Shown here: piece after piece, positions 1 to 64,000 of the stretch
How positions within the stretch are numbered: the stretch's first letter is position 1
Layout of the letters: each line of letters begins with the position of its first letter
Position numbers and translations under genes: made by a program
Sequence record: PV204681
Strand: one strand, 5' to 3'
DNA length: 64,000 nucleotides
Source: Escherichia phage vB_EcoM_JQD51
The notes under the pieces: model-generated
Databases searched by the model: none
Told to the model about the DNA's origin: nothing
What the model saw: the letters and a program-made list of their open reading frames with translations, nothing else

Positions 1-452
1 ACCCATGAGAAAATACCAGAAAGATACTTAATCGTGAATGGGTCTAATACTTCAGTTGCTAATGGAAGTCCCATACGTAGAAGTTTACGACACAATGTTC
101 GTGCAACTATAAGACCGTGGTTCATATCAAAACTTCCGTCAAGATATGGATCATTTACAAGACCTTTCCAACCTACGGTAGTTCGAGGCTTTTCAAAATA
201 AACGCGCATCACTAACAAAACATTAGGAAGACGAGTTTGAAGTTCAGCCAGACGTTTGCCGTATTCAACAGCAGCAATAGGGTCATGAATTGAGCAAGGA
301 CCTACAACAATAAGTTTGCGTGGGTCTTCACCGTTCATAATCGAATTAACTTGTTCGCGATGAGAAGCCACTTGTGATGCGTAAGCTTCCGACAAAGGAA
401 TAATCTCAGCCAGTTCTTTTGGAGAAATAAGTTTTCTGATGACAGGTAACAT
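1..452 (-). CDS. Class I DAHP synthase (AroG-like), N-terminal ~150 codons; gene continues beyond window start
   Basis: Hand translation of minus strand from ATG at 450-452 (SD TAAGGA upstream): MLPVIRKLISPKELAEIIPL...LIVVGPCSIHDPIAAVEYGKRLAELQ...VMRVYFEKPRTTVGWKGLVNDPYLDGSF. The GPCSIHD and KPRTTVGWKGL motifs are DAHP synthase hallmarks. Not in ORF track because it has no stop in window. Confidence 0.75.
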   Translation of the reverse strand, partial: MLPVIRKLISPKELAEIIPLSEAYASQVASHREQVNSIMNGEDPRKLIVVGPCSIHDPIAAVEYGKRLAELQTRLPNVLLVMRVYFEKPRTTVGWKGLVNDPYLDGSFDMNHGLIVARTLCRKLLRMGLPLATEVLDPFTIKYLSGIFSW

Positions 453-572
453 AACAATCCTTAGGAGATATAAACAGATTCTGATTCAACAATACCTTTA
501 ACCGGATTAGACAGGCTAAGTTGGTAGTGCTCAGATTTATGACCATTCACGATAGTAATGAGATAGCTCTCA

Positions 573-809
573 TTATAGTGTTCCATATACTCGAGTTGCT
601 TCAACAAGACCATCACTGCCTAATTTAAGATTAGTAATTTGGTCACCATCTTTAGGATTAACGATTATGAGAAAAGAACGTGGAGATTCTTGAATAACTC
701 GTAATGTTGCATCTTTGAAACGTTCAGACACTTTATTGATGAGTGCTTGAGCAAATTCTTTTACTTTAATCTGAAATTCGTGTACTGTAATTGGGTTTTC
801 ACTTAGCAT
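573..809 (-). CDS. hypothetical protein (78 aa)
   Basis: ORF track; ATG with GAGGAAA SD; early promoter upstream. Confidence 0.5.
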   Translation of the reverse strand: MLSENPITVHEFQIKVKEFAQALINKVSERFKDATLRVIQESPRSFLIIVNPKDGDQITNLKLGSDGLVEATRVYGTL

Positions 810-837
810 TTCTATTTCCTCATTTGTTGGTAGAGTT

Positions 838-867
838 ATAGTATCACAACTCCACCATGTTGTAAAC
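838..867 (-). promoter_or_regulatory. early promoter (GTTTAC -35 / TACTAT -10)
   Basis: Plus strand atagta -N18- gtaaac; upstream of ORF 573..809. Confidence 0.45.
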
Positions 868-869
868 CA

Positions 870-1145
870 TTAAATTGCTTTGCATTCAATTTTTTGTGTA
901 CCGAAATTGATATCACATTGGATAACTAAATCGCCGTCAAGATCAAATACCACTATGACGTGTGCAGACCCAGGGAGAAGAGTAATAGCAATAGAATCTA
1001 CTTGGTCTGGGAGCAAAGCATTGAGTACATGAGTTAGTTGAGCATGAACTCTGAGTTCGGCTGCATTATCAAGCACTTCAAACATATTATTAGCAATAAT
1101 CTGACTGAAGACTACCTTTACAATTTCAGAATAAGTTGGGAACAT
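870..1145 (-). CDS. hypothetical protein (91 aa)
   Basis: ORF track; GAGG SD 5 nt upstream. Confidence 0.5.
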   Translation of the reverse strand: MFPTYSEIVKVVFSQIIANNMFEVLDNAAELRVHAQLTHVLNALLPDQVDSIAITLLPGSAHVIVVFDLDGDLVIQCDINFGTQKIECKAI

Positions 1146-1152
1146 AATTACC

Positions 1153-1377
1153 TCAGTGTACAGTATTTACTTTAACTCGAACAACAAATCGCTCGGTCGG
1201 TTCACCTACAGGAACAAACTCTACATGATATTCACCTTTGTAACGAGTATTCAGATCATTACGAATTCCTGCGAGTTTGTTGATTAATGTAGGACTCATA
1301 TTAAGTCCCACTAGTTTACGAAGCATTTTGTATGCTTCATCTTCGATTTCATGATGTTTATCGTACATAGTTTTCAT
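1153..1377 (-). CDS. hypothetical protein (74 aa)
   Basis: ORF track; no clear SD; start uncertain. Confidence 0.4.
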   Translation of the reverse strand: MKTMYDKHHEIEDEAYKMLRKLVGLNMSPTLINKLAGIRNDLNTRYKGEYHVEFVPVGEPTERFVVRVKVNTVH

Positions 1378-1548
1378 TTAACCATTCAATTGCCTGGTCG
1401 ACGTTATCAAATATACCGCCGTCCAACCATTCTTCATGTTCATAGTCCAGCACATCAATACCGAACCGTCCATTTACTAAAGGCCATACTACAAACAAAT
1501 ATTCTTTATGCTGTTCGATGGCCTCAATCACTTCATATAATCGTTTCA

Positions 1549-1549
<1 letters not shown>
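1358..1549 (-). CDS. hypothetical protein (63 aa)
   Basis: ORF track; start overlaps pseT stop (TAATG coupling). Confidence 0.45.
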
Positions 1550-2635
<1,086 letters not shown>

Positions 2636-2636
<1 letters not shown>

Positions 2637-2935
2637 TATTTTATTCCTAAGAAAATTTCAAGAATACGAATGTTATGCTCGCGCCGGTCTTTATTAATTT
2701 CAGCAACGTTTTTATTAATTGACGTACTTCTAACGTTTGAAGAAATAAATTTAATCATATGACTTTTGAGTTGTTGCAAATCCAACCCTTTTTCTTTAGC
2801 AGCTTTACGAAGAGCTTTACCTGCTTCATCTAGTGCCTTTGCTGCATCTTTGTCATAATTGCCGAGTGACATTCCACGACAGATATCAATATACTCATCA
2901 GACCGTTTGATGTAATTCTCTAGTAATGTTTTCAT
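2636..2935 (-). CDS. hypothetical protein (99 aa)
   Basis: ORF track; GAGGAAA SD; early promoter immediately upstream. Confidence 0.5.
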
Positions 2936-2963
2936 TTAGATTTCCTCAATTATCCATAGGAGC

Positions 2964-2993
2964 ATTATACTCTGCTCCTGAGAGTTTGTAAAC
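2964..2993 (-). promoter_or_regulatory. early promoter (GTTTAC / TATAAT) within inverted repeat
   Basis: Plus strand attata -N18- gtaaac; -10 sits in IR ggagca...tgctcc; upstream of ORF 2636..2935. Confidence 0.45.
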
Positions 2994-3217
2994 TATTTTA
3001 CTAAAGATTCAATATACTCGTGAAGAGCTTTAGTCGCTACTGCCCACTTATTCTGATATTCATTTTTCAGATTAGCACGAGACTGAACTAACAATCGGTC
3101 ATTAGTCGGAGGCAAAGATTCTAATCGTTGAATCTGGCGCCCATAAATCATAGCCGCCATTTCAGATTCATAGATAAGCCCTTTAATGTATTCATGTTGT
3201 TCTTTAGTCATTGGCAT
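2993..3217 (-). CDS. hypothetical protein (74 aa), pseT.1 position
   Basis: ORF track; GAGGA SD. Confidence 0.5.
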   Translation of the reverse strand: MPMTKEQHEYIKGLIYESEMAAMIYGRQIQRLESLPPTNDRLLVQSRANLKNEYQNKWAVATKALHEYIESLVK

Positions 3218-3498
3218 TTTTCCTCTTTTAAACCACTACGATAATAACATATCATAGTCTTCTGGTCATGTACATATCTTTTTACATCGTTTAACCAGAT
3301 ACGAAATTCTTGAGAGTCTTCAAACGGCATTCCAACCCACGGATTACCATCAATAACCTTTACTTGCCATTTCTGGTTATATTCAACAATAGATTCAGGC
3401 CATGGCGGATGTAAAGTTTCTTTAGGGCTTAAGGGCACATCCTGGGCACATCCAGCCAAAATACTAATAGATAATACAACTGCGGTTAATTTAATCAT
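3208..3498 (-). CDS. outer-membrane spanin (o-spanin lipoprotein), T4 PseT.2 position
   Basis: 96 aa; signal peptide with lipobox ILAGC; ATGA overlap with upstream i-spanin. Confidence 0.7.
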   Translation of the reverse strand: MIKLTAVVLSISILAGCAQDVPLSPKETLHPPWPESIVEYNQKWQVKVIDGNPWVGMPFEDSQEFRIWLNDVKRYVHDQKTMICYYRSGLKEEKCQ

Positions 3499-3851
3499 TC
3501 TGAGAGCTTCCTGAGGTCTTCTGCAAAGGAATCGAAGGACCTGTTGATTTGTTTTTCGACCAATCCTGGTTTACTTGCCACCACGTTCTTCTTCTTCGAA
3601 TCCTTACGGAGCTTTTCATTTTCGGCCTTAAGTTGGTCAACTAAAACACGGTTCTTATAAGTCATTTCTTCGATTGACTGATATTGAACCTTGAAGTCGT
3701 CTAATACTTTAGCATTGTTTTTAGCGGTCTCTTTGACAGAAGCTAATTCAGTATTCAACGAATCAACTTTGTTGTTTAAGACAACTATTGTTACCGTAGA
3801 AACTAGAGCAAAAGCTGCTACTATAGCATAAATCGGATTTACTTTAAGCAT
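3495..3851 (-). CDS. inner-membrane spanin (i-spanin), T4 PseT.3 position
   Basis: 118 aa; N-terminal TM (IYAIVAAFALVSTVTIVVL) followed by charged coiled-coil region; sits directly upstream of the lipoprotein. Confidence 0.7.
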   Translation of the reverse strand: MLKVNPIYAIVAAFALVSTVTIVVLNNKVDSLNTELASVKETAKNNAKVLDDFKVQYQSIEEMTYKNRVLVDQLKAENEKLRKDSKKKNVVASKPGLVEKQINRSFDSFAEDLRKLSE

Positions 3852-4339
3852 GTTTTAATAATCTCAATGATTTCATCTCGGGATAATCCATTGATAAGAA
3901 CGGTTTTCGGACCATCGCACTGGATTTTGTACGATTCAAACAATACACACAACTCTTCTGCTGTATGATATGGACTTGAAATTCCGAGGCGGTTGAATTT
4001 GTCGGTAAGAGGGTCGCAAATAATGTAGAATTTTATACCTGCGATATGTACATTTGGTTGACTAATATTAATGAACACATTAGCGTCATATTTAGTCAAA
4101 TTGTTTTGAAGAAATTCTACCATGGCATTAACTGCTTCTGGCATCGCTTCACGTTTCTCTTCGGCGTAACGTGTTGAATATTCCTTTTGCTTTAACTTCT
4201 TTTTAGCATTTTTCGCTAGAGTAGTACGAAGGTCCGTAAGATAACCAACTGCACGGCCTTTCTTAAAGACCCGGATTCCATCTGTAGAATCACCAAATGC
4301 TGCCACAACCATATCGTTAGTAATCAATTGCATATTCAT
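3839..4339 (-). CDS. alc: Alc, inhibitor of host transcription on cytosine-containing DNA
   Basis: Track ORF 3839..4402 trimmed to internal ATG (MNMQLITNDMVVAAFGDS...) with AGGAGA SD; 166 aa; position between rnlA and spanins as in T4. Confidence 0.7.
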   Translation of the reverse strand: MNMQLITNDMVVAAFGDSTDGIRVFKKGRAVGYLTDLRTTLAKNAKKKLKQKEYSTRYAEEKREAMPEAVNAMVEFLQNNLTKYDANVFINISQPNVHIAGIKFYIICDPLTDKFNRLGISSPYHTAEELCVLFESYKIQCDGPKTVLINGLSRDEIIEIIKTCLK

Positions 4340-4401
4340 AATTTTCTCCTCGTGTTGTTGATAAAAACCATAGTAACACCTTCCTTGGTGTTTGTAAACC
4401 A

Positions 4402-5535
<1,134 letters not shown>

Positions 5536-5554
5536 TCAGTTAGTTTTTTTTTAA

Positions 5555-5584
5555 ATTGTACCACAATCCTTGTGGCATGTAAAC
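5555..5584 (-). promoter_or_regulatory. early promoter for rnlA
   Basis: Plus strand attgta -N18- gtaaac. Confidence 0.45.
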
Positions 5585-5994
5585 TACTTTTTCTTATGTT
5601 GGATATTCCAAGGCGGGTTGAACTTTTTGATAAAAAGCGGTTCTTCAAGGTCCATTGTTGCGATGGTCATTGAACCAAGTTCGTTGGTGACTGAAAGGTC
5701 AAAACATTGGCGGGCCCAGAATTCAACCTTTTTGCCTTGCATTAAGGCATCCAAAATCATAAGTGATTTTCTTGAATCTGAAGTCTGGTCTTTTCGATTT
5801 ATGGCTGTTCGATAATAGTTAATGCGTTTCTTTAAATTCTTGGTTTTACCAATATACACAAGTTCGTCATCTATAGCAATAGCGTATATGACATTTTTCT
5901 TATTAGGGACATCAACTGTTTTAATTGTTGCATCTTCTAATAGCTCCAATTCTGTATATTTAATAAAGGAATATTCGGCGGCAATATCTTTCAT
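5584..5994 (-). CDS. denA: endonuclease II (GIY-YIG)
   Basis: 136 aa; GIY-YIG motif (VIYAIAI...LVYIGKTKNLKKRINYY); between rnlA and nrdB as in T4. Confidence 0.8.
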   Translation of the reverse strand: MKDIAAEYSFIKYTELELLEDATIKTVDVPNKKNVIYAIAIDDELVYIGKTKNLKKRINYYRTAINRKDQTSDSRKSLMILDALMQGKKVEFWARQCFDLSVTNELGSMTIATMDLEEPLFIKKFNPPWNIQHKKK

Positions 5995-6002
5995 AATAAA
6001 GT

Positions 6003-6016
6003 GGGACCGAAGTCCC
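6003..6016 (-). other. UUCG-tetraloop stem-loop between nrdB and denA
   Basis: Minus-strand GGGAC-UUCG-GUCCC; no T-run. Confidence 0.4.
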
Positions 6017-6020
6017 GTCC

Positions 6021-7160
6021 TTAGAAATATTTTTTGTATGAATTGATTACATTTTGGTCTACATCATTATCAATTTGTGCGACAAGATAAGAACTGATTT
6101 CAACTTCCTGAGGAGCTGCTTGAACTAAATCAGAGTTCAGATATTCACGAATCCAAGGATACGGATGCTTGGTCGGAGCATCAGTGATTGGGCATGGCAA
6201 ACCACACTGTTTCATACGAGACACAGTCAAGTAATCAACAAAAGCACACATACTCTGCGTATTGATACCTGGGCATGTACCGTCTTTAAAGAGGTGTGCA
6301 GCCCATTCCTTCTCTTGACGGTTAACTTCCATAAAAATGTCAACTGCTTCTTGTTCACATTCTTTAGCAATTTGAACCCACTCATCGCCGTCAATACCAG
6401 ATTGAAGTTGACGAATAATGTACTGAGTACCCTTGAGGTGGAGTTGTTCGTCACGAGCAATGAACTTCATAATCTTTGCATTACCTTCCATAATTTCCAT
6501 ATTTTTATGGAAGTTGAAAGTACATGCAAATGATACGTAAAAACGAATAGCTTCCAGAGCGTTGATTACGTGCAGACAGAGGTAAAGAGAACGCATTAGT
6601 TCGTATTTAGCCTGTTTTACGCCTTCGCTAAACTCGTGATATTCTTCTAAAGCATTCTGGTAAAGGCGAGTCTTGACTAGAACATCATCGTAATATTTAC
6701 CTATTGATTCAGCTCGTTTCATGATTGCTTCGTCTAATACAATTTCATCAAATACCTTAGATGGATCCGTATAAAGATTTCGCATAATATGAGTATACGA
6801 ACGAGAGTGAATAGTTTCACTGAATGTCCATGTTGCAACCCACGTATCTAATGAAGGGTCGGAAATCAGTGCCATAAGTACCGCAGATGGGGCCCTGCCT
6901 TGGATAGAATCTAATAATGATTGATACTTAAGATTGTTTGTAAAGATGTCCTGTTGGAACTGAGGAAGCTTATTGAACTGCGCAGAGTCCAACATCAAGT
7001 TTACCTCTTCTGGGCGCCAAAAAAACGATAATTGCTTTTCGGTCAAATCTTCAAAAACTTTATGGCGTTGAATATCATAACGCGCAATACCAAGACCAGA
7101 ACCAAAGAACATCGGTTCATTCAAAACATCGACTTGTCGTGTGTTAAAAACTGTACTCAT
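6021..7160 (-). CDS. nrdB: ribonucleotide reductase beta subunit (class Ia), intronless
   Basis: 379 aa contiguous ORF; ferritin-like R2 sequence. Confidence 0.95.
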   Translation of the reverse strand: MSTVFNTRQVDVLNEPMFFGSGLGIARYDIQRHKVFEDLTEKQLSFFWRPEEVNLMLDSAQFNKLPQFQQDIFTNNLKYQSLLDSIQGRAPSAVLMALISDPSLDTWVATWTFSETIHSRSYTHIMRNLYTDPSKVFDEIVLDEAIMKRAESIGKYYDDVLVKTRLYQNALEEYHEFSEGVKQAKYELMRSLYLCLHVINALEAIRFYVSFACTFNFHKNMEIMEGNAKIMKFIARDEQLHLKGTQYIIRQLQSGIDGDEWVQIAKECEQEAVDIFMEVNRQEKEWAAHLFKDGTCPGINTQSMCAFVDYLTVSRMKQCGLPCPITDAPTKHPYPWIREYLNSDLVQAAPQEVEISSYLVAQIDNDVDQNVINSYKKYF

Positions 7161-7213
7161 TATATTTTCTCACTTAGTTTAACTCATCCATGAGTAAATT
7201 ATAATCAAAAGTC

Positions 7214-9469
7214 TTAAAGCTTACAAGCAGAACAATCTTCAGCTTTAGGTGTTTCTAATTCATAGTCATCTGTACCTGACCCATCACGAGTGTTATGATA
7301 GTAGAGGTTTTTTCCACCAAAGTACCAGAAGTAAAGCAGATCGTCAAGCATTACCGACATTGGCACTTTACCTTTCTCAAATACCGCAGGGTCATAGTAA
7401 GTATTAGCAGAAGCAGATTGGCACACCCATTTCAACATGATAGCAACTTGGGTCAAATAAGGTTTATTACCTTTCTTAGCAAGTTTCCACGCGTAGTCAT
7501 AAAGACCCACGTTATGTTCGATATTAGGAACAACCTGACGGAAGTTGCCTTCTTTAGATTCTTTAATACTTACTGGACCACGTGGGGGCTCAATCCCATT
7601 TGTAGAGTTCGATACTTGACTGCTTGACTCACAAGGCATGAGTGCAGACAACGTTGAGTTACGAATTCCATGTTCTTTGAGTTCAGCTCGAAGTTCTTCC
7701 CAGTCACAAACGTAGTTTGGAGCTGCGATTTGGTCAATCTTTTTATTGTACCAGTCGATAGGTAATTCGCCTCGAGACCATTTAGTGTCTGAATAATACT
7801 CGCAAGGTCCTTTTTCTTCGGCCAACTTGATTGATGCTCGGATAAGCCCATATTGTAATCTCTCAAACAGTTCATGAGTTAAATCGTTTGCGTCTTCATA
7901 AGAAGCAAAGTTGCTTGCTAACCAAGCTGCATAGTTCGTAACACCAACACCCAGATTACGACGCTTTTTAGCTTTTAAAGCTTCTGGAACCGGATAATCT
8001 TGATAGTCTAACAGGTTATCAAGTGCACGTACTTGTACTTCAGCAAGTTCATTAATTTTATCTTGGTCTTGCCAATCAAATTTATCTAATACAAAAGCAG
8101 ATAATGTGCATAAACCAATTTCAGCATCGGGACCATTCACATCATTAGTTGGAATAGCGATTTCACAACATAAGTTACTCTGACGAATTGGAGCTTTTTC
8201 ACGAATAAATGGTGTGAAGTTGTTAGTGTTATCAACGAACTGAGGATAAATTCGAGCAGTACCAGAACGTTCAGTCATGAACAATTCAAAGAGTTCTAGT
8301 GCTTTGATTCTTTTCTTTCTGATTGTCGGGTCTTTTTCAGCTTTCTCATAAAGCTCACGGAATTTATCTTGATCTTCAAAGAATGAGTAGTATAGTTCGC
8401 CTGACATTTCGTGAGGGCTAAATAAAGTAATATAATCATTTTTACCAAGGCGTTCCATCATAAGGTCATTAATCTGAATTCCGTAGTCCATATGTCGAAT
8501 ACGGTTTTCATCCACGCCTTTGTTATTTTTCAGAACTAATAGGTTCTCTACTTCTAAGTGCCACATCGGATAATACGCTGTAGCAGCACCACCACGAATA
8601 CCACCTTGAGAACAAGATTTTACTGCAGTTTGGAAATGTTTCCAGAACGGAATAACACCCGTATGTCGAACTTCGCCCATACCGATCTTAGAACCTTCTG
8701 CACGAAGCATACCAACGTTGATACCGATACCAGCTCGTTTAGAAATATATTCAATAATTGATGCTGAAGTTTTGTTAATAGATTTTAACGAATCACCTGC
8801 TTCAATAACTACACAACTAGAGAACTGGCGAGTTGGAGTACGAGCACCCGCCATAATTGGGGTTGGCAATGAAACTTGATGAGTAGAAACGGCATCATAA
8901 AAACGAATAATATGTTTCAAACGGTCATGAGTTTCGTCTTGGTGTAAGGCCATACCAATAGCCATGATAGCAAACTGTGGAGTTTCATAAATCTTCCCAG
9001 TTGTTTTATCTTTAACTAGATATTTTTCTTTAAGCTGCATAGCACCGGCATAAGTCAGGTCAAAGTCTCGTTCGTGTTTAATCTGTGAATCGAGATAAAT
9101 GATTTCTTCTGCTGAATATTGAGACAACAGCTCAGGGTCATATTTGCCTTCATTAACACAGTAAGAAATATGGTCGATAAAAGCAGGCGGTTCAAACTGC
9201 CCGTATACATCTTTACGAAGTGCAAACATTAGTCCTTTAGCGGCGACATACTGATAATCAGGTTCTTCGACAGAAATCGAGTTAGCTGCAACTTTAATAC
9301 AAATCTTCTGAATATCTTTGGTGCTCATCCCGTCGACAAGATGGAGTTTAATTTCTTCATATAATTCATATGGGTCAATTTGTGTTCCTTCACATTGCCA
9401 AGTTAAGACTTGAATAATTTTCTGTGCATCAAAATTTTGGGATACCCCACTGCTCTTAGTTACTTGCAT
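7214..9469 (-). CDS. nrdA: ribonucleotide reductase alpha subunit (class Ia)
   Basis: 751 aa; C-terminal CSACKL redox tail; GAGGA SD. Confidence 0.95.
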   Translation of the reverse strand: MQVTKSSGVSQNFDAQKIIQVLTWQCEGTQIDPYELYEEIKLHLVDGMSTKDIQKICIKVAANSISVEEPDYQYVAAKGLMFALRKDVYGQFEPPAFIDHISYCVNEGKYDPELLSQYSAEEIIYLDSQIKHERDFDLTYAGAMQLKEKYLVKDKTTGKIYETPQFAIMAIGMALHQDETHDRLKHIIRFYDAVSTHQVSLPTPIMAGARTPTRQFSSCVVIEAGDSLKSINKTSASIIEYISKRAGIGINVGMLRAEGSKIGMGEVRHTGVIPFWKHFQTAVKSCSQGGIRGGAATAYYPMWHLEVENLLVLKNNKGVDENRIRHMDYGIQINDLMMERLGKNDYITLFSPHEMSGELYYSFFEDQDKFRELYEKAEKDPTIRKKRIKALELFELFMTERSGTARIYPQFVDNTNNFTPFIREKAPIRQSNLCCEIAIPTNDVNGPDAEIGLCTLSAFVLDKFDWQDQDKINELAEVQVRALDNLLDYQDYPVPEALKAKKRRNLGVGVTNYAAWLASNFASYEDANDLTHELFERLQYGLIRASIKLAEEKGPCEYYSDTKWSRGELPIDWYNKKIDQIAAPNYVCDWEELRAELKEHGIRNSTLSALMPCESSSQVSNSTNGIEPPRGPVSIKESKEGNFRQVVPNIEHNVGLYDYAWKLAKKGNKPYLTQVAIMLKWVCQSASANTYYDPAVFEKGKVPMSVMLDDLLYFWYFGGKNLYYHNTRDGSGTDDYELETPKAEDCSACKL

Positions 9470-9556
9470 ATATTCCTCAGTATAGGTTGATAGACATTAC
9501 TCCAAACGGGATAGTATTTATCCCGTTAATTTATTATACACTTTTAAACTGAAGCG

Positions 9557-9811
9557 TTAATTATTCTTAGCAATAATTTCTTTGTATTCTTTAGGAGTCA
9601 AGACCGTGATATCGAAATAAACCACTGGTTCTTTTTCCATACCGTAACCACCACAAAATTCACGATATTCATAAATTCGTTCATGTGAATAACAAACGAA
9701 TCGTTCACCTTTAACTGTGATTTCACTATTTGGTGAAGGGATATCTAGTTCGGTAGGATTTTTCATTTCAAAAATTGTGGTGCCGTATGAATTAATAAAA
9801 CGTAAAATCAT
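9557..9811 (-). CDS. hypothetical protein (84 aa)
   Basis: ORF track; between nrdA and td. Confidence 0.5.
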   Translation of the reverse strand: MILRFINSYGTTIFEMKNPTELDIPSPNSEITVKGERFVCYSHERIYEYREFCGGYGMEKEPVVYFDITVLTPKEYKEIIAKNN

Positions 9812-9812
9812 T

Positions 9813-10673
9813 TTATACCGCCATTTTAGCTTTGATAGCTGGATGTGATTCGTAATTTTTAAGAATAAAGTCTTTAGGACGAAGTTTTAATACATATTCG
9901 ATTTGTTCTTCGGTTGATAGATGTCTAAATTTGTATGGTAATCCGTTAATAACTAATTCACACAGTTCTTTAGGCTCACGTCGTAAAACTTCTTTGCATT
10001 GTTCTACATGATTGCTGTAGATATGCGTGTTGCCGCCTGAGAACACTAAATCACCTGGGATAAGGTTACACATCTTCGCTACAATATGCGTCAAGGCAGC
10101 GTACGAGGCAATGTTGAACGGCAGGCCCAAGAAAACATCTACACTGCGTTGATACCATTGTAAATCAAGATGACCATTACGCACATTGAACTGGTAGAAC
10201 ATATGGCAAGGAGGAAGTGCCATTTGATTTATTTCAGCTGGATTCCAGGCAGAAACAATTTGACGACGATCAGTTGGTAATTTTTTAATACGGTCGATTG
10301 TTTCAACTAATTGGTCTACACCGCCGAAATCACGCCATTGTTTACCATATATAGGACCAAGTTCACCGCTATGGTACCCAAGGTCTTTTGCCTGATTTTC
10401 GTAATTATCGTCCCAAATAGTTTTACCTTCAATTAGACTACCATGGGTACGAAGACGTAATTCGTTAACATTAGTAGAACCGGACATGAACCACAGTAGT
10501 TCGGCAATACAAGCTTTCCATGCTAATTTCTTAGTTGTTACTGCAGGGAATCCTTTAGTCAGGTCCCAACGTAATTTAGTTCCGAACAGGGCAATTGTTC
10601 CTGTGCCTGTACGGTCGTCTGTTTCATAGCCGTTTTCAAGGATATTTTTAATTAAATCTTGATATTGTTTCAT
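9813..10673 (-). CDS. td: thymidylate synthase, intronless
   Basis: 286 aa contiguous; active-site motif PPCHMFYQF; AGGTG SD. Confidence 0.95.
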   Translation of the reverse strand: MKQYQDLIKNILENGYETDDRTGTGTIALFGTKLRWDLTKGFPAVTTKKLAWKACIAELLWFMSGSTNVNELRLRTHGSLIEGKTIWDDNYENQAKDLGYHSGELGPIYGKQWRDFGGVDQLVETIDRIKKLPTDRRQIVSAWNPAEINQMALPPCHMFYQFNVRNGHLDLQWYQRSVDVFLGLPFNIASYAALTHIVAKMCNLIPGDLVFSGGNTHIYSNHVEQCKEVLRREPKELCELVINGLPYKFRHLSTEEQIEYVLKLRPKDFILKNYESHPAIKAKMAV

Positions 10674-10686
10674 TTAGCACCTATAA

Positions 10687-11644
<958 letters not shown>

Positions 11645-11887
11645 TCAAAACCCCTTTTCAATAAACCATTCAGTGGCTTTATTAGCGTCAAAGAATAACT
11701 CTTCATATGTCTTTTCTTTGTTTTCAAAAACTGTCACACAAACACGTTGACATTCTCCGCAGTATTCTTCTGACATACTCAAAGCGTCAGAAAACATTTC
11801 ATTAAATTCACTTAAATCGGGATTATGCAATGCGTTAAAAATTGCATAATCGAATTCGTCATTCATAAATTCAAATACAAAAATCAT
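11645..11887 (-). CDS. hypothetical protein (80 aa), frd.1 position
   Basis: Track ORF trimmed to internal ATG with GAGGAAA SD. Confidence 0.45.
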   Translation of the reverse strand: MIFVFEFMNDEFDYAIFNALHNPDLSEFNEMFSDALSMSEEYCGECQRVCVTVFENKEKTYEELFFDANKATEWFIEKGF

Positions 11888-11898
11888 ATTATTTTTCC

Positions 11899-12141
11899 TC
11901 AAACAGACTTTTTCACAATTTTCCAATCAGCTTTAAACGATTCAATGTCAGAGTGGTAAATCCAGAATCCTGCACTTTCACCATCTTCATAGAGTGGACA
12001 TCCATCGCATTCATCTTCCCAACCCATATCGCGTAAAAGATGTTCAGCTTTTTCAACAAGTTCAGCGTCTTTACCGACGATGTTGAAGTACCATTTACCT
12101 CTAACTTCAGAATCTTTGATGCTCTGGCGTTGCAATCTCAT
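11899..12141 (-). CDS. hypothetical protein (80 aa), frd.2 position
   Basis: Track ORF start is GTG; trimmed to ATG (MRLQRQ...) with AAGGAG SD. Confidence 0.45.
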   Translation of the reverse strand: MRLQRQSIKDSEVRGKWYFNIVGKDAELVEKAEHLLRDMGWEDECDGCPLYEDGESAGFWIYHSDIESFKADWKIVKKSV

Positions 12142-12202
12142 TTTATTCTCCTTCACTTTTATTTGATAGGGCTACTATAACATAGCCCTATCTTGTTATA
12201 AA

Positions 12203-12595
12203 CTACTTTTTAAAAGTTTTTTGCAAAAGTTTGATGATTTCGTCGACGTTGGTTTCGTCTACGATACAATGGATTTTTGTTACACCTAAAGTTATACCTT
12301 CGTTAGTAGGTTGAGGCTTTACTAAATCTACCTCAATAAAGTATTTGAACTCGTCAGGATAGATCTCAAAATAAGTTTCAATTCCACCACCGGCAGAACA
12401 TACAGTACCATCTTCCATAGTTACACTTACTACGTTTGACGTATCGCTATCATAATCAGGTTCCATTCCGTTTACAACAAAACTAGGCCCGTGGAGTTCA
12501 ATCAATTTTAACATCTTAGCGTTATTGTGTGGTGCTTCTTGAACAAAGTCGTCTTTAAATAAAGGGTTAATGATATAAGATTTTCCGATTTCCAT
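12203..12595 (-). CDS. hypothetical protein (130 aa), frd.3 position
   Basis: ORF track; GAGGAAA SD; early promoter upstream. Confidence 0.5.
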   Translation of the reverse strand: MEIGKSYIINPLFKDDFVQEAPHNNAKMLKLIELHGPSFVVNGMEPDYDSDTSNVVSVTMEDGTVCSAGGGIETYFEIYPDEFKYFIEVDLVKPQPTNEGITLGVTKIHCIVDETNVDEIIKLLQKTFKK

Positions 12596-12624
12596 TTTGA
12601 TTTCCTCATGTTGTTGATAGAACT

Positions 12625-12653
12625 ATAATATCACATCTAGGGAAGAAGTAAAC
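12625..12653 (-). promoter_or_regulatory. early promoter upstream of frd.3-position ORF
   Basis: Plus strand ataata -N17- gtaaac. Confidence 0.45.
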
Positions 12654-12674
12654 AACTTTTTTTGGCAATTTACA

Positions 12675-12703
12675 GATACTCAAAAGGGAGACCGAAGTCT
12701 CCC
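12675..12703 (-). terminator. rho-independent terminator after gene 32
   Basis: Minus-strand GGGAGAC-UUCG-GUCUCCC then TTTTGAG. Confidence 0.6.
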
Positions 12704-12709
12704 AATTTA

Positions 12710-13609
12710 TTATAGACCAGCTAACAGGTCATCGAGGTCGCCATCGTCAGAAGACGAGGAACTCATGAAGTCATCTTCAGTTTTTGCAGAACTAAAGGCT
12801 TCCATGTCTTTATCAAAATCGTCGAGGTCAGAAGCAACTTTATCTGCAACAGAAGCTGCGGCAGCTGCTGCACCACCAAGAGCGGCAGTACCAAGAACTT
12901 GAGTAAATTTAGTATTCAATTCTTCAAACGATTTGAACTTATCTTTAGAAGTCATTTCAGAAAGGTCAACCATTTGTTCGAACAATTCTTTCTGGAAAGA
13001 TTCATCATCAATGTTTGGAATCGCAGATTGATTCAGGAATTTAGATTCGTCGTAGTTACTGAAACCAGAAACCTGTTTAACTTTCAGCACAAAGTTAGCA
13101 CCTTCCCATGGGCAAGTTACATCAACAGGAGTTTCACCCATTTCAGTATCGACTGCAATCATTGCATTGATTTTGTCCCAAATCTTTTTACCGAAACGAT
13201 ATTTGAATACTTTACCTTCATTATCTGGAGCTTGTGGGTCTTTAACAACCAGGATATTAGCCCAATAAGAAGTTTTACGTTTCAGTTGAGAATATTCTGT
13301 TTTGTTTGTATTGTACAGGTCATTTTTACTAATGTACTGACATACAGGACAAGAGTCGTAATCGCCGTGTGTAGATGAACAGGTTTCAATATACCATTTA
13401 CCATTTTTCTTGAACCCGTGGTTAACAAGAATTGCAAACGGAAGTGCGTCATCTGTTTTTGCCGGCAGGAAACGAATTACCGCTTGACCATTACCGGATG
13501 CATCGAGTTTCAGCTTCCATTCACCTTTATCTTCTGAAGAGAAACCTTTGTTACCATTCAGTTTAGCCATCTGAGCTGCAAGGTCTGCGGTACTTTTACG
13601 TTTAAACAT
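12710..13609 (-). CDS. 32: single-stranded DNA-binding protein gp32
   Basis: 299 aa; N-terminus [23 protein letters not shown]; Zn site C-x3-H-x5-C-x2-C ([16 protein letters not shown]); acidic C-terminal tail. Confidence 0.95.
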
Positions 13610-13680
13610 TTTATTTGCCTTTATTTAGATTAATTAAATTTTACAGTTGGTTGCTACGACACTTATACCTCGTAGCTGGT
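13610..13680 (-). promoter_or_regulatory. gene 32 5' leader: AU-rich candidate translational operator with upstream hairpin
   Basis: mRNA reads ...UUAAAUUAAUUAAUCUAAAUAAAGGCAAAUAAAAUG, preceded by inverted repeat gctacga/tcgtagc (13653..13676); T4 gp32 autoregulates on such a leader. Confidence 0.4.
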
Positions 13681-13686
13681 ATGATT

Positions 13687-13694
13687 TATTTATA
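13687..13694 (-). promoter_or_regulatory. candidate late promoter in gene 32 leader
   Basis: Plus strand reads tatttata (TATAAATA on minus) about 78 nt upstream of gene 32. Confidence 0.35.
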
Positions 13695-13722
13695 AAGTAA
13701 TTTAACACACAAGAAATAAAGC

Positions 13723-14376
13723 TTAATACTTACATGATTTGATTGTTTCTATGAACAATTTCTTAGCAGCATTTCCATCGATTTGAAGTATTTTTCGATA
13801 TGCCTTTAATCTGGTAGAATAATTTTGCCAGACTAAGTTATCGGTGAGTTCGTCGTGCTTATCTATAATATTCAAAAATGAGTCCAACAATAAGAAAGTC
13901 TCAAATGAAATTATATTGCTTTGTAGCAATTTGAATATGTAGCTCGACTGAACGTTGTTATTATAATCAAATATCTCTTGAAGCGCACTAACTTCAACTT
14001 TCTTACTGAAATAGTAGATGTTACGTACATCTTCAGCAAACGTCTCTTTAGCTTGTTTGAGACGTCCAATATATTCCCTATAGAAAACTAATGCATCAGC
14101 GTCTGATATCTCACCAATCCATGCGTCTTGGTTAGCAACTAAGTTGCTTATGAATATCAAGGTGAGTTCCTTCAATTTATATTTCTCTGATAGTTTTTCA
14201 AAGAAATATTTATCTCGGCGTTTTTGATACGCATTATCAGAAACACGCATGCACCAGTTATATTTGATTACGTCATACCGACCACCAAAATGGTTTTTGC
14301 ACATCAAGTATAGTTTATATACCGATTTTCCATTAATATAACGTTCTCCATCAGGAGGCATGCGTATTTTAATCAT
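13723..14376 (-). CDS. 59: gp59 helicase loader
   Basis: 217 aa; MIKIRMPPDGERYINGKSVYKLY... as remembered for T4 gp59. Confidence 0.9.
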   Translation of the reverse strand: MIKIRMPPDGERYINGKSVYKLYLMCKNHFGGRYDVIKYNWCMRVSDNAYQKRRDKYFFEKLSEKYKLKELTLIFISNLVANQDAWIGEISDADALVFYREYIGRLKQAKETFAEDVRNIYYFSKKVEVSALQEIFDYNNNVQSSYIFKLLQSNIISFETFLLLDSFLNIIDKHDELTDNLVWQNYSTRLKAYRKILQIDGNAAKKLFIETIKSCKY

Positions 14377-14711
14377 AATAAGAAATCTAACGTATTAGTT
14401 TTTTCGCCACGAGCAACTGATGGGCGAAGCATGTTTTCGTCAATTGCTTCGCTTGTAATTTTTTCAACAATTCCTGTAGGAATAAATTTAGCAAATTGTG
14501 TTTCTGGAATAGAATTTTCTTCCAAGAAAGCAGTTGTTGCTTCTAAATAAGACATACCAAATTGTTCAACCATGGATTCGATAATGAATCCGTTTTCTTG
14601 TCGGTCAAGCAATTTAGCGATATCATCTTTATCGTGTTTTACTGCTAATTCTTGTTCAGATAAACCGGCCTCATCAACCGGTTTAATATCACTTAGTGAA
14701 AACTGTGTCAT
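14373..14711 (-). CDS. 33: gp33 late-transcription co-activator
   Basis: 112 aa; conserved position between 59 and dsbA. Confidence 0.7.
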   Translation of the reverse strand: MTQFSLSDIKPVDEAGLSEQELAVKHDKDDIAKLLDRQENGFIIESMVEQFGMSYLEATTAFLEENSIPETQFAKFIPTGIVEKITSEAIDENMLRPSVARGEKTNTLDFLL

Positions 14712-14958
14712 AAAGCTCGACTACCTCTTCGTTTTCAGCTTCAAATTGGTCACGAGCGTCTTTATGATAAAGAGCTAACAAACGATTAAACATTTTTCCA
14801 TCGACGCCAAGCTCTTCTTTAGCACGAGTACGAATGTCTTTAATCAGTTCATTATAACCAGAAATTTTAAGTTTGTTATCAGAAGCTTCCTTGACTAGTT
14901 TAGCCAGTTCTTCACCATGCACATCTTGATTAAATTCAACTGCTTCTTTCTTAGCCAT
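14689..14958 (-). CDS. dsbA: DsbA dsDNA-binding late transcription enhancer
   Basis: Track ORF trimmed to MAKKEAVEF... (89 aa) with GAGGT SD. Confidence 0.7.
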   Translation of the reverse strand: MAKKEAVEFNQDVHGEELAKLVKEASDNKLKISGYNELIKDIRTRAKEELGVDGKMFNRLLALYHKDARDQFEAENEEVVELYDTVFTK

Positions 14959-14965
14959 GTTTACC

Positions 14966-15883
14966 TCAGAATTCATTAATTACACTTGTTAATTTAGAAA
15001 GACCAGATTTTACAAAGTATGAATAAATCTTGCCTTTAGGTTGTGGTTTATATGAGTTATAATACTCTATAATGGTTGAAGCAATATTATCAGGGATATA
15101 ATCAAAATCAATGAGAACCAAATTTTCTTGATACCGTTTATATTCTTCTGCACTTAATAATACTTCAGCTTGAGAACGGTCGTTAGCAATTGCTTCAATA
15201 ATTGAAGTTTTCATGCTCGGAGTTCGTTCACCATCAACTCTGGTAAACCAGAAGTCGCCACGAACTCGAACAGATGCAACCCCGTCTTTACGGTCACCTT
15301 TAAGAATTTTAGTCATGCAATCAATTTCAGCAGAACCGTTCTTAATTTTAACCCATTTTTTCTGTGGTGGTGACCACTGTTTAACGTTAGGATATTTGTG
15401 TAATTGTGTAAAGTCACCGTCTGATGCAACAATACATACCTTATGTCCAGCTAATGACAAATATTTAGTTAATACACCGATATGGTCATCCGCTTCATAT
15501 TTGTCAATATCCATTACAACGTATGGCATGTATTTCTTAATCTCATCAACAACTTGACGGAGCGCAGTAAAATATCCTTCCCAATCCCACTTTGAAGCTT
15601 CACGGTCGGTTTTACGATTTTTCTTGTAATAGTAAGCAAAGTCACGACGCCAATAACCTGAAGTAGCATTATCCATACACAATACAAATTTTGTATAGCC
15701 TTGCTTACGGAACATCACTACGTTTTTACGAATTGAATTCAAGATTACATGGCGAACCATCGGAACAGTAATTTTATCGCCGTCTTCAAAGTTGTTTAAT
15801 GCGGCTGCTAATGCAATGTTACTAAAGTCGGCAAGTGCAATACCTTCTTTGTAATCTTCATCCAACATCATTTCTAAATCCAT
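14966..15883 (-). CDS. rnh: RNase H (5'-3' exonuclease, FEN family)
   Basis: 305 aa; conserved position before gene 34; GAGG SD. Confidence 0.9.
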   Translation of the reverse strand: MDLEMMLDEDYKEGIALADFSNIALAAALNNFEDGDKITVPMVRHVILNSIRKNVVMFRKQGYTKFVLCMDNATSGYWRRDFAYYYKKNRKTDREASKWDWEGYFTALRQVVDEIKKYMPYVVMDIDKYEADDHIGVLTKYLSLAGHKVCIVASDGDFTQLHKYPNVKQWSPPQKKWVKIKNGSAEIDCMTKILKGDRKDGVASVRVRGDFWFTRVDGERTPSMKTSIIEAIANDRSQAEVLLSAEEYKRYQENLVLIDFDYIPDNIASTIIEYYNSYKPQPKGKIYSYFVKSGLSKLTSVINEF

Positions 15884-15915
15884 ATGAACCTCTTGTTCAG
15901 TTAGTCAACTTGACT

Positions 15916-15945
15916 ATAGTAACATACTCATTTGAAAGCGTAAAC
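15916..15945 (-). promoter_or_regulatory. early promoter for rnh, divergent from the gene 34 late promoter
   Basis: Plus strand atagta -N18- gtaaac. Confidence 0.45.
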
Positions 15946-15948
15946 TGG

Positions 15949-15956
15949 TATAAATA
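15949..15956 (+). promoter_or_regulatory. T4-type late promoter TATAAATA for gene 34
   Basis: Exact TATAAATA about 30 nt upstream of gene 34 ATG. Confidence 0.6.
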
Positions 15957-15986
15957 AGTATTATTGAAACAATAAAGGAAAAACGA

Positions 15987-18900
15987 ATGGCCGACATCAA
16001 ACGTAAGTTCAGAGCCGAAGACGGTCTGGACGCCGGTGGCGACAAGATTGTTAACGTAGCATTAGCCGACCGTACAGTAGGTACTGATGGCGTAAACGTT
16101 GACTTCCTGGTACAAGAAAACACCGTTCAAGTATATGATTCTACGCGTGGATATAACAAAGGATTTGTTGTTCTTTATGACAACCGTTTATATCAAGCAA
16201 TAAATGATATCGTGTCTCCTTCCGGGGCATTTAACCTTTTACAATGGCGTGCAGTTCGTACCGATGCACAATGGATAACTGTCGCTTCTGGGACTTATCA
16301 ACTTTCTTCAGGTGAATCGATTTCGGTTAACACTGGTGCCGGCAATGATATGGTTTTCACATTGCCAAATGCGCCGGTTGATGGTGATACTGTTGTTTTG
16401 GCTGATATTGGTGGAAGAACCGGGACAGTTAAAGTACAGATTAACGCGTCTGTGCAGAGTATTTTAAACTTTAGAGGTGAACAAGTTCGTTCAGTTTTAA
16501 TGACGCGACCACGTTCACAACTAGTGTTTGTGTTTAGTAATCGTTTGTGGCAGATGTATATCATTGATTACGGTAAAGAATCAATCACTGTTACACCTGC
16601 GGCACCATATCAAGCACAAGCAAATGATTTTATCGTTCGTCGTTTTACTAGTGCAGCACCAATCAACATTACACTTCCACGTAATGCTAACAATGGTGAT
16701 ATAATCAGCCTAGTCGATTTAGATAAATTAAACCCACTGTATCATACAATTGTTAAAACATTTGATGATACAACGTCTATTGGTGAAGTCGGGACTCATA
16801 TTGCCGAAGGCAGAAATGACTCTGACGCGTTTTTTGTTTTTGATGCTGCAAATAGTTTATGGCGTATATGGGAAGGCGACCAGAAATCGCGTCTTCGTAT
16901 TATCCGCGCGGATTCAAATATTCGTCCAAATGAAGAAGTTCTTATTTTTGGCACAAATAACGCTACAACCGGAACTATTAATCTTACGCTACCTACCGGA
17001 ATTTTGAGTGGTGACACTGTTAAAATTTCAATGAACTACATGCGTAAAGGCCAAACAGTAAAAATTAAAGCTGCCGAAGGTGATACAATTGCTTCTTCTG
17101 TTGCGTTGCTTCAGTTCCCTAAACGTTCTGAATATCCACCTGATGCTCAATGGGTCTCTGTTACTGAACTAGAATTCAATGGCACTACTTCATATGTTCC
17201 TGTATTAGAATTATCGTATATCGAAGACACTGATTCTGACACTCATTATTGGGTTGTGCAACAGAATGTCCCTACGGTAGAACGTGTTGATGCTGGATCT
17301 GATGCTACACGAGCTCGTTTAGGTGTTATTGCTCTTGCTACTCAAGCGCAAGCAAATGTTGATTTAGAGAATACTCCAGCTAAAGAAGTTGCTATTACTC
17401 CTGAAACGTTGGCAAATCGTACAGCAACTGAAGCTCGACGCGGTATCGCCAAAATTGCTACAACAGCGCAAGTTAACCAGAATTCCACAGCGTCATTTGT
17501 GGACGATACTATTGTTACGCCTAAAAAACTAAATGAGCGTACAGCAACTGAAACTCGTCGCGGTCTTGCTGAAATTGCTACTCAGGCTGAAACCGATGCT
17601 GGTCTTGATGACACAACGATTATTACGCCTAAGAAATTACAGGCACGTCAGGGTTCCGAAACACTATCGGGTATAGTTAAATATGTATCGACTACTTCAG
17701 CTATTCCTGCTGAAACTCGTGGTGCCGCAGGCACTAACGTTTATAATAAAACCGTAAATAATTTAACTATTTCTCCTAAAGCCCTTGACCAATATAAAGC
17801 AACGTATACTCAACAAGGTGCAGTAATTTTAGCTATTGATAGTGAAGTAATTGCTGGTCAATCTCAGTCTGGATACTCTCACGCTGTAGTAACTCCTGAA
17901 ACACTACATAAGAAAACTTCTACTGATGGACGTATTGGTTTAATTGAAATTGCTACGCAAGCAGAAACTAATGCTGGGACTGATTATACACGTGCAGTAA
18001 CGCCTAAGACGTTAAATGATAGGAAAGCTACGGAAGGATTATCCGGCATAGCCGAAATTGCTACGCAAGTTGAATTTGATACTGGAACTGATGATACTCG
18101 TATCTCGACTCCACTGAAAATTAAAACTCATTTTGATTCTTCTGACCGTACCAGTGTTAATTCTGATTCCGGACTTATTGAAGAAGGAACCTTGTGGAAC
18201 CATTATACTCTTGATATTTCTAAAGCAAATGAAACACAACGTGGTACACTTCGCGTAGCGACCCAGGCAGAATCTAATGCAGGAACTTTAGATGATGTTC
18301 TTATTACTCCTAAAAAGCTTTTAGGGACTAAGTCCACTGAAACGTCTGAAGGCGTAATTAAGGTTGCTACTCAGGCTGAAACTGTAACAGGAACTTCTGC
18401 TAATACTGCTGTATCTCCTAAGAATTTAAAATGGATTGTGCAGAGTGAACCAACATGGGCTGCTACTACGGTGATAAGAGGTTTTGTTAAAACTTCATCT
18501 GGTTCAATTACATTCGTTGGTAATGATACAGTCGGTTCTACACAGAACTTAGAGCTATACGAGAAAAATAGCTATGCAGTATCACCGTATGAATTAAACC
18601 GTGTATTAGCAAATTACTTGCCATTAAAAGCAAAAGCTGCTGACACGAATTTATTGGATGGTCTAGATTCATCTCAGTTCATTCGTAGGGACATTGCACA
18701 GACGGTTAATGGTTCACTAACCTTAACCCAACAAACTAATCTGAGTGCCCCTCTTGTATCATCTAGTACTGCTACGTTTGGTGGTTCAGTTTCGGCAAAT
18801 AGTACATTAACTATTTCTAATACTGGAACGGCAACTCGTCTTATTTTTGAGAAAGGACCTCAAACTGGAACTAACCCAGCACAGACTATGACTATCAGAG

Positions 18901-19862
18901 TTTGGGGAAATCAGTTTGGTGGCGGTTCAGATACAACACGTTCTACTGTATTTGAAGTTGGTGATGAAACATCTAATCACTTTTATTCTCAACGTAATAA
19001 AGCCGGGAATATAACGTTTAGCATTAACGGTACTGTGATGCCGATAAATGTTAACGCTTCGGGCTCTTTGAACACGAACGGCGTTGCAACATTTGGTAGT
19101 TCAGTTACTGCTAATGGTGAATTCATCAGCAAGTCAGCAAATGCTTTCAGAGCAATTAGTGGTGATTACGGATTCTTTATTCGTAATGATGGTGCTAATG
19201 TCTATTTTATGCTTACTGCATCGGGTGATCAGACTGGTGGTTTTAATGGATTACGTCCTTTAGCTATTAATAATACATCCGGTCAGGTTACAATTGGCGA
19301 AGGATTAATTATTGCTAAAGGTGCTACTATAAATTCAGGTGGTTTAACTGTTAACTCGAGAATTCGTTCTCAGGGCACTAAAACATCTGATTTATATACC
19401 CGTGCGCCAACATCTGATACGGTAGGATTCTGGTCAATTGACATTAATGATTCAGCTACTTATAACCAGTTCCCGGGTTATTTTAAAATGGTTGAAAAAA
19501 CTAATGAAGTGACTGGGCTTCCATACTTAGAACGTGGCGAAGAAGTTAAATCTCCTGGTACTTTGACTCAGTTTGGTAATACGCTTGATTCTCTTTACCA
19601 AGATTGGATTACTTATCCAACAACTCCAGAAGCACGTACAACTCGTTGGACACGCACATGGCAGAAAACTAAAAATTCTTGGTCAAGTTTTGTTCAGGTA
19701 TTTGATGGTGGAAACCCTCCTCAACCTTCTGATATTGGCGCTTTACCTTCTGATAATGCAACAATCGGAAACTTGACAATAAGAGATTTCTTAAGGATTG
19801 GTAACGTCCGCATTATTCCAGACCCTGTGAATAAATCTGTTAAATTCGAGTGGATTGAATAA
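15987..19862 (+). CDS. 34: long tail fibre proximal subunit gp34
   Basis: 1291 aa; internal repeats of ~20-aa motif (R/G)G(I/L)A(E/K)IATQAETxxG; late promoter and AAGGAA SD upstream. Confidence 0.95.
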   Translation: MADIKRKFRAEDGLDAGGDKIVNVALADRTVGTDGVNVDFLVQENTVQVYDSTRGYNKGFVVLYDNRLYQAINDIVSPSGAFNLLQWRAVRTDAQWITVASGTYQLSSGESISVNTGAGNDMVFTLPNAPVDGDTVVLADIGGRTGTVKVQINASVQSILNFRGEQVRSVLMTRPRSQLVFVFSNRLWQMYIIDYGKESITVTPAAPYQAQANDFIVRRFTSAAPINITLPRNANNGDIISLVDLDKLNPLYHTIVKTFDDTTSIGEVGTHIAEGRNDSDAFFVFDAANSLWRIWEGDQKSRLRIIRADSNIRPNEEVLIFGTNNATTGTINLTLPTGILSGDTVKISMNYMRKGQTVKIKAAEGDTIASSVALLQFPKRSEYPPDAQWVSVTELEFNGTTSYVPVLELSYIEDTDSDTHYWVVQQNVPTVERVDAGSDATRARLGVIALATQAQANVDLENTPAKEVAITPETLANRTATEARRGIAKIATTAQVNQNSTASFVDDTIVTPKKLNERTATETRRGLAEIATQAETDAGLDDTTIITPKKLQARQGSETLSGIVKYVSTTSAIPAETRGAAGTNVYNKTVNNLTISPKALDQYKATYTQQGAVILAIDSEVIAGQSQSGYSHAVVTPETLHKKTSTDGRIGLIEIATQAETNAGTDYTRAVTPKTLNDRKATEGLSGIAEIATQVEFDTGTDDTRISTPLKIKTHFDSSDRTSVNSDSGLIEEGTLWNHYTLDISKANETQRGTLRVATQAESNAGTLDDVLITPKKLLGTKSTETSEGVIKVATQAETVTGTSANTAVSPKNLKWIVQSEPTWAATTVIRGFVKTSSGSITFVGNDTVGSTQNLELYEKNSYAVSPYELNRVLANYLPLKAKAADTNLLDGLDSSQFIRRDIAQTVNGSLTLTQQTNLSAPLVSSSTATFGGSVSANSTLTISNTGTATRLIFEKGPQTGTNPAQTMTIRVWGNQFGGGSDTTRSTVFEVGDETSNHFYSQRNKAGNITFSINGTVMPINVNASGSLNTNGVATFGSSVTANGEFISKSANAFRAISGDYGFFIRNDGANVYFMLTASGDQTGGFNGLRPLAINNTSGQVTIGEGLIIAKGATINSGGLTVNSRIRSQGTKTSDLYTRAPTSDTVGFWSIDINDSATYNQFPGYFKMVEKTNEVTGLPYLERGEEVKSPGTLTQFGNTLDSLYQDWITYPTTPEARTTRWTRTWQKTKNSWSSFVQVFDGGNPPQPSDIGALPSDNATIGNLTIRDFLRIGNVRIIPDPVNKSVKFEWIE

Positions 19863-19870
19863 GAGGTATT

Positions 19871-20998
19871 ATGGAAAAATTTATGGCTAAGTTTGGACAA
19901 GGATACGTCCAAACGCCATTTTTATCGGAAAGCAATTCAGTACGATTTAAATTAAGCATAGCGGGCTCTTGCCCGCTATCAACATCTCCTGCTTATATTA
20001 AGTTCCAGGATAATCCACTTGGGTCCCAGGTTTTTTCTGTTGGATTAAACGTTCGTGTAATAAATCCTACAACAGGTGCAGTAGTTGAATCTAAGTCATA
20101 TAATTTCTCTACTGAAAACGACGCCACGTCAAGCGCATTCGTTACTTACATGGACACATACGCTTCTAATTTTATATTTGCTCTTGTTACTAACGCTAAA
20201 ACAAACTTTCCTCCTGAAGTTCTCGCATGGTTTACTAAAGCTGGAAGTTCTGTTATTCCATTAGCTCAACAAGTTTTAAATATAGTGGACATTTCTTATT
20301 CGGCATTTTATATTTCTGGTAAGAATGCTATAGCACTAGAACATATTAAGTATAGTAATAAGAAAACTTCAACCGACTATAGTACACCACTTGATGTTGT
20401 GTACGACACGATTAATGATATTGGTGCTACCGGCTTCCCTAGTCGTACGTACGAATCGTCAGACACATTTTTATCCGCTGTTGGAGGTACTAATAATGAA
20501 ATTAAAAGGATGCCTACAACGTCCCTTATTACACCTCTCGCTGGGTATAAATTGAAGGCTGGAGATTTCCTTTATATGAAATTCCAACTAATGGCCGATG
20601 CTGATTTGTTAGCACAAGGGACGACACGACTTTCTATTCGGTTCTTTAAATCTCCTTCTACTTCACCTATTTCATTTAAGGATATAAACTTTGATGGGGG
20701 TGCAGGTGAATGGAAGATATATGAAGACTACATAGAAATTCCTGCCGGTGCTGACGGGTTCACGATTTATTGTTATCGTACAGCTCCAGTCGGGCAAGGT
20801 GGATTAAGAAACGTTATATTCACTGAAGTATCATGTAATGGAAGCGTTTCAAAACCTGCCGAGTTTGGTATAAACGGTATTCGTGTAAATTATGTTTCAG
20901 AATCTTTAAGTGCCCCAGACATAATGACATTACCTACTCAATCTTCAACTGATACTGGTAAGGTATTTGGACAAGAATTTAAAGAAGCGTCAGAATAA
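19871..20998 (+). CDS. 35: long tail fibre hinge connector gp35
   Basis: 375 aa; follows gene 34. Confidence 0.85.
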   Translation: MEKFMAKFGQGYVQTPFLSESNSVRFKLSIAGSCPLSTSPAYIKFQDNPLGSQVFSVGLNVRVINPTTGAVVESKSYNFSTENDATSSAFVTYMDTYASNFIFALVTNAKTNFPPEVLAWFTKAGSSVIPLAQQVLNIVDISYSAFYISGKNAIALEHIKYSNKKTSTDYSTPLDVVYDTINDIGATGFPSRTYESSDTFLSAVGGTNNEIKRMPTTSLITPLAGYKLKAGDFLYMKFQLMADADLLAQGTTRLSIRFFKSPSTSPISFKDINFDGGAGEWKIYEDYIEIPAGADGFTIYCYRTAPVGQGGLRNVIFTEVSCNGSVSKPAEFGINGIRVNYVSESLSAPDIMTLPTQSSTDTGKVFGQEFKEASE

Positions 20999-21003
20999 AT
21001 TTA

Positions 21004-21027
21004 GGGAGCCTTCGGGCTCCCATTTTT
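21004..21027 (+). terminator. rho-independent terminator after gene 35
   Basis: GGGAGCC-UUCG-GGCUCCC hairpin followed by TTTTT. Confidence 0.65.
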
Positions 21028-21028
21028 G

Positions 21029-21036
21029 TATAAATA
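21029..21036 (+). promoter_or_regulatory. T4-type late promoter TATAAATA for gene 36
   Basis: Exact TATAAATA between the gene 35 terminator and gene 36 start. Confidence 0.6.
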
Positions 21037-21060
21037 TGGTATACATATAAGGAGACAACT

Positions 21061-21726
21061 ATGGCCGATTTAAAAGCTGGTAGTACAACTGGTGGTGCCG
21101 TTATATGGCATCAAGGTAATTTCCCTTTAATGCCAGCAGGTGATGACGTCCTGTATAAAACGTTTAAACTCTATTCAGAATATAATAAACCACAAGCTGC
21201 TGATAACGATTTCGTTTCTAAAGCTAATGGTGGTACGTATGCCGCTCGAGTAACATTTAATAATGGTGTGCAAATACCTTATGCCGTAAATAACACAAAT
21301 CAAAGTGGTATTTATCCTGGCAATGGCGATGCTGCTACTTTTGATACAGCAAATATTGATATTGTTTCATGGTATGGCATTGGTTTTAAATCATCACAAG
21401 GATCTGCAGGTAGAACTGTTGTTGTTAACACTCGTACTGGTGATATCAGCACTAAAGGTGGTATTTATGCAACTGGTCCTGTCCGTTCTAACGCTACTGC
21501 TCCGGTTGCAGCAAATGATCTCACAAGAAAAGATTATGTTGATGGACGAATAAATATTGTTACGGATAACGCAAATTCCCGTGTATTGCGTAAAGGCGAT
21601 ACCATGACTGGTACTTTAACAGCACCAAACTTTTTCTCACAGAATCCGGCGTCTGAGGCTAATCATGTTCCTCGTTTCGACCAGATTGTAATTAAAGATT
21701 CTGTTCAAGATTTCGGCTATTATTAA
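21061..21726 (+). CDS. 36: long tail fibre distal connector gp36
   Basis: 221 aa; late promoter TATAAATA and terminator of gene 35 upstream. Confidence 0.85.
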
Positions 21727-21734
21727 GAGGACTT

Positions 21735-24700
21735 ATGGCTACATTAAAACAGATACAATTTAAAAGAAGCAAAGTAGCAGGAGTTAATCCTACTGCAGCA
21801 CAATTAGCCGAAGGCGAATTAGCGATAAACTTAAAAGATCGAACTCTTTTTACTAAAGATGACCTCGGTAATATTATTAGCCTAGGCTTTGCTAAGGGCG
21901 GGGATATTAACGGTAATGTAACTCAAAATGGAGATTATTTACAGAACGGTACATATAATCTCAATGGAAACCAGTTTGTTTATGCAGGAAAATATATTGA
22001 ATTTTTACCTAAAACTGCAGGCAATGGTGCTTGGGCTAACCAACATTTGAATAAAGCCCCTATCTTTACAGATTTAAGTTCAACTACTTCTGTTTCAGAA
22101 TACCATCCGCTGATTAAACAACGCTATAAAGATGGAACTTTTTCTGCTGGTACATTAGTAAACGAAGGTAGTTTTAAATTCCATTATATTGATGAAACCG
22201 GGACTTCAAAATACTGGACTTTTAATCGAAACGGTAATTTTCAAGTTGATTCCGGAAGTTTATTAGTATCTAATGGATATTTAGTTACTCAAAGTAATAT
22301 TGAAACTAAAGCTGGTTCTTTAATTGGTCCTAAAGTTATTACCAAAAATATCAATGTGAGCACTAAATCTTGGGACACTAATATTGATACTGCATATGAT
22401 TTAGTTTCATTACCGACTTGGCAGTATACTCCAACCGAAACGGATTTGGATACTAATGGTATAAACTACCTTCGTAAATTCCGCGGACATGTTTCTTCTG
22501 CTATTTTCCATGAAGTTGCTGATGCTCGTTCAGGTAAACCACAGAATATTTCGTATTGGACGGGGCGTAATGCTGAAGTTTATCAATGGTCTTATACCAC
22601 AGATGGGCGTATGTCTGTTGCTAATTCGATAGGTATAGGTCTTGCTGATGTTGGTGACCAAGGACGTTATCCATTGGTTTCGTTTGGTAAAGGTATTGCA
22701 ATTGGTGACAATGATACTGGTATTAAATGGGTTCGTGACGGGGTTATCGATTTAGTTGCGAATGGTATTTCTGCCGGCACTATTCTTAATAACGGTATTA
22801 ACAGTACTAAAAAATTGATGGTTGGTTATAGTCGAGATTCTGGTTCTACTTGGGATTACCCAAATAACAACCAAGCAATGTTTACTGCGCGTACCGATGT
22901 TGATGGTAATAATAACGGTGACGGTCAGACTCATATCGGTTATAACAGTAATTCTAAAATGTATCACTATTTCCGTGGTACAGGTCGTATGGCTGTTGGT
23001 ATGTCCCAAGGTCTCCTTGTTGAACCAGGAATTTTAGATATTAGCACTGGTTCAAATACATTAAGTTTGCGTGCTGACGGTACTGTTGCTTCTGTTCAAA
23101 CGTTAAAGCTTAATAATGGATTATATTTTAATGGTGATGGAACTAATGCTTCTTTAGTTTTTAAAGCAGCTTCAGGTATTGATGGCACTAAGCAAATTAT
23201 GTGGGAAGGTGGTAAGCGTGCTGGTCAAAATAAAAGTTATGTGACAGCTAAAGCTTGGGGTAATTCATTTAACGCATCTGGCGATCGTAATCGTGAAACA
23301 GTTTTTGAAGTAGCTGACGGACAAGGTTATTATTTTTATGCGCAGCGTGTAGCTCCCGCTTCAGGATCTACTGTCGGACCAATTCAATTTAGAATTGCTG
23401 GAGCATTATTAACCGGTGGTGGTATTACATCATCCGGCTCGATTGTTACGGAATCAAGTTTAGTTGCTAATAATGGAATGTCAGTAAATGGACAAGCTAA
23501 ATTCGGTGGAACAGCTGATGCATTAAGAATTTGGAATGCCGAATATGGTGCTATTTTCCGTCGCTCAGAAGCAGCATTACATATTATCCCGACTCCTAAA
23601 GATGCTGGTGAAAGTGGTGGAATAAGTAATCTCCGCCCACTTAGTATTAGCCTTAATAATGGTATGGTGCAAATGCGTCATTCCGTCACGTTAGGTGATG
23701 ATGGGTTAGGCGGCAATATGGTTACTGTTGATAATGATAGTAAACTTGTTGTTGTTACTAGTAATAGTCGCATTTCTCCTAATTATAATATGCAATTAGG
23801 GCAAAACGCTTATATAGATATTCAGGCTTCTGACGGCGTTCGTCCAGCAGGGTGTGGTTCATTTGCATCTCAGAATGACGTAAACGTCAGAGCTCCGATT
23901 TATATGAATATAGAGCGTACTGCTACTTCTGAATATATTCCTATTGTTAAACAGCGTTATGTGCAAGGTGATAGCACTTATTCTATTGGGACATTAATTA
24001 ATCAAGGAGATTTCCGTGTCCATTATCACCAGGGTACTAGTACTACCGGCACCGATTTAAGCTGGGAATTCCGTCGTAATGGTGATTTCCGCGCTAGTGG
24101 TAAAATTATTGCTGGTGCTGCTACTCTTGGTCATGATGGTAATATCACTGGTGGTTCTGGTAATTTTGCTAACTTAAACAGTACAATTGAATCACTTAAA
24201 ACTGATATTGTTTCAAGTTATCCTATTGGAGCTCCGATTCCTTGGCCTACTGATACACCTCCTGAAGGTTATGCCATAATGGAAGGTCAAACATTTGATG
24301 CTGGCTTGTATCCTAAGTTAGCTGCTGTGTATCCTTCAGGCACTCTGCCTGATATGCGTGGACAAACTATCAAGGGTAAACCATCTGGGCGTGCTGTATT
24401 AAGTACAGAAGAAGACGGTGTTAAGTCACATAGCCATAGTGCAAGTGCATCAAGCACAGATTTAGGTACTAAGACCACTTCTAGTTTTGATTACGGTAGC
24501 AAAACGACTTCAAGCTTTGATTATGGTACTAAGACCAGTAATAATACTGGTGCTCATACGCATAGTTTGAGCGGTTCCACAAACACCGCCGGTGCGCACA
24601 GCCACACAAGCGCTCTTTATGCGGGAAGTAACAACTCTCCTGGTACTGGTTCTATAAGAGGATCCGCCGGTGGTGGTAATACGCTTGGAACTTCTTCTTC

Positions 24701-24920
24701 TGGGGCACATTCGCACTCTATATCTGGTACTGCTGCAAGCGCAGGCGCTCACGCACATACTGTTGGTATTGGTGCTCATACCCATACAGTTGGTATTGGT
24801 GCTCACACCCATTCAGTAGCAATTGGTTCACATGGGCATACAATAACTGTAAATAGTACAGGTAATACAGAAAACACGGTTAAAAACATTGCTTTTAACT
24901 ATATCGTTCGTTTAGCATAA
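21735..24920 (+). CDS. 37: long tail fibre distal subunit / receptor-binding tip gp37
   Basis: 1061 aa; C-terminal run of seven HxH boxes (GAHTHS, GAHSHT, GAHSHS, GAHAHT, GAHTHT, GAHTHS, GSHGHT), typical of T4-type gp37 needle. Confidence 0.95.
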
Positions 24921-24924
24921 GGAG

Positions 24925-24940
24925 AGGGGCTTCGGCCCCT
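24925..24940 (+). other. UUCG-tetraloop stem-loop after gene 37 (no T-run)
   Basis: AGGGGC-UUCG-GCCCCU five nt after the gene 37 stop. Confidence 0.4.
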
Positions 24941-24947
24941 TCTAAAT

Positions 24948-25499
24948 ATGAAAATATATCATTATTATTTTGACACTAAAGAATTTTACAAAGAAGAAAA
25001 TTACAAACCGGTTAAAGGTCTTGGTCTTCCCGCTCATTCAACAATTAAAAAACCTTTAGACCCTAAAGAAGGCTATGCTGTTGTATTTGATGAACGCGAA
25101 CAAGAATGGGTATATGTTGAAGACCATCGTGGAAAAACAGTATGGACTTATGATAAGCAAAAAATTGTTATTGACACCCCAGGTGCTCTTCAAAATGTTA
25201 CTACAGAAGAACCTGGTGAATTTGACATTTGGACCGACGACGGGTGGAAGGAAGATGAAGCATATAAACGCGTAGTTCAACGTGATAAGAAAATTCATGA
25301 ACTCTATAAATTATTCAGTGTTTTAAGTTCTCTTATTGACGCAGAGGTTGCTAATAGAGAAGAAAAACGAAAATTTAAAGAGCTCAAAAAATTCTTTGCC
25401 CTTTTAGAAAAACATGAACATCTTGGCGGTGAATTCCCTAAATTCCCTGACCTTGAAAACAAATCTATTATCAAAGCGATTATAAATATCTTTAAGTAA
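24948..25499 (+). CDS. 38: gp38 tail-fibre assembly chaperone (T4 type)
   Basis: 183 aa; N-terminus MKIYHYYFDTKEFYKEENYKPVKGLGLPAHSTIKKPL as remembered for T4 gp38. Confidence 0.85.
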   Translation: MKIYHYYFDTKEFYKEENYKPVKGLGLPAHSTIKKPLDPKEGYAVVFDEREQEWVYVEDHRGKTVWTYDKQKIVIDTPGALQNVTTEEPGEFDIWTDDGWKEDEAYKRVVQRDKKIHELYKLFSVLSSLIDAEVANREEKRKFKELKKFFALLEKHEHLGGEFPKFPDLENKSIIKAIINIFK

Positions 25500-25508
25500 G
25501 GAGGTATT

Positions 25509-26168
25509 ATGGCGACACCAAAAGTATCATTTTCACTTAGTGATATTCTATTTGGGTTGCTAGATCGTATTTTCAAAGATAACGCTACTGGAAAGGTTTT
25601 AATGTCCCGAGTAGCGGTAATTATTCTTTTGTTCCTAATGGCACTAATATGGTACAAAGGAAGTATTTTGCTGGATTATTACGTAAGAGCTAAGTATGAT
25701 ACTTATACTGAAATAATCCAAAAAGAACGAGCTTTACGTTTTGAATCTGCGGCTCTAGAACAACTGCAAATAGTTCATATCTCATCTGGTGCAGATTTTA
25801 GTGCTGTGTATTCTTTCAGACCTAAAAACTTAAATTATTTTGTCGACCTTATAGCTTATGAAGGCAAACTACCTAGCACAATTTCTGAAAAGTCCCTTGG
25901 CGGATTCCCGGTGGATAAAACGGCCAATGAATATATAATTCATTTAAGTGGCCGTCATTTCTCATCTAAATCAGAATTTGCATTTTTGCCTACAAAATCT
26001 AAGACTGCCGAACTTTCTTATATGTATAGTTGTCCATACTTTAATTTGGATAACATCTATGCCGGAACTGTGACGATGTATTGGTATAAGGGGAGTAATA
26101 TACTTGAGGAGGATCGCTTAGCGGCTATATGCAACCAAGCGGTCCGAATACTAGGAAGGGCCAAATAA
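25509..26168 (+). CDS. t: holin T
   Basis: 219 aa; single N-terminal TM (VAVIILLFLMALIWY) and large periplasmic domain; ends ...ILGRAK. Confidence 0.9.
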   Translation: MATPKVSFSLSDILFGLLDRIFKDNATGKVLMSRVAVIILLFLMALIWYKGSILLDYYVRAKYDTYTEIIQKERALRFESAALEQLQIVHISSGADFSAVYSFRPKNLNYFVDLIAYEGKLPSTISEKSLGGFPVDKTANEYIIHLSGRHFSSKSEFAFLPTKSKTAELSYMYSCPYFNLDNIYAGTVTMYWYKGSNILEEDRLAAICNQAVRILGRAK

Positions 26169-26441
26169 TTAGTTGTTAGAATACATCGCTAAATGACGAT
26201 AAATATTTTCAAAACCTTCGTTGAATTCACTAATCAGTGTTTTCTTTTCTTCGGCAGTTAAATTTGTAATTAGTTTTCTGAACGAATTCTGATTTAGCTG
26301 CCGACCATCTTTTTTAATTCCAATCTCATTCAAGAATCCGATGAAACTTGCTCGGTCTTCAACAATATCTTCCCTAGAGAATTTAATCAAAATAGAAGCA
26401 ATAGTAATAATTTCACGTACGATTTCAATGTCTTTATTCAT
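26169..26441 (-). CDS. asiA: AsiA anti-sigma70 factor
   Basis: 90 aa; MNKDIEIVREIITIASILIKFSREDIVE... near-identical to remembered T4 AsiA; early promoter upstream. Confidence 0.9.
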   Translation of the reverse strand: MNKDIEIVREIITIASILIKFSREDIVEDRASFIGFLNEIGIKKDGRQLNQNSFRKLITNLTAEEKKTLISEFNEGFENIYRHLAMYSNN

Positions 26442-26475
26442 AACGTTTTATTCATTCCACTTAATTGATAAGAGT

Positions 26476-26505
26476 ATAGTACCATTATCAGTGTTGATTG
26501 TAAAT
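26476..26505 (-). promoter_or_regulatory. early promoter for asiA
   Basis: Plus strand atagta -N18- gtaaat. Confidence 0.45.
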
Positions 26506-26649
26506 GGCTTTTTCTACGCTTTTAACGTAATTGGTGTAGTCTTCCTGTTCGTACGAGTGTAAGGCCAAGAACGGAACTAATAGTTCATTATAGACTAAAG
26601 CCTCACGCTCACGTTCGGCCTCTACTACGTTCTGAAGATTATGACTCAT
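26488..26649 (-). CDS. hypothetical acidic protein (53 aa)
   Basis: Track ORF trimmed to internal ATG with AAGGA SD. Confidence 0.35.
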   Translation of the reverse strand: MSHNLQNVVEAEREREALVYNELLVPFLALHSYEQEDYTNYVKSVEKAIYNQH

Positions 26650-26938
26650 ATCGTTCCTTATAACTATCAATATAGTCCTGTATGTCGAAGAACGACATTT
26701 CATATTCTAGGGCATTAAGAGCCCGTTCTTCAGTATAGTCAGAACCAAAGACGATAGTGATTTCGCCAGGCTTCATGTGATTGAAATCAACACTAAAAGG
26801 AATACGAGAACATACTTCGTCTGCCATATCTGCAACAACACTACGATATACTTCTAGGTTAACCTGATAAAGCTCTGCAAGTTCTTCGCATCGAATAACA
26901 AGTTCAGTTGCAGGATTTTCTTTGATTTTAGTAAGCAT
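26639..26938 (-). CDS. arn: acidic protein, possible Arn (anti-McrBC)
   Basis: 99 aa, strongly acidic; first gene class after asiA as in T4; identification by position and composition only. Confidence 0.4.
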   Translation of the reverse strand: MLTKIKENPATELVIRCEELAELYQVNLEVYRSVVADMADEVCSRIPFSVDFNHMKPGEITIVFGSDYTEERALNALEYEMSFFDIQDYIDSYKERYES

Positions 26939-27012
26939 AGTCTTTACCCTTATGTTTTTGTTTACGTTTAGATTGAAGTTCTGATTTCTTCTTGTCCTTA
27001 TGAACAGAAGCC

Positions 27013-27240
27013 TTATTGAAATCGTGTTTTGCTACAAGATTGTTCATAATGCTTTATAACCTCGTTTAAACATTTATCGGTAAAAGAAAACTTTTTAGCC
27101 ACAGAACATTCGATAATGTGCTCTTTCAAATCTTTAGAGTCAGTGTATCCCATCTCAGTAATAAAGTGGCGAATTAAAGCTTTATTCTTATCATTAACAG
27201 AATTAAAATAATCTGCTTTAGAATCAATTATTCTCATCAT
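27013..27240 (-). CDS. hypothetical protein (75 aa)
   Basis: ORF track; TAAGGAA SD. Confidence 0.4.
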   Translation of the reverse strand: MMRIIDSKADYFNSVNDKNKALIRHFITEMGYTDSKDLKEHIIECSVAKKFSFTDKCLNEVIKHYEQSCSKTRFQ

Positions 27241-27505
27241 CTAATTTCCTTAATTGATATTGCAACGAGCTAATAATTTCTTCGTTCATTTTAATATACA
27301 TGTCACGCAAGAAAGGTTTTAACCCATCACGAATAATTGCTAATGTATCACCTTTACATAAATTAACCAAATAAGGATGGTCTAAAGCGTCCCAACCAGG
27401 CTGATTAGCATACATACCATAGTTTTCTTCCATCATATGATTAAGACGTTTGATATCTTGGATACGTGATTCAATAGCATCTTTCTGGAGTTGTTTAATA
27501 TTCAT
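27224..27505 (-). CDS. hypothetical protein (93 aa)
   Basis: ORF track; TAATG coupling. Confidence 0.45.
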   Translation of the reverse strand: MNIKQLQKDAIESRIQDIKRLNHMMEENYGMYANQPGWDALDHPYLVNLCKGDTLAIIRDGLKPFLRDMYIKMNEEIISSLQYQLRKLDDENN

Positions 27506-27966
27506 TAATAAAGGTCCTCTGAATAAAGTTCTTTCTCACTTCCGCCACGTTCAATACGTACCTGTCCAGCATACGTTGCAATAATCATTGCTTCTTCACG
27601 AGTCCAGTAATTAGAGTATTGGTCGATAAAGCCTTGGTCGTCACCACAAACTTGTTGCGAGACTAATTGAGGACCAACTATATCAAGTACTTCAGCCATA
27701 TCTTTAGAGTAATGACGAACTCCAGGAATAACCAGAGTTCCACCACTCTTCAATTTAAACCTATTAGCTGCACATACTATAACACGTTGAACTTTTTGGT
27801 CATTATTCCAATAGCACGTTTGCCAACAGATTTCAGGAACTTCATTCATTATATCATCAGCAGAATAATTATAACCGTAGGACTGGAATTTTTCTGCTAG
27901 ACTTTCAGGGGTCTCACGAGACAAGGCCAAATCTAATAGCTCTAAACGTTCTTTAAATGATTTCAT
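27505..27966 (-). CDS. hypothetical protein (153 aa)
   Basis: ORF track; ATGA coupling; conserved-looking motifs [21 protein letters not shown]; family not recognised. Confidence 0.5.
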
Positions 27967-28307
27967 TTAAACCATTCCTTAATACGTTGCCAAATAGATT
28001 TTTGTGCTTGTTTATTTACACCAATCGAACGAATAACCGGTTGTGACTGCTGATATTCTTTATAATCTTCTTTATAGATTTCGTAAGCTGCATCAACAAA
28101 TGAACTGATCGCTGCCATAAAGTTTTTACGTATACCGCCAGGAGCTACTCCATTAGGGAATTCAGAATTTTCGCGAATAATTAAATATAACCCAGCTTTA
28201 ATCTTTACAATTGTCCCTAAATAAGCCCCGTGGTACCAAATATCCCATCCTTCCTGAGTAGGTTCTGCACATTTACGAAGTTCGTTAATAATATTCAGCT
28301 TATTCAT
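27963..28307 (-). CDS. hypothetical protein (114 aa)
   Basis: ORF track; GAGGA SD. Confidence 0.5.
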
Positions 28308-28317
28308 TATGTATTCC

Positions 28318-28950
28318 TCACAGTACGTTAGTTACAAGGGTAATGATTTCTTTGGACACATTAGGGAAGTCAATGTAAGTATATTTACCACCGATCTTAA
28401 TCTTAACATCGTTTTCAAGAGAAGTAAACAGTTTTGATTCAGTTTCTGACATGTTGTATGCAAATATTCTAAGACAACCATCTCGACGAATTTCGATCTG
28501 ACGAATACCTAGAACTCGTTTTGCAAATCGAACTTCCAAGTTACTACGGTTTTCACCAATTTCTTTAACTTCAACTTTGTCTTTAATATTTTCAAAAACA
28601 AAGTTTGCTAATTCATGCATTTCAGGAGTAACTCCACGTGCTTTTCTAGTGTTACGTTTCTGAAGAAGTTCTGGAGCATTTTCTTGGGCAAAGAGGTCTG
28701 CAGCTTTTTGGATAATATCCATTGCTTCGCCTGTTGCTATAAGTCCATCACCAGATTTTTCGACTAAACCTTTCTTAATCAATACACCAATGTTAGAGTT
28801 AACAACCGATGCATTGTATTCCGCTTCCAGAGCTTCACGGACATTGGCAGCAGTGGTGAAGTTGTTCTTAATGATATAAACCATTATTGCAGCAGTTTTT
28901 TCATTCAGAGCATTTTCAGAAGCTTTGATGATGTAAGTAACTTTAGACAT
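28318..28950 (-). CDS. motA: MotA middle-transcription activator
   Basis: 210 aa; MSKVTYIIKAS...VVNSNIGVLIKKGLVEKSGDGLI as remembered for T4 MotA; early promoter upstream. Confidence 0.9.
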   Translation of the reverse strand: MSKVTYIIKASENALNEKTAAIMVYIIKNNFTTAANVREALEAEYNASVVNSNIGVLIKKGLVEKSGDGLIATGEAMDIIQKAADLFAQENAPELLQKRNTRKARGVTPEMHELANFVFENIKDKVEVKEIGENRSNLEVRFAKRVLGIRQIEIRRDGCLRIFAYNMSETESKLFTSLENDVKIKIGGKYTYIDFPNVSKEIITLVTNVL

Positions 28951-28989
28951 TTTATTTCTCCAATTCGGTTGTTTTGTTTTGATAGGTCT

Positions 28990-29018
28990 ATAATATCATG
29001 TTTGAAGCACATGTAAAC
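28990..29018 (-). promoter_or_regulatory. early promoter for motA
   Basis: Plus strand ataata -N17- gtaaac. Confidence 0.45.
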
Positions 29019-29020
29019 TG

Positions 29021-29059
29021 TTTTGTGAGAAAAATGCACAAAAGGGAGCCGAAGCTCCC
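29021..29059 (-). terminator. rho-independent terminator between gene 52 and motA
   Basis: Minus-strand GGGAGC-UUCG-GCUCCC then TTTTGTGCATTTTT. Confidence 0.55.
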
Positions 29060-29140
29060 TAATCATGTTTGTCCAACCAATACAGCCAAATCACTAGTGC
29101 AGCTATTGCACCGAGAAATCCTAAGGCTAGGCTAGGGCAC

Positions 29141-30466
29141 TCAAAGTGCCTCCAAGTCTTTAGTGTACTCTGTCACAACATCAGTAGACTTCCAATACTC
29201 ATTTTCTTCTTTCTTAGCTTTAGCTTCTTCCGCCAGTTTACGTGCTTCGTCGGAAGTGATATGGAAGATGTTAAGGCCTACCAGTTTATCGACATGTTCT
29301 TTATACATTTCGATTTGTGCTAGCTCTTCAGTCAAAGCTTTACGAGTCTTGCCCTGAATCACAATTTCACCTGTAATAACTTTTTTGATGAAGTGTGCCT
29401 TAGCAAAAGCCAGTTTAAATGCTTTTTCAGATTCAAGGATTTTGTTGTCAATACGTTTCTGAACGTAAGTCTTACGGACTTCAACAAAATCTTTGATTAA
29501 GTCCACTACGTTATCGTAGACCGCTAATTTACCTTTTTCATTAATCACTGTGATGTTTTGTGAACGGCGTTCGATGAGACTAAAATCTTTCATGATTTTT
29601 TCATGACGTAGCTCTTCATCATCAGGAAGCGAATACTCTTTACGGAACTTCACCTTAAACCCAAAGCCATGTTCACCGCAATCATCTTCCCATGAGATTA
29701 GACCTTTGTCTTCCAACGGGTCAAGAACCTTACTCACATACGTTTCACGGTCGAATTTATACGGGATTTCAGTTATCTGCATTTGAGTGCGAGATGTGAA
29801 CTTATATGTTCCGTGAATCTCATAACGCCCATCAACTTCATGTACTTCACCACGGAATTCCGGGAATTCAACTTTTGGCTTAGTGACATTTTTACCTTGA
29901 AGAGCTTGTAATACAGCCTTTTTGACTGATTTAAAACTATGAGGCAGAATATTTGTTGCGTAACCGGTTGCAATACCAGAGACGCCATTCAAAAGAACTG
30001 TCGGAATAATAGGAAGATAGAATTTTGGCGGAATGTGTTCTTTATCTTCATGAGCTGGAGCATATTCAGTATCTTTATATACGTTATAGAAATTTTTACT
30101 TACACGAGCAAAAATATAACGAGATGCTGCAGCTTTTTGGACTGTTCTAGAACCAAAGTTGCCTTGGCCATCTAACAACGGATAGTTGTTGTTCCATGTG
30201 TTAGCCATCAATGCACCTGCATCTTGTGCAGAAGATTCGCCATGATGATAACCTAAATCTGCAACACCTCCTGCAATTGACGCAAGTTTATGAAATTTTT
30301 CTTTATTACCACGAGCCAAATCTAACGCACGATGAACCACAAAACGTTGAACCGGCTTAAATCCATCAATCATGTTTGGGATTGCACGGTTTTCAACGGT
30401 GTACATCGCATATGCTAAGGCTTCGTTATCAATAATACTTTTTAGATTACGAGAATTCAATTGCAT
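29141..30466 (-). CDS. 52: topoisomerase II medium subunit gp52 (GyrA-like)
   Basis: 441 aa; GyrA/ParC motif IPNMIDGFKPVQRFVVH; terminator downstream. Confidence 0.95.
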   Translation of the reverse strand: MQLNSRNLKSIIDNEALAYAMYTVENRAIPNMIDGFKPVQRFVVHRALDLARGNKEKFHKLASIAGGVADLGYHHGESSAQDAGALMANTWNNNYPLLDGQGNFGSRTVQKAAASRYIFARVSKNFYNVYKDTEYAPAHEDKEHIPPKFYLPIIPTVLLNGVSGIATGYATNILPHSFKSVKKAVLQALQGKNVTKPKVEFPEFRGEVHEVDGRYEIHGTYKFTSRTQMQITEIPYKFDRETYVSKVLDPLEDKGLISWEDDCGEHGFGFKVKFRKEYSLPDDEELRHEKIMKDFSLIERRSQNITVINEKGKLAVYDNVVDLIKDFVEVRKTYVQKRIDNKILESEKAFKLAFAKAHFIKKVITGEIVIQGKTRKALTEELAQIEMYKEHVDKLVGLNIFHITSDEARKLAEEAKAKKEENEYWKSTDVVTEYTKDLEAL

Positions 30467-30554
30467 ATTTTCACCATATTAATGAACGAATAACCATTAT
30501 AACATCTGAAATGAAAAGCACTACTTGGATTAGCCCAAACATCACACCGTAGTA

Positions 30555-30590
30555 CAGAACCGTAAGCAAAAACAAGAGCCCGAAGGCTCC
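30555..30590 (-). terminator. terminator-like hairpin between ndd and gene 52
   Basis: Minus-strand GGAGCC-UUCG-GGCUC then TTGTTTTTGCTT; lies inside a possible 46-aa ORF. Confidence 0.4.
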
Positions 30591-30607
30591 TGCTAAGATT
30601 TTCTTAA

Positions 30608-30757
30608 TCATTGCTCGCCTTTTAATACGTTAAGAAGAGCTAAGACCGCTAAGGTACCTTGTGACACAGCCTGTTGAAATACTGTTGTTTCGCCTGTAAC
30701 TAAAGTGTTAACGAATAAAAACGACCAACACAGCAATGCAATAATCCATGCTACCAT
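30608..30757 (-). CDS. small hydrophobic protein (49 aa)
   Basis: Hand-read (below ORF-track cutoff): MVAWIIALLCWSFLFVNTLVTGETTVFQQAVSQGTLAVLALLNVLKGEQ; GAGGT SD; T4 has ac/stp here. Confidence 0.35.
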   Translation of the reverse strand: MVAWIIALLCWSFLFVNTLVTGETTVFQQAVSQGTLAVLALLNVLKGEQ

Positions 30758-30809
30758 TTTAATTACCTCAAAAATAAATTAAAGGCCTAACTTAATAGGC
30801 CCGTATAAA

Positions 30810-31256
30810 TTAGTAACTCTGCAGAACGAATTTGAAATTATCTGCCAGAAGACGGTTCATTTCAGTGAGTGTTTGATATTCTGATGTATGGTTGCGAGTG
30901 AATGCCAGAGCCAATTGACCTTTACCATAACCAGTGGTCAGAGGTTTCATGTTCTTAGCTGCAACAAAGATTACATCATATTCAATATTGTTAGTGCCCA
31001 TAGTACGGGCTAGTTGCGAACGGCCTTGACGAATGTGAGAAAGAATTGCATCCAACCCTTGTTTAGAACGTTGACGTCCTACAAAGAATCGTGCTGCTAC
31101 TTGACGCCAGTCAGATGAACCTTTAACGAAGAAGTAAAAACCTTCACGAGAACGAAACTCTTTAGAAACTTCAGAACCGTATTCGCCATTACGAACTACT
31201 GCAACAACTTCACCGCCAACTGCCAGAAGGTCTTTACGAGTTAAATATTTGGACAT
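30810..31256 (-). CDS. ndd: Ndd nucleoid disruption protein
   Basis: 148 aa; ...[12 protein letters not shown]...[15 protein letters not shown]...[22 protein letters not shown]...[12 protein letters not shown] as remembered for T4 Ndd; GAGGAAA SD. Confidence 0.75.
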
Positions 31257-31300
31257 GCTAATTTCCTCAATTGATTAATGTTTTTGTAATCCATGAGAGC

Positions 31301-31330
31301 ATTATACTCTGCTCTCAAGAGTTTGTACAA
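31301..31330 (-). promoter_or_regulatory. early promoter for ndd, within inverted repeat
   Basis: Plus strand attata -N18- tgtaca; IR gagagca...tgctctc around the -10. Confidence 0.45.
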
Positions 31331-31332
31331 TT

Positions 31333-31533
31333 TTATTCGGCTATATCAGAACGTTCAAAAAGCTCTTCAACAGTTAAACATTCAGTGTCATCTTCAATAA
31401 AGAATCGAGTCCAACACGTTGGGGCGATACAGTTATGAGTTTGTCCGGCGATAGAAGCTACACGAATAAGCTGCTGACCATTATTCAGAACAAATTTTTC
31501 ACCAATTTCAACATCTTTAAAAAGCTTAGCCAT
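31333..31533 (-). CDS. hypothetical protein (66 aa)
   Basis: ORF track; GAGGAA SD; early promoter upstream. Confidence 0.45.
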   Translation of the reverse strand: MAKLFKDVEIGEKFVLNNGQQLIRVASIAGQTHNCIAPTCWTRFFIEDDTECLTVEELFERSDIAE

Positions 31534-31561
31534 TTTGTGTTCCTCATGTTTCAGTAGGACT

Positions 31562-31591
31562 ACTATACCATAATCCTACCTTGTTGTAAAC
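31562..31591 (-). promoter_or_regulatory. early promoter within inverted repeat
   Basis: Plus strand actata -N18- gtaaac; IR gtaggact...aatcctac. Confidence 0.45.
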
Positions 31592-31593
31592 AA

Positions 31594-31701
31594 TTAAATT
31601 ACATTAAAATATGTTAAAGCCAACCATGATCCAGTGAACGAACATGCGATGTAAAAACCCGTATCACAAATTGTTCTTAGTACAATAAGTGCATTTTTCA
31701 T
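31594..31701 (-). CDS. small hydrophobic peptide (35 aa)
   Basis: Hand-read: MKNALIVLRTICDTGFYIACSFTGSWLALTYFNVI; GAGGTA SD; ATGA overlap with upstream peptide ORF. Confidence 0.3.
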   Translation of the reverse strand: MKNALIVLRTICDTGFYIACSFTGSWLALTYFNVI

Positions 31702-31784
31702 AAGTACCTCAATACAATTGAAAATACTATACAAATCATAGGGATACTAAGCAACCATATTCCGATCCACATTTTAGAGCTCAT
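31698..31784 (-). CDS. small hydrophobic peptide (28 aa)
   Basis: Hand-read: MSSKMWIGIWLLSIPMICIVFSIVLRYL; start ATG overlaps stop of ORF 31781..32044 (ATGA). Confidence 0.3.
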   Translation of the reverse strand: MSSKMWIGIWLLSIPMICIVFSIVLRYL

Positions 31785-32044
31785 ATCTCAACTTCCGCGA
31801 GTTCCATATATCCTTTGTTGATAACCTCTTTAAGGTCTTTAGAAAGAATAACACTAAAATGGTCGTTCATATGTCCATTAACCAGACGAGTTATTTCGGC
31901 TTCAGATGACATATAAGGCACGTCTGAGTCCCAATGAGATAGACCCAAATGGGTATAAATCATCCCTTCGTCATCTGCAGTGTTGTACATTGAAACAAAT
32001 TCGCCTGTTACTTTATGTTTTGCGTAGAAAAATTTAAATTTCAT
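31781..32044 (-). CDS. hypothetical protein (87 aa)
   Basis: ORF track; GAGGA SD; early promoter upstream. Confidence 0.45.
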   Translation of the reverse strand: MKFKFFYAKHKVTGEFVSMYNTADDEGMIYTHLGLSHWDSDVPYMSSEAEITRLVNGHMNDHFSVILSKDLKEVINKGYMELAEVEI

Positions 32045-32070
32045 GATGTTATCCTCTTTTAGATAGGACT

Positions 32071-32100
32071 ACTATATCATAGTCCTACTTAGTTGTAAAC
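32071..32100 (-). promoter_or_regulatory. early promoter within inverted repeat
   Basis: Plus strand actata -N18- gtaaac; IR ataggact...agtcctac. Confidence 0.45.
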
Positions 32101-32112
32101 ACTTTTATGAAA

Positions 32113-32670
32113 TTAAAGTTGAAGATACCACCCGTTGTAGTTGCTCTTGCGGACGATTTTCTTTAGGTCTTCATGGTCTCCCACGAACTTTATAGAATAA
32201 GAGAAGACGTCAGGTGAGGTTTCTTTGACATCTAATATAATAATGCAATCTGCGACTCGATGGTTCAAGAAGGGCCCTATATTGATTCCATTACCACCCG
32301 GATAATCACCACTGTATCCTGTGGTAACAGAAATCCATTTAGAATCTATCTGGTGTGTCTTGACTTCTACACGAATTCCACAATACTTTGGATGGGCTAA
32401 TACGTCCCATGCATACGTGTACGGGTCTTCTACGTCTTCAATACCTTTATTAACATATCCGTCTAGCCAATTTGCTACTACATACTCTGCAAAGACCGCA
32501 ACCTTACAACGTCGAACTACGTCTTCTTTTATTTGACCTGGATCTTGTTTCAATGAGTACCGAGCAGTGTCAGCAATCTTCACCTTCATTTCACTAGTCA
32601 AAAACTCATTCGACAGGATAAATGTCGGAAGATTCTTCAGTCTCAACAGTCCCAAGTTCGTCTTTACCAT
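32113..32670 (-). CDS. denB: probable endonuclease IV
   Basis: Track ORF 32113..32733 trimmed to internal ATG (MVKTNLG...) with GAGGT SD, giving 185 aa as for T4 DenB; position before rIIB. Confidence 0.6.
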   Translation of the reverse strand: MVKTNLGLLRLKNLPTFILSNEFLTSEMKVKIADTARYSLKQDPGQIKEDVVRRCKVAVFAEYVVANWLDGYVNKGIEDVEDPYTYAWDVLAHPKYCGIRVEVKTHQIDSKWISVTTGYSGDYPGGNGINIGPFLNHRVADCIIILDVKETSPDVFSYSIKFVGDHEDLKKIVRKSNYNGWYLQL

Positions 32671-32893
32671 AGATACCTCTGATGTGTAGTTCGCCAAAAT
32701 AAATGCGGTCACCTTCTTCAAGATATTCTGCATCTACAGGCGGAATTTCAATAACAACTTCGTCGCATTCTAACCAACCATAGTGTGCATCGCCAGGATG
32801 TTTTACCAATTTAGCACAATAAACCGATTTACACTTATGATGACCACGAAGATTAGCAATTTTGGATTCTGATACGTCAAATGGATGAATCAT
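32606..32893 (-). CDS. hypothetical protein (95 aa)
   Basis: Track ORF trimmed to internal ATG just downstream of the rIIB terminator; overlaps denB 5' end. Confidence 0.35.
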   Translation of the reverse strand: MIHPFDVSESKIANLRGHHKCKSVYCAKLVKHPGDAHYGWLECDEVVIEIPPVDAEYLEEGDRIYFGELHIRGIYGKDELGTVETEESSDIYPVE

Positions 32894-32894
32894 A

Positions 32895-32928
32895 ATTACC
32901 CCTAAAGAAAAAGGGGACCGAAGTCCCC
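32895..32928 (-). terminator. rho-independent terminator after rIIB
   Basis: Minus-strand GGGGAC-UUCG-GUCCCC then TTTTTCTTT. Confidence 0.55.
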
Positions 32929-32933
32929 AATTA

Positions 32934-33881
32934 TTATTCTGCAAATAATTCAGTAACGTCTGAAATTACTTCATAACGACAAGTACGCATCTTAGCATCA
33001 CCATAGTCAACTGGGATAGATACAACATCACGTGGATGAACTTTAACCTTAACAACTTTATCTGAGCTTGAACCAAAGTGGCGAATATAAGATTTAGCAC
33101 AAACGTGGAGACCGCGAGAACAGGTTTGAGTATCATCGTCATTAACTCGAGTACGAGGCATTGAAACAACTTTACCTGGGGAGTTATCAAATGTACCACT
33201 ATAGCAGTCTAAATAGTCCTTACGAACTACTTTCCATGCATAGAAATACCCATCTTCAGTGATTTCAATATCATTTGCAACCAAGAAGTCGAATAAACGT
33301 TGTACAGCTTTTTCGCTCGGGTTTTCTAACAGGTTTTCAAGGAACGGCAGATAGAATTTAAAGTCTTCGCCTTTTTCCATGGAATCAATAATACGATTAA
33401 CCAGTCCTGAACGAATTTCTATACCTTGATAAAATAAACTACCACCTTCAATAGTAACATTACCATCAACAAACTTACTAATAGCTTTCTTGATGTTAAT
33501 AAGTTCGACAGCTTTACTAAGGTTTCCTGCGACCAGATTAGCTTTAATTTCTTCAAAATTTGCATGACTTGATGGGGTCGCATTGTATGCTACGCGTCCT
33601 TCAATAATTGAAATAAATTTAGATGACGCGTTCCATACGATTTCAGGACGATGTCCGCCGATAATAGGTTCATCATTTTCTGGAACTTCTTCGATTACAT
33701 AAGAGGCATCGTTTGCTTCAGGGACAACGCCTTCTGCTTTAAAATTCTTAACAATCTTACGAAGAGTATCTGTTGAAATGTCGAAGTAATCGGCAATTTC
33801 TTTACGAGTCCATTTGCCTGATTCAACCAGGCCGTAAGCTTCTAACTGTTCTTCTTGGGACAAGCATTTGATATTGTACAT
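32934..33881 (-). CDS. rIIB: rIIB membrane-associated protein
   Basis: 315 aa; MYNIKCL...; C-terminal region DDDTQTCSRGLHVC...VKVKVHPRDVVSIP as remembered for T4 rIIB. Confidence 0.9.
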   Translation of the reverse strand: MYNIKCLSQEEQLEAYGLVESGKWTRKEIADYFDISTDTLRKIVKNFKAEGVVPEANDASYVIEEVPENDEPIIGGHRPEIVWNASSKFISIIEGRVAYNATPSSHANFEEIKANLVAGNLSKAVELINIKKAISKFVDGNVTIEGGSLFYQGIEIRSGLVNRIIDSMEKGEDFKFYLPFLENLLENPSEKAVQRLFDFLVANDIEITEDGYFYAWKVVRKDYLDCYSGTFDNSPGKVVSMPRTRVNDDDTQTCSRGLHVCAKSYIRHFGSSSDKVVKVKVHPRDVVSIPVDYGDAKMRTCRYEVISDVTELFAE

Positions 33882-33890
33882 AATGTTTCC

Positions 33891-36104
33891 TTATTTGGCC
33901 GCTTCCACGGCCTTCATGAATTTAACGATTTGAGCGACCTGTTCTTTAGAAAGAGTACCACGTCGTCCCATGTATTCTGACACAATATGATAATTGGTTT
34001 CGAATTCAATAACCATTTTATCATCATTATCGTAAGCATTATCTTTAAGCTTATCGAAAATTTTAGCACACAATTCTAACTTCCTGTTCAGATCTCTGTT
34101 TTCAGCACCTGCGAATCGATTCCATCCCCAACGATTATTTACTGTTGAGAGTTTTGCAAAATCTTTACTGATTTCTTTGTTTTTAGAGCTAAAATACTTA
34201 CTAAGGAAGTTAAGCTCTTCATTACGAGTAATATGATTCAAATAAGGCTGTGCTCTACGACTTGGTGATACATACTCATCATAATCCACTTTATCGATTA
34301 GCGTAATATAGTCATTAATTGATTTTTCGAACAAGCATTCTACTTCACCAAGTTTACGAACTTTCTTAGCAATCTGTGGACGAACTACAGTGAACTCTTT
34401 AATACCTGACAAATCAGCAATACGGGTCAAGAAATTGGAGTCATAGTTCAACCAACCTTTATCTGCGTCAAGACATTCAGCATTAGAACGATTACGAACT
34501 ATAGCATAACCTTGGATTTCATCTGCTTCACTCGCTGGAATAAAGAGATCTTCTGATACCCAAACGTCGTTTTCATTCTTAAAGAATCGATGAGCACTTG
34601 GCGATTTAGGACGAGGCTCATTAGTCCGTTTCCTGACTTCAATCCATGGCTTAACGATTTGTAAAAGCTCTGAAGTCTTGTACATGTTAATGTTGTCGCC
34701 ATCAAAGATAACTTTAAGGCGTTCCAGAAGTTTCATTGCATCTTCGTCTGTAGGGTCAACGAATAGTACACTTTTACCAAAACCGCGTGGAACTTTACCA
34801 GTTAATTTAACCTCGTCTTTAGACATTTCAATTGAATTAAGAGCTCGCATTAATGGAACGCGTCCCTTAACGTCGTCAATAACGATTTCAACATTTTTAA
34901 TGTTAATGCCAATCAGGCTGTTAATTGAAATGGTCGATGATGAGCTACCACTTTCACGAATACGACGAAGACGAGGGGATTCAACGATATCATATACGAC
35001 GCCAAGATTACACCACTCAGGCCCCATTTTAAAACGTTTGTACAACTCAGAATAAGTTAGTTGTTCTTTAGAGTATTTCAGTGATTCAATATTAGACCCG
35101 GCCTTTTCCATGTATTTACGAGCGGTATATCCAAGAGAATCAATTTCGCGGAACACATGACGTGGGTATTTACAATCAATCCATTTCTTAGAATCTTCAG
35201 CGAACAATTTAGCATCGATTTCTGCAACGCGTTTATGGATATTTGCTACTGTACGTTTATCAAATGACAATGCTTCGCGAGACGGAGCAACATCTAGTTC
35301 ACCCATTGGGAATTTAATATAAGCTGTAGTGCATCGTGTCATCATCCATGTTTGTTCTTTAATAACACTTCCGATTGGATATACAATACCGCCATAAACA
35401 GCCATGATATTACCACGTTCACCCCATGGAGCTTCCTTGGCCAAATATACATCATCAAATTCTGGGAAGTATTTAATATCTTTAACACCACGAACTTCTG
35501 CAATATCGCCGAGAGGACGCATAACATAAGCAATTTCGGATGCGAACTTTTCAAAATCTTCTGGGTTAACAGGCACAACTACTTCAACGCCGGTCCGGTC
35601 ATCAGGACCCATCTTATCTACGAAGGTTGGCTTAATCTGTGGACCGCTGTCATCTTGATAAATTACATAACCACGAACTTCACCATTGTGATAAGACGTA
35701 AGGTTAAACGTATCGGTATATGCTAGTGGAGCTTTAGAACCGAGTCCGAATCCACCAATGAAATCGTTACTCGATGTTTTAGTTGAAGCAAAATATGAGT
35801 TATAGATTCCTGGCTCTTCGTCATTACCTCGAATGGTGAAATCGCTCATACCAGGACCAAAGTCTCGAACTACAAAACGTGGGTCTAAACGACCTGGAGC
35901 TTGAACAATAAACTTATCAGTGCAACCATTAAGAATTTGACCATCGATACAGTTTGTGATTAATTCACGTACACAAGCCAATTCTTTGTTTGTATAAAGG
36001 TCATTAGACAAAATCTTATAAACTTTGCTATTGCCTTGAATAGTAAATGCTGTGCTCTTACCGCCTGAACCAATAATCGTTTCTTTAGCCGTTTCAATAA
36101 TCAT
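33891..36104 (-). CDS. rIIA: rIIA protein
   Basis: 737 aa; adjacent to rIIB in conserved order. Confidence 0.95.
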   Translation of the reverse strand: MIIETAKETIIGSGGKSTAFTIQGNSKVYKILSNDLYTNKELACVRELITNCIDGQILNGCTDKFIVQAPGRLDPRFVVRDFGPGMSDFTIRGNDEEPGIYNSYFASTKTSSNDFIGGFGLGSKAPLAYTDTFNLTSYHNGEVRGYVIYQDDSGPQIKPTFVDKMGPDDRTGVEVVVPVNPEDFEKFASEIAYVMRPLGDIAEVRGVKDIKYFPEFDDVYLAKEAPWGERGNIMAVYGGIVYPIGSVIKEQTWMMTRCTTAYIKFPMGELDVAPSREALSFDKRTVANIHKRVAEIDAKLFAEDSKKWIDCKYPRHVFREIDSLGYTARKYMEKAGSNIESLKYSKEQLTYSELYKRFKMGPEWCNLGVVYDIVESPRLRRIRESGSSSSTISINSLIGINIKNVEIVIDDVKGRVPLMRALNSIEMSKDEVKLTGKVPRGFGKSVLFVDPTDEDAMKLLERLKVIFDGDNINMYKTSELLQIVKPWIEVRKRTNEPRPKSPSAHRFFKNENDVWVSEDLFIPASEADEIQGYAIVRNRSNAECLDADKGWLNYDSNFLTRIADLSGIKEFTVVRPQIAKKVRKLGEVECLFEKSINDYITLIDKVDYDEYVSPSRRAQPYLNHITRNEELNFLSKYFSSKNKEISKDFAKLSTVNNRWGWNRFAGAENRDLNRKLELCAKIFDKLKDNAYDNDDKMVIEFETNYHIVSEYMGRRGTLSKEQVAQIVKFMKAVEAAK

Positions 36105-36116
36105 ATTTTTCTCTCA

Positions 36117-36317
36117 TCACAAGTTACGTTTAAAAATTTCTGCTACTTCAAGAAGTTCTTCTTTAGTAGCTGTATCGGTTTGTATTTTATATCGAATTTC
36201 CTTAAAGCGTTCTTTAAAGGACTCTGCTGACTCGATATCAAAAAATCTTTGGATAAGCCGGAATTCCCGGAGCACCGCTTTATCAAAAAGTTCCAAGTCC
36301 ACGTTATATGTTCTCAT
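36117..36317 (-). CDS. hypothetical protein (66 aa), rIIA.1 position
   Basis: ORF track. Confidence 0.45.
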   Translation of the reverse strand: MRTYNVDLELFDKAVLREFRLIQRFFDIESAESFKERFKEIRYKIQTDTATKEELLEVAEIFKRNL

Positions 36318-36409
36318 AATATTCTCTTCAGTAGATTCCTAGGGCACTATTACTAAAGACCATATAATCTATCATCTTATGTGTAATAGTGCCTCAGGCG
36401 ATTCAGGAT

Positions 36410-37510
36410 TTACGCTGTGAAGATTTTATCCCACATCGCAACAACTGCATCTCGGTTATACTTCTTCCATACTGCTTCAGCACGTTTAACTCGAGCTTCG
36501 TATGTGTCAGTGAATTCTAATACAGCTTTTGTGTAAAGCGCAACTACTTCTTTCTTAGGAGTAGAGGAATCAATTTCTACACGCACAGTATCTGGGTCGT
36601 ATTCGAATGTCGCATGAGGATAATCCTTAAAAACTAACTGGATTACAGGGACACCTTTAGAGATGGCTTCAATAGAACTATTCTCTACAGTACCTGTGTC
36701 AGGACACGTATTAATAAGCGCTTTAGCTGTTTTAAGACGTTCCATGATTTCACTGTGTGGAGCATCAATAATAACAGGATATTTAGCTGGTGGTGCCCAT
36801 TTACTAGGACAGTATCCTACACCATTTTCGCCTAGTGCTTTAATCGCTTCAAGAGCAACATCAGTACGACGCATTTTAGTGTCATAACGTTGTGCACTAA
36901 TAATCAGATCAGTCGCCGGAAGAACTTCATGTTTCTCATTCAAACAAATAACCGGATAATCTTCGGCTTCAAACAACGGATTTGCTCGCCAATAATCATA
37001 ATCAATTTTGTCAGTCAGACCTGAAGTCATATAACAATATTTGCGTTCAAATTCACGGAAGGCTTTAGTAGGAGCATAACTCTTACCACCATTCTTATGA
37101 ATTTGAATAGTCTGGTCCCAAATTTGAACAATGCCACGAGATACTGGTTCAAATGGTGTTGCCATAAAATTCTTATGAACTTTAGAGAGACCTGCGTCTT
37201 TAATTGCCTGAACGGTTAGTTTAGTCGGTTCCATAGTAACAACAAAATCGTATTCATGGATGCCGGCTAGTTCAACAATCTTACGAGCCATAGTATAACT
37301 CATACCTAGACTGAATTTAGTCAGATGACCAACAGGATGATGATTAACTTTCCAATCACCAAATGTGTCATTATCAAAGCCGATATAATCAATATCAGCA
37401 CCGATGGACACAAGATATTTCAACACATTTAAATGTACTGCTTCAAGGCCACCTTGTACACGGTCAGGATTAAATGGGACTGCACGAGATGGGATAAACA
37501 TAACTTTCAT
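36410..37510 (-). CDS. GT-B fold glycosyltransferase (candidate DNA sugar transferase)
   Basis: 366 aa; N-terminal MKVMFIPSRAVPF...GGLEAVHLNVLKYL and C-terminal TGTVENSSIEAISKGVPVIQ resembling the GT4 E-x7-E donor-binding region; occupies the T4 gene 60/mobA slot. Confidence 0.6.
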   Translation of the reverse strand: MKVMFIPSRAVPFNPDRVQGGLEAVHLNVLKYLVSIGADIDYIGFDNDTFGDWKVNHHPVGHLTKFSLGMSYTMARKIVELAGIHEYDFVVTMEPTKLTVQAIKDAGLSKVHKNFMATPFEPVSRGIVQIWDQTIQIHKNGGKSYAPTKAFREFERKYCYMTSGLTDKIDYDYWRANPLFEAEDYPVICLNEKHEVLPATDLIISAQRYDTKMRRTDVALEAIKALGENGVGYCPSKWAPPAKYPVIIDAPHSEIMERLKTAKALINTCPDTGTVENSSIEAISKGVPVIQLVFKDYPHATFEYDPDTVRVEIDSSTPKKEVVALYTKAVLEFTDTYEARVKRAEAVWKKYNRDAVVAMWDKIFTA

Positions 37511-37514
37511 AATT

Positions 37515-37554
37515 AAGCCTTATTAAAATTAAAATGAAGCTCCCGAAGGAGCTT
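37515..37554 (-). terminator. terminator-like hairpin after gene 39
   Basis: Minus-strand AAGCUCC-UUCG-GGAGCUU then CATTTTAATTTT; overlaps gene 39 stop. Confidence 0.5.
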
Positions 37555-39370
37555 AGGACATCCATTCTTTACGAAGTTCAGAATCATCACCCAACAACAT
37601 TTCAAAGAGTTCTTTCCAATTTTCAGGAAGTTTAACTACGTCGTACACAGGGTTCTGAATCATTTCACGATATTCTGACTTTTCAAGGGAGCCCAATCCC
37701 TTGATGTATCGAATACTATGCTTAGGCAGTGTATCTTTAGCTTCTTCATACTCAGCTACAGTATAAAACCATTTTTGAGTTTTGCCAATTTGTGCAATAA
37801 TTACAGGCGTTTTAACAAAGCGAATACGTCCTTGTTCAAACAATTCAGGCCAATTACTAAAGAAAGCAAGCAAAGCCGGATAAATACTTCCAAGACCGTC
37901 ATGATCAGCATCGGTCATAATTGCAATATTACGATAGTTCGTGTTCTCTGCCTTTTCACCAAGAATAAGACCTGTGATAGCACAGATATCAAAGAGCTCT
38001 TTGTTCTTCATCATATCAGCATATGACATACCCCAGCTATTCATCACCTTACCACGTAATGGGAATCCGCCGTGTAGTTCACGGTCACGAACATCAATGA
38101 GATAACCAATTGCCGAATCACCTTCTGTTAAGAACAATGTCGTATCTGCATCTTTACCACATTGGTTAGCTTTAATATGCTTATGAACCTTAGCTTTAGT
38201 TGCCTTTTTAGCTGCTTTAGTTTCTGCAGCCTTTTCTGCGGCCAATTTACGAGCTAATGCTGCTTCAACAATAGGCATAATCAAGGCTTCGTTTTTAAGA
38301 AGTGCCTGAGCAATTTTCTTAGCATCTAATTGGATATGATTACGAATATCACCATACGTTGACGTTAAACGTTCTTTAGTCTGAGAATCAAAACGCATGT
38401 TGCTCATGTCTCTAATAAACATCAACATTGTGAGACATTCTTTAACACGAGCTTTAGTGACTTCAATACCCTTATATTTCTTTTTAATGCCGGGCAAAAG
38501 ATGTTCGCAGATATCATCCATTACACATTCAACATGATGACCACCATTTTTAGTATGAATGTTATTCACATAAGTTAAATGACGGAAGCCGTCTGGTGAT
38601 GTTGTGAATGCTATAGAGACTTTATCATTTTCTTGAATGATGTTATCTTCACCAAATTGTTTAGCAAATCGTTTAAAATTACCATCAACCTTTTTACCAT
38701 TAAATGTGAACTTGATATCAGGATAAACGACTGCCAATGTTTGAAGTCGGTCTAAAGTAATATCTAAATAAATTTGAGATAAATTATGCTCTTCAAATGA
38801 AGAGAAATCAGGAGTGAAGATTACTTTAGTGCCTTTACCTTTAGATTTCTTAGAAGACCATGATTTGTTTTCCATTCCGTTTGAACAGTTAACAGTGATT
38901 TCATTTTCGCCATCTGACGTGATGCCTGTAAACAACGTAGAGAAGATATTAGTTAAACTACTCCCGACGCCGTTCATACCACCAGTCTTGCGTTCAGAGT
39001 CATCACCAAAGTTACCACCAGCCTTTGGAATAGTCCAGGCTGCTACAGGCCCAGGAATTTGTTCACCTGTTTGGTCGGTAACTAAACCTTGAGGAATACC
39101 ACGTCCGTTATCTTCCACTGAGACTTGATTATTTTTAATTTGCACATCAATTTTATTTGCAAACTTAAATGATGTACGAATAGCTTCATCAACCGAGTTG
39201 TCAATAATCTCATCGATTAATTTAACCAGACCAGGAACATATTCAACTTGTTGATATTTACCAAACAAAAAACGCTCGTGGGCTTCTTTAGCCGAAGATC
39301 CAATATACATACCACTACGTTTCTTAATATGTTCTACATCTGATAATACCTTAATTTCATTTTTAATCAT
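37553..39370 (-). CDS. 39: topoisomerase II large subunit gp39 (GyrB-like), unsplit 39+60 form
   Basis: 605 aa single ORF; GHKL ATPase motif EDNGRGIP; Toprim LTEGDSA; middle promoter upstream. Confidence 0.9.
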   Translation of the reverse strand: MIKNEIKVLSDVEHIKKRSGMYIGSSAKEAHERFLFGKYQQVEYVPGLVKLIDEIIDNSVDEAIRTSFKFANKIDVQIKNNQVSVEDNGRGIPQGLVTDQTGEQIPGPVAAWTIPKAGGNFGDDSERKTGGMNGVGSSLTNIFSTLFTGITSDGENEITVNCSNGMENKSWSSKKSKGKGTKVIFTPDFSSFEEHNLSQIYLDITLDRLQTLAVVYPDIKFTFNGKKVDGNFKRFAKQFGEDNIIQENDKVSIAFTTSPDGFRHLTYVNNIHTKNGGHHVECVMDDICEHLLPGIKKKYKGIEVTKARVKECLTMLMFIRDMSNMRFDSQTKERLTSTYGDIRNHIQLDAKKIAQALLKNEALIMPIVEAALARKLAAEKAAETKAAKKATKAKVHKHIKANQCGKDADTTLFLTEGDSAIGYLIDVRDRELHGGFPLRGKVMNSWGMSYADMMKNKELFDICAITGLILGEKAENTNYRNIAIMTDADHDGLGSIYPALLAFFSNWPELFEQGRIRFVKTPVIIAQIGKTQKWFYTVAEYEEAKDTLPKHSIRYIKGLGSLEKSEYREMIQNPVYDVVKLPENWKELFEMLLGDDSELRKEWMS

Positions 39371-39392
39371 GTTGTCTCCTCGTTATGAAGGT

Positions 39393-39419
39393 ATTCTATC
39401 ATCCGAAATCTAAAGCAAA
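39393..39419 (-). promoter_or_regulatory. MotA-dependent middle promoter for gene 39
   Basis: Minus strand reads TTTGCTTTA (MotA box), 12 nt spacer, TAGAAT. Confidence 0.5.
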
Positions 39420-39435
39420 AAGGGCCGAAGCCCTT
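39405..39435 (-). terminator. terminator-like hairpin upstream of gene 39, overlapping its MotA box
   Basis: Minus-strand AAGGGC-UUCG-GCCCUU then TTTTTGCTTT. Confidence 0.5.
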
Positions 39436-39859
39436 ATTTAAATTTAATTTTCTGAAGTGCATCAATTGCAGCCAAACGCCCTTGTTCACTTTTAACTGTA
39501 ATGACCACATCGCCTGATACGATCACCGAACCGTCAACAAATTCTACAGAGCCTTTTTTGAAATCGACAGCTGTATCTGGTTCTTGAACTTCTTCAAAGA
39601 ATTTAAATTCTGCACCATAAAGCAGAATATCACCTTGCATACTATGAATAGTTCGGCCATAATCGCCTACAGCTTCTACAGCAATCACAGAAACGCCGTA
39701 ACCAATCATCTCTTCCACAATAAAATCTTTGGACAATAAAGTAGTATGCAGATTAGTATTAAGACGTTTACCAGTCGTATTAAGAATTCTCAAGAAATTA
39801 TCTTCCTGTCCTTTGATAATACGATATTTCTTACCAACTTCAAAACCTTTAAAAGCCAT
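39434..39859 (-). CDS. hypothetical protein (141 aa)
   Basis: ORF track; AAGGG SD. Confidence 0.5.
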   Translation of the reverse strand: MAFKGFEVGKKYRIIKGQEDNFLRILNTTGKRLNTNLHTTLLSKDFIVEEMIGYGVSVIAVEAVGDYGRTIHSMQGDILLYGAEFKFFEEVQEPDTAVDFKKGSVEFVDGSVIVSGDVVITVKSEQGRLAAIDALQKIKFK

Positions 39860-39861
39860 AA

Positions 39862-40041
39862 TTAACCCTTCTTAAGTAAGTCGTAAAAACCACCGTTCAC
39901 ATGTTTAGGAGCAGAAACTCGACGAGTAGACAGACGATGACATTCAGGGCAAACATCGTTTTCTCGTTCAGAAATCCTTTTAATTTTTTCATATTCATGA
40001 CCGCAATCTTCAGATTGGCATTTATAGTCGTATAACGGCAT
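39862..40041 (-). CDS. FmdB-family zinc-ribbon protein (59 aa)
   Basis: Hand-read (below ORF-track cutoff): MPLYDYKCQSEDCGHEYEKIKRISERENDVCPECHRLSTRRVSAPKHVNGGFYDLLKKG; CxxC...CxxC; TAAGGAA SD; fits exactly between two tracked ORFs. Confidence 0.5.
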   Translation of the reverse strand: MPLYDYKCQSEDCGHEYEKIKRISERENDVCPECHRLSTRRVSAPKHVNGGFYDLLKKG

Positions 40042-40043
40042 TA

Positions 40044-40454
40044 TTATTCCTTAAAATGTGCTTTCAGCATTTGATACAAAGACCATGCCTGGTCATTATT
40101 TTCGATAGTAATCGTCATCACAGGAAATTCAGACAATTCACCAAGTTCACCAGAATCTTGCTCTTCAGACGCTTGATATGGATTTTCAACTTCGTCAAAG
40201 AACTCTGCTTCATTCGTGGAGAGCCAGATAAAGTTTTCATCAAGGATATCACCGCCTGTTGCGTATCCAACCGTGCCAGTAGATGTTAAAATTTTAGTAG
40301 GACGTCCGAGATGGTCAACATCTAAAATTTTAAAAGGTTCCATGCCAAGACGTCGTGCATAAATCCCATTAACAGTGTGGTCTTTAATAAACTCTTCTTG
40401 GGCACGTTTATCTATAAATTGGTACCATGAGTTAACGCGGAATTTATTAGCCAT
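40044..40454 (-). CDS. hypothetical protein (136 aa)
   Basis: Track ORF (TTG start) trimmed to [11 protein letters not shown]... with GGAAGGAAA SD. Confidence 0.5.
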
Positions 40455-40681
40455 TAGTAAGTTTCCTTCCAATAAGTTGTACCATTTTCAGTGATTTCAC
40501 GGAAGATGCCATAGATAGGCATTTCATCACCAAGTTTTTCGTAAACGTAAACCACTTCGGTGTAGCATAAAAATTCGGTCCAGTTTTTCTGTACAACAAC
40601 TAAATCAGGATTAAACAGAACATCTTCAAACTCATCGATGTTTGAATCAGTAGTTACGTTTTTAATGATTTGACGTTTCAT
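40454..40681 (-). CDS. hypothetical protein (75 aa)
   Basis: Track ORF trimmed to internal ATG with GAGGAGA SD, because a promoter lies inside the longer ORF. Confidence 0.4.
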
Positions 40682-40738
40682 AATATTCTCCTCTTGTTTT
40701 GATAAGTCTATAGTATCATAGACCATAGTTGTTGTACA

Positions 40739-41263
40739 TCATTTTAGCAAAATAAAATCAACTTGTTCTGCCAATGAACGTCTAAACATTAATTGACAAC
40801 TTCCGAGGATGAAATCAGGTGCTTCATAGACCGCGATGTAGTATCCTTTAGCTTTCAAGAGTTCAACATCCACCTGGTCATCAAACCATGCATAAACCGC
40901 GTCAACGCTTTCAAATCCAAAATAGAACCCTTGAGCCCAATCTTCACTCAATTCAAATGTGTACTCAATTCTATGGTATCTTAAGATATTTTGTTCAAGA
41001 AGTTTGTCTTCATTTACTGTAGGACGATTAGGGACATTATAGTTGTCGCCGTGATGGTAGAAGTTACCTGAGAGTATTCCATGCTTATCAAGGAACTCCC
41101 ATGTTTCTTCAGAGTTGTCAGTGCCAGACCAACCGTAAGGTGAGCGAGGTTCTTTATTCCAAGAGGTTTCCCAAATTCTGACGGCTTTACCATCTTCGAT
41201 AGCAATTCCTGGTAATGATTCACGTTGAGTACAAAAACTACGTTCTACTCGGTAAACTAACAT
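40739..41263 (-). CDS. hypothetical protein (174 aa)
   Basis: ORF track; GAGGAGA SD; early promoter upstream. Confidence 0.5.
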   Translation of the reverse strand: MLVYRVERSFCTQRESLPGIAIEDGKAVRIWETSWNKEPRSPYGWSGTDNSEETWEFLDKHGILSGNFYHHGDNYNVPNRPTVNEDKLLEQNILRYHRIEYTFELSEDWAQGFYFGFESVDAVYAWFDDQVDVELLKAKGYYIAVYEAPDFILGSCQLMFRRSLAEQVDFILLK

Positions 41264-41322
41264 ATTATTCTCCTCTGGTTGATATGGTTATAATATCAAA
41301 ACCAGAGGAGAAGTAAACAACT

Positions 41323-41742
41323 TTATGCGAAAGCAGCTGGGCTATATTTTTTAATTTGGAATTCAGGAACTACCATGAACTGACCAGCGAAAACGATGTT
41401 ATAAAGCTTAACACCATCTTCTACCCAACGGTCGCTAATAAATCCGGCGATTTGCTTAGTTTTCCATGGCGTTCCATCAGTTGCCGCAGCAATAGTGAAT
41501 TCATGGTCTTTTTCAACAGAAACTGATCTGCATAGTCCCCATTTGAACGCTTTTTCTTCTGGCTCAATGAACTGGCTTGAGACGTAGCCAATATTACCAT
41601 TAGCATCACGAACTTTAACTTGGTTACGACCAAAAACCGGATCACTCACAGAAAGAACTTCAACCAACTTCCCGGCAACTTTAGAGCGAGAAGCAACAGA
41701 TACATATACGTAATCACCTGTAGAGAGATTTACAATATTCAT
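41323..41742 (-). CDS. hypothetical protein, paralog family member 1 (139 aa)
   Basis: C-terminal GFISDRWVEDGVKLYNIVFAGQFMVV shared with the next two ORFs; TAAGGAA SD. Confidence 0.55.
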   Translation of the reverse strand: MNIVNLSTGDYVYVSVASRSKVAGKLVEVLSVSDPVFGRNQVKVRDANGNIGYVSSQFIEPEEKAFKWGLCRSVSVEKDHEFTIAAATDGTPWKTKQIAGFISDRWVEDGVKLYNIVFAGQFMVVPEFQIKKYSPAAFA

Positions 41743-41751
41743 AATAATTCC

Positions 41752-42207
41752 TTAAGCTTTACGAGGAGACACATAGCGAGTGATTTCGGATTCTTTAACA
41801 ACTCGGAAGTCACCTAAGAATACGATATTGTATAACTTTTCACCATCTTCAACCCATTGGTCACTGATGAAGCCGCACATAATATCAGTTTTGTTTGGAT
41901 AACCATATTCGTCGATGAAATCAAATTCTTTATCAGTCCGGAATTCAACGCCTTTGCAAAGGGCCCATTTGAACTGTACATTAGGTTCAGTAGAAGCAAA
42001 ATGAGCGCTCACATGAGTTTCCAAGAATTTAGGACTTACGTAAGCGTACTGAGTTTCAGTTTTTCCAGAACTAGGAATGATTCGAACTTTAACTTCTTTA
42101 ACACGTCCAGTACCATTAGTACGAAGTCCTACCACTTCAACTAGACGACCTGCAGCTTTAGAACGAGATGCAGACGATACACGCTTAATTTCACCAATAG
42201 TAATCAT
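41752..42207 (-). CDS. hypothetical protein, paralog family member 2 (151 aa)
   Basis: Track ORF trimmed to MITIGEIKRVSSASRSKAAG (aligns with paralog 1 N-terminus); C-terminal GFISDQWVEDGEKLYNIVFLGDFRVV. Confidence 0.55.
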   Translation of the reverse strand: MITIGEIKRVSSASRSKAAGRLVEVVGLRTNGTGRVKEVKVRIIPSSGKTETQYAYVSPKFLETHVSAHFASTEPNVQFKWALCKGVEFRTDKEFDFIDEYGYPNKTDIMCGFISDQWVEDGEKLYNIVFLGDFRVVKESEITRYVSPRKA

Positions 42208-42237
42208 AATTTCTCTCTCTTTGTTTAAATTGAATTC

Positions 42238-42267
42238 ATTATACTCCATCCATCCTTGGATGTACAA
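42238..42267 (-). promoter_or_regulatory. early promoter upstream of paralog 2
   Basis: Plus strand attata -N18- gtacaa. Confidence 0.4.
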
Positions 42268-42269
42268 CA

Positions 42270-42764
42270 TTAATTAAGGATATTAACCACAGCACTACGT
42301 GGAACTACACTAAAATCACCTGCATGAACAACGTTCAGAAGTTCAACACCGTCTTCAATCCACTGATCAGTTACCCATCCATTTACTGGACCTGCGAACG
42401 GACGTCGAATTGAAACATATTTACACAACAAATCAGTAGGCTCAATAGGCTTAATCAGAGTACCGTACATACAAGCGATATCCATATCAATACAGATATC
42501 TTTAACGGGTTCTACTTCTTCAATCAACAGTTCAAAGTCGGTGCTTGGAAGGGCGGTAGTAGAAATTGTACCATATGAATTTTTAATTTCTAAGAATAAC
42601 CAAGGGCCTTCAACTTGTTTGATGAAGTTAACAATAGTGAAACTATTACCTTGAGTGGCACCTAAAATTTCACAAAACTTTTCATAAGCTCGCACTGAAG
42701 CACCATACCAGTTGATTTGTTTTTCATCTTTCAGGATGTAAGTAGCCGTTGTATTGATATTCAT
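42270..42764 (-). CDS. hypothetical protein, paralog family member 3 (164 aa)
   Basis: Track ORF trimmed to internal ATG downstream of its promoter; C-terminal GWVTDQWIEDGVELLNVVHAGDFSVV. Confidence 0.55.
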   Translation of the reverse strand: MNINTTATYILKDEKQINWYGASVRAYEKFCEILGATQGNSFTIVNFIKQVEGPWLFLEIKNSYGTISTTALPSTDFELLIEEVEPVKDICIDMDIACMYGTLIKPIEPTDLLCKYVSIRRPFAGPVNGWVTDQWIEDGVELLNVVHAGDFSVVPRSAVVNILN

Positions 42765-42794
42765 AATGTTTTCCTGTTTGGTTAAGATAGAAAG

Positions 42795-42824
42795 ATTATA
42801 CTCCAACCATCCTTGGTTGTAAAC
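42795..42824 (-). promoter_or_regulatory. early promoter upstream of paralog 3
   Basis: Plus strand attata -N18- gtaaac. Confidence 0.45.
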
Positions 42825-42829
42825 TGGTT

Positions 42830-43507
42830 TTATCGCTGTTTTACACTTAACGGGTCAGGATTCTCAGGGACATCTTCAAGGCCAAGCGCATAACGCTGAG
42901 CATATTTTAACATCAAAATATCTTTAGCACAATCGTGAATACTATCATGGGCAACGAATCCTTTTAGCGTACCCATCGGTAATGGACACATACTTAATCC
43001 TCGTGTCAACGAGTAAGCTTCGATTGCTGTACGAATATCACGTTGAGCCCAGAATTTAACCGGTTCTAATTTATCAGTATCAATATCTGGTTCAAGAACA
43101 CCTTCATCACGATAGAGGTCACGAATCAAATCGACCAAGATCGGGAAGTCAAAGCTCATACCACGGCACCACATCTGTGATTTCCATTGGTCAACTTTAT
43201 TAGCTCGACAATAATCTAAAAAGATTTTAATGCCTTCAAGCGTAGTGACATCGTCTTCAGACGGAGCCAGGTTTTTACGTGCTTCTGCTGATTGTTCTTT
43301 CCACCATTTCATAGTGGATTTAGCGAAAACTCGCTTCCCTTTTTGAGAAGCTAAATTAAATTTAATTCGCTTACCTCGTTGAACAAGTTCTTCAAATGTT
43401 TCAACAACTTCAGGGTCCGAATTATATGCAATAACCGCAAGGTCAATAACAGCCGCTTTTGATGTATTGCCGAATGTTTCAAAATCTATAATAACATCAG
43501 TGCTCAT
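42830..43507 (-). CDS. dexA: exonuclease A (DEDDh 3'-5' exonuclease)
   Basis: 225 aa; N-terminal VIIDFETFG exonuclease motif; adjacent to dda. Confidence 0.85.
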   Translation of the reverse strand: MSTDVIIDFETFGNTSKAAVIDLAVIAYNSDPEVVETFEELVQRGKRIKFNLASQKGKRVFAKSTMKWWKEQSAEARKNLAPSEDDVTTLEGIKIFLDYCRANKVDQWKSQMWCRGMSFDFPILVDLIRDLYRDEGVLEPDIDTDKLEPVKFWAQRDIRTAIEAYSLTRGLSMCPLPMGTLKGFVAHDSIHDCAKDILMLKYAQRYALGLEDVPENPDPLSVKQR

Positions 43508-43516
43508 AATTTTCTC

Positions 43517-44830
43517 TCAAATAAAATGGACGTCAAACCGACCACGAGTTGTGCCAACATACAATAACTGTTTAGCTAATTCTGAATCGGCATAATGGAT
43601 ACACGGTGTATAAACAAAGGCCGTGTCAACAGACATACCCTGGGCCTTATGGAAGGTCGATACTGGTAGTGCCTTCACCTTAGTGAACATACGTTTAGCA
43701 TCCCAGAATTCGCTCCATGGAGCTTTACCACCTTTATTCCAAAATTTGTATGTTTCTGCGGTCTTAGCCAAAAACAAATTGAATTTATAAAGCTCTTCTT
43801 CAGAAGAAATAACCTTTATATCTTCGCGGATGTATTCTTCATCATCCCCATACGTTTCTACTGTAAGATTCCAGTATCGTATCATATATTCGCCTGAAAC
43901 ACCACGTGCTTTAACGAATGTAGACGTTTCTACAGCATCTCGAATACGAACGAATTGACCGTTATTGAAAAGCATTTCGGTCATATTTTTACCATCTAGC
44001 TTATATGTCTTAGTAAACGGCTCTTGTAGAACAATGACTTCGTCTTTAATAAATGGTTTTTCTGTTTCAAGAAGTTTTCGGCGAATAATTGAATTTAACT
44101 TGTCCACCGACTTATTTGTGAATGCCATCATTCGATTTTCGAAAAGGTCTTCAGGAGTTTTAACGACGTTAAAATAGTTCATCATATACGATTTAAGGTC
44201 TGTATATCCGTGAACACCGTGCCCATCAACTACTTTATCGTAAATCCATTTGCCGTTACGAATATCAGTCGCAACATCAATAATTGGTGCATTGCTACGT
44301 TTAACTTCTGTAAGGTTGCATTGCACGAAGTCTTTGTGAGTGAAGAAAGGACTTAGATATGCAGTTGATTCGCCTGGGTCTACCGGACGAATCTGGCATC
44401 GGTCGCCGATTCCAATTACTGTACACCATTTAGGGATACTAGCTAACATTATTTTAAACAGAGAACGGTCGCACATTGACGCTTCATCAAATAACAGTAC
44501 ACGGCACAAGGCTAAGTCTGGAACCTTTTTCTGTTCAAACAATACGTTTTCTTCGTATGTAGTTGGGTTGATTTTAAGAATGCTATGAATAGTCGATGCT
44601 TCTTGACCCGCAAGTTTGCTTAGAACCTTTTTAGCAGCATGTGTAGGGGCTGCTAAAATAATACCTGATTCTCCAGAAGAAATAAGGGCTTCAACGATGA
44701 ATCTAGTAAGGGTTGTTTTACCTGTACCGGCAGGCCCATTAATAGTTACGTGATGTTTCTTTTCTTTAATAGCGTTCATAACAACGTTGAAGGCGTTTTT
44801 CTGGCCTTCAGTCAAATCATCAAATGTCAT
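43517..44830 (-). CDS. dda: Dda SF1 DNA helicase
   Basis: 437 aa; Walker A GPAGTGKTT; N-terminus MTFDDLTEGQKNAFNVV. Confidence 0.9.
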   Translation of the reverse strand: MTFDDLTEGQKNAFNVVMNAIKEKKHHVTINGPAGTGKTTLTRFIVEALISSGESGIILAAPTHAAKKVLSKLAGQEASTIHSILKINPTTYEENVLFEQKKVPDLALCRVLLFDEASMCDRSLFKIMLASIPKWCTVIGIGDRCQIRPVDPGESTAYLSPFFTHKDFVQCNLTEVKRSNAPIIDVATDIRNGKWIYDKVVDGHGVHGYTDLKSYMMNYFNVVKTPEDLFENRMMAFTNKSVDKLNSIIRRKLLETEKPFIKDEVIVLQEPFTKTYKLDGKNMTEMLFNNGQFVRIRDAVETSTFVKARGVSGEYMIRYWNLTVETYGDDEEYIREDIKVISSEEELYKFNLFLAKTAETYKFWNKGGKAPWSEFWDAKRMFTKVKALPVSTFHKAQGMSVDTAFVYTPCIHYADSELAKQLLYVGTTRGRFDVHFI

Positions 44831-45138
44831 CGTAAAGTCCCTGCAATTGGAATACTAACAATACGGCCTGTATCCAGGATTCGTTGATACAATTTTTGCG
44901 TCTCCGCATCTAGTTTAACGTGTTTCATTTCAAGCTTATTAAACCAGAACTTACGCGGAGTTTCGACCATTCTTAGAACTCCCATTTTTAAATCTGTTTT
45001 ATACTGTGTTTTCAGAGTATCGAAAACTTTATCTGCAATATCCTTTCTAAAAAATACCGCAGGACGATGCTCGTCAAGTGGAACCGGGACAGTAAATCCT
45101 TCCATATCTCGATAAACTATTGCATATACATAAACCAT
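44827..45138 (-). CDS. hypothetical protein (103 aa), dda.1 position
   Basis: ORF track; ATGA coupling with dda. Confidence 0.5.
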   Translation of the reverse strand: MVYVYAIVYRDMEGFTVPVPLDEHRPAVFFRKDIADKVFDTLKTQYKTDLKMGVLRMVETPRKFWFNKLEMKHVKLDAETQKLYQRILDTGRIVSIPIAGTLR

Positions 45139-45140
45139 AA

Positions 45141-45887
45141 TTAACCTTTAATCAGTTGGAATAATGATGCACTAAGTGGTAAGCCACGTTTCAATTTTAA
45201 TTTACCAATGAAACCAATCTTTTCAAAACGTTGCAGACCTTGGATAACTTTATCATATGTATCGAAAAGCGATTCAGCGTCAGTTAATTTAGTTTTAGTT
45301 TTCCAGTCAGAGCCTTTAAGAAGAACGTTGAGTTTAGTAAGTTCATGGCCTTCTGCTTGATGTGAGCCATTAATGCGTGCTTTCAAAGCAACAATTCTAA
45401 GTTTAGATTCGTTAGATAAAGGTTGATTTTTCATCATGTTCGCCATATGCTTAACACGGTTTTCACGTTTTGCTCGGATTTTTAAAATAGTACCATAAAC
45501 CTTTTTAATTTGGGCCCATTTCTTCTCGTCGAGATTAAGTTTCTCTACTTTACGGGCAGAAGGATTAGCGATACGTCTTGCAACAGCGTCACGTTTCTCA
45601 ATAAGTTCTTCTAATGTTAAATAAGAACGAGCCGTGTTATATTTTTTCTTAACTGGGATAACATTACCTTTAATGTAGCCTATATCATTATTAAAACGTT
45701 CTAAGGATAATTTCTCACCTTCAACAGAGTTATTGAAAGATTCACCTGAGTAAGCGCAGATCTTTTGATCAAGAATGTTTTTAAGGTAATTAAAGTCTAA
45801 GTTAAAATCCTTAGAGCGTCTCTTCGCAGAAGCTCTAGTGTGGTCAAGACGACGATTGATTTTGTTAATTTTATTATTTGATAACAT
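45141..45887 (-). CDS. srd: Srd-like basic protein
   Basis: 248 aa, lysine/arginine-rich; position between dda and modA; GAGGAAA SD. Confidence 0.6.
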   Translation of the reverse strand: MLSNNKINKINRRLDHTRASAKRRSKDFNLDFNYLKNILDQKICAYSGESFNNSVEGEKLSLERFNNDIGYIKGNVIPVKKKYNTARSYLTLEELIEKRDAVARRIANPSARKVEKLNLDEKKWAQIKKVYGTILKIRAKRENRVKHMANMMKNQPLSNESKLRIVALKARINGSHQAEGHELTKLNVLLKGSDWKTKTKLTDAESLFDTYDKVIQGLQRFEKIGFIGKLKLKRGLPLSASLFQLIKG

Positions 45888-45978
45888 AATATTTTCCTCT
45901 GTCTTACGGACGTTAGGTCATTTAGCTGATAAGCTTATAATATCATGCCCTCAGGTAGTGTACACTCTTTTTTCATAA

Positions 45979-46006
45979 AATGCTTTAATTTTTTATGTGT
46001 TATAAT
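45979..46006 (+). promoter_or_regulatory. middle-promoter-like element on plus strand, antisense to modA
   Basis: AATGCTTTA, 13 nt spacer, TATAAT on the plus strand; no credible plus-strand gene downstream. Confidence 0.4.
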
Positions 46007-46039
46007 GGTTCTGAGTTCCATCCGGTTATTCCAATTCAG

Positions 46040-46648
46040 TCAGTAACTGACAATAGACAGATTCCAGATTGTATAACGTCCATCTTGAATAATAGAATCT
46101 ACACGCAGTGTAGTCCCTATAGGGAGCATAAATTCACATTCGTCAGATATAAGTCTAGCATTAGACCGTCTTGTCGCTTCAGGGAAAGCTCCATTGAACT
46201 CACAAGATGGCGCAGCCAGAATCATGTTAAGCATATGTTCACGGAAGTTGAAAGCAAATGGTGCATCTTTGATGCAGAACATATTAAATGTTCCGTAAAA
46301 ATTATACGAAGCAAAGTTACGTGCTACACCGAACACTGGGCTGAAGCTCATTACTCTGTCAAATTTAATAATACTACCAATACCTTTATCATCGAGTGTG
46401 GCCATAGTTTTCTTAGAGATTCCACGATACATTGTCTCAGGAACAGAAGACGTCCAATTTCTACGAACGATTGAACTTAACTCCTGTTGAATACAGTCTG
46501 GCTTGTTTTCCATACACTGCCACAGTACACTTTGTTCAATGTCGCTGAATTGACTATCAATTTCGTACTGCAATACATCTTGATATTCGGGGTTTTGAGC
46601 ACGACGAACCATTTCTTCAATTTCACACTCGTTATACGGCATAAACAT
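46040..46648 (-). CDS. modA: ADP-ribosyltransferase ModA
   Basis: 202 aa; ART R-S-E triad candidates (MYRG, SFSP, ECEFMLP); GAGGAGA SD. Confidence 0.7.
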   Translation of the reverse strand: MFMPYNECEIEEMVRRAQNPEYQDVLQYEIDSQFSDIEQSVLWQCMENKPDCIQQELSSIVRRNWTSSVPETMYRGISKKTMATLDDKGIGSIIKFDRVMSFSPVFGVARNFASYNFYGTFNMFCIKDAPFAFNFREHMLNMILAAPSCEFNGAFPEATRRSNARLISDECEFMLPIGTTLRVDSIIQDGRYTIWNLSIVSY

Positions 46649-46678
46649 TTAGGTTTCTCCTCACGTTTCGATAAAGTA

Positions 46679-46708
46679 ATCATAACACCGTCTGTGGTGG
46701 TTGTAAAC
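46679..46708 (-). promoter_or_regulatory. early promoter for modA
   Basis: Plus strand atcata -N18- gtaaac. Confidence 0.45.
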
Positions 46709-47289
46709 TAAAAATTCAACATCTTTAAGTGAATGATTTTGTATACTCGAGACAAAGGGTCATACTCTAACTCTTCGATTTCCACAATCTCAAATCTAGA
46801 GATACTTGAAACCATGTACTCTTGTTCAGATTCAATCATATCTAGGACATCAACACGTGTTTCTTCCATAACATGCTTAGGGTTCTTTCCGGCGAGTACA
46901 ATATTAACCATGTTTTGGTAGTAATCAAAAATGAATGGAGCATTCCTGAGACTAAGAATAGTGTACGTCTGATATTCCCATCTCCCAGAGAATTGACGAG
47001 CTGTACTGAAATCAGTTGTGAACGATGTTACTCGTCCAGGAGACCAATGGCATCCAACAGAAAGAAGGGAAAGACGTTCTACTTCTTCTGGAGTTACACC
47101 ACGGTAGAGTTCTACTGGTACTGTAGAAGTCATATGCTTACGAACAAGATGGTCTAATTCATAGTGGAAATCCGGGTCTTCCTTAGAATCGGTGCAAGCC
47201 CAGAGAATGTTTTGTTCTTGGTGGGTGAATTTGCTATCAATCAGATTTGTTAGGTATTCACGTTCTTGAAGTTCAGATTGACATGTCAT
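46708..47289 (-). CDS. modB: ADP-ribosyltransferase ModB
   Basis: 193 aa; paralogous to modA (LYRG, STS-like, ESEQEYMV); GGAGG SD. Confidence 0.7.
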   Translation of the reverse strand: MTCQSELQEREYLTNLIDSKFTHQEQNILWACTDSKEDPDFHYELDHLVRKHMTSTVPVELYRGVTPEEVERLSLLSVGCHWSPGRVTSFTTDFSTARQFSGRWEYQTYTILSLRNAPFIFDYYQNMVNIVLAGKNPKHVMEETRVDVLDMIESEQEYMVSSISRFEIVEIEELEYDPLSRVYKIIHLKMLNF

Positions 47290-47316
47290 GATAGACCTCC
47301 ATTTAAAGATAAGCCT

Positions 47317-47345
47317 ATCATAACACGAGAGGAGGGAATGTAAAC
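47317..47345 (-). promoter_or_regulatory. early promoter for modB
   Basis: Plus strand atcata -N17- gtaaac. Confidence 0.45.
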
Positions 47346-47509
47346 TATTTTTTAAGCTTTCCTACTAAAGGTCCATCAGGACCAGGTTGTTCTAACATGA
47401 ATAAGGATGCTTTAAAAAGCAATGTCAACCCTTTCACCATTCGATACCATGTCTCAAAGTCTTTTTCCTTGATTTCTAGTAAGAATTTCTCTTTCAATTT
47501 CTCTTTCAT
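47345..47509 (-). CDS. small ORF (54 aa)
   Basis: Hand-read: MKEKLKEKFLLEIKEKDFETWYRMVKGLTLLFKASLFMLEQPGPDGPLVGKLKK; ATGA overlap with upstream ORF. Confidence 0.3.
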   Translation of the reverse strand: MKEKLKEKFLLEIKEKDFETWYRMVKGLTLLFKASLFMLEQPGPDGPLVGKLKK

Positions 47510-47697
47510 TTCCAAGGACTCCATGGTGGAGGGTCGTCATAATAAGATGCAAGGTCTTTCAGGGCTTCAACAGGTAAACTAAAGCCGTGTCGTTGTATAA
47601 TACTATCTAGTTCATCAACAAGTTCACTACGATGCACTTTAGGAGCCTCAACTTCAGGCTCGTCAAACATACTCATAAGGTCCATATTATTCACCAA
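47506..47697 (-). CDS. hypothetical protein (63 aa)
   Basis: ORF track. Confidence 0.4.
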   Translation of the reverse strand: MVNNMDLMSMFDEPEVEAPKVHRSELVDELDSIIQRHGFSLPVEALKDLASYYDDPPPWSPWK

Positions 47698-48151
47698 GAT
47701 AAAAACTAGCCGGTTCAGAGAATGTTTCTAGTGCTACACCTTTTGTCTTAAAAAATTTCCAAATAGCTCGCTGCAAATGGATTAAATCTGCTAATGATGT
47801 AATAAAGTATTTTTTGGCAAAGTACTTATGGTCTCGCTTTTCAAACAGGTCTAAACGCTTTTCAGGATTCACATAAACTGCATTTTCAGTAGATTCATAA
47901 CCTAAATCCTTTATGCCTTCTTCAAGACTAAACGGAGAATTTTTGGAACGAGTAATAGCTCCAACTCGCTCTACACGAATTTTGTAACCTTTAGGAATCT
48001 GCAATTTGCAGAATTCTTCTACGATATATTGCGGATTATTTAGACTTTTGTTAATGAGAATAGCTATTTCTAGTGGAGTCTTATCTTCTACTGGTATATG
48101 TTTAAACGACTTGGCTTCAAGCAAATACATTTTAAATAACATAGCATCCAT
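47687..48151 (-). CDS. hypothetical protein (154 aa)
   Basis: ORF track; GAGGAAA SD. Confidence 0.5.
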   Translation of the reverse strand: MDAMLFKMYLLEAKSFKHIPVEDKTPLEIAILINKSLNNPQYIVEEFCKLQIPKGYKIRVERVGAITRSKNSPFSLEEGIKDLGYESTENAVYVNPEKRLDLFEKRDHKYFAKKYFITSLADLIHLQRAIWKFFKTKGVALETFSEPASFYLGE

Positions 48152-48330
48152 TATAATTTCCTCGATGGTTCACCCATATAAAGTTTTACAATACGTTCGC
48201 CTTCATCTTCGACGAGCTTTTCTTCATGTTTCTGGAATTCTTTAGCCATATTCTCTTCAAGAACATCCAGCCAATCTTCTGGACCGACACCATCGTCCCA
48301 GCTTTTAAACCATTTAACTATCTTGTTCAT
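48151..48330 (-). CDS. hypothetical protein (59 aa)
   Basis: Hand-read: MNKIVKWFKSWDDGVGPEDWLDVLEENMAKEFQKHEEKLVEDEGERIVKLYMGEPSRKL; ATGA/TAATG coupling at both ends. Confidence 0.45.
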   Translation of the reverse strand: MNKIVKWFKSWDDGVGPEDWLDVLEENMAKEFQKHEEKLVEDEGERIVKLYMGEPSRKL

Positions 48331-48515
48331 TCGCAGCTCCCTGAGCTTGAATCACAATCAGAATAACTTGACCCAGAATCACCAGACCAAGACGATACGT
48401 ATGAATGATTATAACTTGAAGAGCTTGAAGCAGACTTTGGACGAATAACTTCTTCCATCATGCCGTCACCAATGTATTCCCAAGCCTTTTCACGTGTATC
48501 AGGAATAGGCATCAT
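48327..48515 (-). CDS. hypothetical protein with Ser-rich C-terminal tail (62 aa)
   Basis: Track ORF trimmed to avoid overlap; C-terminus SASSSSSYNHSYVSSWSGDSGSSYSDCDSSSGSCE. Confidence 0.35.
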   Translation of the reverse strand: MMPIPDTREKAWEYIGDGMMEEVIRPKSASSSSSYNHSYVSSWSGDSGSSYSDCDSSSGSCE

Positions 48516-48528
48516 ACCTTCGCCTGGT

Positions 48529-48756
48529 TTAACAGCAAACAACTTCTTCAGCATCGTAAGCATTAATTGTTCCTCGAACAAAACGAACACCACCATCATC
48601 CCAACGGATTTCGGCATTAAATTTGACGTCTTCATCATCCATCATGAATGAGTGTACGACTACGTCGTCATAATATCCAAGACCATATTTCAACGAAACT
48701 TCTTGAGCAATCAAAGCACCTAATGTGTTATTAGGTTTAATCCAACGATTTAACAT
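48529..48756 (-). CDS. hypothetical protein (75 aa)
   Basis: Track ORF trimmed to internal ATG with GAGGAGA SD. Confidence 0.4.
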   Translation of the reverse strand: MLNRWIKPNNTLGALIAQEVSLKYGLGYYDDVVVHSFMMDDEDVKFNAEIRWDDGGVRFVRGTINAYDAEEVVCC

Positions 48757-48814
48757 ATTGTTCTCCTCTTGAGTAAGTAATAATATCTTAACACAGTTTT
48801 TAGTGGTTGTAAAC

Positions 48815-48850
48815 TGTAGAAACAAAAAAAGGAATCCCGAAGGATTCCTT
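48815..48850 (-). terminator. rho-independent terminator after soc
   Basis: Minus-strand AAGGAAUCC-UUCG-GGAUUCCUU then TTTTTTTG. Confidence 0.6.
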
Positions 48851-48857
48851 AAATTAT

Positions 48858-49094
48858 TTAACCACTTACTGGTGTAGGGGTAAACATTGCAGCGTTCTTA
48901 GTTTTCCAAGTTGCTGCATCAGAAACGACATCAGAATAAGCTGCCTTTTCTGACGGAAAGATTTGGTAATGAGAATCCGCAATCCGATGTTCGTTTGAAT
49001 AAATCTCAAACGGTACAGAAACTTCCATACCTTTAACTTCTTTGCCTTCACCTGCAGGATGCGTAAAGGTTTTGATATTAACGTAACCACCCAT
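48858..49094 (-). CDS. soc: small outer capsid protein Soc
   Basis: 78 aa; GYVNIKTF...HYQIFPSEKAAYS as remembered for T4 Soc; late promoter upstream, terminator downstream. Confidence 0.85.
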   Translation of the reverse strand: MGGYVNIKTFTHPAGEGKEVKGMEVSVPFEIYSNEHRIADSHYQIFPSEKAAYSDVVSDAATWKTKNAAMFTPTPVSG

Positions 49095-49125
49095 AATTAA
49101 CTCCTTTGTTGTTTAATTACAGGTG

Positions 49126-49133
49126 TATTTATA
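49126..49133 (-). promoter_or_regulatory. T4-type late promoter TATAAATA for soc
   Basis: Plus strand reads tatttata about 30 nt upstream of the soc start. Confidence 0.55.
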
Positions 49134-49139
49134 ACTTAA

Positions 49140-49661
49140 TCAGTAACCATTATCCTGGCGTTCAAAGTTGTGTTGGTTTTTCAAGTAGTAAAGTTTAAAG
49201 ATTTCTTCAGCAGAAAGACCCAGACCTTGGAACATGTTCAGAACGAAGTGCAGAATATCAATCATCTCAAATTTAATTTCAAGCTGGTCTTCAGGAGACA
49301 GTTCATCGATACGACGATTACGATATTCAGCATGTTGTGCTTTCCACGGCTTCCATACAGAGCTAGCTGCTTTTTCACCATTGCTCATACCACCAAGTGA
49401 AGTCAACAGTTCACGGAATTCATCGTCAATATAATCTTTCTGATTACGCAGCCAGTCAACAACATCGCCAGCAGTGGCTAATTCATCAGGATGTTTGTTA
49501 TGTTCAGGCTTGTCATTTGCCAGACGAACCTGTAAAGATTTCTGCATATCAAGCATTACCTGCAGAGGGTCTTTATCTTCGTGAATCAGGGCATTAAAAT
49601 AAGCTTCTTCTGCTTTATCAACACCAGAAATAAGTTGTGAACATTCGTTAAAGTGCGCCAT
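49140..49661 (-). CDS. 56: dCTPase/dUTPase gp56 (MazG-like)
   Basis: Track ORF (TTG start) trimmed to MAHFNECSQ with AAGGAA SD; 173 aa. Confidence 0.85.
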   Translation of the reverse strand: MAHFNECSQLISGVDKAEEAYFNALIHEDKDPLQVMLDMQKSLQVRLANDKPEHNKHPDELATAGDVVDWLRNQKDYIDDEFRELLTSLGGMSNGEKAASSVWKPWKAQHAEYRNRRIDELSPEDQLEIKFEMIDILHFVLNMFQGLGLSAEEIFKLYYLKNQHNFERQDNGY

Positions 49662-49751
49662 TATTTTTCCTTTCAATTCAGTATAAGAGAGTTTAATTCT
49701 AACATTAATTTTATAAAGCGTAATAAATAATAAGGTAACTAAGGAGATATT

Positions 49752-49949
49752 ATGTTTAAACTTCCATCGTTAATCAACGCTATTAAAGGCAATAAAAAGA
49801 AAACTGCTATCGCTGCAATAGTTGTAGGTGGCATTATTTCATGGAACTTCGGGATTGCGCCATTGTTAGTTGCCCATGGTATTATAGTTCCTTCTGTTCC
49901 ATTGGATACTGTAGTTGATTTGGCCTTTGCTATTATAGGACTTGTTTAA
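49752..49949 (+). CDS. small membrane protein (65 aa) on opposite strand
   Basis: ORF track; strong AAGGAGA SD 7 nt before ATG; two hydrophobic segments. Confidence 0.45.
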   Translation: MFKLPSLINAIKGNKKKTAIAAIVVGGIISWNFGIAPLLVAHGIIVPSVPLDTVVDLAFAIIGLV

Positions 49950-50968
49950 ATCTTCGAATAACGAGATAATCTCATTTTAGCATGCAACCCACTTGAAATA
50001 TTCTGTTTCATATATTCTAAAATTTCTTGTGGTGTTGCATTTTCTTTCATTACCATATCATTCACATCCTTTGAACTCCATGGAGCTCTATCCCAGAACA
50101 TAACACGTTCGCCTGCATCTACTAATCGCTTCATACGAGCTATAGTATCCGGATGCCTAGGTTCATTATCCATCACCCATACCCGACGTTCTTTAAATGG
50201 TACCACATCTAAATCTATTGAGCCGCCTGTAATAGCGATTGCATTGGGTATGAATAAACTATCAATAGGGCCTTCCATTACCCAGACGTCTCCTTCCTTA
50301 ACACGTTCAACACCATAAATTTTTGTTGCAGACTCAAACGCTTTAATAGTGATATATTTCTGAGGAGCATCTTTACGAAGTGCACGTCCTTGGAATGACT
50401 CGGCCTTCCCGTCTTTATTAAAAATAGGAATCACTAAACGTGGTTCGGGAATCTCTTTCTTATACGTACCAGGTTGAATCTTGTTGACCAATTTAGGCCA
50501 TTCTAATGTGAACCATAATCTGTTCCATGATTCTTTAGGAATGCATCGAGACTTAACATATTTCACAATAGGATGCTCTTCAGGCAGCTTGTCCAGACGA
50601 GAACAAGACGGCAAAGAATTTATAGTCTTTTTCTCCGGTTCTGGTTTATGTTCAGGAACCTTTTCAATCTTTGGTTCCATTCTAGCTTTTTCTTTACGAA
50701 CTTCCATTAGATATTCACGATAAAGCTCTTCGTCATACTCTTTTAAGTATCCGGAAATCGTATTATGATATTGACAGTTATAGCAATGCACATTACCTGG
50801 AGTACCGCCATAATACCAACCGCGAGCTTTCATTGCATCTGTCTGGGAGTCGCCACAAACTGGACAACGAAATGTTAATTTAAATGTGCTTGAATTATTG
50901 ATTTGTCTAAAACGAGGTAGGTGAGAAAACGCACGATAAGCAAATTCATTATCTATCCATTCAGCCAT
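49946..50968 (-). CDS. 61: DNA primase gp61
   Basis: 340 aa; N-terminal zinc ribbon CPVCGDS...CYNCQ; GGAGA SD. Confidence 0.9.
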   Translation of the reverse strand: MAEWIDNEFAYRAFSHLPRFRQINNSSTFKLTFRCPVCGDSQTDAMKARGWYYGGTPGNVHCYNCQYHNTISGYLKEYDEELYREYLMEVRKEKARMEPKIEKVPEHKPEPEKKTINSLPSCSRLDKLPEEHPIVKYVKSRCIPKESWNRLWFTLEWPKLVNKIQPGTYKKEIPEPRLVIPIFNKDGKAESFQGRALRKDAPQKYITIKAFESATKIYGVERVKEGDVWVMEGPIDSLFIPNAIAITGGSIDLDVVPFKERRVWVMDNEPRHPDTIARMKRLVDAGERVMFWDRAPWSSKDVNDMVMKENATPQEILEYMKQNISSGLHAKMRLSRYSKI

Positions 50969-51007
50969 AGTATTCTCCAGAGGCCTTAAATTAATAAGGC
51001 CATCATA

Positions 51008-51475
51008 TCACAACTTATTAATATTTACTTTAATTCGCTTTCTTTTCTTGGAAGGAATTTGTTCTGGACCTTTATTTACGACTGCACCTGTAGTTGTTCC
51101 TGATGCAATAGCTTGAGGACTACCGCCTGAATCACCAGCAACCATATCCTCAAATAAAGGGAGTTCTTTAAATATTTCTTTCTGTTGTTCTTCCGTAATG
51201 TTATAGCGTGAAGCTACAGCACTCCAGGCAGACATCATTGAGGCCATTCCATTAAGACCTGGAACAGTGCTCATCATTCGCTTCATTGAACGAACTGAAG
51301 CATGAAAAGGTGTATACGCAGCTTTCTCTTCGGGAGTAGAAGGACGTTTAAGAACACTTCCACGTTCATCGATGATTTTGGCTTCGTATGCTTTCCATTC
51401 GGTAAAAGGTTTTTGCATTAGTCGAATAAACTTATATGCATAAACAGAATCTATTGCAGTGTTAATAATACCCAT
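51008..51475 (-). CDS. hypothetical protein (155 aa)
   Basis: Track ORF (TTG start) trimmed to ATG with GGAGG SD; basic C-terminus KKRKRIKV. Confidence 0.5.
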   Translation of the reverse strand: MGIINTAIDSVYAYKFIRLMQKPFTEWKAYEAKIIDERGSVLKRPSTPEEKAAYTPFHASVRSMKRMMSTVPGLNGMASMMSAWSAVASRYNITEEQQKEIFKELPLFEDMVAGDSGGSPQAIASGTTTGAVVNKGPEQIPSKKRKRIKVNINKL

Positions 51476-51494
51476 AGGTACCTCCTGAGTATAT

Positions 51495-51692
51495 TTAATC
51501 AATTACAAAGATTGCTTTGTCACCATTTATATCTGTGACTTCATATGTAGTGCCTTCATACTGTGGAATATTCCAAATTACACCATCATTAGCTTTTACG
51601 CTAATATGGTATTGGTGTTTTGAAACAACTTCATAATCTTCAAAACTTGTAAAAACACTAATTTTAGAACCAGTGCAAATTGCAGTAGTCAT
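51495..51692 (-). CDS. hypothetical protein (65 aa)
   Basis: ORF track. Confidence 0.45.
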   Translation of the reverse strand: MTTAICTGSKISVFTSFEDYEVVSKHQYHISVKANDGVIWNIPQYEGTTYEVTDINGDKAIFVID

Positions 51693-51693
51693 T

Positions 51694-52353
51694 TTAACCT
51701 CGATTCATAAATGCATTAAATATTTGGTCATCAACAGAAATTTCTAATTCGACTTCAATTGTTTCAGCCTTTTCTTCAGGTGGTAATTCGTATCCACACA
51801 CTACAATTTTTTCATCGATATCAAAATATACAGAAGCAATACGATTAATGTTACTTTCAGTTAAGTCTAAATCAACATCAACATCTTTTTGACCTACACT
51901 TAAAGGATAACTAATACGGGTTATTTTATTATCTTTAACAAAGAGTCCACCAACATACTCTGTACTACGTTTGAAGTTTACACGTTTCCGAATTGAAAGA
52001 TATGATACATCTTTACCGTGAGCTCGGCTCATAGGACATAATGAATAGCTAGAATATGAGATGTCAAATCCTACACCTTCAATATGAGCCAACGTGTCAT
52101 GAGTAAACCAATTATAATCATATGCCAAATCCATTATATTGTAATATGTGAAAGGCACAGGATTAACATCATACGTTGTACCTTTAAAATCTGCCCAGGC
52201 AACGATTTCGTTATCTTTAACAATTACAAAAATTACACCAATATGGTATCCGTTATTATTTTCATTCGGCGTTATATTATAACATTGTGCATTAGGAAAT
52301 TTACCATATTTAAACGGCGCGTTTTTGTGCATGTAATAAATCATATTATTCAC
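51694..52353 (-). CDS. hypothetical protein (219 aa)
   Basis: ORF track. Confidence 0.5.
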   Translation of the reverse strand: MNNMIYYMHKNAPFKYGKFPNAQCYNITPNENNNGYHIGVIFVIVKDNEIVAWADFKGTTYDVNPVPFTYYNIMDLAYDYNWFTHDTLAHIEGVGFDISYSSYSLCPMSRAHGKDVSYLSIRKRVNFKRSTEYVGGLFVKDNKITRISYPLSVGQKDVDVDLDLTESNINRIASVYFDIDEKIVVCGYELPPEEKAETIEVELEISVDDQIFNAFMNRG

Positions 52354-52639
52354 CTGTGATTTCGGTTACGATATCTTTGTTATCGAAATTAGGGTCACAA
52401 TACAAAACATAATTGTATTGCATGATACCGCCAGACTTAAGTTGTTCAACAACTTTATTAACCATATTAGGACGGTCTCGTTTAGTGATGTTCATGATAT
52501 CAGAGAAGATTTGTTGTTCAACATCTTCTTGATTTGCAGTCATTGACCACTCACAGAGGTCTTTATCATAACCTGCTGTAACTGGAGCTGGTGCACATGA
52601 TACTGCAAGTAAGATTGCTGCCAATGATAACTTTTTCAT
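52346..52639 (-). CDS. sp: Spackle-like periplasmic protein
   Basis: 97 aa (same as T4 Sp) with cleavable signal peptide MKKLSLAAILLAVSCAPAPVTA; position between 61 and 41. Confidence 0.6.
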   Translation of the reverse strand: MKKLSLAAILLAVSCAPAPVTAGYDKDLCEWSMTANQEDVEQQIFSDIMNITKRDRPNMVNKVVEQLKSGGIMQYNYVLYCDPNFDNKDIVTEITGE

Positions 52640-52667
52640 TTTAACTCCTTAGTTGATTTGATAGGAC

Positions 52668-52698
52668 TACTATACTATAGTCCATCTATAATGTAAAC
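52668..52698 (-). promoter_or_regulatory. early promoter for sp, within inverted repeat
   Basis: Plus strand actata ... gtaaac; IR taggact...agtcca. Confidence 0.4.
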
Positions 52699-52702
52699 AA
52701 GT

Positions 52703-52951
52703 TTATTCTTTTTCGCGAATAATAATTACTTGTTGAGGCTGCTGAGCAGATTTCTTTTCGGCAACGATAGACCAAATTAAAGTTCCAATCCAACCAACCA
52801 TCGTCCAGTTAAAGAGTAAAGATACAAAGAAGATTGCTGTTGTGCTTTTTGTGCCACGAATAAGTGCGATTACCCAAGGCAACATGTAAATGATGATTGA
52901 ACCAATACCTGCGATTAAAACTGCTACTGAACTAGCTACGAATAATTCCAT
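52703..52951 (-). CDS. superinfection-immunity-like membrane protein (Imm family)
   Basis: 82 aa, two TM segments; motif YMLPWVIALIRG...AIFFVSLLFNWTMVGWIGTLIWSI resembles the Imm superinfection-immunity family. Confidence 0.5.
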   Translation of the reverse strand: MELFVASSVAVLIAGIGSIIIYMLPWVIALIRGTKSTTAIFFVSLLFNWTMVGWIGTLIWSIVAEKKSAQQPQQVIIIREKE

Positions 52952-53012
52952 GTTAATTTCCTCTTGATTTGTTATGTTTATAGTATCTTATTTTAACTTT
53001 GGTGTAAACCAA

Positions 53013-53381
53013 TTAATTAAATTTGTTTAAACGTTCAATACACTGGACGTAGTTATTAGCGATTTGTTTCTGGGAAGGCTCTTTACCAGTTGTTTCAACA
53101 TAGCGAATGAATGCGATTTCAGTAGCCTGTAAGCAATGTTCTTTAACGCGTTGTTCTTTTGATAATGCTACAGTATCAGAGTCACGATAACGTTGAGCAT
53201 GGGCATCAGCTTGAATCATTCGATTACCTACAGTAACCGGGTCTTCCACTTCAACTTTAGGTTGGTTGTACTGTTTAACATTCGGATTGTAAATCAGTTG
53301 GCCAACGTTATTAGGGATAAAGCCGTGGGCACCACATCCGGTTAATCCAAATACCATTGCTAAAGCGATTAATTTTTTCAT
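53013..53381 (-). CDS. putative lipoprotein (122 aa)
   Basis: Signal peptide with lipobox LTGC. Confidence 0.5.
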   Translation of the reverse strand: MKKLIALAMVFGLTGCGAHGFIPNNVGQLIYNPNVKQYNQPKVEVEDPVTVGNRMIQADAHAQRYRDSDTVALSKEQRVKEHCLQATEIAFIRYVETTGKEPSQKQIANNYVQCIERLNKFN

Positions 53382-53441
53382 TTCAATTTCCTCTGTAGTT
53401 GATAGAAAGATAGTAACACAGTATGTGGGGCTTGTAAACAG

Positions 53442-53654
53442 TTATTTTAAACTTTTGCGAAATTTGCGTTTTTCTTGACGAATCTGTCGTTTAGTCGGAC
53501 GTACAGCAAATTTAACGAAGTCCACTTTGCCGTGTGGAAACTTTTCAGATGCTTCACAGTCCATCATTAGTTCCCATCCTTCCAGAATAAGAGCTTTCCA
53601 TTGTGTAGTTGATGCAAATTCGTATGTTGATGGTTTAAACACAGTTGAATACAT
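53442..53654 (-). CDS. hypothetical protein (70 aa)
   Basis: Track ORF trimmed to internal ATG with AGAGGA SD. Confidence 0.4.
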   Translation of the reverse strand: MYSTVFKPSTYEFASTTQWKALILEGWELMMDCEASEKFPHGKVDFVKFAVRPTKRQIRQEKRKFRKSLK

Positions 53655-53655
53655 A

Positions 53656-53847
53656 TTATCCTCTGAAATCAGCTTCAAAAACTTTCTCGTCATTAACAAA
53701 TGCTTTAACAAGTGCACTGTTCACTTCAGCGAGTTGTACAGCAACCCACTCGATTTCTTCACGGTCACCTGATAACATGATATCTTTAGTGAACATCTCA
53801 CCACTTTTAAACCAACCAATAAAAGTAACTTTAGTTAATTTGCTCAT
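53656..53847 (-). CDS. dmd: Dmd antitoxin (inhibitor of RnlA/LsoA toxins)
   Basis: Track ORF trimmed to MSKLTKVTFIGWFKSGEMFTKD... (63 aa); matches remembered T4 Dmd (...VKAFxxDxKV...RG) and its position just before gene 41. Confidence 0.65.
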   Translation of the reverse strand: MSKLTKVTFIGWFKSGEMFTKDIMLSGDREEIEWVAVQLAEVNSALVKAFVNDEKVFEADFRG

Positions 53848-54161
53848 ATTTCCTCGCAAAATGCCCATTCAGCGTGATAAACTGTAGCACCTTTAGTATT
53901 ATTCATTTGAACTACGTCTACTGGAGAAATTACTCGATAGAGACGTGGTTCACCTCCATAAGAGCGTGCTGCTCGTCCTGCATAAATCTTTGCTAAACCG
54001 ATATCTTCAGTAAAGAATACACGATCCAAGTTTTTCTTACGTCCAGTTTCAGACAGAACTCCTGTTTCCTCAGGAGGACAAAGCATGTTTTCGATGTTAG
54101 CTGAACTGCTTGAACCGTGATAAAAAATCTTAAATTCTGCTTTACAATCGATGGTTTCCAT
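53844..54161 (-). CDS. hypothetical protein (105 aa)
   Basis: ORF track; GAGGAGA SD; early promoter upstream. Confidence 0.5.
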   Translation of the reverse strand: METIDCKAEFKIFYHGSSSSANIENMLCPPEETGVLSETGRKKNLDRVFFTEDIGLAKIYAGRAARSYGGEPRLYRVISPVDVVQMNNTKGATVYHAEWAFCEEI

Positions 54162-54190
54162 TTTGTTCTCCTCTTGGTTGGTGTAAGTAC

Positions 54191-54220
54191 ATCATATCAT
54201 GCCTAGAGGAAGATGTAAAC
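54191..54220 (-). promoter_or_regulatory. early promoter upstream of ORF 53844..54161
   Basis: Plus strand atcata -N18- gtaaac. Confidence 0.45.
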
Positions 54221-54226
54221 CCCGAA

Positions 54227-54251
54227 AGGAGACCGAAGTCTCCTTTTTATT
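54227..54251. other. stem-loop immediately after gene 41 stop; plus-strand copy followed by T-run
   Basis: aggagac-cgaa-gtctcct then ttttatt on plus strand. Confidence 0.4.
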
Positions 54252-55692
54252 AAAATTTTAACTCATTGGCTAAGCTATCTAGGTCAGCTCGTGTTGCTTT
54301 GGCTTTACCTACGCGTTCCGTACGATTCACCTCTGCCTGACGCATCTGAGCACCTGCGTTTTCATTTACTGTGTTAGGTGTGTTCATGCCTTCTTGCTCA
54401 ATCTCAATCCATTTCTGGTTGCCTTTACGTACGCCCATCAGGAATTTATTCCACTTATTCTTATCACCATAACGTGATTTGATTTGTTTGATAAGTTGTT
54501 GTTCAGCTTGTGCAAGTTCTTCGGTTTCAATTACGGCCAACATGAAATCTGCCGTTGCTGGTAAACCTGCTGATTCTGCAATATCACTCATGTTCATATC
54601 CGAAGCATCCCATGCTGCACGTCCTACTTGAGCGGCAGTCCATAGAACTGTTTCAGATTCTACTGCTAATGCACGAAGTTCTTCTGCGATAGCTTTAACT
54701 AATGTGTAGCTATTTTCAGTGTAAACTCTGATACGACAAGACCCACAAATACCTAAGTAATCAACCATGATTACAGATGGCACAAAGTTCTTCTTAAGTT
54801 TTAACTCATTAAGCAATGCACGGAATGTATTAGCATTAGCTCCACCAGTAGGATACTGTTTAACTACTAAACGTCCTAATGTTGTTTTTGAACGCCATTT
54901 TTCCATCTTGGCTTTATATTCAGCATAAGATACGTTACCATCATCGATATCATCGAGTGATACGTCAAGCATGTTTGCATCTATACGCTTAGCACAAACT
55001 TCTTCAGCCATTTCCATAGAAATATAAAGAACGTTATGACCTGTTTGAAGATAATCCGCTGCAAGTGAACAAAGGCCTAAAGATTTACCAACGTTAACAC
55101 CGGCCATTAAAACGTTTAGTGTACCGGTTTCTGCACCACCTTTAGTAATTTTATTTAGAATGTTTAATTTGAACGGGACCTTACGTGCTTTGTTCAGATA
55201 AGAAAGCCAGCGTGCTTCGTAGTCTTCCATCCAGTCATGTCCAACATAACTATCAAACGAAATTGAAAGTGCTTGACGCATAATATCAGGAATAGCTCCT
55301 ACGTCAGGCATTTTCTTGTTACGTTGTTCTGGAGGTAGTTCAGCATTAGACTGAATCTCAATGATTTTGGATGTAGCATTATACATCGCTTTTTGCTGGA
55401 CATATTTCTCAGTTTCTTTAACCAACCATTCGTGGTCTTCAGGAGTATCAGCCAATTTTTCAATTAGGTCTGAAGTTCCTTTATATTCGGCTTCAGTTAA
55501 AGAACTGTTATCTAAAGCCACCTTTAATGCATTGATAGACGGCATTGCATTATATTCGTTAACGTGGCTCTTTATAATTTTAAAGACATTTTTTGCCGGT
55601 CCACGCTCAAAATACTCAGAATCCATATAAGGCCAGACCTTAGAAAAATAAGCCTGGTCATATACGAGATGAGACAAAATAATTTCTACCAC
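54250..55692 (-). CDS. 41: replicative DNA helicase gp41 (DnaB-like)
   Basis: 480 aa; Walker A MAGVNVGKS; apparent GTG start with AAGGAG SD. Confidence 0.95.
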   Translation of the reverse strand: MVEIILSHLVYDQAYFSKVWPYMDSEYFERGPAKNVFKIIKSHVNEYNAMPSINALKVALDNSSLTEAEYKGTSDLIEKLADTPEDHEWLVKETEKYVQQKAMYNATSKIIEIQSNAELPPEQRNKKMPDVGAIPDIMRQALSISFDSYVGHDWMEDYEARWLSYLNKARKVPFKLNILNKITKGGAETGTLNVLMAGVNVGKSLGLCSLAADYLQTGHNVLYISMEMAEEVCAKRIDANMLDVSLDDIDDGNVSYAEYKAKMEKWRSKTTLGRLVVKQYPTGGANANTFRALLNELKLKKNFVPSVIMVDYLGICGSCRIRVYTENSYTLVKAIAEELRALAVESETVLWTAAQVGRAAWDASDMNMSDIAESAGLPATADFMLAVIETEELAQAEQQLIKQIKSRYGDKNKWNKFLMGVRKGNQKWIEIEQEGMNTPNTVNENAGAQMRQAEVNRTERVGKAKATRADLDSLANELKF

Positions 55693-55701
55693 GATAACTC
55701 C

Positions 55702-56043
55702 TTAAAAGAATTTAAATTTTTTCTTGGTCCGTTCATTAAAAGCTTGTTGTACTTGCATTGTAACACATTTTTCAACATGTGGTGCAAGTTCTGCTTTTCT
55801 GTCCTGGTCAAGAACTGCAAAGTCCATTACGATTTTACCATCAACCCAGTCTAGTTTTGTAATATAGACTATATGATGAGAACCATCTTCAAGCGTAATC
55901 AGAATCTCTTGAATGACATTTTCCATTGCTGAACGGATAATTTTAAGAGATTCATTAAACACTCGTTCTTTGCGAATGTCTTCCCCTTCCGAAGAAGGGG
56001 ATTCATCAACGATTTCTAGATTTAAATCATCGAGATTATTCAT
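55702..56043 (-). CDS. 40: gp40 head vertex assembly chaperone
   Basis: Track ORF trimmed to internal ATG (113 aa); position between uvsX and 41. Confidence 0.55.
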   Translation of the reverse strand: MNNLDDLNLEIVDESPSSEGEDIRKERVFNESLKIIRSAMENVIQEILITLEDGSHHIVYITKLDWVDGKIVMDFAVLDQDRKAELAPHVEKCVTMQVQQAFNERTKKKFKFF

Positions 56044-57208
56044 CGAAATCTTCCATTTCGTCAAGGTCGTTTTCTATATCTGCTGCAGACGGAGCATCAG
56101 AAGTTTTAACCGGAACTTTAGTTGTTGCTTTGCAATTAATAAGGTCGTTAACAGCGTCATCAACTTCTTTAATAGAAGAGATAGCACCTAGTTTATATTT
56201 AGTTTCAATTGCATCTCGGAAAGGTTTGTGTTTAAACAACGGCCCCCAGAATTCTACACAATCGGTAGCTTTAGCACGCCATGATTTCTCTTCACGAATC
56301 ATTTCGCCCGTTTCTTCGTCAAGGAATTCGCGAGCATACCACCCGGCTTTAGGCTTAACTACAAAACCAATTTCAGTTGCCATTTCTAACAAGCCACTGA
56401 ATGGGTCGATACCACCATCGAAATTAACCGTGATCGGGAAAGTAGATTTCTCTTTAACTGTACGAGATTTTTCTGCTTTCAACGTGAAGTCATAACCGGT
56501 CAATTCTGTGCCTTCTTTAACCTGACGTTTAGAGATAAAAAATACCGTGTTAGCAGAATAAAGAATACCTGTGCCACCGCCCATAATCTCTTTAGGATAC
56601 AATCCACCGATTTCCATTGCTGTATGGTTGATTGCAACACATGGAATATCTTTAATAGTCAGATAAGGAGTCACAATGCGGAACAGAGATTTAAGTGCCT
56701 TAGCACGAGACATATCACCTACGACTTTCTCGTTCAATGCATCTTCGGTTTCTTTCTTAGATGCAGTATTACCAATCGAGTCAATAAAGATAATAACTTT
56801 ATCACCGCGTTCAATCGCGTCAAGCTGATTAGTCATATCAACTTTAAGTTGTTCGACAGATTGAATCGGAGTATGAACTACACGGTCTAAATCAACACCC
56901 ATCGAACGAAAATAAGATTCTGAAGCACCAAATTCTGAATCATAGAACAAACAAATTGCATCTTTATATTTCTTCATATATGCTGCAACCATGGTCAGTC
57001 CAAACAACGTTTTAAAGTGTTTAGAAGGAGCAGCAAAAATAGTTAAGCCTGATTGCAACCCGGCATTCAGTGCACCACCTAATGCAATATTCAACATCGG
57101 AATACGAGTAGGGACTTCATCGCGATTATTAAACAACTTAGACTTAGTCAAGTCTGCAGTCATTTTAGAAGTAGAAGCTTTAATCAGACGAGATTTTAAA
57201 TCAGACAT
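56036..57208 (-). CDS. uvsX: UvsX recombinase (RecA-like)
   Basis: 390 aa; MSDLKSRLIKASTSKMTADLTKSKLFN...; RecA-fold ATPase. Confidence 0.95.
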   Translation of the reverse strand: MSDLKSRLIKASTSKMTADLTKSKLFNNRDEVPTRIPMLNIALGGALNAGLQSGLTIFAAPSKHFKTLFGLTMVAAYMKKYKDAICLFYDSEFGASESYFRSMGVDLDRVVHTPIQSVEQLKVDMTNQLDAIERGDKVIIFIDSIGNTASKKETEDALNEKVVGDMSRAKALKSLFRIVTPYLTIKDIPCVAINHTAMEIGGLYPKEIMGGGTGILYSANTVFFISKRQVKEGTELTGYDFTLKAEKSRTVKEKSTFPITVNFDGGIDPFSGLLEMATEIGFVVKPKAGWYAREFLDEETGEMIREEKSWRAKATDCVEFWGPLFKHKPFRDAIETKYKLGAISSIKEVDDAVNDLINCKATTKVPVKTSDAPSAADIENDLDEMEDFDE

Positions 57209-57307
57209 TGTATTTTTCCATAGGCATCATTATATTTTACTCATGTTTAAAAGATAAGACGATTATATACTAAGGGTTATACAGCATTTAAAACTTTAAA
57301 CAGGCTC

Positions 57308-57856
57308 TTAACGAGCCCATTTGATAATTTCTGTAATCAAATAATTACGTTCGCTTGCATTAAATCCTATAACTTTGTTAGCACCGTCATGATTAAGTAA
57401 TTGATACGTTTGGATTTTGTTATGAATTGCAAACTCTTCAAAATATGAAATGACTGTATTAAAACCGAATGAAGACAAAGTAATAAGATCGTCTTCAAAA
57501 CTTTCAGTCATTTCGTTACGTGTTAAAATAATTGTGAACACATCATGGTTTTGGCAAAGACGAACATAATCCTGTTCATAAACGTCAAGAACCGAGTCCG
57601 CATCTTGTCGAATACGTCCATAAACCCAGTTACTAATATATCCACGGTCTAACAGATAAATCTTAGTAGGGTCTAAATAATTCAACATCGTTTCGAAACA
57701 GCCAACTTCATTTCGAGACTTAACATCGAAACGTCCATCAACTGTTCGTTTAGGGAAATCAATCTTTACATATCTTTCACTAATTTCCATTATGTCATTA
57801 ATGAAAGTTGTTTTACCAGCATTATCCGGGCCATCTACTAAAATAATTTTAGCCAT
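57308..57856 (-). CDS. P-loop kinase, thymidylate-kinase-like
   Basis: 182 aa; Walker A GPDNAGKTT; DR(G/Y) motif LLDRGYISNWVYG as in TMPK/dNMP kinases; coupled to upstream gene; sits in the T4 beta-gt slot. Confidence 0.6.
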   Translation of the reverse strand: MAKIILVDGPDNAGKTTFINDIMEISERYVKIDFPKRTVDGRFDVKSRNEVGCFETMLNYLDPTKIYLLDRGYISNWVYGRIRQDADSVLDVYEQDYVRLCQNHDVFTIILTRNEMTESFEDDLITLSSFGFNTVISYFEEFAIHNKIQTYQLLNHDGANKVIGFNASERNYLITEIIKWAR

Positions 57857-57857
57857 T

Positions 57858-58757
57858 TTATTCCTCGATTACGACATCTTCATATTTAGGTATATTATAC
57901 GGCGAAGAAATTAAAGCATTAAAGTAGATGAACTCACCAAGACCTGGATGGAATACTTCTTCAGGATTTTCGAAATATTGAATCTTCGGACGTCCTTTAA
58001 GAATTTGATAGTACTCAGTTTTAGTTGGTTTAAAAATTCGAATCAGCGCTTCTTCAGGATACTTATTTCTGTCGAAGCTATTATTTGGATCGGTTATATA
58101 AAGCGGTTGGCCTAATTGAATTGCACATTCAACCACTTGTTCAAAACGATAGCACGGGTCACTAATTCGAAATGGATGAAAAATACCATCTAGATGAATA
58201 GGAGCCAAATCACCTACAAGACGCTGCATGATGGAAGGACGTATAACTTTCTGGGTTACGATAATCTTATTACCATCGGCACCAGCGTTAACCAGCACTT
58301 CCTTTTGACGTTTATTCAACACAGTAGTTTGAAGTGAACGATTAACCGACAACATATCGGTTTTTAAGAATTCGTCAATATAAAAACGTGGTTTATTAGG
58401 GTCTGCAGTGATATTGAAATTGAATTCCACATCAAAAGCGCCGTCATATCCAGTGATATCTGTGATTAGAAAATCACAATCATAATAATCAATTAATGAA
58501 TCAACCACAAATTCATTTTCAGACCAGAAATATTTACGAGTGTTATATGCGTTATCTTTATACCATAATGGAACAAACTTAAATTCTGGGAAAAGACGTT
58601 CACATTCTTTAATATCAGATGCATTACGTGGATATGTAATCACATCACCCGGATTAGCACGGTGCAAATGAAGTTGGAAGTTGCCATCCTTAAGGATAGC
58701 ATACTGTCCAGTTTCATAAGACCGCATACTCAAGATAGGTACGCGGAAAATAGCCAT
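57858..58757 (-). CDS. hypothetical protein (299 aa), candidate DNA-modification enzyme
   Basis: ORF track; TAATG coupling with gene 42; contains a DCD (DxD-like) motif; family not recognised. Confidence 0.5.
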   Translation of the reverse strand: MAIFRVPILSMRSYETGQYAILKDGNFQLHLHRANPGDVITYPRNASDIKECERLFPEFKFVPLWYKDNAYNTRKYFWSENEFVVDSLIDYYDCDFLITDITGYDGAFDVEFNFNITADPNKPRFYIDEFLKTDMLSVNRSLQTTVLNKRQKEVLVNAGADGNKIIVTQKVIRPSIMQRLVGDLAPIHLDGIFHPFRISDPCYRFEQVVECAIQLGQPLYITDPNNSFDRNKYPEEALIRIFKPTKTEYYQILKGRPKIQYFENPEEVFHPGLGEFIYFNALISSPYNIPKYEDVVIEE

Positions 58758-59473
58758 TAGTCAAGGAATCCTTTAACATAATCAAAATCACGTTCAAACA
58801 CATGGGCACTTACCATGGTATGAGTATAATCACCAACTTCTACACCACATTCGTTAGCGATATAATGAAGTAATTTTCCTTGGAGATAAAAATCCAACTG
58901 CATAACAACAGCACAGTTCTGAGAACGCATATGACAGTGGGTATAAAGCTTACCATCACGAATATAATAAGTCACTGAGTCAGTACATGGATATTCAAGC
59001 GTTTCGTCTGAATCAAGCAAAGCCTGATCAGAACTTTCTAGAATTTGGAACACAACTCTTCGAGAGTTAGGCTTCTCTTTAAGTTCTTTTAGAAGAGCTG
59101 GTAATTGGGCCACAATGCGAGGACCATAGAAAGTGTTGAAGTTCGCCGGCAAAACATCTGATTTTGGTTTAGAAATAAATTTAGCGACATTAGGATATGC
59201 CTTAAACGCTTCTTCTGCGTTGGTACCACCAGAAATCATAAACTTCCAGAAGTCTTCGGCATATTCATAAGAGATGCGGTTAATACGTGGGTCAGTCATT
59301 TTGAATGATGACGGAGTGTCAACAACTACTGTCATAGACCCAATTTCATTACAACGTCCAATACGAGAATCAGTTACGAATTCCGGGTTTTCTAAAATTT
59401 CACGATTGACTGCTTTAAATGCGGTTTGAAAATCTGCGGCTTTGATATATTTCATTGTGTTATGTTTTCCCAT
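58757..59473 (-). CDS. 42: dCMP hydroxymethylase (thymidylate synthase family)
   Basis: 238 aa; catalytic-Cys motif YPCTDSVTYYIRD aligns with T4 gp42 FMCTNTVQYLIRD; Asp in the specificity position (QLD, cf. T4 RND) implies cytosine substrate; GAGGT SD. Confidence 0.8.
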   Translation of the reverse strand: MGKHNTMKYIKAADFQTAFKAVNREILENPEFVTDSRIGRCNEIGSMTVVVDTPSSFKMTDPRINRISYEYAEDFWKFMISGGTNAEEAFKAYPNVAKFISKPKSDVLPANFNTFYGPRIVAQLPALLKELKEKPNSRRVVFQILESSDQALLDSDETLEYPCTDSVTYYIRDGKLYTHCHMRSQNCAVVMQLDFYLQGKLLHYIANECGVEVGDYTHTMVSAHVFERDFDYVKGFLD

Positions 59474-59654
59474 GTTTACCTCAATACAATTTATTATATA
59501 CTCAATTCGTAAAGCTTATTTGAATTTCTTGACAATGTTGATATAACGTAAAGCTTCAGCATCGATACTTCCAAGAACACTATGAAGAAATGCATCAGCG
59601 TAGTATTCCAATTAAACAGGTTCTTTAATCACTTTAGCCGCTTTAGTTTCAAAC

Positions 59655-59675
59655 AGGCCCATCAGGGCCTTTTTA
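59655..59675 (+). other. hairpin plus T-run on plus strand between gene 42 and the U32 gene
   Basis: aggccc-atca-gggcct then tttt. Confidence 0.3.
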
Positions 59676-59751
59676 AGAATTTGTTCGATGCTGTTAATTT
59701 TCATAGTCAAAATCTCTTCGTTAAGTTGGTGGTTAAAAGTTTTTCTAGAAA

Positions 59752-60912
59752 TCATTCTGGGTACCTCAAAGCGTCGTCAGAGTTAGTTATATCAATAATA
59801 GATATAGAATTTTCTGATAACCCATTTTTAGATAACTGACGTTTATAATATCTTTCACAATATGTACACGTCGTCCCGCAGATTTCATTAGCACAATCGA
59901 AATCTGGATGTTTGAACCACCTTTTTTCTAAAAAGCCATCTAACAAAGAGGTTTCAATATTTACCGTATGTGAAAACTCGGTCTCATTTTCAAGAGTGAA
60001 AATGGTCTCTAAAGGCTTCCACAATTCCAACAAATTACCTTCAAACTTTTCAGAAGCATAAGCTTCAAGAACTTTCAAAATGTAGTCTGTGCTACCTGTA
60101 CGTCCTGAAACTTTGAATTGAGTGATACCAATATCATTATAAAGTTTCAAATCTTGAGGACGAACAAAACGAGTTCTCAACCAGTTAAATGGGTCTGTAT
60201 CACGAGCTTTAATACAGTGCTGCATTGGATACCCATTTAAGGATTTGGCATCATCTACTGTAACATCGGTGCTATGGAAAATATAGCAAGAGTCACGATA
60301 ACTACAATGTGTTGTATACCCTTTACCAGCATTAGAACAGAACTCATTTACAAGAACTTCAAATATTATATTGTTCTTATTACAAAACTCTGCTGCACGC
60401 TTCAGGAAAGAAACTGAACGGTTCTTATGAATTCCGCAGCAGACCTTTTTGATATTATATTGGTCATGCAAGTATTTGATTTGAGTTACAGCATCGACAT
60501 GTAGAATTGTTGAAACTTCAATCTCAATGTCTTTATTGACTTCACGAACAATTTCCATAACAACAGGGTTAGCGATAGTAATACGCCATACGCCTATTGA
60601 CCAAAGATACTGAACATAATCCTGAATAGCTTTCTTCTTCCACTCAACTAGTTCTCTTTTTGAACCAGGATTTATCGTGTTGAGTGTATAGTTAAAGCAA
60701 ATACCTAATTCGTTACAACGTTTAACGTAATCTTCTAACATCTTTTTGTCAACGTCAGGAAGCCTAAAATCAGGTCTGGCTGCTACAAAAGCCATTTCTC
60801 TGGTAGAGCCGTATACTTCGTTTATCAAGCTATTAGGATAAGTTTTATTGAGCTCTACGATTTTATCAAGAAGAGCTAAATCAAAATTCGTTCCGATTTT
60901 AAAGGTATTCAT
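59752..60912 (-). CDS. peptidase U32 family protein (prephenate-dependent hydroxylase family)
   Basis: 386 aa; blocks ANPVVMEIVRE, EIEVSTILHV, Cys-rich EVLVNEFCSNAGKGYTTHCSYRDSC and FKVSGRTGS align with remembered U32 proteins (YegQ/RlhA: DPGLIMLVRE, EIFVHGALCMAYSGRC, LKIEGRTKS). Confidence 0.6.
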   Translation of the reverse strand: MNTFKIGTNFDLALLDKIVELNKTYPNSLINEVYGSTREMAFVAARPDFRLPDVDKKMLEDYVKRCNELGICFNYTLNTINPGSKRELVEWKKKAIQDYVQYLWSIGVWRITIANPVVMEIVREVNKDIEIEVSTILHVDAVTQIKYLHDQYNIKKVCCGIHKNRSVSFLKRAAEFCNKNNIIFEVLVNEFCSNAGKGYTTHCSYRDSCYIFHSTDVTVDDAKSLNGYPMQHCIKARDTDPFNWLRTRFVRPQDLKLYNDIGITQFKVSGRTGSTDYILKVLEAYASEKFEGNLLELWKPLETIFTLENETEFSHTVNIETSLLDGFLEKRWFKHPDFDCANEICGTTCTYCERYYKRQLSKNGLSENSISIIDITNSDDALRYPE

Positions 60913-60966
60913 TTTTGCATCTCGCGTTAATTGTTGCGATGGTTTTTGCAGGTCTTACTTAAATTA

Positions 60967-61368
60967 TTATAGATTCGGTTTATATGATTTAAATGTTTCG
61001 AATTCGCCTTTATTCATAAGAGCTTTGAATTCGTCAGGACGCATAGCTTTGTCGTCGATAATCCAATCATATACTGGTTTATGTGTTAGCAAATTATGGT
61101 ACTTCAATCCAATGTTTGCCAAGTTCTGAATCAGACTTGGGAGAATGTCAATTGCTATACGACCAGGACCGACTGACTTCATACCGCGAGCAGTGTAAAG
61201 CGTTATTGTATGCCCTGCATCATATAGGGCATTAATGGCAGACACCATTTCGACGTCTGGTTTGAAGTTCACGTAATCACGATTGTTATTCCATTCCGTG
61301 ATGCAATCATCGACATCAAAACAAAGATTAAGCATGTTTTTTACACGGTGCATTAGATTCGTTCCCAT
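60967..61368 (-). CDS. HAD-superfamily phosphatase (small)
   Basis: 133 aa; motif I FDVDDCIT (DxDx[T/V]), motif II LYTARG, motif III/IV K...IIDDKA; start may be the ATG at 61353 (TAATG overlap). Confidence 0.6.
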   Translation of the reverse strand: MGTNLMHRVKNMLNLCFDVDDCITEWNNNRDYVNFKPDVEMVSAINALYDAGHTITLYTARGMKSVGPGRIAIDILPSLIQNLANIGLKYHNLLTHKPVYDWIIDDKAMRPDEFKALMNKGEFETFKSYKPNL

Positions 61369-63038
61369 TGATGAGTGATATCGCCACCGATTGGACGATA
61401 AGAAACACCAGTTTCTTTATCAGTTAGTACCCATTTACCAGGATTTTTTGTAATCAGAGTAGCCGTTACAGGTTCTGCTACATCATAACTAATAGAGCCG
61501 TCTTGAAGTACACGGCCCATATTACGTAATTGCTTAGTCAGAAGTTCCATACCTTTATAATATGCGGCTACCGCTTTAAGTGGATTATTCTTGAAATAAC
61601 CACCTAATGCAATCCAGATAATTGCTACAGCCAAATGATGATACTCATTAAACGAACTCATCTTTCCATATTTGTAAACTAATGGATTGATGTTAATAGT
61701 CACATTACAAGTTGTTTCATCAATAGTAAACTGTCCCCAGGTCGGATTAGCATTGAATTCATCATAACCTGAAACAGCATAAAGCACTTTAGCTTCATCA
61801 TACAATTTTGGCCCGTAAATCTTGGTTTCACCAAAATATCCACGAGGGTCGATAAACTTGACTTCACCATTATCAGTAATCATAGTATTACTGAAGTTTG
61901 GGTCACCATGAATAACAGAGTACTGTCCCTGAGAACGGTTATGATAACGAATAAGGTGTTCTAAAGCTTGTTTCAGCATTGGCTTCAGACGCCCAATCTT
62001 AGTGTAGTTCACATGTGTGATTTTACCAAATGAATCAATCAATGGTTGAATACTTTCACAACGATCAATAACTTTAGTATAGAATTCTTTAGTGAAATCA
62101 CGACGAACAGTTTCAGGACTTACAAAATAAGTGTCTGTGCTGAATTTCAGTGCATCTAAAATTGCATCAACAATTTGTGGACGAGCAAGACTTGATTTGG
62201 ATTTAATATATTCAAATGCCGGCTTACCTTTAATGCGTTCCATTTCAAAGTTATTTTCATTAACAGAAACTAGCTGAGGAACTGAATCTGATTTCACTTT
62301 AAGATACCATGAAATCTCATCTTTCTGAAGAGCTCGGCCCTGTTCGGTTAATGCGAATTTAGTTACAGTTTCTTCACCAATTTCAACTGCATTAAAACTA
62401 CGATTAAGTTCACGAACTTCATGAGCTTTTTCAAGTTTAGGCATATCACCTAAATCAATTAGATTCATAAGCTCTGATTTATTGAATGCGCTGCCGTAAA
62501 GGAATTCTACGAAATCACGTCCTTTGCAGTATTCATGAATTTCCTCATCAGTAGAACCCATATAGAATTCCCAGTCTTTGAACTGATAAATTCCTACAAC
62601 ATTACCACCTGTTGAACCTACGTTAGTGATATTTTCACCGTCGAAATTATATCGACATTCGTCGCCCTTAACATAGATTGCGTTAACATTCCAAGACCAT
62701 GAACCAAAATCAGGAATAATATCACACCAGTTAACAATTACATTATGGCCGTCTAAATCTTTGTGCAATTTAGCAAGAGCATAAGCAGAACCATATGCTT
62801 CATCAACTGTACGAATAGTCACATTGAACCCTTCTTGCTCACAATAAGCTCGAACGGTTTCAGCAAATTTTGAATGAACTACTACAATAATTTCATCTGC
62901 GCCAAGGTCAGAATAAATTGTATACAAATTGCTCAGAATAGTGTCTTGTTTATAGTTAACAAGCACCTTAGGAATATGATGTGTTATTGGATACAAACGA
63001 GTTGCCAGTCCAGCACCGAGAATAACAGCTTTTTTCAT
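61353..63038 (-). CDS. bifunctional sugar-1-phosphate nucleotidyltransferase / APH-like anomeric sugar kinase
   Basis: 561 aa; N-terminal KKAVILGAGLATRLYPITHHIPKVLV (RmlA/GalU-type G-x-G-T-R-L-x-P-x-T); C-terminal HGDPNFSN...KFIDPRGYFG (HxDxxxxN catalytic loop and D of Mg site as in ChoK/APH/AmgK); GAGGACC SD. Confidence 0.8.
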   Translation of the reverse strand: MKKAVILGAGLATRLYPITHHIPKVLVNYKQDTILSNLYTIYSDLGADEIIVVVHSKFAETVRAYCEQEGFNVTIRTVDEAYGSAYALAKLHKDLDGHNVIVNWCDIIPDFGSWSWNVNAIYVKGDECRYNFDGENITNVGSTGGNVVGIYQFKDWEFYMGSTDEEIHEYCKGRDFVEFLYGSAFNKSELMNLIDLGDMPKLEKAHEVRELNRSFNAVEIGEETVTKFALTEQGRALQKDEISWYLKVKSDSVPQLVSVNENNFEMERIKGKPAFEYIKSKSSLARPQIVDAILDALKFSTDTYFVSPETVRRDFTKEFYTKVIDRCESIQPLIDSFGKITHVNYTKIGRLKPMLKQALEHLIRYHNRSQGQYSVIHGDPNFSNTMITDNGEVKFIDPRGYFGETKIYGPKLYDEAKVLYAVSGYDEFNANPTWGQFTIDETTCNVTININPLVYKYGKMSSFNEYHHLAVAIIWIALGGYFKNNPLKAVAAYYKGMELLTKQLRNMGRVLQDGSISYDVAEPVTATLITKNPGKWVLTDKETGVSYRPIGGDITHQWERI

Positions 63039-63079
63039 GTTGTGGTCCTCATTGGTAAGTAGGAGTATTGTACACTATT

Positions 63080-63223
63080 CTAGTTAAAGCATTCATACTT
63101 TGCTTGTAGTCCAATCATAATCCATCCAATTACAAGTGTTGGAATCATTACTGGAGCCGTTAAGCTCCAGTAGATAGTCATGACAAGCATCAATAGTAAA
63201 AGTCCTATTGTTATTGCTTTCAT
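63080..63223 (-). CDS. small hydrophobic peptide (47 aa)
   Basis: Hand-read: MKAITIGLLLLMLVMTIYWSLTAPVMIPTLVIGWIMIGLQAKYECFN; ATGA overlap with the isomerase stop. Confidence 0.3.
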   Translation of the reverse strand: MKAITIGLLLLMLVMTIYWSLTAPVMIPTLVIGWIMIGLQAKYECFN

Positions 63224-63855
63224 TGTTCGCCTCGTAACATGGCACCTAGTGCGCCGCCAGGGTGGAACTTAAGGAAGTCATTAGAGGTAAATCCACGCTC
63301 AGACGAAAGGTTGATAGCAAACGTATCGATAAGCGCTAACAACAATGTAGTGGACATAGTCGGAGCCAGAGAATTCTCATCAACCTCTACTGCGATGCCT
63401 GTACAGAAAGAGTAATCAAAAAGGGCTTCATTTTCTTGTGGAATGTCTGGGTTACAATGCAACAGAATCTGTTTGACGTTCGGACGAATCATTTTAAGAT
63501 GCTTAGCCACGCCTATCATTTCTTCAGTTTTACCAGAACGACTAATATGAATCAACACATCATTAGGCGCAATGAATCCTGCATCACCGTGAGAATAATG
63601 CCCAGTGTTCAAGTACATACTCGGGATACCGAGTGAAGCAAATGTCTCAGAAGCTTTAGTTGCAATATTAGCATTCTTACCAACACCTGTAATAATTACT
63701 CGGCTTTCATAATTACTAAGTCCCGGACGTCGAAGAGTTTCTAGAATAGCATTATAACGAGCAGGGTTTTGACTAATTACTTTGGCCATATCGGCCAAAG
63801 AAGAAGATTGTTTTATGATTGCGTTAATAGCGATAGTAATAGGAGTAGTTTTCAT
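63220..63855 (-). CDS. SIS-domain sugar-phosphate isomerase, KdsD/KpsF-type arabinose-5-phosphate isomerase (no CBS domains)
   Basis: 211 aa; TGVGKNANIATKASETFASLGIPSMYLNTGHYSHGDAGFIAPNDVLIHISRSGKTEE aligns with the KdsD SIS core (GxGKSGxIGxKxAATFASTG...HGDLG...SxSGE). Confidence 0.8.
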   Translation of the reverse strand: MKTTPITIAINAIIKQSSSLADMAKVISQNPARYNAILETLRRPGLSNYESRVIITGVGKNANIATKASETFASLGIPSMYLNTGHYSHGDAGFIAPNDVLIHISRSGKTEEMIGVAKHLKMIRPNVKQILLHCNPDIPQENEALFDYSFCTGIAVEVDENSLAPTMSTTLLLALIDTFAINLSSERGFTSNDFLKFHPGGALGAMLRGEQ

Positions 63856-63895
63856 ATTTCTCTCATTTAATTAGTTTACCGTCCATGACATTATA

Positions 63896-64000
63896 TCAAA
63901 AATCGAACATATCGAAAAGAGATGCTTTCTTCTCGTAATCGAGTTTCGCTGCTGATGTGAATCCTTCAAGTGGTTTAATAAATGTCTTCTCAAGGAGAAC
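63896..64000 (-). CDS. 43: DNA polymerase gp43, C-terminal 34 codons (gene continues beyond window end)
   Basis: Hand translation ...VLLEKTFIKPLEGFTSAAKLDYEKKASLFDMFDF*; the terminal KKASLFDMFDF matches the RB69 pol clamp-binding peptide as I remember it. Confidence 0.6.
   Translation of the reverse strand, partial: VLLEKTFIKPLEGFTSAAKLDYEKKASLFDMFDF

Follow-up and report, generated by a model that had tools for sequence, protein, structure and literature searches.

The window analysed here, i.e., the whole stretch of 64,000 nucleotides of Escherichia phage vB_EcoM_JQD51 (PV204681), opens on its minus strand with an ORF that we predict from its sequence to encode the N-terminal part of a working, metal-dependent type I-alpha DAHP synthase (DAHPS; PEP + erythrose-4-phosphate -> DAHP). 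Three observations on the phage-type enzyme are new here: it combines intact catalytic residues with an altered inhibitor pocket; it occupies a shared locus in six genera, under purifying selection and with no near cellular donor; and it was found only in lineages carrying a U32-family protein, whose gene lies in a cluster for the modification of 5-hydroxycytosine (5hoC) DNA. We favour, with a fair degree of confidence, the reading that this DAHPS is functional, insensitive to feedback and boosts prephenate for an O2-independent hydroxylation of cytosine C5 by the U32 protein.

A DAHP synthase gene at the window edge

The features at this end of the window are as follows.

1 to 452, minus strand: type I-alpha DAHP synthase, first 150 codons (PF00793, TIGR00034), the same as residues 1-150 of the protein of Escherichia phage F2
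458 to 462, minus strand: Shine-Dalgarno AAGGA, 5 nt upstream of the DAHPS ATG by sequence reading
1549 to 2448, minus strand: pseT, within an uninterrupted run of minus-strand ORFs that ends in DAHPS and cd
2964 to 2992, minus strand: sigma-70-like promoter match TTTACA-17-TATAAT (11/12), heading the ORF run with pseT, DAHPS and cd

Translation of positions 3-452 gave 150 stop-free residues from an ATG at 450-452, and the frame continues past the window start. The earlier note had recognized a DAHPS N-terminus in this edge ORF, and this was borne out, since both VVGPCSIHD and EKPRTTVGWKGL were found and the profile matches are strong. Indeed, the 150-residue fragment alone matched Pfam DAHP_synth_1 (PF00793, E=1.2e-32) and NCBIfam TIGR00034 aroFGH (189 bits versus a cutoff of 173, precisely 173.2), and this match of motifs and profiles to DAHPS is far beyond chance. 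An in-frame TGA at 483-485 precedes the ATG by 11 codons, with no ATG, GTG or TTG in between; the short N-terminus is therefore real, and a longer one beginning at an upstream start is ruled out. Note that the match at 2964-2992 is a candidate early promoter, promoter-like sites overall being not above shuffled expectation.

Over its 452 bases, the window fragment shows two changes, both synonymous, relative to phage F2 (99.9% identical), in which the DAHPS gene is intact and encodes 330 aa. None of the defects considered by the earlier note (truncation, frameshift or lost catalytic residues) occurs in this near-identical full-length gene. More widely, a truncated or degenerate DAHPS is ruled out, as F2 and 212/212 tblastn-positive records (coverage of at least 80% each) have an intact gene, which evolves under purifying selection (dN/dS 0.16-0.21). 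The full-length protein of F2 scored 428.5 bits with TIGR00034 (cutoff 173.2) and 455.9 with PRK12755 (cutoff 343), its closest solved structure is E. coli AroF (6agm, E=4e-105), and its identity amounts to 51% with AroF, 47% with AroG and 44% with AroH. The previous designation as AroG-type holds in the broad class I sense (type I-alpha, AroF/G/H-like) but not as the AroG isozyme, since the AroG equivalog model NF006723 was failed (364.5 bits, under the cutoff of 568) and AroF is slightly nearer; the AroH equivalog NF009396 also stayed under its cutoff (386.7 bits versus 463). The exclusion of a KDO8P synthase proved correct, given that the aroFGH cutoff was passed, all ligands are conserved and no KdsA-type model matched the phage protein (NCBIfam gave DAHPS models only), which contains the KPRTT motif.

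A DAHPS in a phage is not new in itself, since more than 100 GenBank phage records annotate one. The order pseT...DAHPS...cd recurs in six Straboviridae genera (Mosig-, Kanagawa-, Marfa-, Winkler-, Braga- and Kagamiyamavirus). The remark that T4 has no such gene near pseT fits RB69, whose annotation, mapped gene by gene on T4, reads cd-cd.2-cd.3-ORF227-cd.4-pseT with no DAHPS. A recent capture from the host is ruled out because the closest cellular homologues, from many phyla among the 5.8 billion proteins searched, are 50-55% identical. The phage clade is as distant from AroF/G/H as these isozymes are from each other, and so forms a fourth, phage-specific branch beside them.

Active site and inhibitor pocket

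The residues C61, H268, E302 and D326, together with the PEP and E4P-phosphate ligands R92, K97, R99, T100, R165, K186 and R234 (all in AroG numbering), are invariant across the six phage genera. The metal ligands (C53, H260, E289 and D311 in phage numbering) were kept in 123/124 aligned homologues, the exception being a partial sequence; C53 is the only one of them to fall inside the window, as does the KPRTT motif at residues 88-92.

The inhibitor pocket is rebuilt. AroG P150, Q151 and S180 are replaced by I, K and P, respectively, without exception across the phage clade. In addition, 8-10 residues are missing from the N-terminus, which lacks the region of AroG D6/D7 and AroF N8. Among the best 120 clusters from the 5.8 billion proteins, the combination of an I-K-P-type pocket and a short N-terminus was found only in 26 clusters at least 56% identical to the phage enzyme (24 with I-K-P, two with I-R-P or P-K-P), whereas the cluster representatives below 56% identity retain P/V/G-Q-S/T in 94/94 cases. 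In AroG, P150L and S180F abolish feedback inhibition, and Q151 and S180 touch the inhibitor (PMC9529685). From the confinement of this signature to the phage clade, we infer an enzyme that would be insensitive to Phe, Tyr and Trp, although a pocket so strictly conserved as I-K-P could instead bind another effector.

The U32 cluster, chorismate mutase and their distribution

The U32 ORF, placed by the earlier note about 59 kb from the DAHPS gene, is present within a cluster for arabinosyl-5-hydroxycytosine (arabinosyl-5hoC), as listed below.

57308 to 57856, minus strand: kinase-like protein, RB69 gp45-like, arabinosyl-5hoC cluster
57858 to 58757, minus strand: DNA arabinosyltransferase, RB69 gp46:47-like, arabinosyl-5hoC cluster
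58757 to 59473, minus strand: thymidylate-synthase (ThyA) homologue, 98.7% identical to RB69 gp48
59516 to 59755, minus strand: gp49 homologue (79 aa in RB69) with a nonsense change at codon 48 (CAA->TAA at 59612-59614)
59752 to 60912, minus strand: U32-family protein (Pfam PF01136, E=6e-11), proposed prephenate consumer, 98.5% identical to RB69 gp50
60967 to 61368, minus strand: HAD phosphatase, AfhF/gp51-like, UDP-arabinose branch
61353 to 63038, minus strand: bifunctional nucleotidyltransferase/kinase, AfhE/gp52:53-like, UDP-arabinose branch
63220 to 63855, minus strand: SIS arabinose-5-phosphate isomerase, gp55-like, UDP-arabinose branch

The RB69 counterpart of the ThyA homologue, gp48, was experimentally shown to be a flavin/O2-dependent 5-hydroxy-dCMP synthase that alone makes 5hodCMP with O2 (PMC13326640). 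The U32 ORF carries a Peptidase_U32 domain (PF01136, E=6.3e-11, 42 bits versus a cutoff of 22) and is at least 82% identical across all 221 phage records, and the phage family is very divergent (19 bits with the UbiU model, no solved relative by sequence). In low-identity alignments, C192, C203 and C209 align with 3/4 Fe-S cysteines of UbiU/TrhP/RlhA, and the second canonical Fe-S cysteine is Gly or Tyr in all phage U32 sequences; extra conserved cysteines are C233 and those of a C-terminal CX4CX3CX2C. No tRNA genes were found in the window, and a TrhP-like action of U32 on phage tRNA is not supported, given this absence and the fact that U32 tracks the DNA-modification cluster.

Other genera carry an AroQ chorismate mutase in the slot that the gp49 homologue takes in the window, between U32 and the ThyA homologue. 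Indeed, such a mutase (Pfam CM_2, E=2e-10) adjoins U32 in 51 related phage records, and in 5/6 loci inspected, the rearranged Thanatos cluster included, the start of the mutase gene and the stop of U32 overlap, so that the two genes are probably translationally coupled in these phages. The slot of the window gave no Pfam match to AroQ chorismate mutase (PF01817, CM_2). A hidden mutase is ruled out there, as the 47-aa ORF after U32 is gp49 with its nonsense codon; with an HMM of the phage mutases, the window scored 5 bits and RB69 gp49 0 bits, and hhalign gave a probability of 0.1.

Among GenBank phages, 212 records contain DAHPS and 221 contain U32, with nearly the same host distributions; the comparison draws on total counts, on a sample of rows and on the names of IMG/VR contigs. 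Among the genome-length IMG/VR contigs with phage-type DAHPS, 8/8 also have U32. Phage-type DAHPS was found only in U32-carrying lineages, which suggests that it is nested within the U32-carrying phages. Since U32 occurs without DAHPS in RB69, in Yersinia phage TG1 and probably also in Pectobacterium phage PM2, the latter enzyme would be a booster at most. Note also that co-distribution within one virus family, with genes 59 kb apart, could result from shared ancestry and not from function.

This distribution bears on the possibility, also raised by the earlier note, that DAHPS is a general auxiliary gene, which sustains Phe, Tyr and Trp for phage protein after host shut-off and is unconnected to U32 or DNA modification. 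We consider this unlikely, even if PHROGs classes the DAHPS family as 'moron, auxiliary metabolic gene and host takeover', the gene lies far from the modification cluster, DAHPS-less U32-positive phages exist and many unrelated viral contigs of IMG/VR (giant-virus MAGs and others) hold cell-type DAHPS (at most 52% identity). Amino-acid supply would leave unexplained both the restriction to U32 Straboviridae, when no phage-type DAHPS was seen in the far commoner T4/T2/T6-like phages of the same hosts, and the U32-coupled chorismate mutase of the sister genera. In addition, rich media already contain amino acids, and a feedback-insensitive DAHPS would therefore be of little use for this supply.

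The flux could also be destined for another chorismate product (p-aminobenzoate/folate, quinones or enterobactin) in place of prephenate. T4-type phages rely on folate-requiring enzymes, td and frd are located in the same genome region, and DAHPS lifts every chorismate-derived pool, prephenate among them. However, the sole extra shikimate-branch enzyme encoded by these phages is chorismate mutase, which diverts chorismate that would otherwise serve pABA, quinones and siderophores, and their cytosine-modifying enzyme has switched from folate to flavin; such a destination thus seems improbable to us.

Finally, a changed aldose substrate has to be weighed, e.g., condensation of PEP with arabinose-5-phosphate (A5P) by chemistry resembling that of KDO8P synthase, or removal of E4P that steers the pentose-phosphate pool, with a role in the arabinose branch. 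DAHPS and KDO8PS share their fold and family (PF00793), the phage isomerase makes A5P, and E. coli DAHPS accepts A5P, if poorly. Against this, the PEP and E4P-phosphate ligands are unchanged (KPRTT included), the aroFGH equivalog model was passed with no KdsA-type match, and consumption of A5P would counter UDP-arabinose synthesis. Moreover, DAHPS follows U32 and not the isomerase: the Acinetobacter phages have arabinosyl-5hoC and, in 57 records, the arabinose isomerase, yet none of these records showed U32 or phage-type DAHPS, and Marfavirus is the reverse, with DAHPS present beside U32 and chorismate mutase and the arabinose isomerase absent. A tie of DAHPS to the arabinose branch is ruled out by this distribution, and a changed substrate as a whole appears highly improbable.

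Proposed prephenate supply and comparison with known systems

Altogether, the nesting of DAHPS in U32 phages, the coupling of the mutase to U32 and the rebuilt inhibitor pocket make the link suggested by the earlier note, from DAHPS through prephenate to U32, more plausible, with evidence that is circumstantial. The DAHPS gene is part of the pre-replicative block of nucleotide-metabolism genes (pseT ... DAHPS-cd). Since the catalytic residues are intact, the inhibitor pocket rebuilt and the N-terminal lid missing, a sustained shikimate flux is expected, and the enzyme may keep carbon flowing while host AroF/G/H are feedback-inhibited, e.g., under rich or gut conditions. DAHP would be carried to chorismate by host AroB-AroC, and chorismate to prephenate by host PheA/TyrA in JQD51 or by their own AroQ enzyme in many sister genera. 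The likeliest consumer of prephenate would be the phage U32 Fe-S protein of the arabinosyl-5-hydroxycytosine cluster, which, by analogy with RlhA, TrhP and UbiU/V, may hydroxylate cytosine C5 without O2, with prephenate as oxygen donor, and might back up the neighbouring O2/flavin-dependent 5-hydroxy-dCMP synthase. We infer in particular that prephenate is the purpose of this flux and cytosine the substrate of U32. To our knowledge, hydroxylase activity of a U32 protein still awaits reconstitution in vitro. Prephenate is the O donor of U32 enzymes, and RlhA requires it for 5-hydroxycytidine (PMC10990095, PMC5727448). A phage genome holds about 63,000 cytosines, which, with a burst of 100-200, would amount to a demand of ~10^7 hydroxylations per cell.

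RB69-like phages reportedly, according to two papers of 2026, swap cytosine for arabinosylated 5-hydroxycytosine, with the hydroxyl taken from O2 by a flavin-dependent thymidylate-synthase homologue. This raises the questions of how ~63,000 cytosines per genome could be modified in the anoxic gut, and of the role of the extremely conserved U32 of the cluster. DAHPS, the U32-coupled mutase of the sister genera and the absence of DAHPS, mutase and U32 alike from phages of strictly aerobic Acinetobacter would together offer a concrete answer to both. The full claim, in which a deregulated DAHPS (with AroQ in the sister genera) provides a virus-encoded prephenate route to a U32 that makes 5-hydroxycytosine in DNA without O2, is more tentative, and we hold it with slightly less than even confidence. 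If true, a virus would for the first time be seen to use prephenate as oxygen donor and to rewire the shikimate pathway in the service of nucleic-acid chemistry, and prephenate-dependent hydroxylation, known for RNA and quinones, would reach DNA as well. Such a route would also add DNA hypermodification to the cases of paired aerobic and anaerobic enzymes, next to TrhO/TrhP, UbiIHF/UbiUV and the NrdAB/NrdDG of the phage itself, and would account for DNA modification in anoxic hosts by gut phages whose 5hodCMP synthases depend on O2. In practice, a naturally feedback-resistant DAHPS would possibly be useful in metabolic engineering, and, for phage therapy, Mosigvirus-type DNA modification, hence restriction evasion, may hinge on oxygen and host aromatic metabolism. 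We found no published link of phage DAHPS, chorismate mutase, U32 or prephenate to these phages, prior publication being possible; the phiC120 genome note lists DAHPS and U32 domains (PMC8022965).

Compared to E. coli AroF (Tyr-sensitive), AroG (Phe-sensitive) and AroH (Trp-sensitive), the phage DAHPS has the same fold, family, metal and PEP/E4P residues and a similar length, but differs by the N-terminus shortened by 8-10 residues, by P150I, Q151K, S180P and P182C/T/A, and by two short deletions in the C-terminal third. The same positions are changed in feedback-resistant AroG/AroF alleles (AroG P150L, S180F, D146N and Q151 variants; PMC9529685). Unlike these laboratory alleles, the phage changes are natural, fixed, clade-wide and accompanied by N-terminal truncation, with I/K/P instead of L/-/F, and their effect on regulation is predicted.

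The window cluster is 95-99% identical to RB69 gp45-gp55 and in this resembles the Afh arabinosyl-5-hydroxycytosine cluster of RB69, HY126 and DLP3; HY126 also belongs to the nearest relatives of the window. There, gp50, the U32 homologue, was tentatively labelled 'sugar or heterocycle reductase', with no mention of DAHPS, chorismate mutase or prephenate (PMC13326640). The carboxymethylcytosine pathway of Synechococcus phage S-B43 (CmoA/CmoX) consumes prephenate, and its authors ask about prephenate availability (PMC12783734). As in the route proposed here, prephenate is spent on phage DNA hypermodification, but in S-B43 it goes to Cx-SAM synthesis and not to hydroxylation, and a phage-encoded shikimate enzyme was not reported there (PMC12783734).

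The U32 systems of E. coli comprise RlhA (ho5C2501 of 23S rRNA), TrhP (ho5U34 of tRNA) and UbiU/UbiV (anaerobic ubiquinone), in which U32 Fe-S proteins need prephenate for C5 or ring hydroxylation; in TrhP/TrhO and UbiU/UbiV/UbiI/H/F, the U32 protein has an O2-dependent partner that makes the same product (PMC5727448, PMC6599085, PMC10990095). In a parallel to those pairs, the phage U32 gene lies one small ORF from the gene of an O2/flavin-dependent cytosine-5 hydroxylase. Unlike in the E. coli systems, the putative substrate of the phage U32 is DNA or a DNA precursor, and the putative supply enzymes (DAHPS and chorismate mutase) are encoded by the virus itself.

Identity and inhibitor site of the phage enzyme

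The minus-strand ORF running off the window start, which the earlier note had read as an AroG-type DAHP synthase (DAHPS), is a real phage DAHP synthase. Indeed, it begins with an ATG at 452, preceded 5 nt upstream by a Shine-Dalgarno AAGGA, and continues for 150 sense codons; its N-terminus is fixed by an in-frame TGA 11 codons upstream, no other start codon lying in between. The translated fragment contains both motifs quoted in that note, matches Pfam DAHP_synth_1 (E=1.2e-32) and, at less than half a protein, scores 189 bits on the NCBIfam aroFGH equivalog (curated cutoff 173). Over its first 3 kb, the window shares 98–99% identity with more than 100 further T4-like coliphages of the RB69/JS09/HX01 type and 99.9% with Escherichia phage F2, in which the gene is intact, neither truncated nor frameshifted (993 nt, 330 aa), its stop overlapping the start of cd, the dCMP deaminase gene. 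Over the fragment, the two phages differ by two synonymous bases and the first 150 residues are identical. A nearly identical phage, HY126, has reportedly been characterised by He et al. (Nat Chem Biol 2026). The gene's existence is known by annotation, since GenBank names it phospho-2-dehydro-3-deoxyheptonate aldolase, AroF, AroG or DAHP synthase and PHROGs holds it as family 5045; in the searchable literature, we found phage DAHPS mentioned only in a single line that lists domains of phage phiC120 (PMC8022965).

The full-length F2 protein reaches 428 bits on TIGR00034 (cutoff 173), and among solved structures E. coli AroF comes closest to it (6agm, E=4e-105), ahead of the Neisseria enzyme and AroG. 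It is 44–51% identical to each of AroF, AroG and AroH, which share 47–57% among themselves, and it falls below both the AroG- and AroH-specific equivalog cutoffs, so that the aroFGH family assignment stood but the AroG-specific label did not. No KDO8P-synthase model matched it in the NCBIfam profile search, in line with the earlier argument against such an enzyme. When AroG, AroF and AroH were aligned with phage orthologues, including five further phage genera, all catalytic residues were kept, the metal ligands (C61/H268/E302/D326, AroG numbering) and the PEP/E4P ligands (R92, K97, R99, T100, R165, K186 and R234) being invariant.

In the same alignment, all six phage genera carry substitutions at the feedback-inhibitor contacts (P150 to I, Q151 to K, S180 to P, P182 to C/T/A), and the N-terminus is 8–10 residues shorter, removing the equivalents of AroG D6/D7 and AroF N8. 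Note that this altered site was absent from the earlier note. Among the best 120 clusters from a 5.8-billion-protein collection, the altered pocket and the short N-terminus were found in exactly the 26 that share 56% identity or more with the query; these have 48–52 residues before the catalytic Cys versus 58–95, and 24 of them read I-K-P (the two others I-R-P or P-K-P). The other 94 representatives (at most 55% identity) keep P/V/G-Q-S/T. Feedback resistance results from P150L or S180F in AroG, where Q151/S180 (Q152/S181 in AroF) bind to the main chain of the inhibitor (PMC9529685). Since the replaced positions confer resistance or bind the inhibitor in AroG/AroF, the phage enzyme is predicted to be insensitive to Phe, Tyr and Trp; a strictly conserved I-K-P pocket would also fit retuning to another ligand. 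Judged from its residues, the protein is a phage-specific type I-alpha variant whose active site is intact and whose inhibitor site is rebuilt.

Locus and age of the gene

In six groups (Mosigvirus-type phages, Kanagawavirus, Marfavirus, Winklervirus, Bragavirus and Kagamiyamavirus), the locus runs from pseT through two to five small ORFs to DAHPS, which is separated by zero to two ORFs from the dCMP deaminase gene. Between these genera, DAHPS shows 58–77% amino-acid identity with a dN/dS of 0.16–0.21. Because no cellular homologue above 55% identity was found in the 5.8-billion-protein collection, the gene was acquired long ago and has been inherited vertically since, and a recent origin from the host was ruled out.

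The small-ORF content between pseT and DAHPS varies among genera, the DAHPS position being constant; in the window, this interval (573–1549, minus strand) holds several small ORFs, including 63, 74, 91 and 78 aa, some of which correspond to T4 cd.3/cd.4 and RB69 ORF227c. One promoter candidate lies upstream:

2964–2992, minus strand: sigma-70-like promoter match (TTTACA-17-TATAAT, 11/12), heading an uninterrupted ORF run through pseT to DAHPS and cd

The total of sigma-70-like matches was not above shuffled expectation, and no terminator-like site was found downstream of this match on the minus strand. In addition, cell-type class I DAHP synthases, 38–52% identical to the phage enzyme, occur in IMG/VR (loci L034–L101) on many giant-virus MAG (GVMAG) contigs and megabase-sized viral genomes (e.g., L078, L086, L091, L093 and L097, on 1.8–2.5 Mb contigs), a separate occurrence of the enzyme in viruses.

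Co-distribution with the U32 protein and chorismate mutase

GenBank phage records with DAHPS (212) and with the U32-family protein (221; window 59752–60912, minus strand) show near-equal host breakdowns.

DAHPS/U32 phage records by host
Escherichia: 124/136
Klebsiella: 25/26
Shigella: 12/14
Proteus: 7/7
Serratia: 6/7
Enterobacter: 4/4
Edwardsiella: 3/3

Arabinose-5-phosphate isomerase is found in 275 records, including 57 Acinetobacter phages with no U32 match and no phage-type DAHPS, and it is absent from Marfavirus, which has both U32 and DAHPS. From these three observations, DAHPS tracks U32 and not the sugar branch; that the enzyme has switched to another aldose substrate and belongs to arabinose metabolism is therefore very improbable. 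The cluster of Klebsiella phage F48 (Marfavirus; locus L020, 39741–45408) contains an AfhE-like bifunctional enzyme, U32, chorismate mutase (CM), a thymidylate-synthase homologue and a glycosyltransferase. As no SIS arabinose-5-phosphate isomerase was found next to its DNA polymerase gene, it may use host KdsD/GutQ or another sugar.

The relation is nested, DAHPS occurring only where U32 is present and not the reverse, since RB69 (L011, 134251–135229; cd.2 directly adjoins cd) and Yersinia phage TG1 (L012, 128769–129864) carry U32 and lack DAHPS between cd and pseT; some U32-carrying lineages thus lost DAHPS or never gained it. IMG/VR has eight genome-length contigs that carry phage-type DAHPS (at least 58% identity), and every one of them is among the 15 phage-U32 contigs; the other seven lack DAHPS. 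The existence of U32 phages without DAHPS speaks against a U32 link. DAHPS as a general auxiliary gene for aromatic amino acids is conceivable but rather unlikely, the phage-type gene having been seen only in U32-carrying phages. Confined to one virus family, the co-distribution may partly reflect shared descent.

A second gene pair bears on the question. An AroQ CM (75–115 aa, Pfam CM_2 E=2.4e-10) adjoins U32 in 51 phage records covering at least 10 host genera; in most loci it lies upstream of the thymidylate-synthase homologue. The hosts are Klebsiella, Serratia, Yersinia, Enterobacter, Edwardsiella, Erwinia, Pectobacterium, Shewanella, Providencia and Morganella, and phage EcS1 also has the pair. 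Of six loci inspected, five have the CM start overlapping the U32 stop codon, TG1 (L015) being the exception, and the pair is still together in the rearranged cluster of Shewanella phage Thanatos-1. Most of these CM genes are annotated as hypothetical.

CM coordinates within the six inspected phage loci
L002: 7158–7397
L013: 2384–2728
L014: 2384–2728
L015: 2453–2746
L016: 5983–6240
L020: 8158–8403

The window cluster (57.3–63.9 kb) is 95–99% identical to RB69 gp45–gp55. RB69 DNA contains arabinosylated 5-hydroxycytosine; gp48, a thymidylate-synthase homologue, makes 5-hydroxy-dCMP with a flavin and O2, other cluster genes serve UDP-arabinose synthesis and transfer, and gp50 (U32) has a tentative label only, DAHPS, chorismate and prephenate being unmentioned (PMC13326640, 2026). 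Two window genes neighbour U32:

58757–59473, minus strand: thymidylate-synthase homologue, RB69 gp48 counterpart by homology
59516–59755, minus strand: RB69 gp49 homologue (79 aa in RB69, PHROG 8601), overlapping the U32 stop codon; a 47-aa ORF covers its first 47 codons

The gp49 homologue has TAA instead of CAA at codon 48 (59612–59614), the remainder being in frame, and sits in the slot held by CM in other genera. As a CM it was ruled out, showing no similarity by HMM and hhalign, and no recognisable CM was found by these methods at the slot beside U32 in the window phage, which also counts against a U32 link. That DAHPS supplies another chorismate product is improbable, given the U32-CM pair of the sister genera.

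Across all 221 records, U32 never falls below 82% identity, far above the conservation of DAHPS or the isomerase and well above that of its neighbours. Three of the four Fe-S cysteines match in a low-identity alignment to RlhA/TrhP/UbiU/V-type enzymes. Its C-terminal motif (residues 340–352), FDCANEICGTTCTYC (CX4CX3CX2C), ends in a radical-SAM-like CX3CX2C, is invariant in six genera and is missing from UbiU/UbiV/TrhP.

A proposed prephenate supply

The E. coli U32 proteins RlhA (5-hydroxycytidine in rRNA), TrhP and UbiU/V are prephenate-dependent, and under anoxia UbiU/V take their oxygen from prephenate (PMC5727448, PMC6599085, PMC10990095). By family assignment, we propose that phage DAHPS would condense PEP and E4P whatever the aromatic-amino-acid level, that host AroB–AroC would make chorismate, and that host PheA/TyrA, or phage CM in sister genera, would make prephenate; by gene context and analogy, U32 might then hydroxylate cytosine C5 with prephenate when O2 is lacking. 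Note that the O2-dependent synthase suffices aerobically (PMC13326640), a further weakness of the proposal, and that in vitro reconstitution of any U32 hydroxylase has not been achieved (PMC10990095). Backed by the distribution and the U32-CM pair, the best-supported explanation, raised as a possibility in the earlier note and placed here above all three others, is that DAHPS somewhat probably feeds U32.

A 169-kb genome with 37.5% G+C has about 63,000 cytosines, so that at a burst of 100–200 each cell would need roughly 10^7 hydroxylations, which we roughly estimate to be a considerable share of a cell's aromatic flux over one whole generation. Such a demand would explain the need for a deregulated entry enzyme in media in which host DAHPS is inhibited. 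The proposed pairing of synthase and U32 protein parallels the TrhO/TrhP and UbiIHF/UbiUV pairs, and the NrdAB/NrdDG pair of T4 is a further parallel to such O2-dependent and O2-independent partners.

Follow-up and report, generated by a model that had tools for sequence, protein, structure and literature searches.

Between gene 39 and rIIA.1 of Escherichia phage vB_EcoM_JQD51 (sequence record PV204681), in the slot that holds gene 60 and mobA in phage T4, lies an ORF for a 366-aa protein. A preliminary description of this DNA, made from its letters, had read the product as a GT-B glycosyltransferase inserted at this site and as a second candidate DNA glycosyltransferase, possibly adding a further sugar or using a different linkage. 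The locus thus raises the question of whether the gene is a resident or a recent arrival, what fold and relatives its product has, and which sugar it might transfer to which acceptor. We address this in the 64,000-nt stretch of the phage genome that contains the ORF (hereinafter the window), the relevant features of which are collected in Table 1.

Table 1. Features of the 366-aa glycosyltransferase (GT) locus and of the base-modification cluster; positions are those of the window.
Feature	Position	Strand	Basis or remark
rIIA, 737 aa	33891..36104	-	downstream of the GT gene; RB69 annotation
rIIA.1, 66 aa	36117..36317	-	downstream of the GT gene; RB69 annotation
Inverted repeat, arms 36338-36353 / 36383-36398	36338..36398	.	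between GT stop and rIIA.1 start
366-aa glycosyltransferase gene	36410..37510	-	ATG start; proposed beta-arabinosyltransferase 2
Family signature block TGTVENSSIEAISKGVPVIQ, residues 272-291	36638..36697	-	contains E276 and E281
N-terminal beta-strand and GGLE glycine loop (residues 1-21 on), start of the first Rossmann-like domain	37447..37510	-	AF2 model
7-bp hairpin with UUCG loop, then CATTTTAATT; terminator-like or mRNA-stabilising	37537..37554	-	between gene 39 stop and GT start
Gene 39, DNA topoisomerase II large subunit, unsplit, 605 aa	37553..39370	-	upstream of the GT gene; RB69 annotation
182-aa ORF, RB69 gp45 position, predicted nucleotide kinase	57308..57856	-	position and size; role from PMC13326640 Table 1
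First glycosyltransferase, 299 aa, RB69 gp46:47, proposed arabinosyltransferase 1	57858..58757	-	PMC13326640
Thymidylate-synthase homologue, 5-hydroxy-dCMP synthase, RB69 gp48	58757..59473	-	Pfam Thymidylat_synt
Peptidase-U32-like protein, RB69 gp50	59752..60912	-	Pfam PF01136; PMC13326640 Table 1
133-aa ORF, RB69 gp51 / HY126 AfhF position, putative sugar phosphatase	60967..61368	-	position only
Nucleotidyltransferase and kinase, RB69 gp52:53 / HY126 AfhE, makes UDP-arabinofuranose	61353..63038	-	Pfam NTP_transferase; PMC13326640
SIS-domain arabinose-5-phosphate isomerase, RB69 gp55	63220..63855	-	Pfam SIS; PMC13326640

A resident gene of the Mosigviruses

The ORF adjoins rIIA.1 and an unsplit gene 39 at exactly the coordinates given in the preliminary description, and the slot is indeed that of T4 gene 60/mobA. 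The order of gene 39, the 366-aa gene, rIIA.1 and rIIA is identical to that in the RB69 annotation, and the RB69 record remarks that in T4 this topoisomerase subunit is split into gp60 and gp39. The word "inserted" is apt relative to T4 only, the gene being a standing part of Mosigvirus genomes and under discussion in print since 2018. Direct repeats flanking the gene were looked for and none were found, and its GC content (0.39) matches that of the neighboring genes; thus, nothing points to its recent arrival by mobile insertion. By megablast, 163 phage records match the gene, all from RB69-like (Mosigvirus) coliphages and Shigella phages with 90-99% nucleotide identity, and it is full-length in about 155 Mosigvirus records. 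The closest nucleotide match in the phage collection reaches only 98.9%, so JQD51 is a different isolate. Between the gene and its RB69 counterpart there are 15 synonymous and 3 non-synonymous codon differences. This synonymous excess, the full-length conservation and the existence of a 99%-identical crystallised protein mean that we are not dealing with a chance ORF. Taken with the neighbor-like GC content, the codon differences further mark it as a conserved and selected resident gene, neither a chance ORF nor a recent insertion.

The product is no newcomer to the literature either. The RB69 protein ORF003c/gp3 (NP_861693) is 99.2% identical to it at the amino acid level, and a sequence search of the PDB returned a single match, 9iqz/9ir0, with 361 of the 366 residues identical. 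These entries, released on 2025-07-16, are titled "phage HY126 glycosyltransferase" (9IQZ) and the same "with UDP" (9IR0), and they probably stem from He et al. 2026 (Nat Chem Biol). Hence, the gene is already known: its nomination dates from 2018, its product had been crystallised by 2025, and the assignment as the second arabinosyltransferase followed in 2025-2026.

The 42-nt gap between gene 39 and the 366-aa gene is too short for a separate promoter and holds only the UUCG hairpin, and the latter gene is thus probably co-transcribed with gene 39. On the rIIA.1 side, ahead of the ribosome-binding site of rIIA.1, the preliminary description had pointed to an inverted repeat with a 12-bp stem (36342..36393), a length that holds if one G-T pair is counted; the perfect core is of 11 bp (36343-36353/36383-36393), within 16-nt arms that are 88% complementary and separated by a 29-nt spacer. 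As minus-strand RNA it folds with -28.5 kcal/mol (z = -5.2 against shuffles), and it is 96-100% conserved across 154 Mosigvirus records, a variation too small for covariation. Several identities were considered and set aside: as a terminator it has no T-run after it, as a promoter cassette it has no promoter-like site overlapping it, as a member of a repeat family it occurs but once within the window, and as a known RNA it has no match in Rfam. The repeat is probably an mRNA structural element, serving stability or processing, and not part of the enzyme function.

Fold, signature residues and relatives

The AlphaFold (AF2) model of the protein, built on an 11-sequence alignment of the family (single-sequence input gave a pLDDT of 37), has a pLDDT of 90.7 and a pTM of 0.87 and displays alternating beta and alpha elements in two halves. 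It superposes on 9ir0/9iqz with a TM of 0.95-0.96, and the glycosyltransferase fold on which the preliminary description had staked its reading is thus predicted. A structure search of the PDB yielded 374 matches at E<=0.001, the best 50 of the 374 all being GT-B glycosyltransferases. The next neighbors after 9ir0/9iqz are GT4-type GT-B enzymes, namely BshA, PimA, MshA, WaaG, BGluT (the tetrahydrobiopterin glucosyltransferase) and BA1558, with TM values of 0.60-0.67 and 10-15% identity, while among viral models the nearest outside the family are rhizobiophage glycosyltransferases and a T4-a-gt-like protein ranks 49th. The GT-B fold is therefore borne out by a confident model with two Rossmann-like domains and by its GT-B structural neighbors.

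Sequence libraries have far less to say about this protein: scans of Pfam (even at E<=10) and NCBIfam gave no match, and its PHROG, 8302, is annotated as "unknown function". Since the family profile, run against PDB sequences, reached nothing beyond 9iqz, the link to GT4 comes from structure and from remote profile matches. A word-indexed homologue search of 5.8 billion clusters retrieved 5, then 10 clusters, and a profile search run exhaustively over 1.84 billion representatives retrieved 26 at E<=1e-3 and 8 at E<=1e-30; the latter search confirms that the family is very small. The weak profile matches align from end to end; of ten that were checked against Pfam, eight have Glyco_transf_4 and Glycos_transf_1 domains.

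At the N-terminus the model has a strand (residues 2-6), a GGLE loop (20-23) and a helix (21-35), which is the usual GT-B/GT4 start and agrees with the GT-B-like Rossmann opening recognized in the preliminary description. The same cannot be said of the "E-x7-E-like" block TGTVENSSIEAISKGVPVIQ that it had proposed: the glutamates there are E276 and E281, giving E-x4-E, and the canonical position of the first glutamate, 273, is a glycine. A genuine E-x7-E occupies this place of the alignment in two remote GT4 relatives, P0016 and P0018. Within the family, G20, G21, L22, R208 and E276 are invariant, and E281, nearly invariant, lies in a conserved "EAISKGVPV" helix. Judged by its place in the alignment, E281 is the GT-B nucleotide-ribose glutamate. 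G20, R207 and E281 of ORF003c have been noted to have T4 a-gt counterparts, E281 being aligned with E311 of T4 a-gt (PMC6024577). A nucleotide-sugar donor is indicated by the conserved E281 together with the deposition of the 99%-identical HY126 protein with UDP (as given in the entry title). By the strict sequence marks of GT4, the Pfam model and E-x7-E, this enzyme falls outside that family, although it looks GT4-like and presumably works in that way.

The arabinosylation pathway and the proposed second sugar

Thomas et al. 2018 detected arabinose in the DNA of RB69 and, guided by HMM/HHpred comparisons, put ORF003c forward as the arabinosyltransferase; for none of the known glucosyltransferase genes did they identify a homolog in this phage, the relationship of ORF003c to T4 a-gt emerging only at the HMM/HHpred level (PMC6024577). 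According to Lee et al. 2026, RB69 cytosine bears beta-D-Araf-(1->3)-alpha-D-Araf, ether-linked to 5-hydroxycytosine, with mono- and di-arabinosylated forms both present in the DNA, and the modified base arises as 5hodCMP, formed by a thymidylate-synthase homologue of the RB69 gp48 type, for which 5-hydroxy-dCMP synthase activity is reported (PMC13326640). RB69-type DNA has arabinose on 5-hydroxycytosine and neither hmC nor glucose (PMC13326640, PMC13390438). Consequently, the hmC-DNA acceptor envisaged in the preliminary description does not stand, as D-arabinofuranose rather than glucose is ether-linked directly to C5 of 5-hydroxycytosine. Its idea of a further sugar in a different linkage fares better, with the literature proposing a beta-1,3 arabinofuranose on the alpha-linked first arabinose (PMC13326640, PMC13390438). 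In Table 1 of Lee et al., RB69p003 appears as "beta-arabinosyltransferase 2" and gp46:47 as "arabinosyltransferase 1", and the paper words the second-sugar step by RB69 gp3 as "proposed" (PMC13326640). The Mosigviruses Bas46 and Bas47 are both cited as doubly arabinosylated, and Bas46 is cited as becoming sensitive to a defence system when its arabinosyltransferase "Aat" is deleted.

The genes for the 5hodCMP synthase, UDP-arabinose and the first transferase are all present in the same window as the 366-aa gene, in a pathway cluster at 57.3-63.9 kb that adjoins uvsX and lies about 20 kb from that gene. The synthase is near-identical to PDB 9iqc/9ir2/9iqu, and the nucleotidyltransferase protein has kinase-like Pfam matches besides NTP_transferase. 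For the 182-aa ORF, Pfam offers only weak P-loop hints, and for the 133-aa ORF a Pfam scan gave no match. The 299-aa transferase, which is 46% identical to the DLP2 cluster protein ADLP2_045, has neither a Pfam match nor a PDB sequence match, and between it and the 366-aa protein there is no detectable sequence similarity (E = 2.8). The "second candidate" of the preliminary description is hence the second of two unrelated glycosyltransferases in the genome.

Homologues of the 299-aa transferase are found in 348 phage records, including those of Escherichia, Klebsiella, Enterobacter, Serratia, Yersinia, Proteus and Acinetobacter, as compared to 211 records for the 366-aa family, almost all of them Mosigvirus or Acinetobacter phages. 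In Dhakavirus JS10 the cluster comes with the first transferase but without a member of the 366-aa family. The family has one copy in Mosigvirus, whose DNA bears up to two arabinoses, and two in the Acinetobacter DLP-type phages, whose DNA bears up to three (PMC13326640, PMC13390438). The two homologues of DLP2, an Acinetobacter phage, have 42.6% and 40% identity to the 366-aa protein and stand directly at the end of the modification cluster, tying the family to the pathway by gene neighborhood. Between the Acinetobacter paralogues identity is 57%, against 40-43% with the Mosigvirus protein, and they group together in a rough NJ tree; thus, the duplication belongs to their lineage, and the Mosigvirus enzyme is a co-orthologue of the pair. 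Being equidistant from the two, it has an orthology that leaves the step performed unspecified. These distributions fit a universal "first sugar" enzyme with an accessory "extension" family.

Biochemical precedent comes from the same paralogues: given UDP-Araf, purified DLP3 gp76 and gp77 together extend RB69 DNA by a third arabinose, are inactive singly and give product only when combined, and no DLP3 transferase is active alone on 5hoC DNA (PMC13326640).

In light of the above, we propose that the 366-aa ORF probably encodes the chain-extending DNA arabinosyltransferase of the Mosigviruses, catalyzing the second beta-D-arabinofuranose step; the step, the linkage and the DNA acceptor we infer for this enzyme itself, whereas the ORF and its fold, the near-identical protein crystallised with UDP, the chemistry of RB69 DNA and the DNA-directed transfer by the paired Acinetobacter paralogues are established. 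As a soluble GT-B, GT4-like enzyme, it would bind a UDP-sugar in the cleft that its two Rossmann-like domains form, the donor most likely being UDP-arabinofuranose supplied by the phage isomerase, kinase-uridylyltransferase and phosphatase genes at 59.7-63.9 kb. The 299-aa transferase (57858..58757) would first place an alpha-D-arabinofuranose on 5-hydroxycytosine, whereupon the 366-aa enzyme, acting on replicated phage DNA, would transfer a beta-linked D-arabinofuranose to O3 of this first sugar. The predicted product in phage DNA is beta-D-Araf-(1->3)-alpha-D-Araf-O5-dC, which would shield the genome from host nucleases.

The roles of the two transferases could conceivably be reversed, with the 366-aa protein as the primary arabinosyltransferase that adds the first sugar and the 299-aa protein adding the second or doing something else. 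This is in essence the reading of Thomas et al., who picked ORF003c as the only arabinosyltransferase (PMC6024577), and it draws on the want of any sequence-detectable glycosyltransferase signature in the 299-aa protein and on the inactivity of every single DLP3 transferase on 5hoC DNA (PMC13326640). We regard it as improbable. The 299-aa protein is encoded by every cluster-bearing phage, JS10 with its missing 366-aa family included, as well as the Shewanella phage Thanatos, for which mono-arabinosylation and a single syntenic ara-GT are described (PMC13326640), whereas the 366-aa family is confined to the di- and tri-arabinose lineages with a copy number that rises with chain length. The phyletic and copy-number patterns thus argue against the 2018 idea, as does the extension of already arabinosylated DNA by the paralogues of the family (PMC13326640).

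The pairing of DLP3 gp76 with gp77, both members of the family (PMC13326640), also lends some color to the view that the 366-aa protein is active only in a complex, be it a homo-oligomer or an assembly with the first transferase, or that it is mainly a specificity or scaffold partner. To this we assign a comparably small chance, because the Mosigviruses have only one family member and because the protein retains its nucleotide-binding residues (G20/G21, R208, E276, E281) and was crystallised with UDP, as expected of an active enzyme. Nevertheless, given that the DLP3 paralogues worked only as a pair, the picture of a single enzyme performing a single step may be too simple. A non-DNA target, such as a host envelope component, a protein or a small molecule, is most improbable: the closest solved neighbors outside the family (PimA, BshA, MshA, WaaG) do act on lipids, small molecules or LPS and the Mosigvirus gene does lie about 20 kb from the modification cluster, but the Acinetobacter phage homologues are embedded in that cluster and act on DNA in vitro (PMC13326640), the family is found only in phages with the 5hoC-arabinose pathway, and the second arabinose of RB69 needs a second transferase (PMC13326640).

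Returning to the chain-extending arabinosyltransferase that we favor, one might speculate, as a rather doubtful extension, that its GT4-like scaffold performs inverting (beta-forming) chemistry on a duplex-DNA sugar without the first glutamate of E-x7-E, and is active only as an oligomer, the latter being hinted at by the obligate pairing of its Acinetobacter paralogues. If true, this would define a mechanistically unusual GT-B branch, provided that the 2025-2026 papers have not settled the point, and arabinose chain length in T4-like phages could then be predicted simply from the presence or copy number of the family in a genome, by which, for example, Dhakavirus would be predicted to be mono-arabinosylated.

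Arabinosylated 5-hydroxycytosine, a phage DNA hypermodification defined only recently, stops restriction enzymes as well as some CRISPR systems, and is itself targeted by type IV enzymes. The 366-aa gene would decide whether the chain has one sugar or two, which matters for predicting the host defences that an RB69-like therapeutic phage evades. What we add here to the known biology is confined to the supporting phyletic and copy-number pattern.

Comparison with known glycosyltransferases

RB69 ORF003c/gp3 and the HY126 enzyme are for practical purposes the same protein, of 366 aa and about 99% identity, in the same slot and with the same companion pathway genes; the JQD51 version differs from them by 3 (RB69) to 5 (HY126) amino acid substitutions. 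DLP3 gp77/gp76 (ADLP2_047/_048 in DLP2) belong to the same family, with 40-43% full-length identity and the same TGTVE(N/H)xSxEAIS block, and are UDP-Araf users that act on arabinosylated 5hoC DNA (PMC13326640). They differ in being two tandem paralogues inside the cluster of phages with a tri-arabinose chain, as against the single Mosigvirus copy about 20 kb off the cluster.

More distantly, the GT4-type GT-B enzymes, such as BshA (3MBO), PimA (2GEJ), MshA (3C4Q), WaaG and BGluT, share with the 366-aa protein the two-Rossmann architecture, the N-terminal GG loop and the C-terminal "EA..G.PV" nucleotide-binding helix. GT4 enzymes are typically retaining, and the fit of a beta-linked product with such chemistry depends on the anomeric form of the donor. 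Unlike them, the 366-aa protein has no Pfam GT4/GT1 match and lacks the first glutamate of E-x7-E, its proposed acceptor is a sugar on duplex DNA and its proposed product is beta-linked.

The T4 enzymes a-gt (1XV5) and b-gt are likewise phage GT-B proteins that decorate modified cytosine with a UDP-sugar after replication. Their chains in the PDB were reached neither by phmmer nor by the family profile at E<=10, and structurally they are farther from the 366-aa protein than the GT4 enzymes are, with the a-GT-like cyanophage protein in 49th place having a TM of about 0.5. While the T4 enzymes transfer glucose to 5-hydroxymethylcytosine, the 366-aa enzyme is proposed to transfer arabinofuranose to an arabinose already bound to 5-hydroxycytosine.

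The first transferase and the peptidase-U32-like protein

Of the two transferases, the first (the 299-aa proposed arabinosyltransferase 1) is the less understood, and it returned no match in Pfam, NCBIfam or PDB sequences. It is nevertheless conserved, being present in 348 phage records spanning many genera. Its ORF is uninterrupted in the window, whereas it is divided into ORFs 46 and 47 in the RB69 reference, a split that was put down to a sequencing error by the authors of a 2026 paper (PMC13326640). The arabinosyl-5-hydroxycytosine pathway cluster, in which this gene lies, also includes a 386-aa peptidase-U32-like protein, for which the published table offers only a guess, "sugar or heterocycle reductase" (PMC13326640). 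Going by annotation names only, no such protein is named in the clusters of Acinetobacter phage DLP2 and Dhakavirus JS10.

Coordinates of the features discussed, in the window or in the locus of the named phage
Feature	Source	Position	Strand
GT–rIIA.1 intergenic hairpin	window	36338..36398	
GT gene (366-aa family)	window	36410..37510	-
UUCG hairpin	window	37537..37554	-
First transferase	window	57858..58757	-
Peptidase-U32-like protein	window	59752..60912	-
GT gene and 411-nt ORF	Shigella phage JK45 (MK962757.1)	1501-3104	
Compact cluster	Escherichia phage JS10 (NC_012741.1)	3159-7894	

Hairpins flanking the GT gene

The GT gene, which encodes the 366-aa proposed β-arabinosyltransferase 2 (the orthologue of RB69 ORF003c/gp3), is flanked by a hairpin on either side. 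The one between it and rIIA.1 has a folding z of -5.2 and shows 96–100% identity across 154 records, a conservation at least equal to that of the coding sequence around it; no Rfam family matches it, and a terminator tail is absent. On the other side, the stop codon of gene 39 is directly followed by a second hairpin, which lies 26 nt from the GT start codon. Its perfectly paired 7-bp stem is capped by a UUCG tetraloop, and a T-rich tail comes after it. Possibly, this element functions as an attenuating terminator or a stabiliser, setting the expression of the GT relative to that of gene 39.

Possibly duplicated or broken copies and doubtful labels

In Shigella phage JK45 the complete GT gene is followed by a 411-nt ORF, whose 136-aa product matches the C-terminal part of the GT with 100% identity over 129 aligned residues. 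This arrangement is a tandem duplication of about 0.5 kb comprising the 3′ end of the GT gene and the intergenic region, which could be either genuine or an assembly artefact. The JK45 record is labelled Tequatrovirus, yet contains Mosigvirus-type genes. The taxonomic label of OZ038340.1 ("Tegunavirus sp. BRC001") looks doubtful: it has two copies of the family at 42.8% identity, a level typical of Acinetobacter phages. In Escherichia phage LH01 (PP434429.1), the GT match is split over two annotated hypothetical proteins. A natural knockout could account for this, as could a frameshift that is a sequencing error; should the break be real, only mono-arabinosylated DNA would be expected in this phage.

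The compact cluster of Dhakavirus JS10

In JS10 the cluster is compact: besides the first transferase, it codes for a thymidylate-synthase homologue, a kinase, an isomerase and a large bifunctional protein. Neither the family search of phage records nor the cluster locus showed a member of the 366-aa family in JS10. Thus, the presence of the first transferase without the 366-aa family predicts that JS10 cytosines carry a single sugar.

Follow-up and report, generated by a model that had tools for sequence, protein, structure and literature searches.

Small zinc-ribbon proteins of the FmdB family (PF09723, Zn_ribbon_8; TIGR02605, CxxC_CxxC_SSSS; COG2331) occur in both bacteria and phages. Bacterial members, which are encoded in a cellular housekeeping context, start with M-P-x-Y-x-Y-x-C, carry two Cys knuckles (a CxxC first knuckle and a 'CP.C' second knuckle) followed by a G-x-G-[FW]-[YF] motif, and end in a Ser/Gly-rich low-complexity C-terminus. 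The domain was listed among putative essential domains in one Burkholderia Tn-seq study (PMC8770471). The closest described phage member is gene 39.2 of phage T4, whose database entries are UniProt Q01434 ('uncharacterized 5.1 kDa protein'), RefSeq NP_049623 ('FmdB-like transcriptional regulator') and phrog_1076. In T4, 39.2 belongs to the transcripts classed as early, and a proteome followed over time did not reveal the protein (PMC9697503 Table S2). Knock-down by CRISPRi-ART gave a 'Not Fit' call for T4 39.2 (score 0.08, p 0.26), as it did for goF, cef, and 39.1 (PMC11879866 supplement). Furthermore, deletion of goF is harmless, and the GoF protein has an LSm-like fold (PMC12152347).

Here, we analysed a stretch of 64,000 nucleotides from Escherichia phage vB_EcoM_JQD51 (PV204681; hereafter the window), in which a small FmdB-type gene had been predicted from the letters alone. 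The open reading frame (ORF) was present as described and lies on the minus strand, which the original prediction had left unstated. It comprises 59 codons from ATG to TAA, and its translation, MPLYDYKCQSEDCGHEYEKIKRISERENDVCPECHRLSTRRVSAPKHVNGGFYDLLKKG, is as quoted there. The minus-strand sequence upstream of it reads TTTTAAGGAATAATAATG. The TAAGGAA Shine-Dalgarno named in the prediction was also found, and it overlaps the 3' end of goF, namely its last codons (AAG GAA) and TAA stop (40046..40044). The same junction, AAGGAATAAT.ATG, is present in T4. The ORF had been said to fit exactly between two others, and the gap proved to be 2 nt on either side, from the end of goF (40044) to the ORF and from its stop to the downstream ATG (39859). 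The gene is thus packed tightly into its locus, and the strong Shine-Dalgarno that lies within the end of goF probably drives its translation. On the other hand, several spurious ORFs of 30-50 aa in the ORF listing overlap the same stretch, so that ORF length alone is no evidence for a gene. Coordinates of the features discussed below are collected in Table 1.

Table 1. Features of the zinc-ribbon gene and its surroundings, ordered along the minus strand (positions are those of the window).
Feature	Position	Strand	Basis or remark
cef (modifier of suppressor tRNAs)	40454..40726	minus	Pfam PF24050 T4_Cef 5.5e-34; synteny
goF orthologue (LSm-like-fold family), directly upstream	40044..40454	minus	phmmer 1.4e-67 to T4 goF; phrog_622 4e-38
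Shine-Dalgarno TAAGGAA	40053..40047	minus	within goF 3' end; 6 nt 5' of zinc-ribbon ATG
59-aa zinc-ribbon CDS, T4 39.2 orthologue	39862..40041, stop included	minus	ORF listing, PF09723, TIGR02605, phrog_1076
First predicted zinc knuckle, Cys8 (40020..40018) and Cys13 (40005..40003), C-x4-C	40003..40020	minus	codons read
Second predicted zinc knuckle CPEC, Cys31 (39951..39949) and Cys34 (39942..39940)	39940..39951	minus	codons read
Invariant C-terminal tail, residues 43-56, SAPKHVNGGFYDLL	39874..39915	minus	9 T4-like variants compared
141-aa goF-family paralogue, directly downstream, in T4 39.1 slot	39434..39859	minus	phrog_622 9e-22
GC-rich hairpin with UUCG loop, then T tract	39420..39435	minus	terminator scan
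Large subunit of DNA topoisomerase II (605 aa, 39+60 fusion)	37553..39370	minus	ORF listing; F2/T4 annotation

The assignment to the FmdB family, made originally from the sequence alone, was borne out by curated profiles. The product matched PF09723 with 49.3 bits (gathering cut-off 34.4, E=5e-13) and TIGR02605, the NCBIfam model named FmdB family zinc ribbon protein, with 48.0 bits (cut-off 31.3, E=9e-13); it also matched phrog_1076. As a word-indexed protein search is insensitive for a 59-aa query and returned 8 close relatives, we opted to use an exhaustive HMMER search, which gave 252 matches and from which 72 members were taken for the family alignment. In a collection of 50,697 phage records, tblastn detected homologues in 955, with an identity of ≥99% in 134. 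Related phages retain both the ORF and its four Cys residues, so that the lack of conservation named in advance as a refutation did not appear; a homologue search among T4-like phages, which had been proposed as a check, recovered orthologues. We then estimated selection from 20 distinct nucleotide alleles from T4-like loci by the Nei-Gojobori method. dN/dS was 0.01-0.17 wherever dS could be estimated, with synonymous sites often saturated. The allele of strain T4 GT7 differs from that of the window by 24 synonymous and 13 non-synonymous changes (dN/dS 0.057), and five close alleles differ by 2-6 synonymous and no non-synonymous changes. A scan of 38500-41500 against Rfam gave no RNA family match and hence no sign of a structured RNA hidden in the ORF. 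A search of the 64-kb window for a second FmdB-family member found none. The 59-codon ORF is therefore a real, strongly conserved gene under purifying selection.

Phylogenetic relatives also settle the identity of the gene. Its surroundings are 97-98% identical at the DNA level to many Tequatrovirus genomes, and an identical protein (100%) is annotated in RefSeq as "FmdB-like transcriptional regulator" of Escherichia phage F2 (YP_010068870.1). T4 gene 39.2 holds the same position, within the cef-goF-39.2 string upstream of topoisomerase gene 39, and residues 1-57 share 82.5% identity with the 58-aa product in T4 strain GT7. Both the Cys pattern and the invariant tail are common to the T4 and window proteins. 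The gene is the orthologue of T4 early gene 39.2, a known gene already placed in the FmdB/Zn_ribbon_8 family. The expectation that it would be easy to miss did not hold, given that many phage records in GenBank and RefSeq annotate it, among them that of the identical protein.

One difference from T4 lies in the reference sequence itself. The T4 reference lists 39.2 as a "5.1 kDa protein" of 45 aa, compared with 59 aa in the window, because of a 1-nt insertion in the legacy sequence: an extra T (GCTTCC versus GCTCC) shifts the frame just before the conserved tail. In T4 GT7 (KJ477686; the stretch compared is locus 1501-1940), 39.2 has 58 aa and ends in ...SAPKHVNGGFYDLLKG. Within the protein collection, the 45-aa form has a cluster to itself. 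Further, a 301-nt stretch of the reference (NC_000866, locus 5560-5860) is 99.7-100% identical only to the legacy records M89919, AF158101, and X06220, whereas its identity to each of the modern T4 re-sequencings listed (among them T4T, KJ477684-6, MT984581, OL964735, and OZ209023) is 95.4%, with two indels. A frameshift likewise cuts gene 39.1 to 65 aa in the reference, compared with 86 aa in GT7 (KJ477686, locus 1680-1940); the modern sequences encode the 58-aa and 86-aa products. These comparisons suggest that the truncations in NC_000866 are probably a legacy sequencing error inherited from M89919. Full-length T4 39.1 starts with MKYINRSIAALVLAVSLIGC, which resembles a lipoprotein signal peptide with a lipobox; T4 39.1 may thus be an exported lipoprotein, a signal that the truncated entry has hidden. 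For work on the two T4 genes, the 58-aa form of 39.2 and the 86-aa form of 39.1 should be taken in place of the truncated reference entries. This also bears on expression data. The proteome search in T4 appears to have used the truncated 45-aa entry and, given that so small a protein yields few tryptic peptides as well, the non-detection of 39.2 carries little weight. Candidate mass-spectrometry peptides of the 58/59-aa form include ISERENDVCPECHR and HVNGGFYDLLK.

The locus has the arrangement of its T4-like relatives. On the minus strand, the order is cef, goF, the zinc-ribbon gene, a goF paralogue, a hairpin, and the fused topoisomerase gene, which corresponds to the T4-type order of cef, goF, 39.2, a variable gene, a terminator, and gene 39. 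The cef-goF-39.2 order was found by phmmer synteny in 21 of the 21 T4-like loci examined. Mechanical ORF listing started goF at a TTG at 40472, inside cef; the start followed here is that of the RefSeq homologue, the ATG at 40454. This ATG overlaps the cef stop by one base (TAATG), which is the usual T4-type coupling. The slot downstream of 39.2 is variable among T4-like phages: in T4 it is occupied by 39.1, whereas in the window it holds the goF paralogue, which is found in some T4-like loci and is absent in T4. The paralogue and goF showed only a weak local match by BLASTP. In the window phage, two goF-family genes therefore flank the zinc-ribbon gene. The UUCG hairpin is likely the terminator of a cef-goF-39.2-paralogue transcription unit, as judged from its sequence; T4 has an analogous hairpin after 39.1. 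The topoisomerase gene is a 39+60 fusion without the mobA/60.1 insertion and without the translational bypass region of T4 gene 60. Promoter-like sites in the region were not above shuffle expectation, and so no promoter is named. PADLOC gave no defence-system family match for the zinc-ribbon gene or its neighbours. Elsewhere on the minus strand (41323-42270), adjacent ORFs of 139 and 172 aa have a common C-terminal half (...ISDRWVEDG.KLYNIVF.G.F.VV.E..I..Y) and resemble a tandem duplication; in phage F2, the corresponding genes carry the annotation 'MotB-like transcriptional regulator'.

The product has a mass of 6.9 kDa, a pI of 7.7, and a net charge of +0.7, with the charge distributed unevenly: residues 1-34 contain 5 K/R and 9 D/E, compared with 6 K/R and 1 D/E in residues 35-59. 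Its N-terminus, MPLYDYKC (residues 1-8), follows the family motif, in which M1, P2, Y4, Y6, and C8 are each conserved in ≥90% of the 72 aligned members. The four Cys residues form the two knuckles typical of the family; Cys8, Cys13, and Cys31 are conserved in ≥90% of the members and Cys34 in 100%. Unlike the CxxC of bacterial members, the first knuckle (CQSEDC) has C-x4-C spacing, a variant that other members of the alignment also have (e.g., P0015, P0031, and P0109), while the second knuckle follows the bacterial pattern. GGFY at residues 50-53 fits the downstream family motif, represented in bacterial members by KGSGFY, KGSGWY, and GGGWF. The spacer before GGFY is shorter than in bacterial members, and the HMM alignment consequently ends at position 42 of 52. 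The Ser/Gly-rich 'SSSS' C-terminus of the bacterial proteins is missing from the window protein, which ends in ...GGFYDLLKKG. Nevertheless, many short members of the alignment lack it as well, and the region does not define the domain.

We next considered the predicted structure. AlphaFold2, run with the 72-member alignment, gave a mean pLDDT of 80.6 (approximately 88 for residues 1-40 and 58-69 for residues 41-59) and a model with four beta strands that form a classical zinc ribbon. Fold matches were not significant. One Zn2+ is predicted to be bound by Cys8, Cys13, Cys31, and Cys34. Across nine distinct protein variants from T4-like phages, no position varied within residues 43-56, compared with 13 variable positions in residues 1-42. 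The tail, modelled with low confidence, is thus the most constrained part of the protein, a pattern typical of docking motifs. Small four-stranded Cys4 ribbons are known from solved structures of generic adaptors, such as the RNA polymerase subunit Rpb12/RpoP, the ribosomal proteins bL33/bL32, actinobacterial RbpA, and the MCM zinc module, where the ribbon serves as a protein- or nucleic-acid-binding handle.

Outside the T4-like phages, family members occur in varied surroundings. In Krischvirus ECD7 the order is dexA, 39.2, and topoisomerase, and the Muldoonvirus copy sits after a MazG-like gene. Serratia phage IME250 (KY073123, Ackermannviridae) has a homologue of 37% identity (locus 2501-2746), whose gene immediately precedes the late-transcription accessory gene gp33, with gp32 two genes further on. 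GenBank annotates its start at 2621, but tblastn similarity begins 120 nt earlier, at 2501, so that the true start may lie further upstream than annotated. In six IMG/VR contigs (locus approximately 3001-3430), proteins of 78-141 aa with a MPLYDYKC zinc-ribbon N-terminus are encoded directly after the portal gene, which indicates that the zinc-ribbon module is also used in head-morphogenesis clusters. Other longer members in uncultivated viral contigs adjoin genes for capsid, DNA ligase, ribonucleotide reductase, UvdE, or DenV-like proteins. For bacteria, we retrieved 80 loci using one bacterial family member as query, and no single conserved neighbour gene emerged among them, the largest neighbour cluster covering 7 of the 80 loci. 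The gene neighbourhoods are inconsistent across phages and hence point to no single pathway.

Taken together, we consider a zinc-stabilised mini-adaptor that docks through its tail to be the best reading, and we hold it with moderate confidence. The analysis shows the identity of the gene, its family, its conservation, the purifying selection on it, and the predicted fold of its product, whereas the binding of zinc, the action as an adaptor, and the part played by the tail are inferred. The product of early gene 39.2 would fold as a four-stranded zinc ribbon over residues 1-40, and this acidic ribbon would carry a basic, probably flexible C-terminal tail. Such a protein would have no catalytic activity. 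The zinc ribbon would serve as a rigid handle, while the tail SAPKHVNGGFYDLL would dock on a macromolecular partner (RNA, or a protein of host or phage) as the phage begins to take over the host. On laboratory E. coli such a role would be dispensable, but in nature selection would maintain it. Early transcription and the absence of a fitness effect are carried over from the T4 literature (PMC9697503, PMC11879866) and may apply to the window phage by analogy. Because model confidence is low there, the tail might just as well form a strand packed against the ribbon, in place of a docking motif. The other readings, set out below, are less likely or poorly supported compared with the adaptor.

A rival reading draws on the flanking genes. 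The zinc-ribbon protein might act together with the LSm-like-fold GoF proteins as a post-transcriptional modulator of mRNA or tRNA, made in stoichiometric amounts through translational coupling. In all 21 of the T4-like loci examined, goF is the immediate upstream neighbour at a distance of 2 nt and contains the Shine-Dalgarno; in the window, the second goF-family gene follows after another 2-nt spacer. Next in line is cef, with its role in tRNA maturation. Moreover, GoF has an LSm-like fold, and expression driven by the leader of gene 41 is higher with the GoF(D25Y) mutant (PMC12152347). However, the T4-like gene order is conserved by descent, which makes adjacency weak evidence. Neither goF nor cef lies between the genes of the Krischvirus ECD7 locus, the Muldoonvirus copy has its own different neighbour, and the FmdB family is far more widespread than goF. 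The GoF paper makes no mention of 39.2 (PMC12152347). We regard a GoF partnership as possible but unlikely.

A DNA-binding transcriptional regulator that binds phage or host promoters early in infection is what the database name 'FmdB-like transcriptional regulator' implies, and the original prediction had similarly put forward a nucleic-acid-binding candidate regulator. We found no support for this. The name is an inherited 'putative regulatory protein' label, COG lists the FmdB family as uncharacterised, and the literature searched contained no experimental work on any FmdB-family protein and no characterised member. The protein has no helix-turn-helix and is near-neutral, and its fold matches lack significance. 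The heterogeneous gene contexts also argue against a regulator, with phage homologues behind portal or capsid genes and beside those for ligase, ribonucleotide reductase, UvdE, and DenV-like proteins, and bacterial homologues beside housekeeping genes. A regulatory role is therefore rather unlikely, and the label "transcriptional regulator" is not to be trusted.

Bacterial neighbours offered a further lead. Immediate neighbours of the family gene numbered 149 in 78 bacterial loci from many phyla, and at least 10 of them encode aminoacyl-tRNA synthetases of at least five specificities (class Ib, 3; CysRS, 2; class IIb, 2; Ile/Met-type, 2; and AspRS, read directly in Leminorella), and a further 3 of the 149 encode D-Tyr-tRNA deacylases (Dtd). 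Synthetase and deacylase neighbours together number at least 13 of 149 compared with approximately 1.3 expected (binomial P ~1e-9), but the loci are phylogenetically non-independent and the gene calls naive, so that this excess is a lead and not a result. Locus L145 (4001-6043) is an example of such an arrangement, and in Leminorella grimontii, the FmdB-family gene lies 13 nt upstream of aspS. It is conceivable, albeit improbable, that mini zinc ribbons including T4 39.2 are adaptors of the tRNA-aminoacylation or translation machinery. If true, the phage protein would dock via its invariant GGFYDLL tail on a host synthetase or tRNA-handling factor. The position of 39.2 two genes from cef, which acts in tRNA maturation, in T4-like phages would fit this. 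A possible precedent is the T4 Vs protein, which modifies the host valyl-tRNA synthetase. A DNA-level search of E. coli genomes for a 39.2 homologue gave no match, which at that level is no proof that the host lacks one.

The neighbouring topoisomerase gene invites comparison with YacG, a small zinc-finger inhibitor of DNA gyrase in E. coli. Like 39.2, YacG is a tiny Cys4 protein; its C-terminal tail is functional, and that of 39.2, which is encoded near a GyrB-like gene, looks functional. Given that the gene immediately after 39.2 in Krischvirus ECD7 encodes the topoisomerase large subunit, and that a single gene separates the two in Tequatroviruses, 39.2 might modulate a type II topoisomerase (phage gp39/52/60 or host gyrase) in a YacG-like manner. 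YacG is, however, a treble-clef finger and not a ribbon, and neither a sequence-family nor a fold match to YacG was found for the zinc-ribbon protein. This function appears quite improbable.

A thiol-disulfide redox centre in place of a structural zinc site is very improbable: rare family members have selenocysteine in a CxxU motif, for which a thiol-redox role was proposed (PMC2398784, PMC9312934), but the GOS marine survey counted 2 Sec forms against 807 Cys forms (PMC2398784), the four Cys residues lie in two knuckles of the modelled zinc-ribbon fold, the first pair is C-x4-C and not the redox-typical CxxC, and the protein is cytoplasmic and very small. Finally, a chance ORF is excluded; the ORF is short, lies in an AT-rich region rich in spurious ORFs, and has a T4 counterpart for which no peptide was detected, but its profile scores, its conservation across phage records, the strong purifying selection with saturated synonymous change, the ideal Shine-Dalgarno spacing, and the exact gene packing refute that explanation.

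As a discovery, the gene matters little, as it was already known; the interest remains in the function of 39.2 and of the very large family to which it belongs. Gene 39.2 is not needed in the laboratory but is subject to very strong purifying selection, and in this it appears to be typical of accessory host-takeover genes. The family spans many bacterial phyla and phage lineages, and T4 genetics could give it its first functional handle.

Follow-up and report, generated by a model that had tools for sequence, protein, structure and literature searches.

Two MotB paralogues and a MotB.1 relative share one C-terminal module in the early region of an RB69-like phage

Introduction

What does a T4-type phage do with three adjacent genes whose products end alike but do not all begin alike? 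The genes, here called ORFs A, B and C, belong to Escherichia phage vB_EcoM_JQD51 (sequence record PV204681) and lie in a stretch of 64,000 nucleotides that was analyzed in full and that we refer to as the window. A first-pass annotation, made from the sequence alone, had seen in them a tandem triplet of paralogues that diversified in an accessory region, and had suggested a role in host interaction or anti-defence. We find that they are named, known genes in an arrangement already published for phage RB69, and the account that we consider probable as a whole is that of a motB.1-motB-motB' early block of an RB69-like, T4-type Mosigvirus, with putative DNA-binding and modulator roles for its products. 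What the analysis adds is small: a shared module that models as SH3-like and is not basic, a second MotB lineage that is discrete and under selection, and evidence that the truncated MotB.1 proteins of reference records are artefacts or stock-specific mutations.

Gene content and order

The window comes from a Mosigvirus (RB69 group, T4-type), and its positions 40700-43600 (2.9 kb) share 99.4% DNA identity with Escherichia phage vB_EcoM_SA79RD. The gene order dda-dexA-[trio]-motB.2-cef-goF (Table 1) is the same as in RB69 and comparable to that in T4. The trio lies between dexA and cef, within the early dda-dexA...cef-goF-39 region and transcribed with it, a region that with its motB genes is dispensable and variable (PMC6070864, discussion); the earlier placement of these paralogues in an accessory region was sound. 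Its boundaries were also drawn exactly, position 41323 being the last base of the ORF A stop codon and position 42764 the A of the ORF C ATG.

The motB region of RB69 (NP_861700-NP_861703) has the same gene order and the same proteins as the window, with about 97% DNA identity in the motB.1 region. Patterson-West et al. (2021) described two motB copies, motB.1 and a 29-aa peptide in RB69, and distinguished MotB proper from MotB.1-like proteins, which keep the C-terminal domain (CTD) and carry other N-terminal domains (NTDs) (PMC7827196, section 3.2). T4 differs from the window in two respects: its order is dexA-motB.2-motB.1-motB-cef, with motB.2 preceding motB.1 where the window has it after the trio, and it has one full-length motB where the window has two. 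Deposited genomes already label the genes MotB-like, and the family is present in Pfam and PHROGs. The first-pass annotation had recognized neither the named motB family (Pfam PF17613) nor the published RB69 arrangement.

Table 1. Features of the motB locus in transcription order; positions are those of the window.
Feature	Position	Strand	Description
dda helicase	43517-44830	minus	first in transcription order
dexA exonuclease	42830-43507	minus	after dda, before ORF C
Putative promoter P1, for ORF C	42795-42824	minus	early-type sigma-70: GTTTACA, 17-nt spacer, TATAAT; 11/12 consensus
ORF C (motB.1 orthologue)	42270-42764	minus	164 aa, pI 4.5
ORF C residues 1-85	42510-42764	minus	predicted LSm-like/SH3-like beta domain
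ORF C residues 86-107	42444-42509	minus	disordered linker carrying the IDMDIACMYGTLIKP motif
ORF C residues 108-164	42273-42443	minus	MotB-type C-terminal barrel
Putative promoter P2, for ORF B	42238-42266	minus	TGTACA, 17-nt spacer, TATAAT; 10/12 consensus
Duplicated promoter and 5' leader block	42201-42264	minus	75% identical over 64 nt to 42758-42821, upstream of ORF C
ORF B (motB orthologue)	41752-42207	minus	151 aa, pI 8.8
ORF A (second, shorter motB paralogue)	41323-41742	minus	139 aa, pI 7.8
Hairpin closing the trio	41268-41312	minus	RNA fold -23.9 kcal/mol, z = -5.66, 0/200 shuffles as stable
motB.2-like gene	40739-41263	minus	downstream of the trio
cef	40454-40726	minus	after the motB.2-like gene
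goF	40044-40472	minus	after cef

Paralogy of the three genes

Alignment bears out, residue for residue in all three ORFs, the shared C-terminal motif that had been described, and places the N-terminal SRSK.AG.LVEV block in A and B only, also as described. The core of the motif, G(F/W/Y)(I/V)(S/T)DQWVEDG.KLYN.VF.G.F.V.PES, is found in A, B and C, and belongs to a module of about 55 residues common to the three. Paralogy had been staked beforehand on the statistical significance of this motif, and BLASTP gives E values from 2e-10 to 3e-31, with observed scores reached by 0 of 2000 shuffles. ORFs A and B are 43% identical over 150 columns (E 3e-31; Smith-Waterman z against 2000 shuffles 43.5), while the matches of ORF C to A (16/29 identical, E 2e-10, z 15.7) and to B (16/36 identical, E 5e-10, z 14.8) fall within the last 30-36 or so residues. 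Chance resemblance is excluded. All three proteins also pass the curated gathering cutoff of 25 bits for Pfam PF17613 (motB), at 131.7 bits for B, 75.6 for A and 35.0 for C, the last over the CTD region only. A six-frame scan of the whole 64-kb window with regular expressions and profile HMMs recovered the C-terminal module three times and the N-terminal block twice, all at the trio locus.

The N-terminal 85 residues of ORF C are unrelated to the N-terminus of A and B (z about -1 against shuffles), so the trio comprises two full-length paralogues and a third protein related to them through the C-terminal module alone. Tandem duplication with diversification, as originally proposed, does not fit ORF C, a domain-swap relative that joins a predicted LSm-like NTD to the MotB CTD core (PMC12152347). 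Profile-profile comparison of MotB with MotB.1 gives a probability of 99.7% and an E of 3.4e-27, the confident part being the last 55 or so residues. Recent gene conversion between the copies was considered and rejected for this genome, where coding-region DNA repeats are short (15-48 nt) and 63-89% identical. The comparison of copy number across related phages that had been suggested as a check shows that it varies, with one, two or three CTD-bearing genes and several different NTDs.

The two MotB proteins

ORF B is the motB orthologue. It matches Pfam PF17613 at E 2.9e-38 and phrog_1671 (MotB-like) at E 5.8e-64, and is 48% identical to T4 MotB (E 2e-44) and 95% identical to RB69 MotB (P0006). 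It shares with T4 MotB the length class, the arrangement of a KOW-like NTD and a CTD, the basic pI and the dexA-cef neighbourhood, its own layout being a basic KOW-like NTD (residues 1-62), a linker and a C-terminal barrel (residues 78-151). Translation almost certainly starts at ATG 42207, giving a 151-aa protein that begins MITIGEIKRV, in keeping with T4 (MIINIGELARV) and with the 151-aa MotB of RB69. We rejected the upstream ATG 42270, which opens a 172-aa ORF that runs through the promoter and translates the -10 region as "EYN". A ribosome-binding site stands at the right distance before ATG 42207, as one does before the ATG of ORF C. A search of PDB sequences with ORF B returned no solved relative, the best match having an E of 0.92.

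ORF A, which matches phrog_1671 at E 6.6e-51 and is 37% identical to T4 MotB, stands where RB69 has NP_861700.1, a protein of 139 aa that is annotated as MotB-like and comes directly after motB. It starts 9 nt past the ORF B stop with an AAGGAA ribosome-binding site of its own. ORF A consists of a KOW-like NTD and a C-terminal barrel, the same two-domain plan as T4 MotB; unlike T4 MotB, however, it has only 139 aa and scarcely any linker, and its KOW domain no longer carries a net positive charge.

In a tblastn search with ORF A, 777 phage records had a MotB-family match, of which 207 contained a match at 80% identity or above (87-100% identical across these records), none had one between 60% and 80%, and 570 carried only canonical MotB below 60%, a gap that marks ORF A as a discrete paralogue lineage. 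Mosigvirus phages carry the lineage, as do some Tequatrovirus; in phage RB10 the order is dexA-motB.2-motB.1-motB-ORF A-like. Between the window and the RB10 copy the dN/dS of ORF A is 0.14, and with its presence in 207 records this shows that ORF A is maintained by selection: a distinct lineage is kept in about one-quarter of MotB-bearing phage records. In metagenome contigs, chimeric single genes replace the pair of motB and ORF A. One (P0035), with cef as its immediate downstream neighbour, joins a B-type NTD to an A-type CTD, and another (P0104) joins a T4-type NTD to an A-type CTD. Such genes indicate that the tandem motB pair can collapse by recombination, and since P0104 recurs in at least three samples, an assembly artefact is unlikely.

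ORF C and the MotB.1 proteins of reference records

The MotB.1 orthologue, ORF C, falls in phrog_2333 (E 2e-83). Over 99% of its length it aligns with intact T4 MotB.1 (P0116, 143 aa) at 46% identity, and it has a Foldseek match to T4 P39415 at E 9.8e-10. The ORF first delimited mechanically has 178 aa, with the Pfam motB match over residues 98-173, but it reads through the promoter and likewise translates the -10 region as "EYN"; we rejected it in favour of the start at ATG 42764 (164 aa). Because its NTD is unrelated to the KOW-type block, ORF C is of the MotB.1 type and not MotB proper. Kim et al. (2025) predicted an LSm-like fold for the MotB.1 NTD, GoF and Frd.2 (PMC12152347). ORF C and T4 MotB.1 have the same NTD and the same CTD core, and differ in an extra 22-residue linker of ORF C with the IDMDIACMYGTLIKP motif, which is absent from T4 MotB.1. 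A linker motif of the form D.D(I/V)(A/L).xY..P..P travels with the C-terminal barrel, and IDMDIACMYGTLIKPIEP is a candidate linker peptide.

The reference T4 MotB.1 (119 aa, 13.8 kDa) is without the last three strands of the CTD, through a one-base insertion in the record that is absent from 13 resequenced T4 genome records. Similarly, the RB69 reference motB.1 carries two single-T insertions that divide it into ORFs of 132 aa and 29 aa, where the window has one intact ORF of 164 aa, and these insertions are absent from the two RB69-like sequences that we compared. This pattern is evidence that the truncated reference proteins are artefacts or stock-specific mutations. MotB.1 was reported to have no effect in an mRNA reporter assay (PMC12152347, abstract). 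The protein was reported as 13.8 kDa, the size predicted for the truncated 119-aa form (PMC12152347), so the C-terminal barrel was possibly missing from the assayed form. Studies that relied on the 119-aa T4 protein may thus have examined one without most of its conserved domain.

The conservation of that domain is considerable. Proteins of 143-252 aa with anywhere from one to three different N-terminal modules have a MotB.1-type CTD that hardly varies, in phages of Escherichia, Klebsiella, Enterobacter, Serratia and Hafnia alike. Among these proteins, in Klebsiella and Enterobacter phages, are hybrids that pair a KOW NTD with such a CTD.

Fold and charge of the shared module

We modelled ORFs B and C with AF2 from 39-sequence alignments. 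Mean pLDDT was 84 for ORF B (about 93 in the CTD) and 80 for ORF C (above 90 in the CTD, below 50 in the linker). In both models the CTD is five-stranded, and a short helix separates strand 4 from strand 5, an SH3-like order. In an OB fold the helix lies between strands 3 and 4. A cold-shock-like OB fold was considered for the MotB CTD and rejected on the position of the helix in the models, and the shared module models as an SH3/Tudor-like barrel. This reading disagrees with a published HHpred analysis, in which the MotB CTD was read as an OB fold that might bind DNA (PMC7827196, section 3.1).

The NTD of the ORF B model also has an SH3-like strand order, and the SRSKAAG.LVEV block of A and B is a KOW motif. 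In the predicted architecture, all three proteins are pairs of small beta-barrels with a flexible linker, the shared motif forming the last three CTD strands, and the NTD of ORF C would be an unrelated LSm-like barrel of the GoF/Frd.2 type. Between the CTDs themselves, the first hairpin is much longer in MotB than in MotB.1. The likeness of the trio to the tandem Tudor domains of 53BP1, the KOW repeats of Spt5 and KIN17 is one of fold only (9-20% identity). A search through 1.84 billion representative proteins with a module profile gave matches to only 28 clusters, 2 of them spurious repeat proteins; the remaining matches, for which source organisms are not given, are small proteins of 43-251 aa, mostly a KOW-type NTD with the CTD and otherwise MotB.1-type proteins or fragments.

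Charge is distributed unevenly over these domains. ORF B (net +3) divides into a KOW NTD of pI 10.7 (net +8) and a CTD of pI 4.85 (net -3), and T4 MotB (pI 9.2) into an NTD of pI 9.75 (net +5) and a CTD of pI 7.9 (net +1). ORF A carries a net charge of +1, with an NTD of pI 6.1 and net 0, and ORF C a net charge of -9. It is thus the KOW domain of MotB proper, and not the shared module, that has the positive charge a non-specific DNA binder should carry; within the trio it is confined to the KOW domain of ORF B, and the module is acidic to neutral in all three proteins.

Proposed roles and alternative explanations

T4 MotB, whose UniProt name is 'modifier of transcription' and which behaves like a nucleoid-associated protein, is reported, by the title of Son et al. 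2021 (NAR 49:9229), to compact host and phage DNA and to derepress H-NS silencing. The experimental literature on T4 describes an abundant early protein, produced in quantity as soon as 1 min after infection (PMC7827196, discussion), that binds both unmodified and glucosyl-hydroxymethylated DNA tightly and with no detectable specificity (PMC6070864) and protects whole DNA fragments, as if spreading along the fragment (PMC6070864, abstract and discussion). Nucleic acid accompanies the protein through purification and is DNase-sensitive and RNase-resistant, i.e. DNA (PMC6070864, section 3.2). MotB co-purifies with H-NS/StpA through DNA (PMC6070864), alters the H-NS footprint and derepresses genes silenced by H-NS (PMC6070864, PMC7827196), while no DNA-independent contact between MotB and H-NS was found (PMC7827196, discussion). 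Expression from a plasmid raises 75 host genes, about one-third of them in the H-NS regulon (PMC7827196, abstract). Knock-down of motB halves burst size, and MotB is toxic to E. coli (PMC6070864).

By analogy, ORF B would do the same job as T4 MotB, and its charge suggests that its affinity for DNA would reside mainly in the basic KOW domain and not in the shared module. Given that the module is acidic to neutral, the shared barrel is more likely a domain for protein contact, self-association or assembly. ORF A, with its uncharged KOW domain, and the acidic ORF C would then probably be weak or non-DNA-binding partners or modulators of ORF B and not redundant copies. For ORF C the modulator role is unproven, since under laboratory conditions T4 delta-motB.1 has a normal burst size and latent period (PMC12152347, section 2.2). 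The proteins are best treated as modular two-barrel proteins, and a non-basic SH3-like module changes the choice of domain to mutate in a test of DNA binding.

This proposal can be taken a step further, although we regard the step as rather unlikely to be right: the shared SH3/Tudor-like barrel would be a docking or self-association module and not a DNA-binding one, possibly recognizing the D.D(I/V)(A/L).xY..P..P linker motif, and MotB, the second MotB and MotB.1 would then form mixed oligomers on DNA. If so, the ratio of the three proteins would tune the strength of DNA compaction and H-NS displacement, with ORFs A and C as built-in modulators and not spares.

The first-pass suggestion of host interaction or anti-defence fares differently in its two halves. 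T4 MotB is a host-takeover protein, and its biology would support the former by analogy but not a specific anti-defence role. An anti-defence array, in which an arms race drives duplication and every paralogue neutralizes another host immune system or another form of a nucleoid or silencing protein, is in our estimate improbable. Such an array would fit a dispensable, variable early region (PMC6070864, discussion) and the differences in copy number and architecture between phages, and H-NS silencing of foreign DNA can itself be counted as a defence (PMC7827196, discussion). However, the sequences are conserved and not diversifying, as the nearly invariant MotB.1-type CTD and the low dN/dS of ORF A illustrate. 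The trio and its neighbouring gene gave no NCBIfam match and no PADLOC match at E <= 0.01 (PADLOC covering defence and not anti-defence proteins), and in T4 neither motB knock-down nor motB.1 deletion had more than a twofold effect on standard hosts (PMC6070864; PMC12152347).

Equally improbable in our view is that the trio acts on RNA or on the transcription or translation machinery and not on DNA. KOW domains (NusG, Spt5, ribosomal proteins) and LSm-like domains (Hfq) typically make contacts with RNA or RNA polymerase, and RNA polymerase was part of the complex in which MotB was historically isolated (PMC6070864, introduction). GoF and the MotB.1 NTD are members of one predicted LSm-like family, and a GoF mutant stabilizes an mRNA (PMC12152347). 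Yet the nucleic acid bound to T4 MotB resists RNase and not DNase (PMC6070864, section 3.2), and knock-down of motB barely alters the T4 transcriptome (PMC6070864, abstract). The negative mRNA reporter result for MotB.1 (PMC12152347, abstract) points the same way, though the form tested was perhaps without the C-terminal barrel.

That the motif is a chance or compositional resemblance, or that the ORFs are not real genes, has practically no probability against E values of 2e-10 to 3e-31, z scores of about 15-43 against shuffles, Pfam and PHROG family matches, hundreds of conserved homologues under purifying selection, and rightly placed promoters and ribosome-binding sites.

Under the preferred reading, as a motB early block, the trio would join a set of phage proteins that are alike in outcome only. 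T7 gp5.5, T4 Arn and LUZ24 Mip share with MotB the proposed early relief or remodelling of H-NS-DNA complexes, but they have no relation to it in sequence or fold, and gp5.5 and Arn contact H-NS directly, whereas MotB binds DNA (PMC7827196, discussion).

Putative promoters, a duplicated leader and a hairpin

Judged by their consensus, P1 and P2 (Table 1) are likely to function as promoters, and SA79RD has an annotated promoter at the position of P1. ORF A has no promoter of its own and follows the ORF B stop after only 9 nt, so it is presumably co-transcribed with ORF B.

The two putative promoters belong to a duplicated block that extends into the 5' leaders, and a 27-nt core, TACANCCAAGGATGGNTGGAGTATAAT, occurs in the window only at the two leader blocks, with 0 occurrences expected. 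PeSL elements are dispersed promoter cassettes in RB49-type phages. A comparable origin of the block, as a dispersed mobile cassette, was considered and found unsupported, with only two sites in the window. Hairpins in the promoter spacers upstream of ORF C and ORF B are no stabler than shuffled sequence (z -0.07 and -0.91, respectively). In an Rfam scan of 39000-45000 the sole match, to Y_RNA, scored 26.6 bits where the cutoff is 38, and we take it as chance.

The hairpin that closes the trio is far more stable than its shuffles (Table 1). It is labelled a terminator in SA79RD, yet no T-run follows it. The next promoter (41290-41317) has its -10 element in the hairpin loop, and the motB.2-like gene has its GAGGAG ribosome-binding site in the 3' arm, an arrangement in which the hairpin may sequester that site.

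Frameshifts in the reference motB.1 genes

In the T4 reference genome, motB.1 encodes a protein of 119 aa (13.8 kDa, UniProt P39415) ending in ...GWVTDQWIGRWR*, its frame having been shifted by one extra G (attgGaaga). Without this G the gene reads on as ...WIEDGVELLNVVHAGEYSVVPRSAVVAILN*, giving a total of 143 aa, and an intact one-piece 143-aa MotB.1 is found in 13 other records (11 T4/T4T sequences, RB55 and RB59); among the records compared, the gene is broken only in AF158101.6/NC_000866.4. Because Kim et al. 2025 (PMC12152347) give the size of MotB.1 as 13.8 kDa, they may have worked on the shortened protein, which lacks most of the conserved C-terminal barrel.

In the RB69 reference genome, two single-T insertions, relative to the window and to its 99.4% identical relative SA79RD, break motB.1 into ORFs of 132 aa and 29 aa. 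The RB69 motB region was described as including a "29-aa category 3 peptide" (Patterson-West 2021, PMC7827196), which is just the severed end of MotB.1.

Locations of features (window coordinates unless an accession or locus is named)
Feature	Location	Strand	Details
GoF-like gene and goF	39434-39859 and 40044-40472	minus	second paralogue pair; both phrog_622
Hairpin with promoter-like site	41268-41317	minus	separates ORF A from motB.2-like gene; -23.9 kcal/mol, z -5.7
Promoter-plus-leader block, two copies	42201-42264 and 42758-42821		64 nt, 75% identity; one copy precedes ORF B, the other ORF C
Linker motif region of ORF C	42444-42509		residues ~86-107
Y_RNA Rfam match	42525-42615	minus	within ORF C coding sequence
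T4 reference motB.1 frameshift	NC_000866.4 2292-2340	minus	cf. window 42330-42372
RB69 reference motB.1 split	NC_004928.1 3377-3873		aligned to window 42260-42780
Recombinant loci	L005 1373-1894; L008 37-528		chimeric motB genes
Recombinant protein P0243			43 aa

Exchange of small beta-barrel modules

The entire 39.4-42.8 kb stretch appears to code for shuffled small beta-barrel modules. The GoF-like protein also matches the N-terminal part of the family of ORF C, the motB.1 orthologue (phrog_2333, E 6e-4), which agrees with the relatedness of GoF and MotB.1 N-terminal domains already proposed in print (PMC12152347). The goF/GoF-like pair sits just downstream of the motB trio.

Three proteins are natural recombinants within the MotB family. 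P0035 joins an N-terminal domain of the type of ORF B (the motB orthologue) to a C-terminal domain of the type of ORF A (the second motB paralogue), P0104 joins a T4-type N-terminal domain to an ORF A-type C-terminal domain, and each is encoded by one chimeric gene in place of the motB and second-motB pair. P0243 combines the first 16 codons of motB.2 with the final 27 of motB.1.

In ORF C, the disordered linker carries a short motif, approximately (I/V)xDxD(I/V)(A/L)xxYxxP(I/L)xP(L/I) (IDMDIACMYGTLIKPIEP). Many other proteins bearing a MotB.1-type C-terminal domain have this motif as well, either N-terminally or in their linker, and a degenerate form (YVCESNDIRGVV) occurs in MotB proteins with a long linker; further carriers are P0141, P0143, P0163, P0170 and P0232-P0241. 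The motif looks like a candidate docking peptide accompanying the C-terminal domain. The Y_RNA match was sub-threshold (26.6 bits, E 0.035; gathering score 38) and is attributed to chance.

Leader and intergenic elements

The strong hairpin preceding the motB.2-like gene holds the -10 element of a promoter-like site (TTTACT-16-TATTAT) in its loop, and its 3' arm covers a GAGGAG ribosome-binding site, an arrangement known from other T4 genes. Transcripts reading through from upstream would mask the GAGGAG site in the hairpin, and those initiated within it would leave the site exposed. The SA79RD record labels the hairpin a terminator, yet no T-run follows it.

The 27-nt core of the duplicated promoter-plus-leader block has no further copy elsewhere in the window. 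Database MotB annotations of 172 aa, such as SA79RD_011, begin within the ORF B-type promoter and are probably 21 codons overlong.
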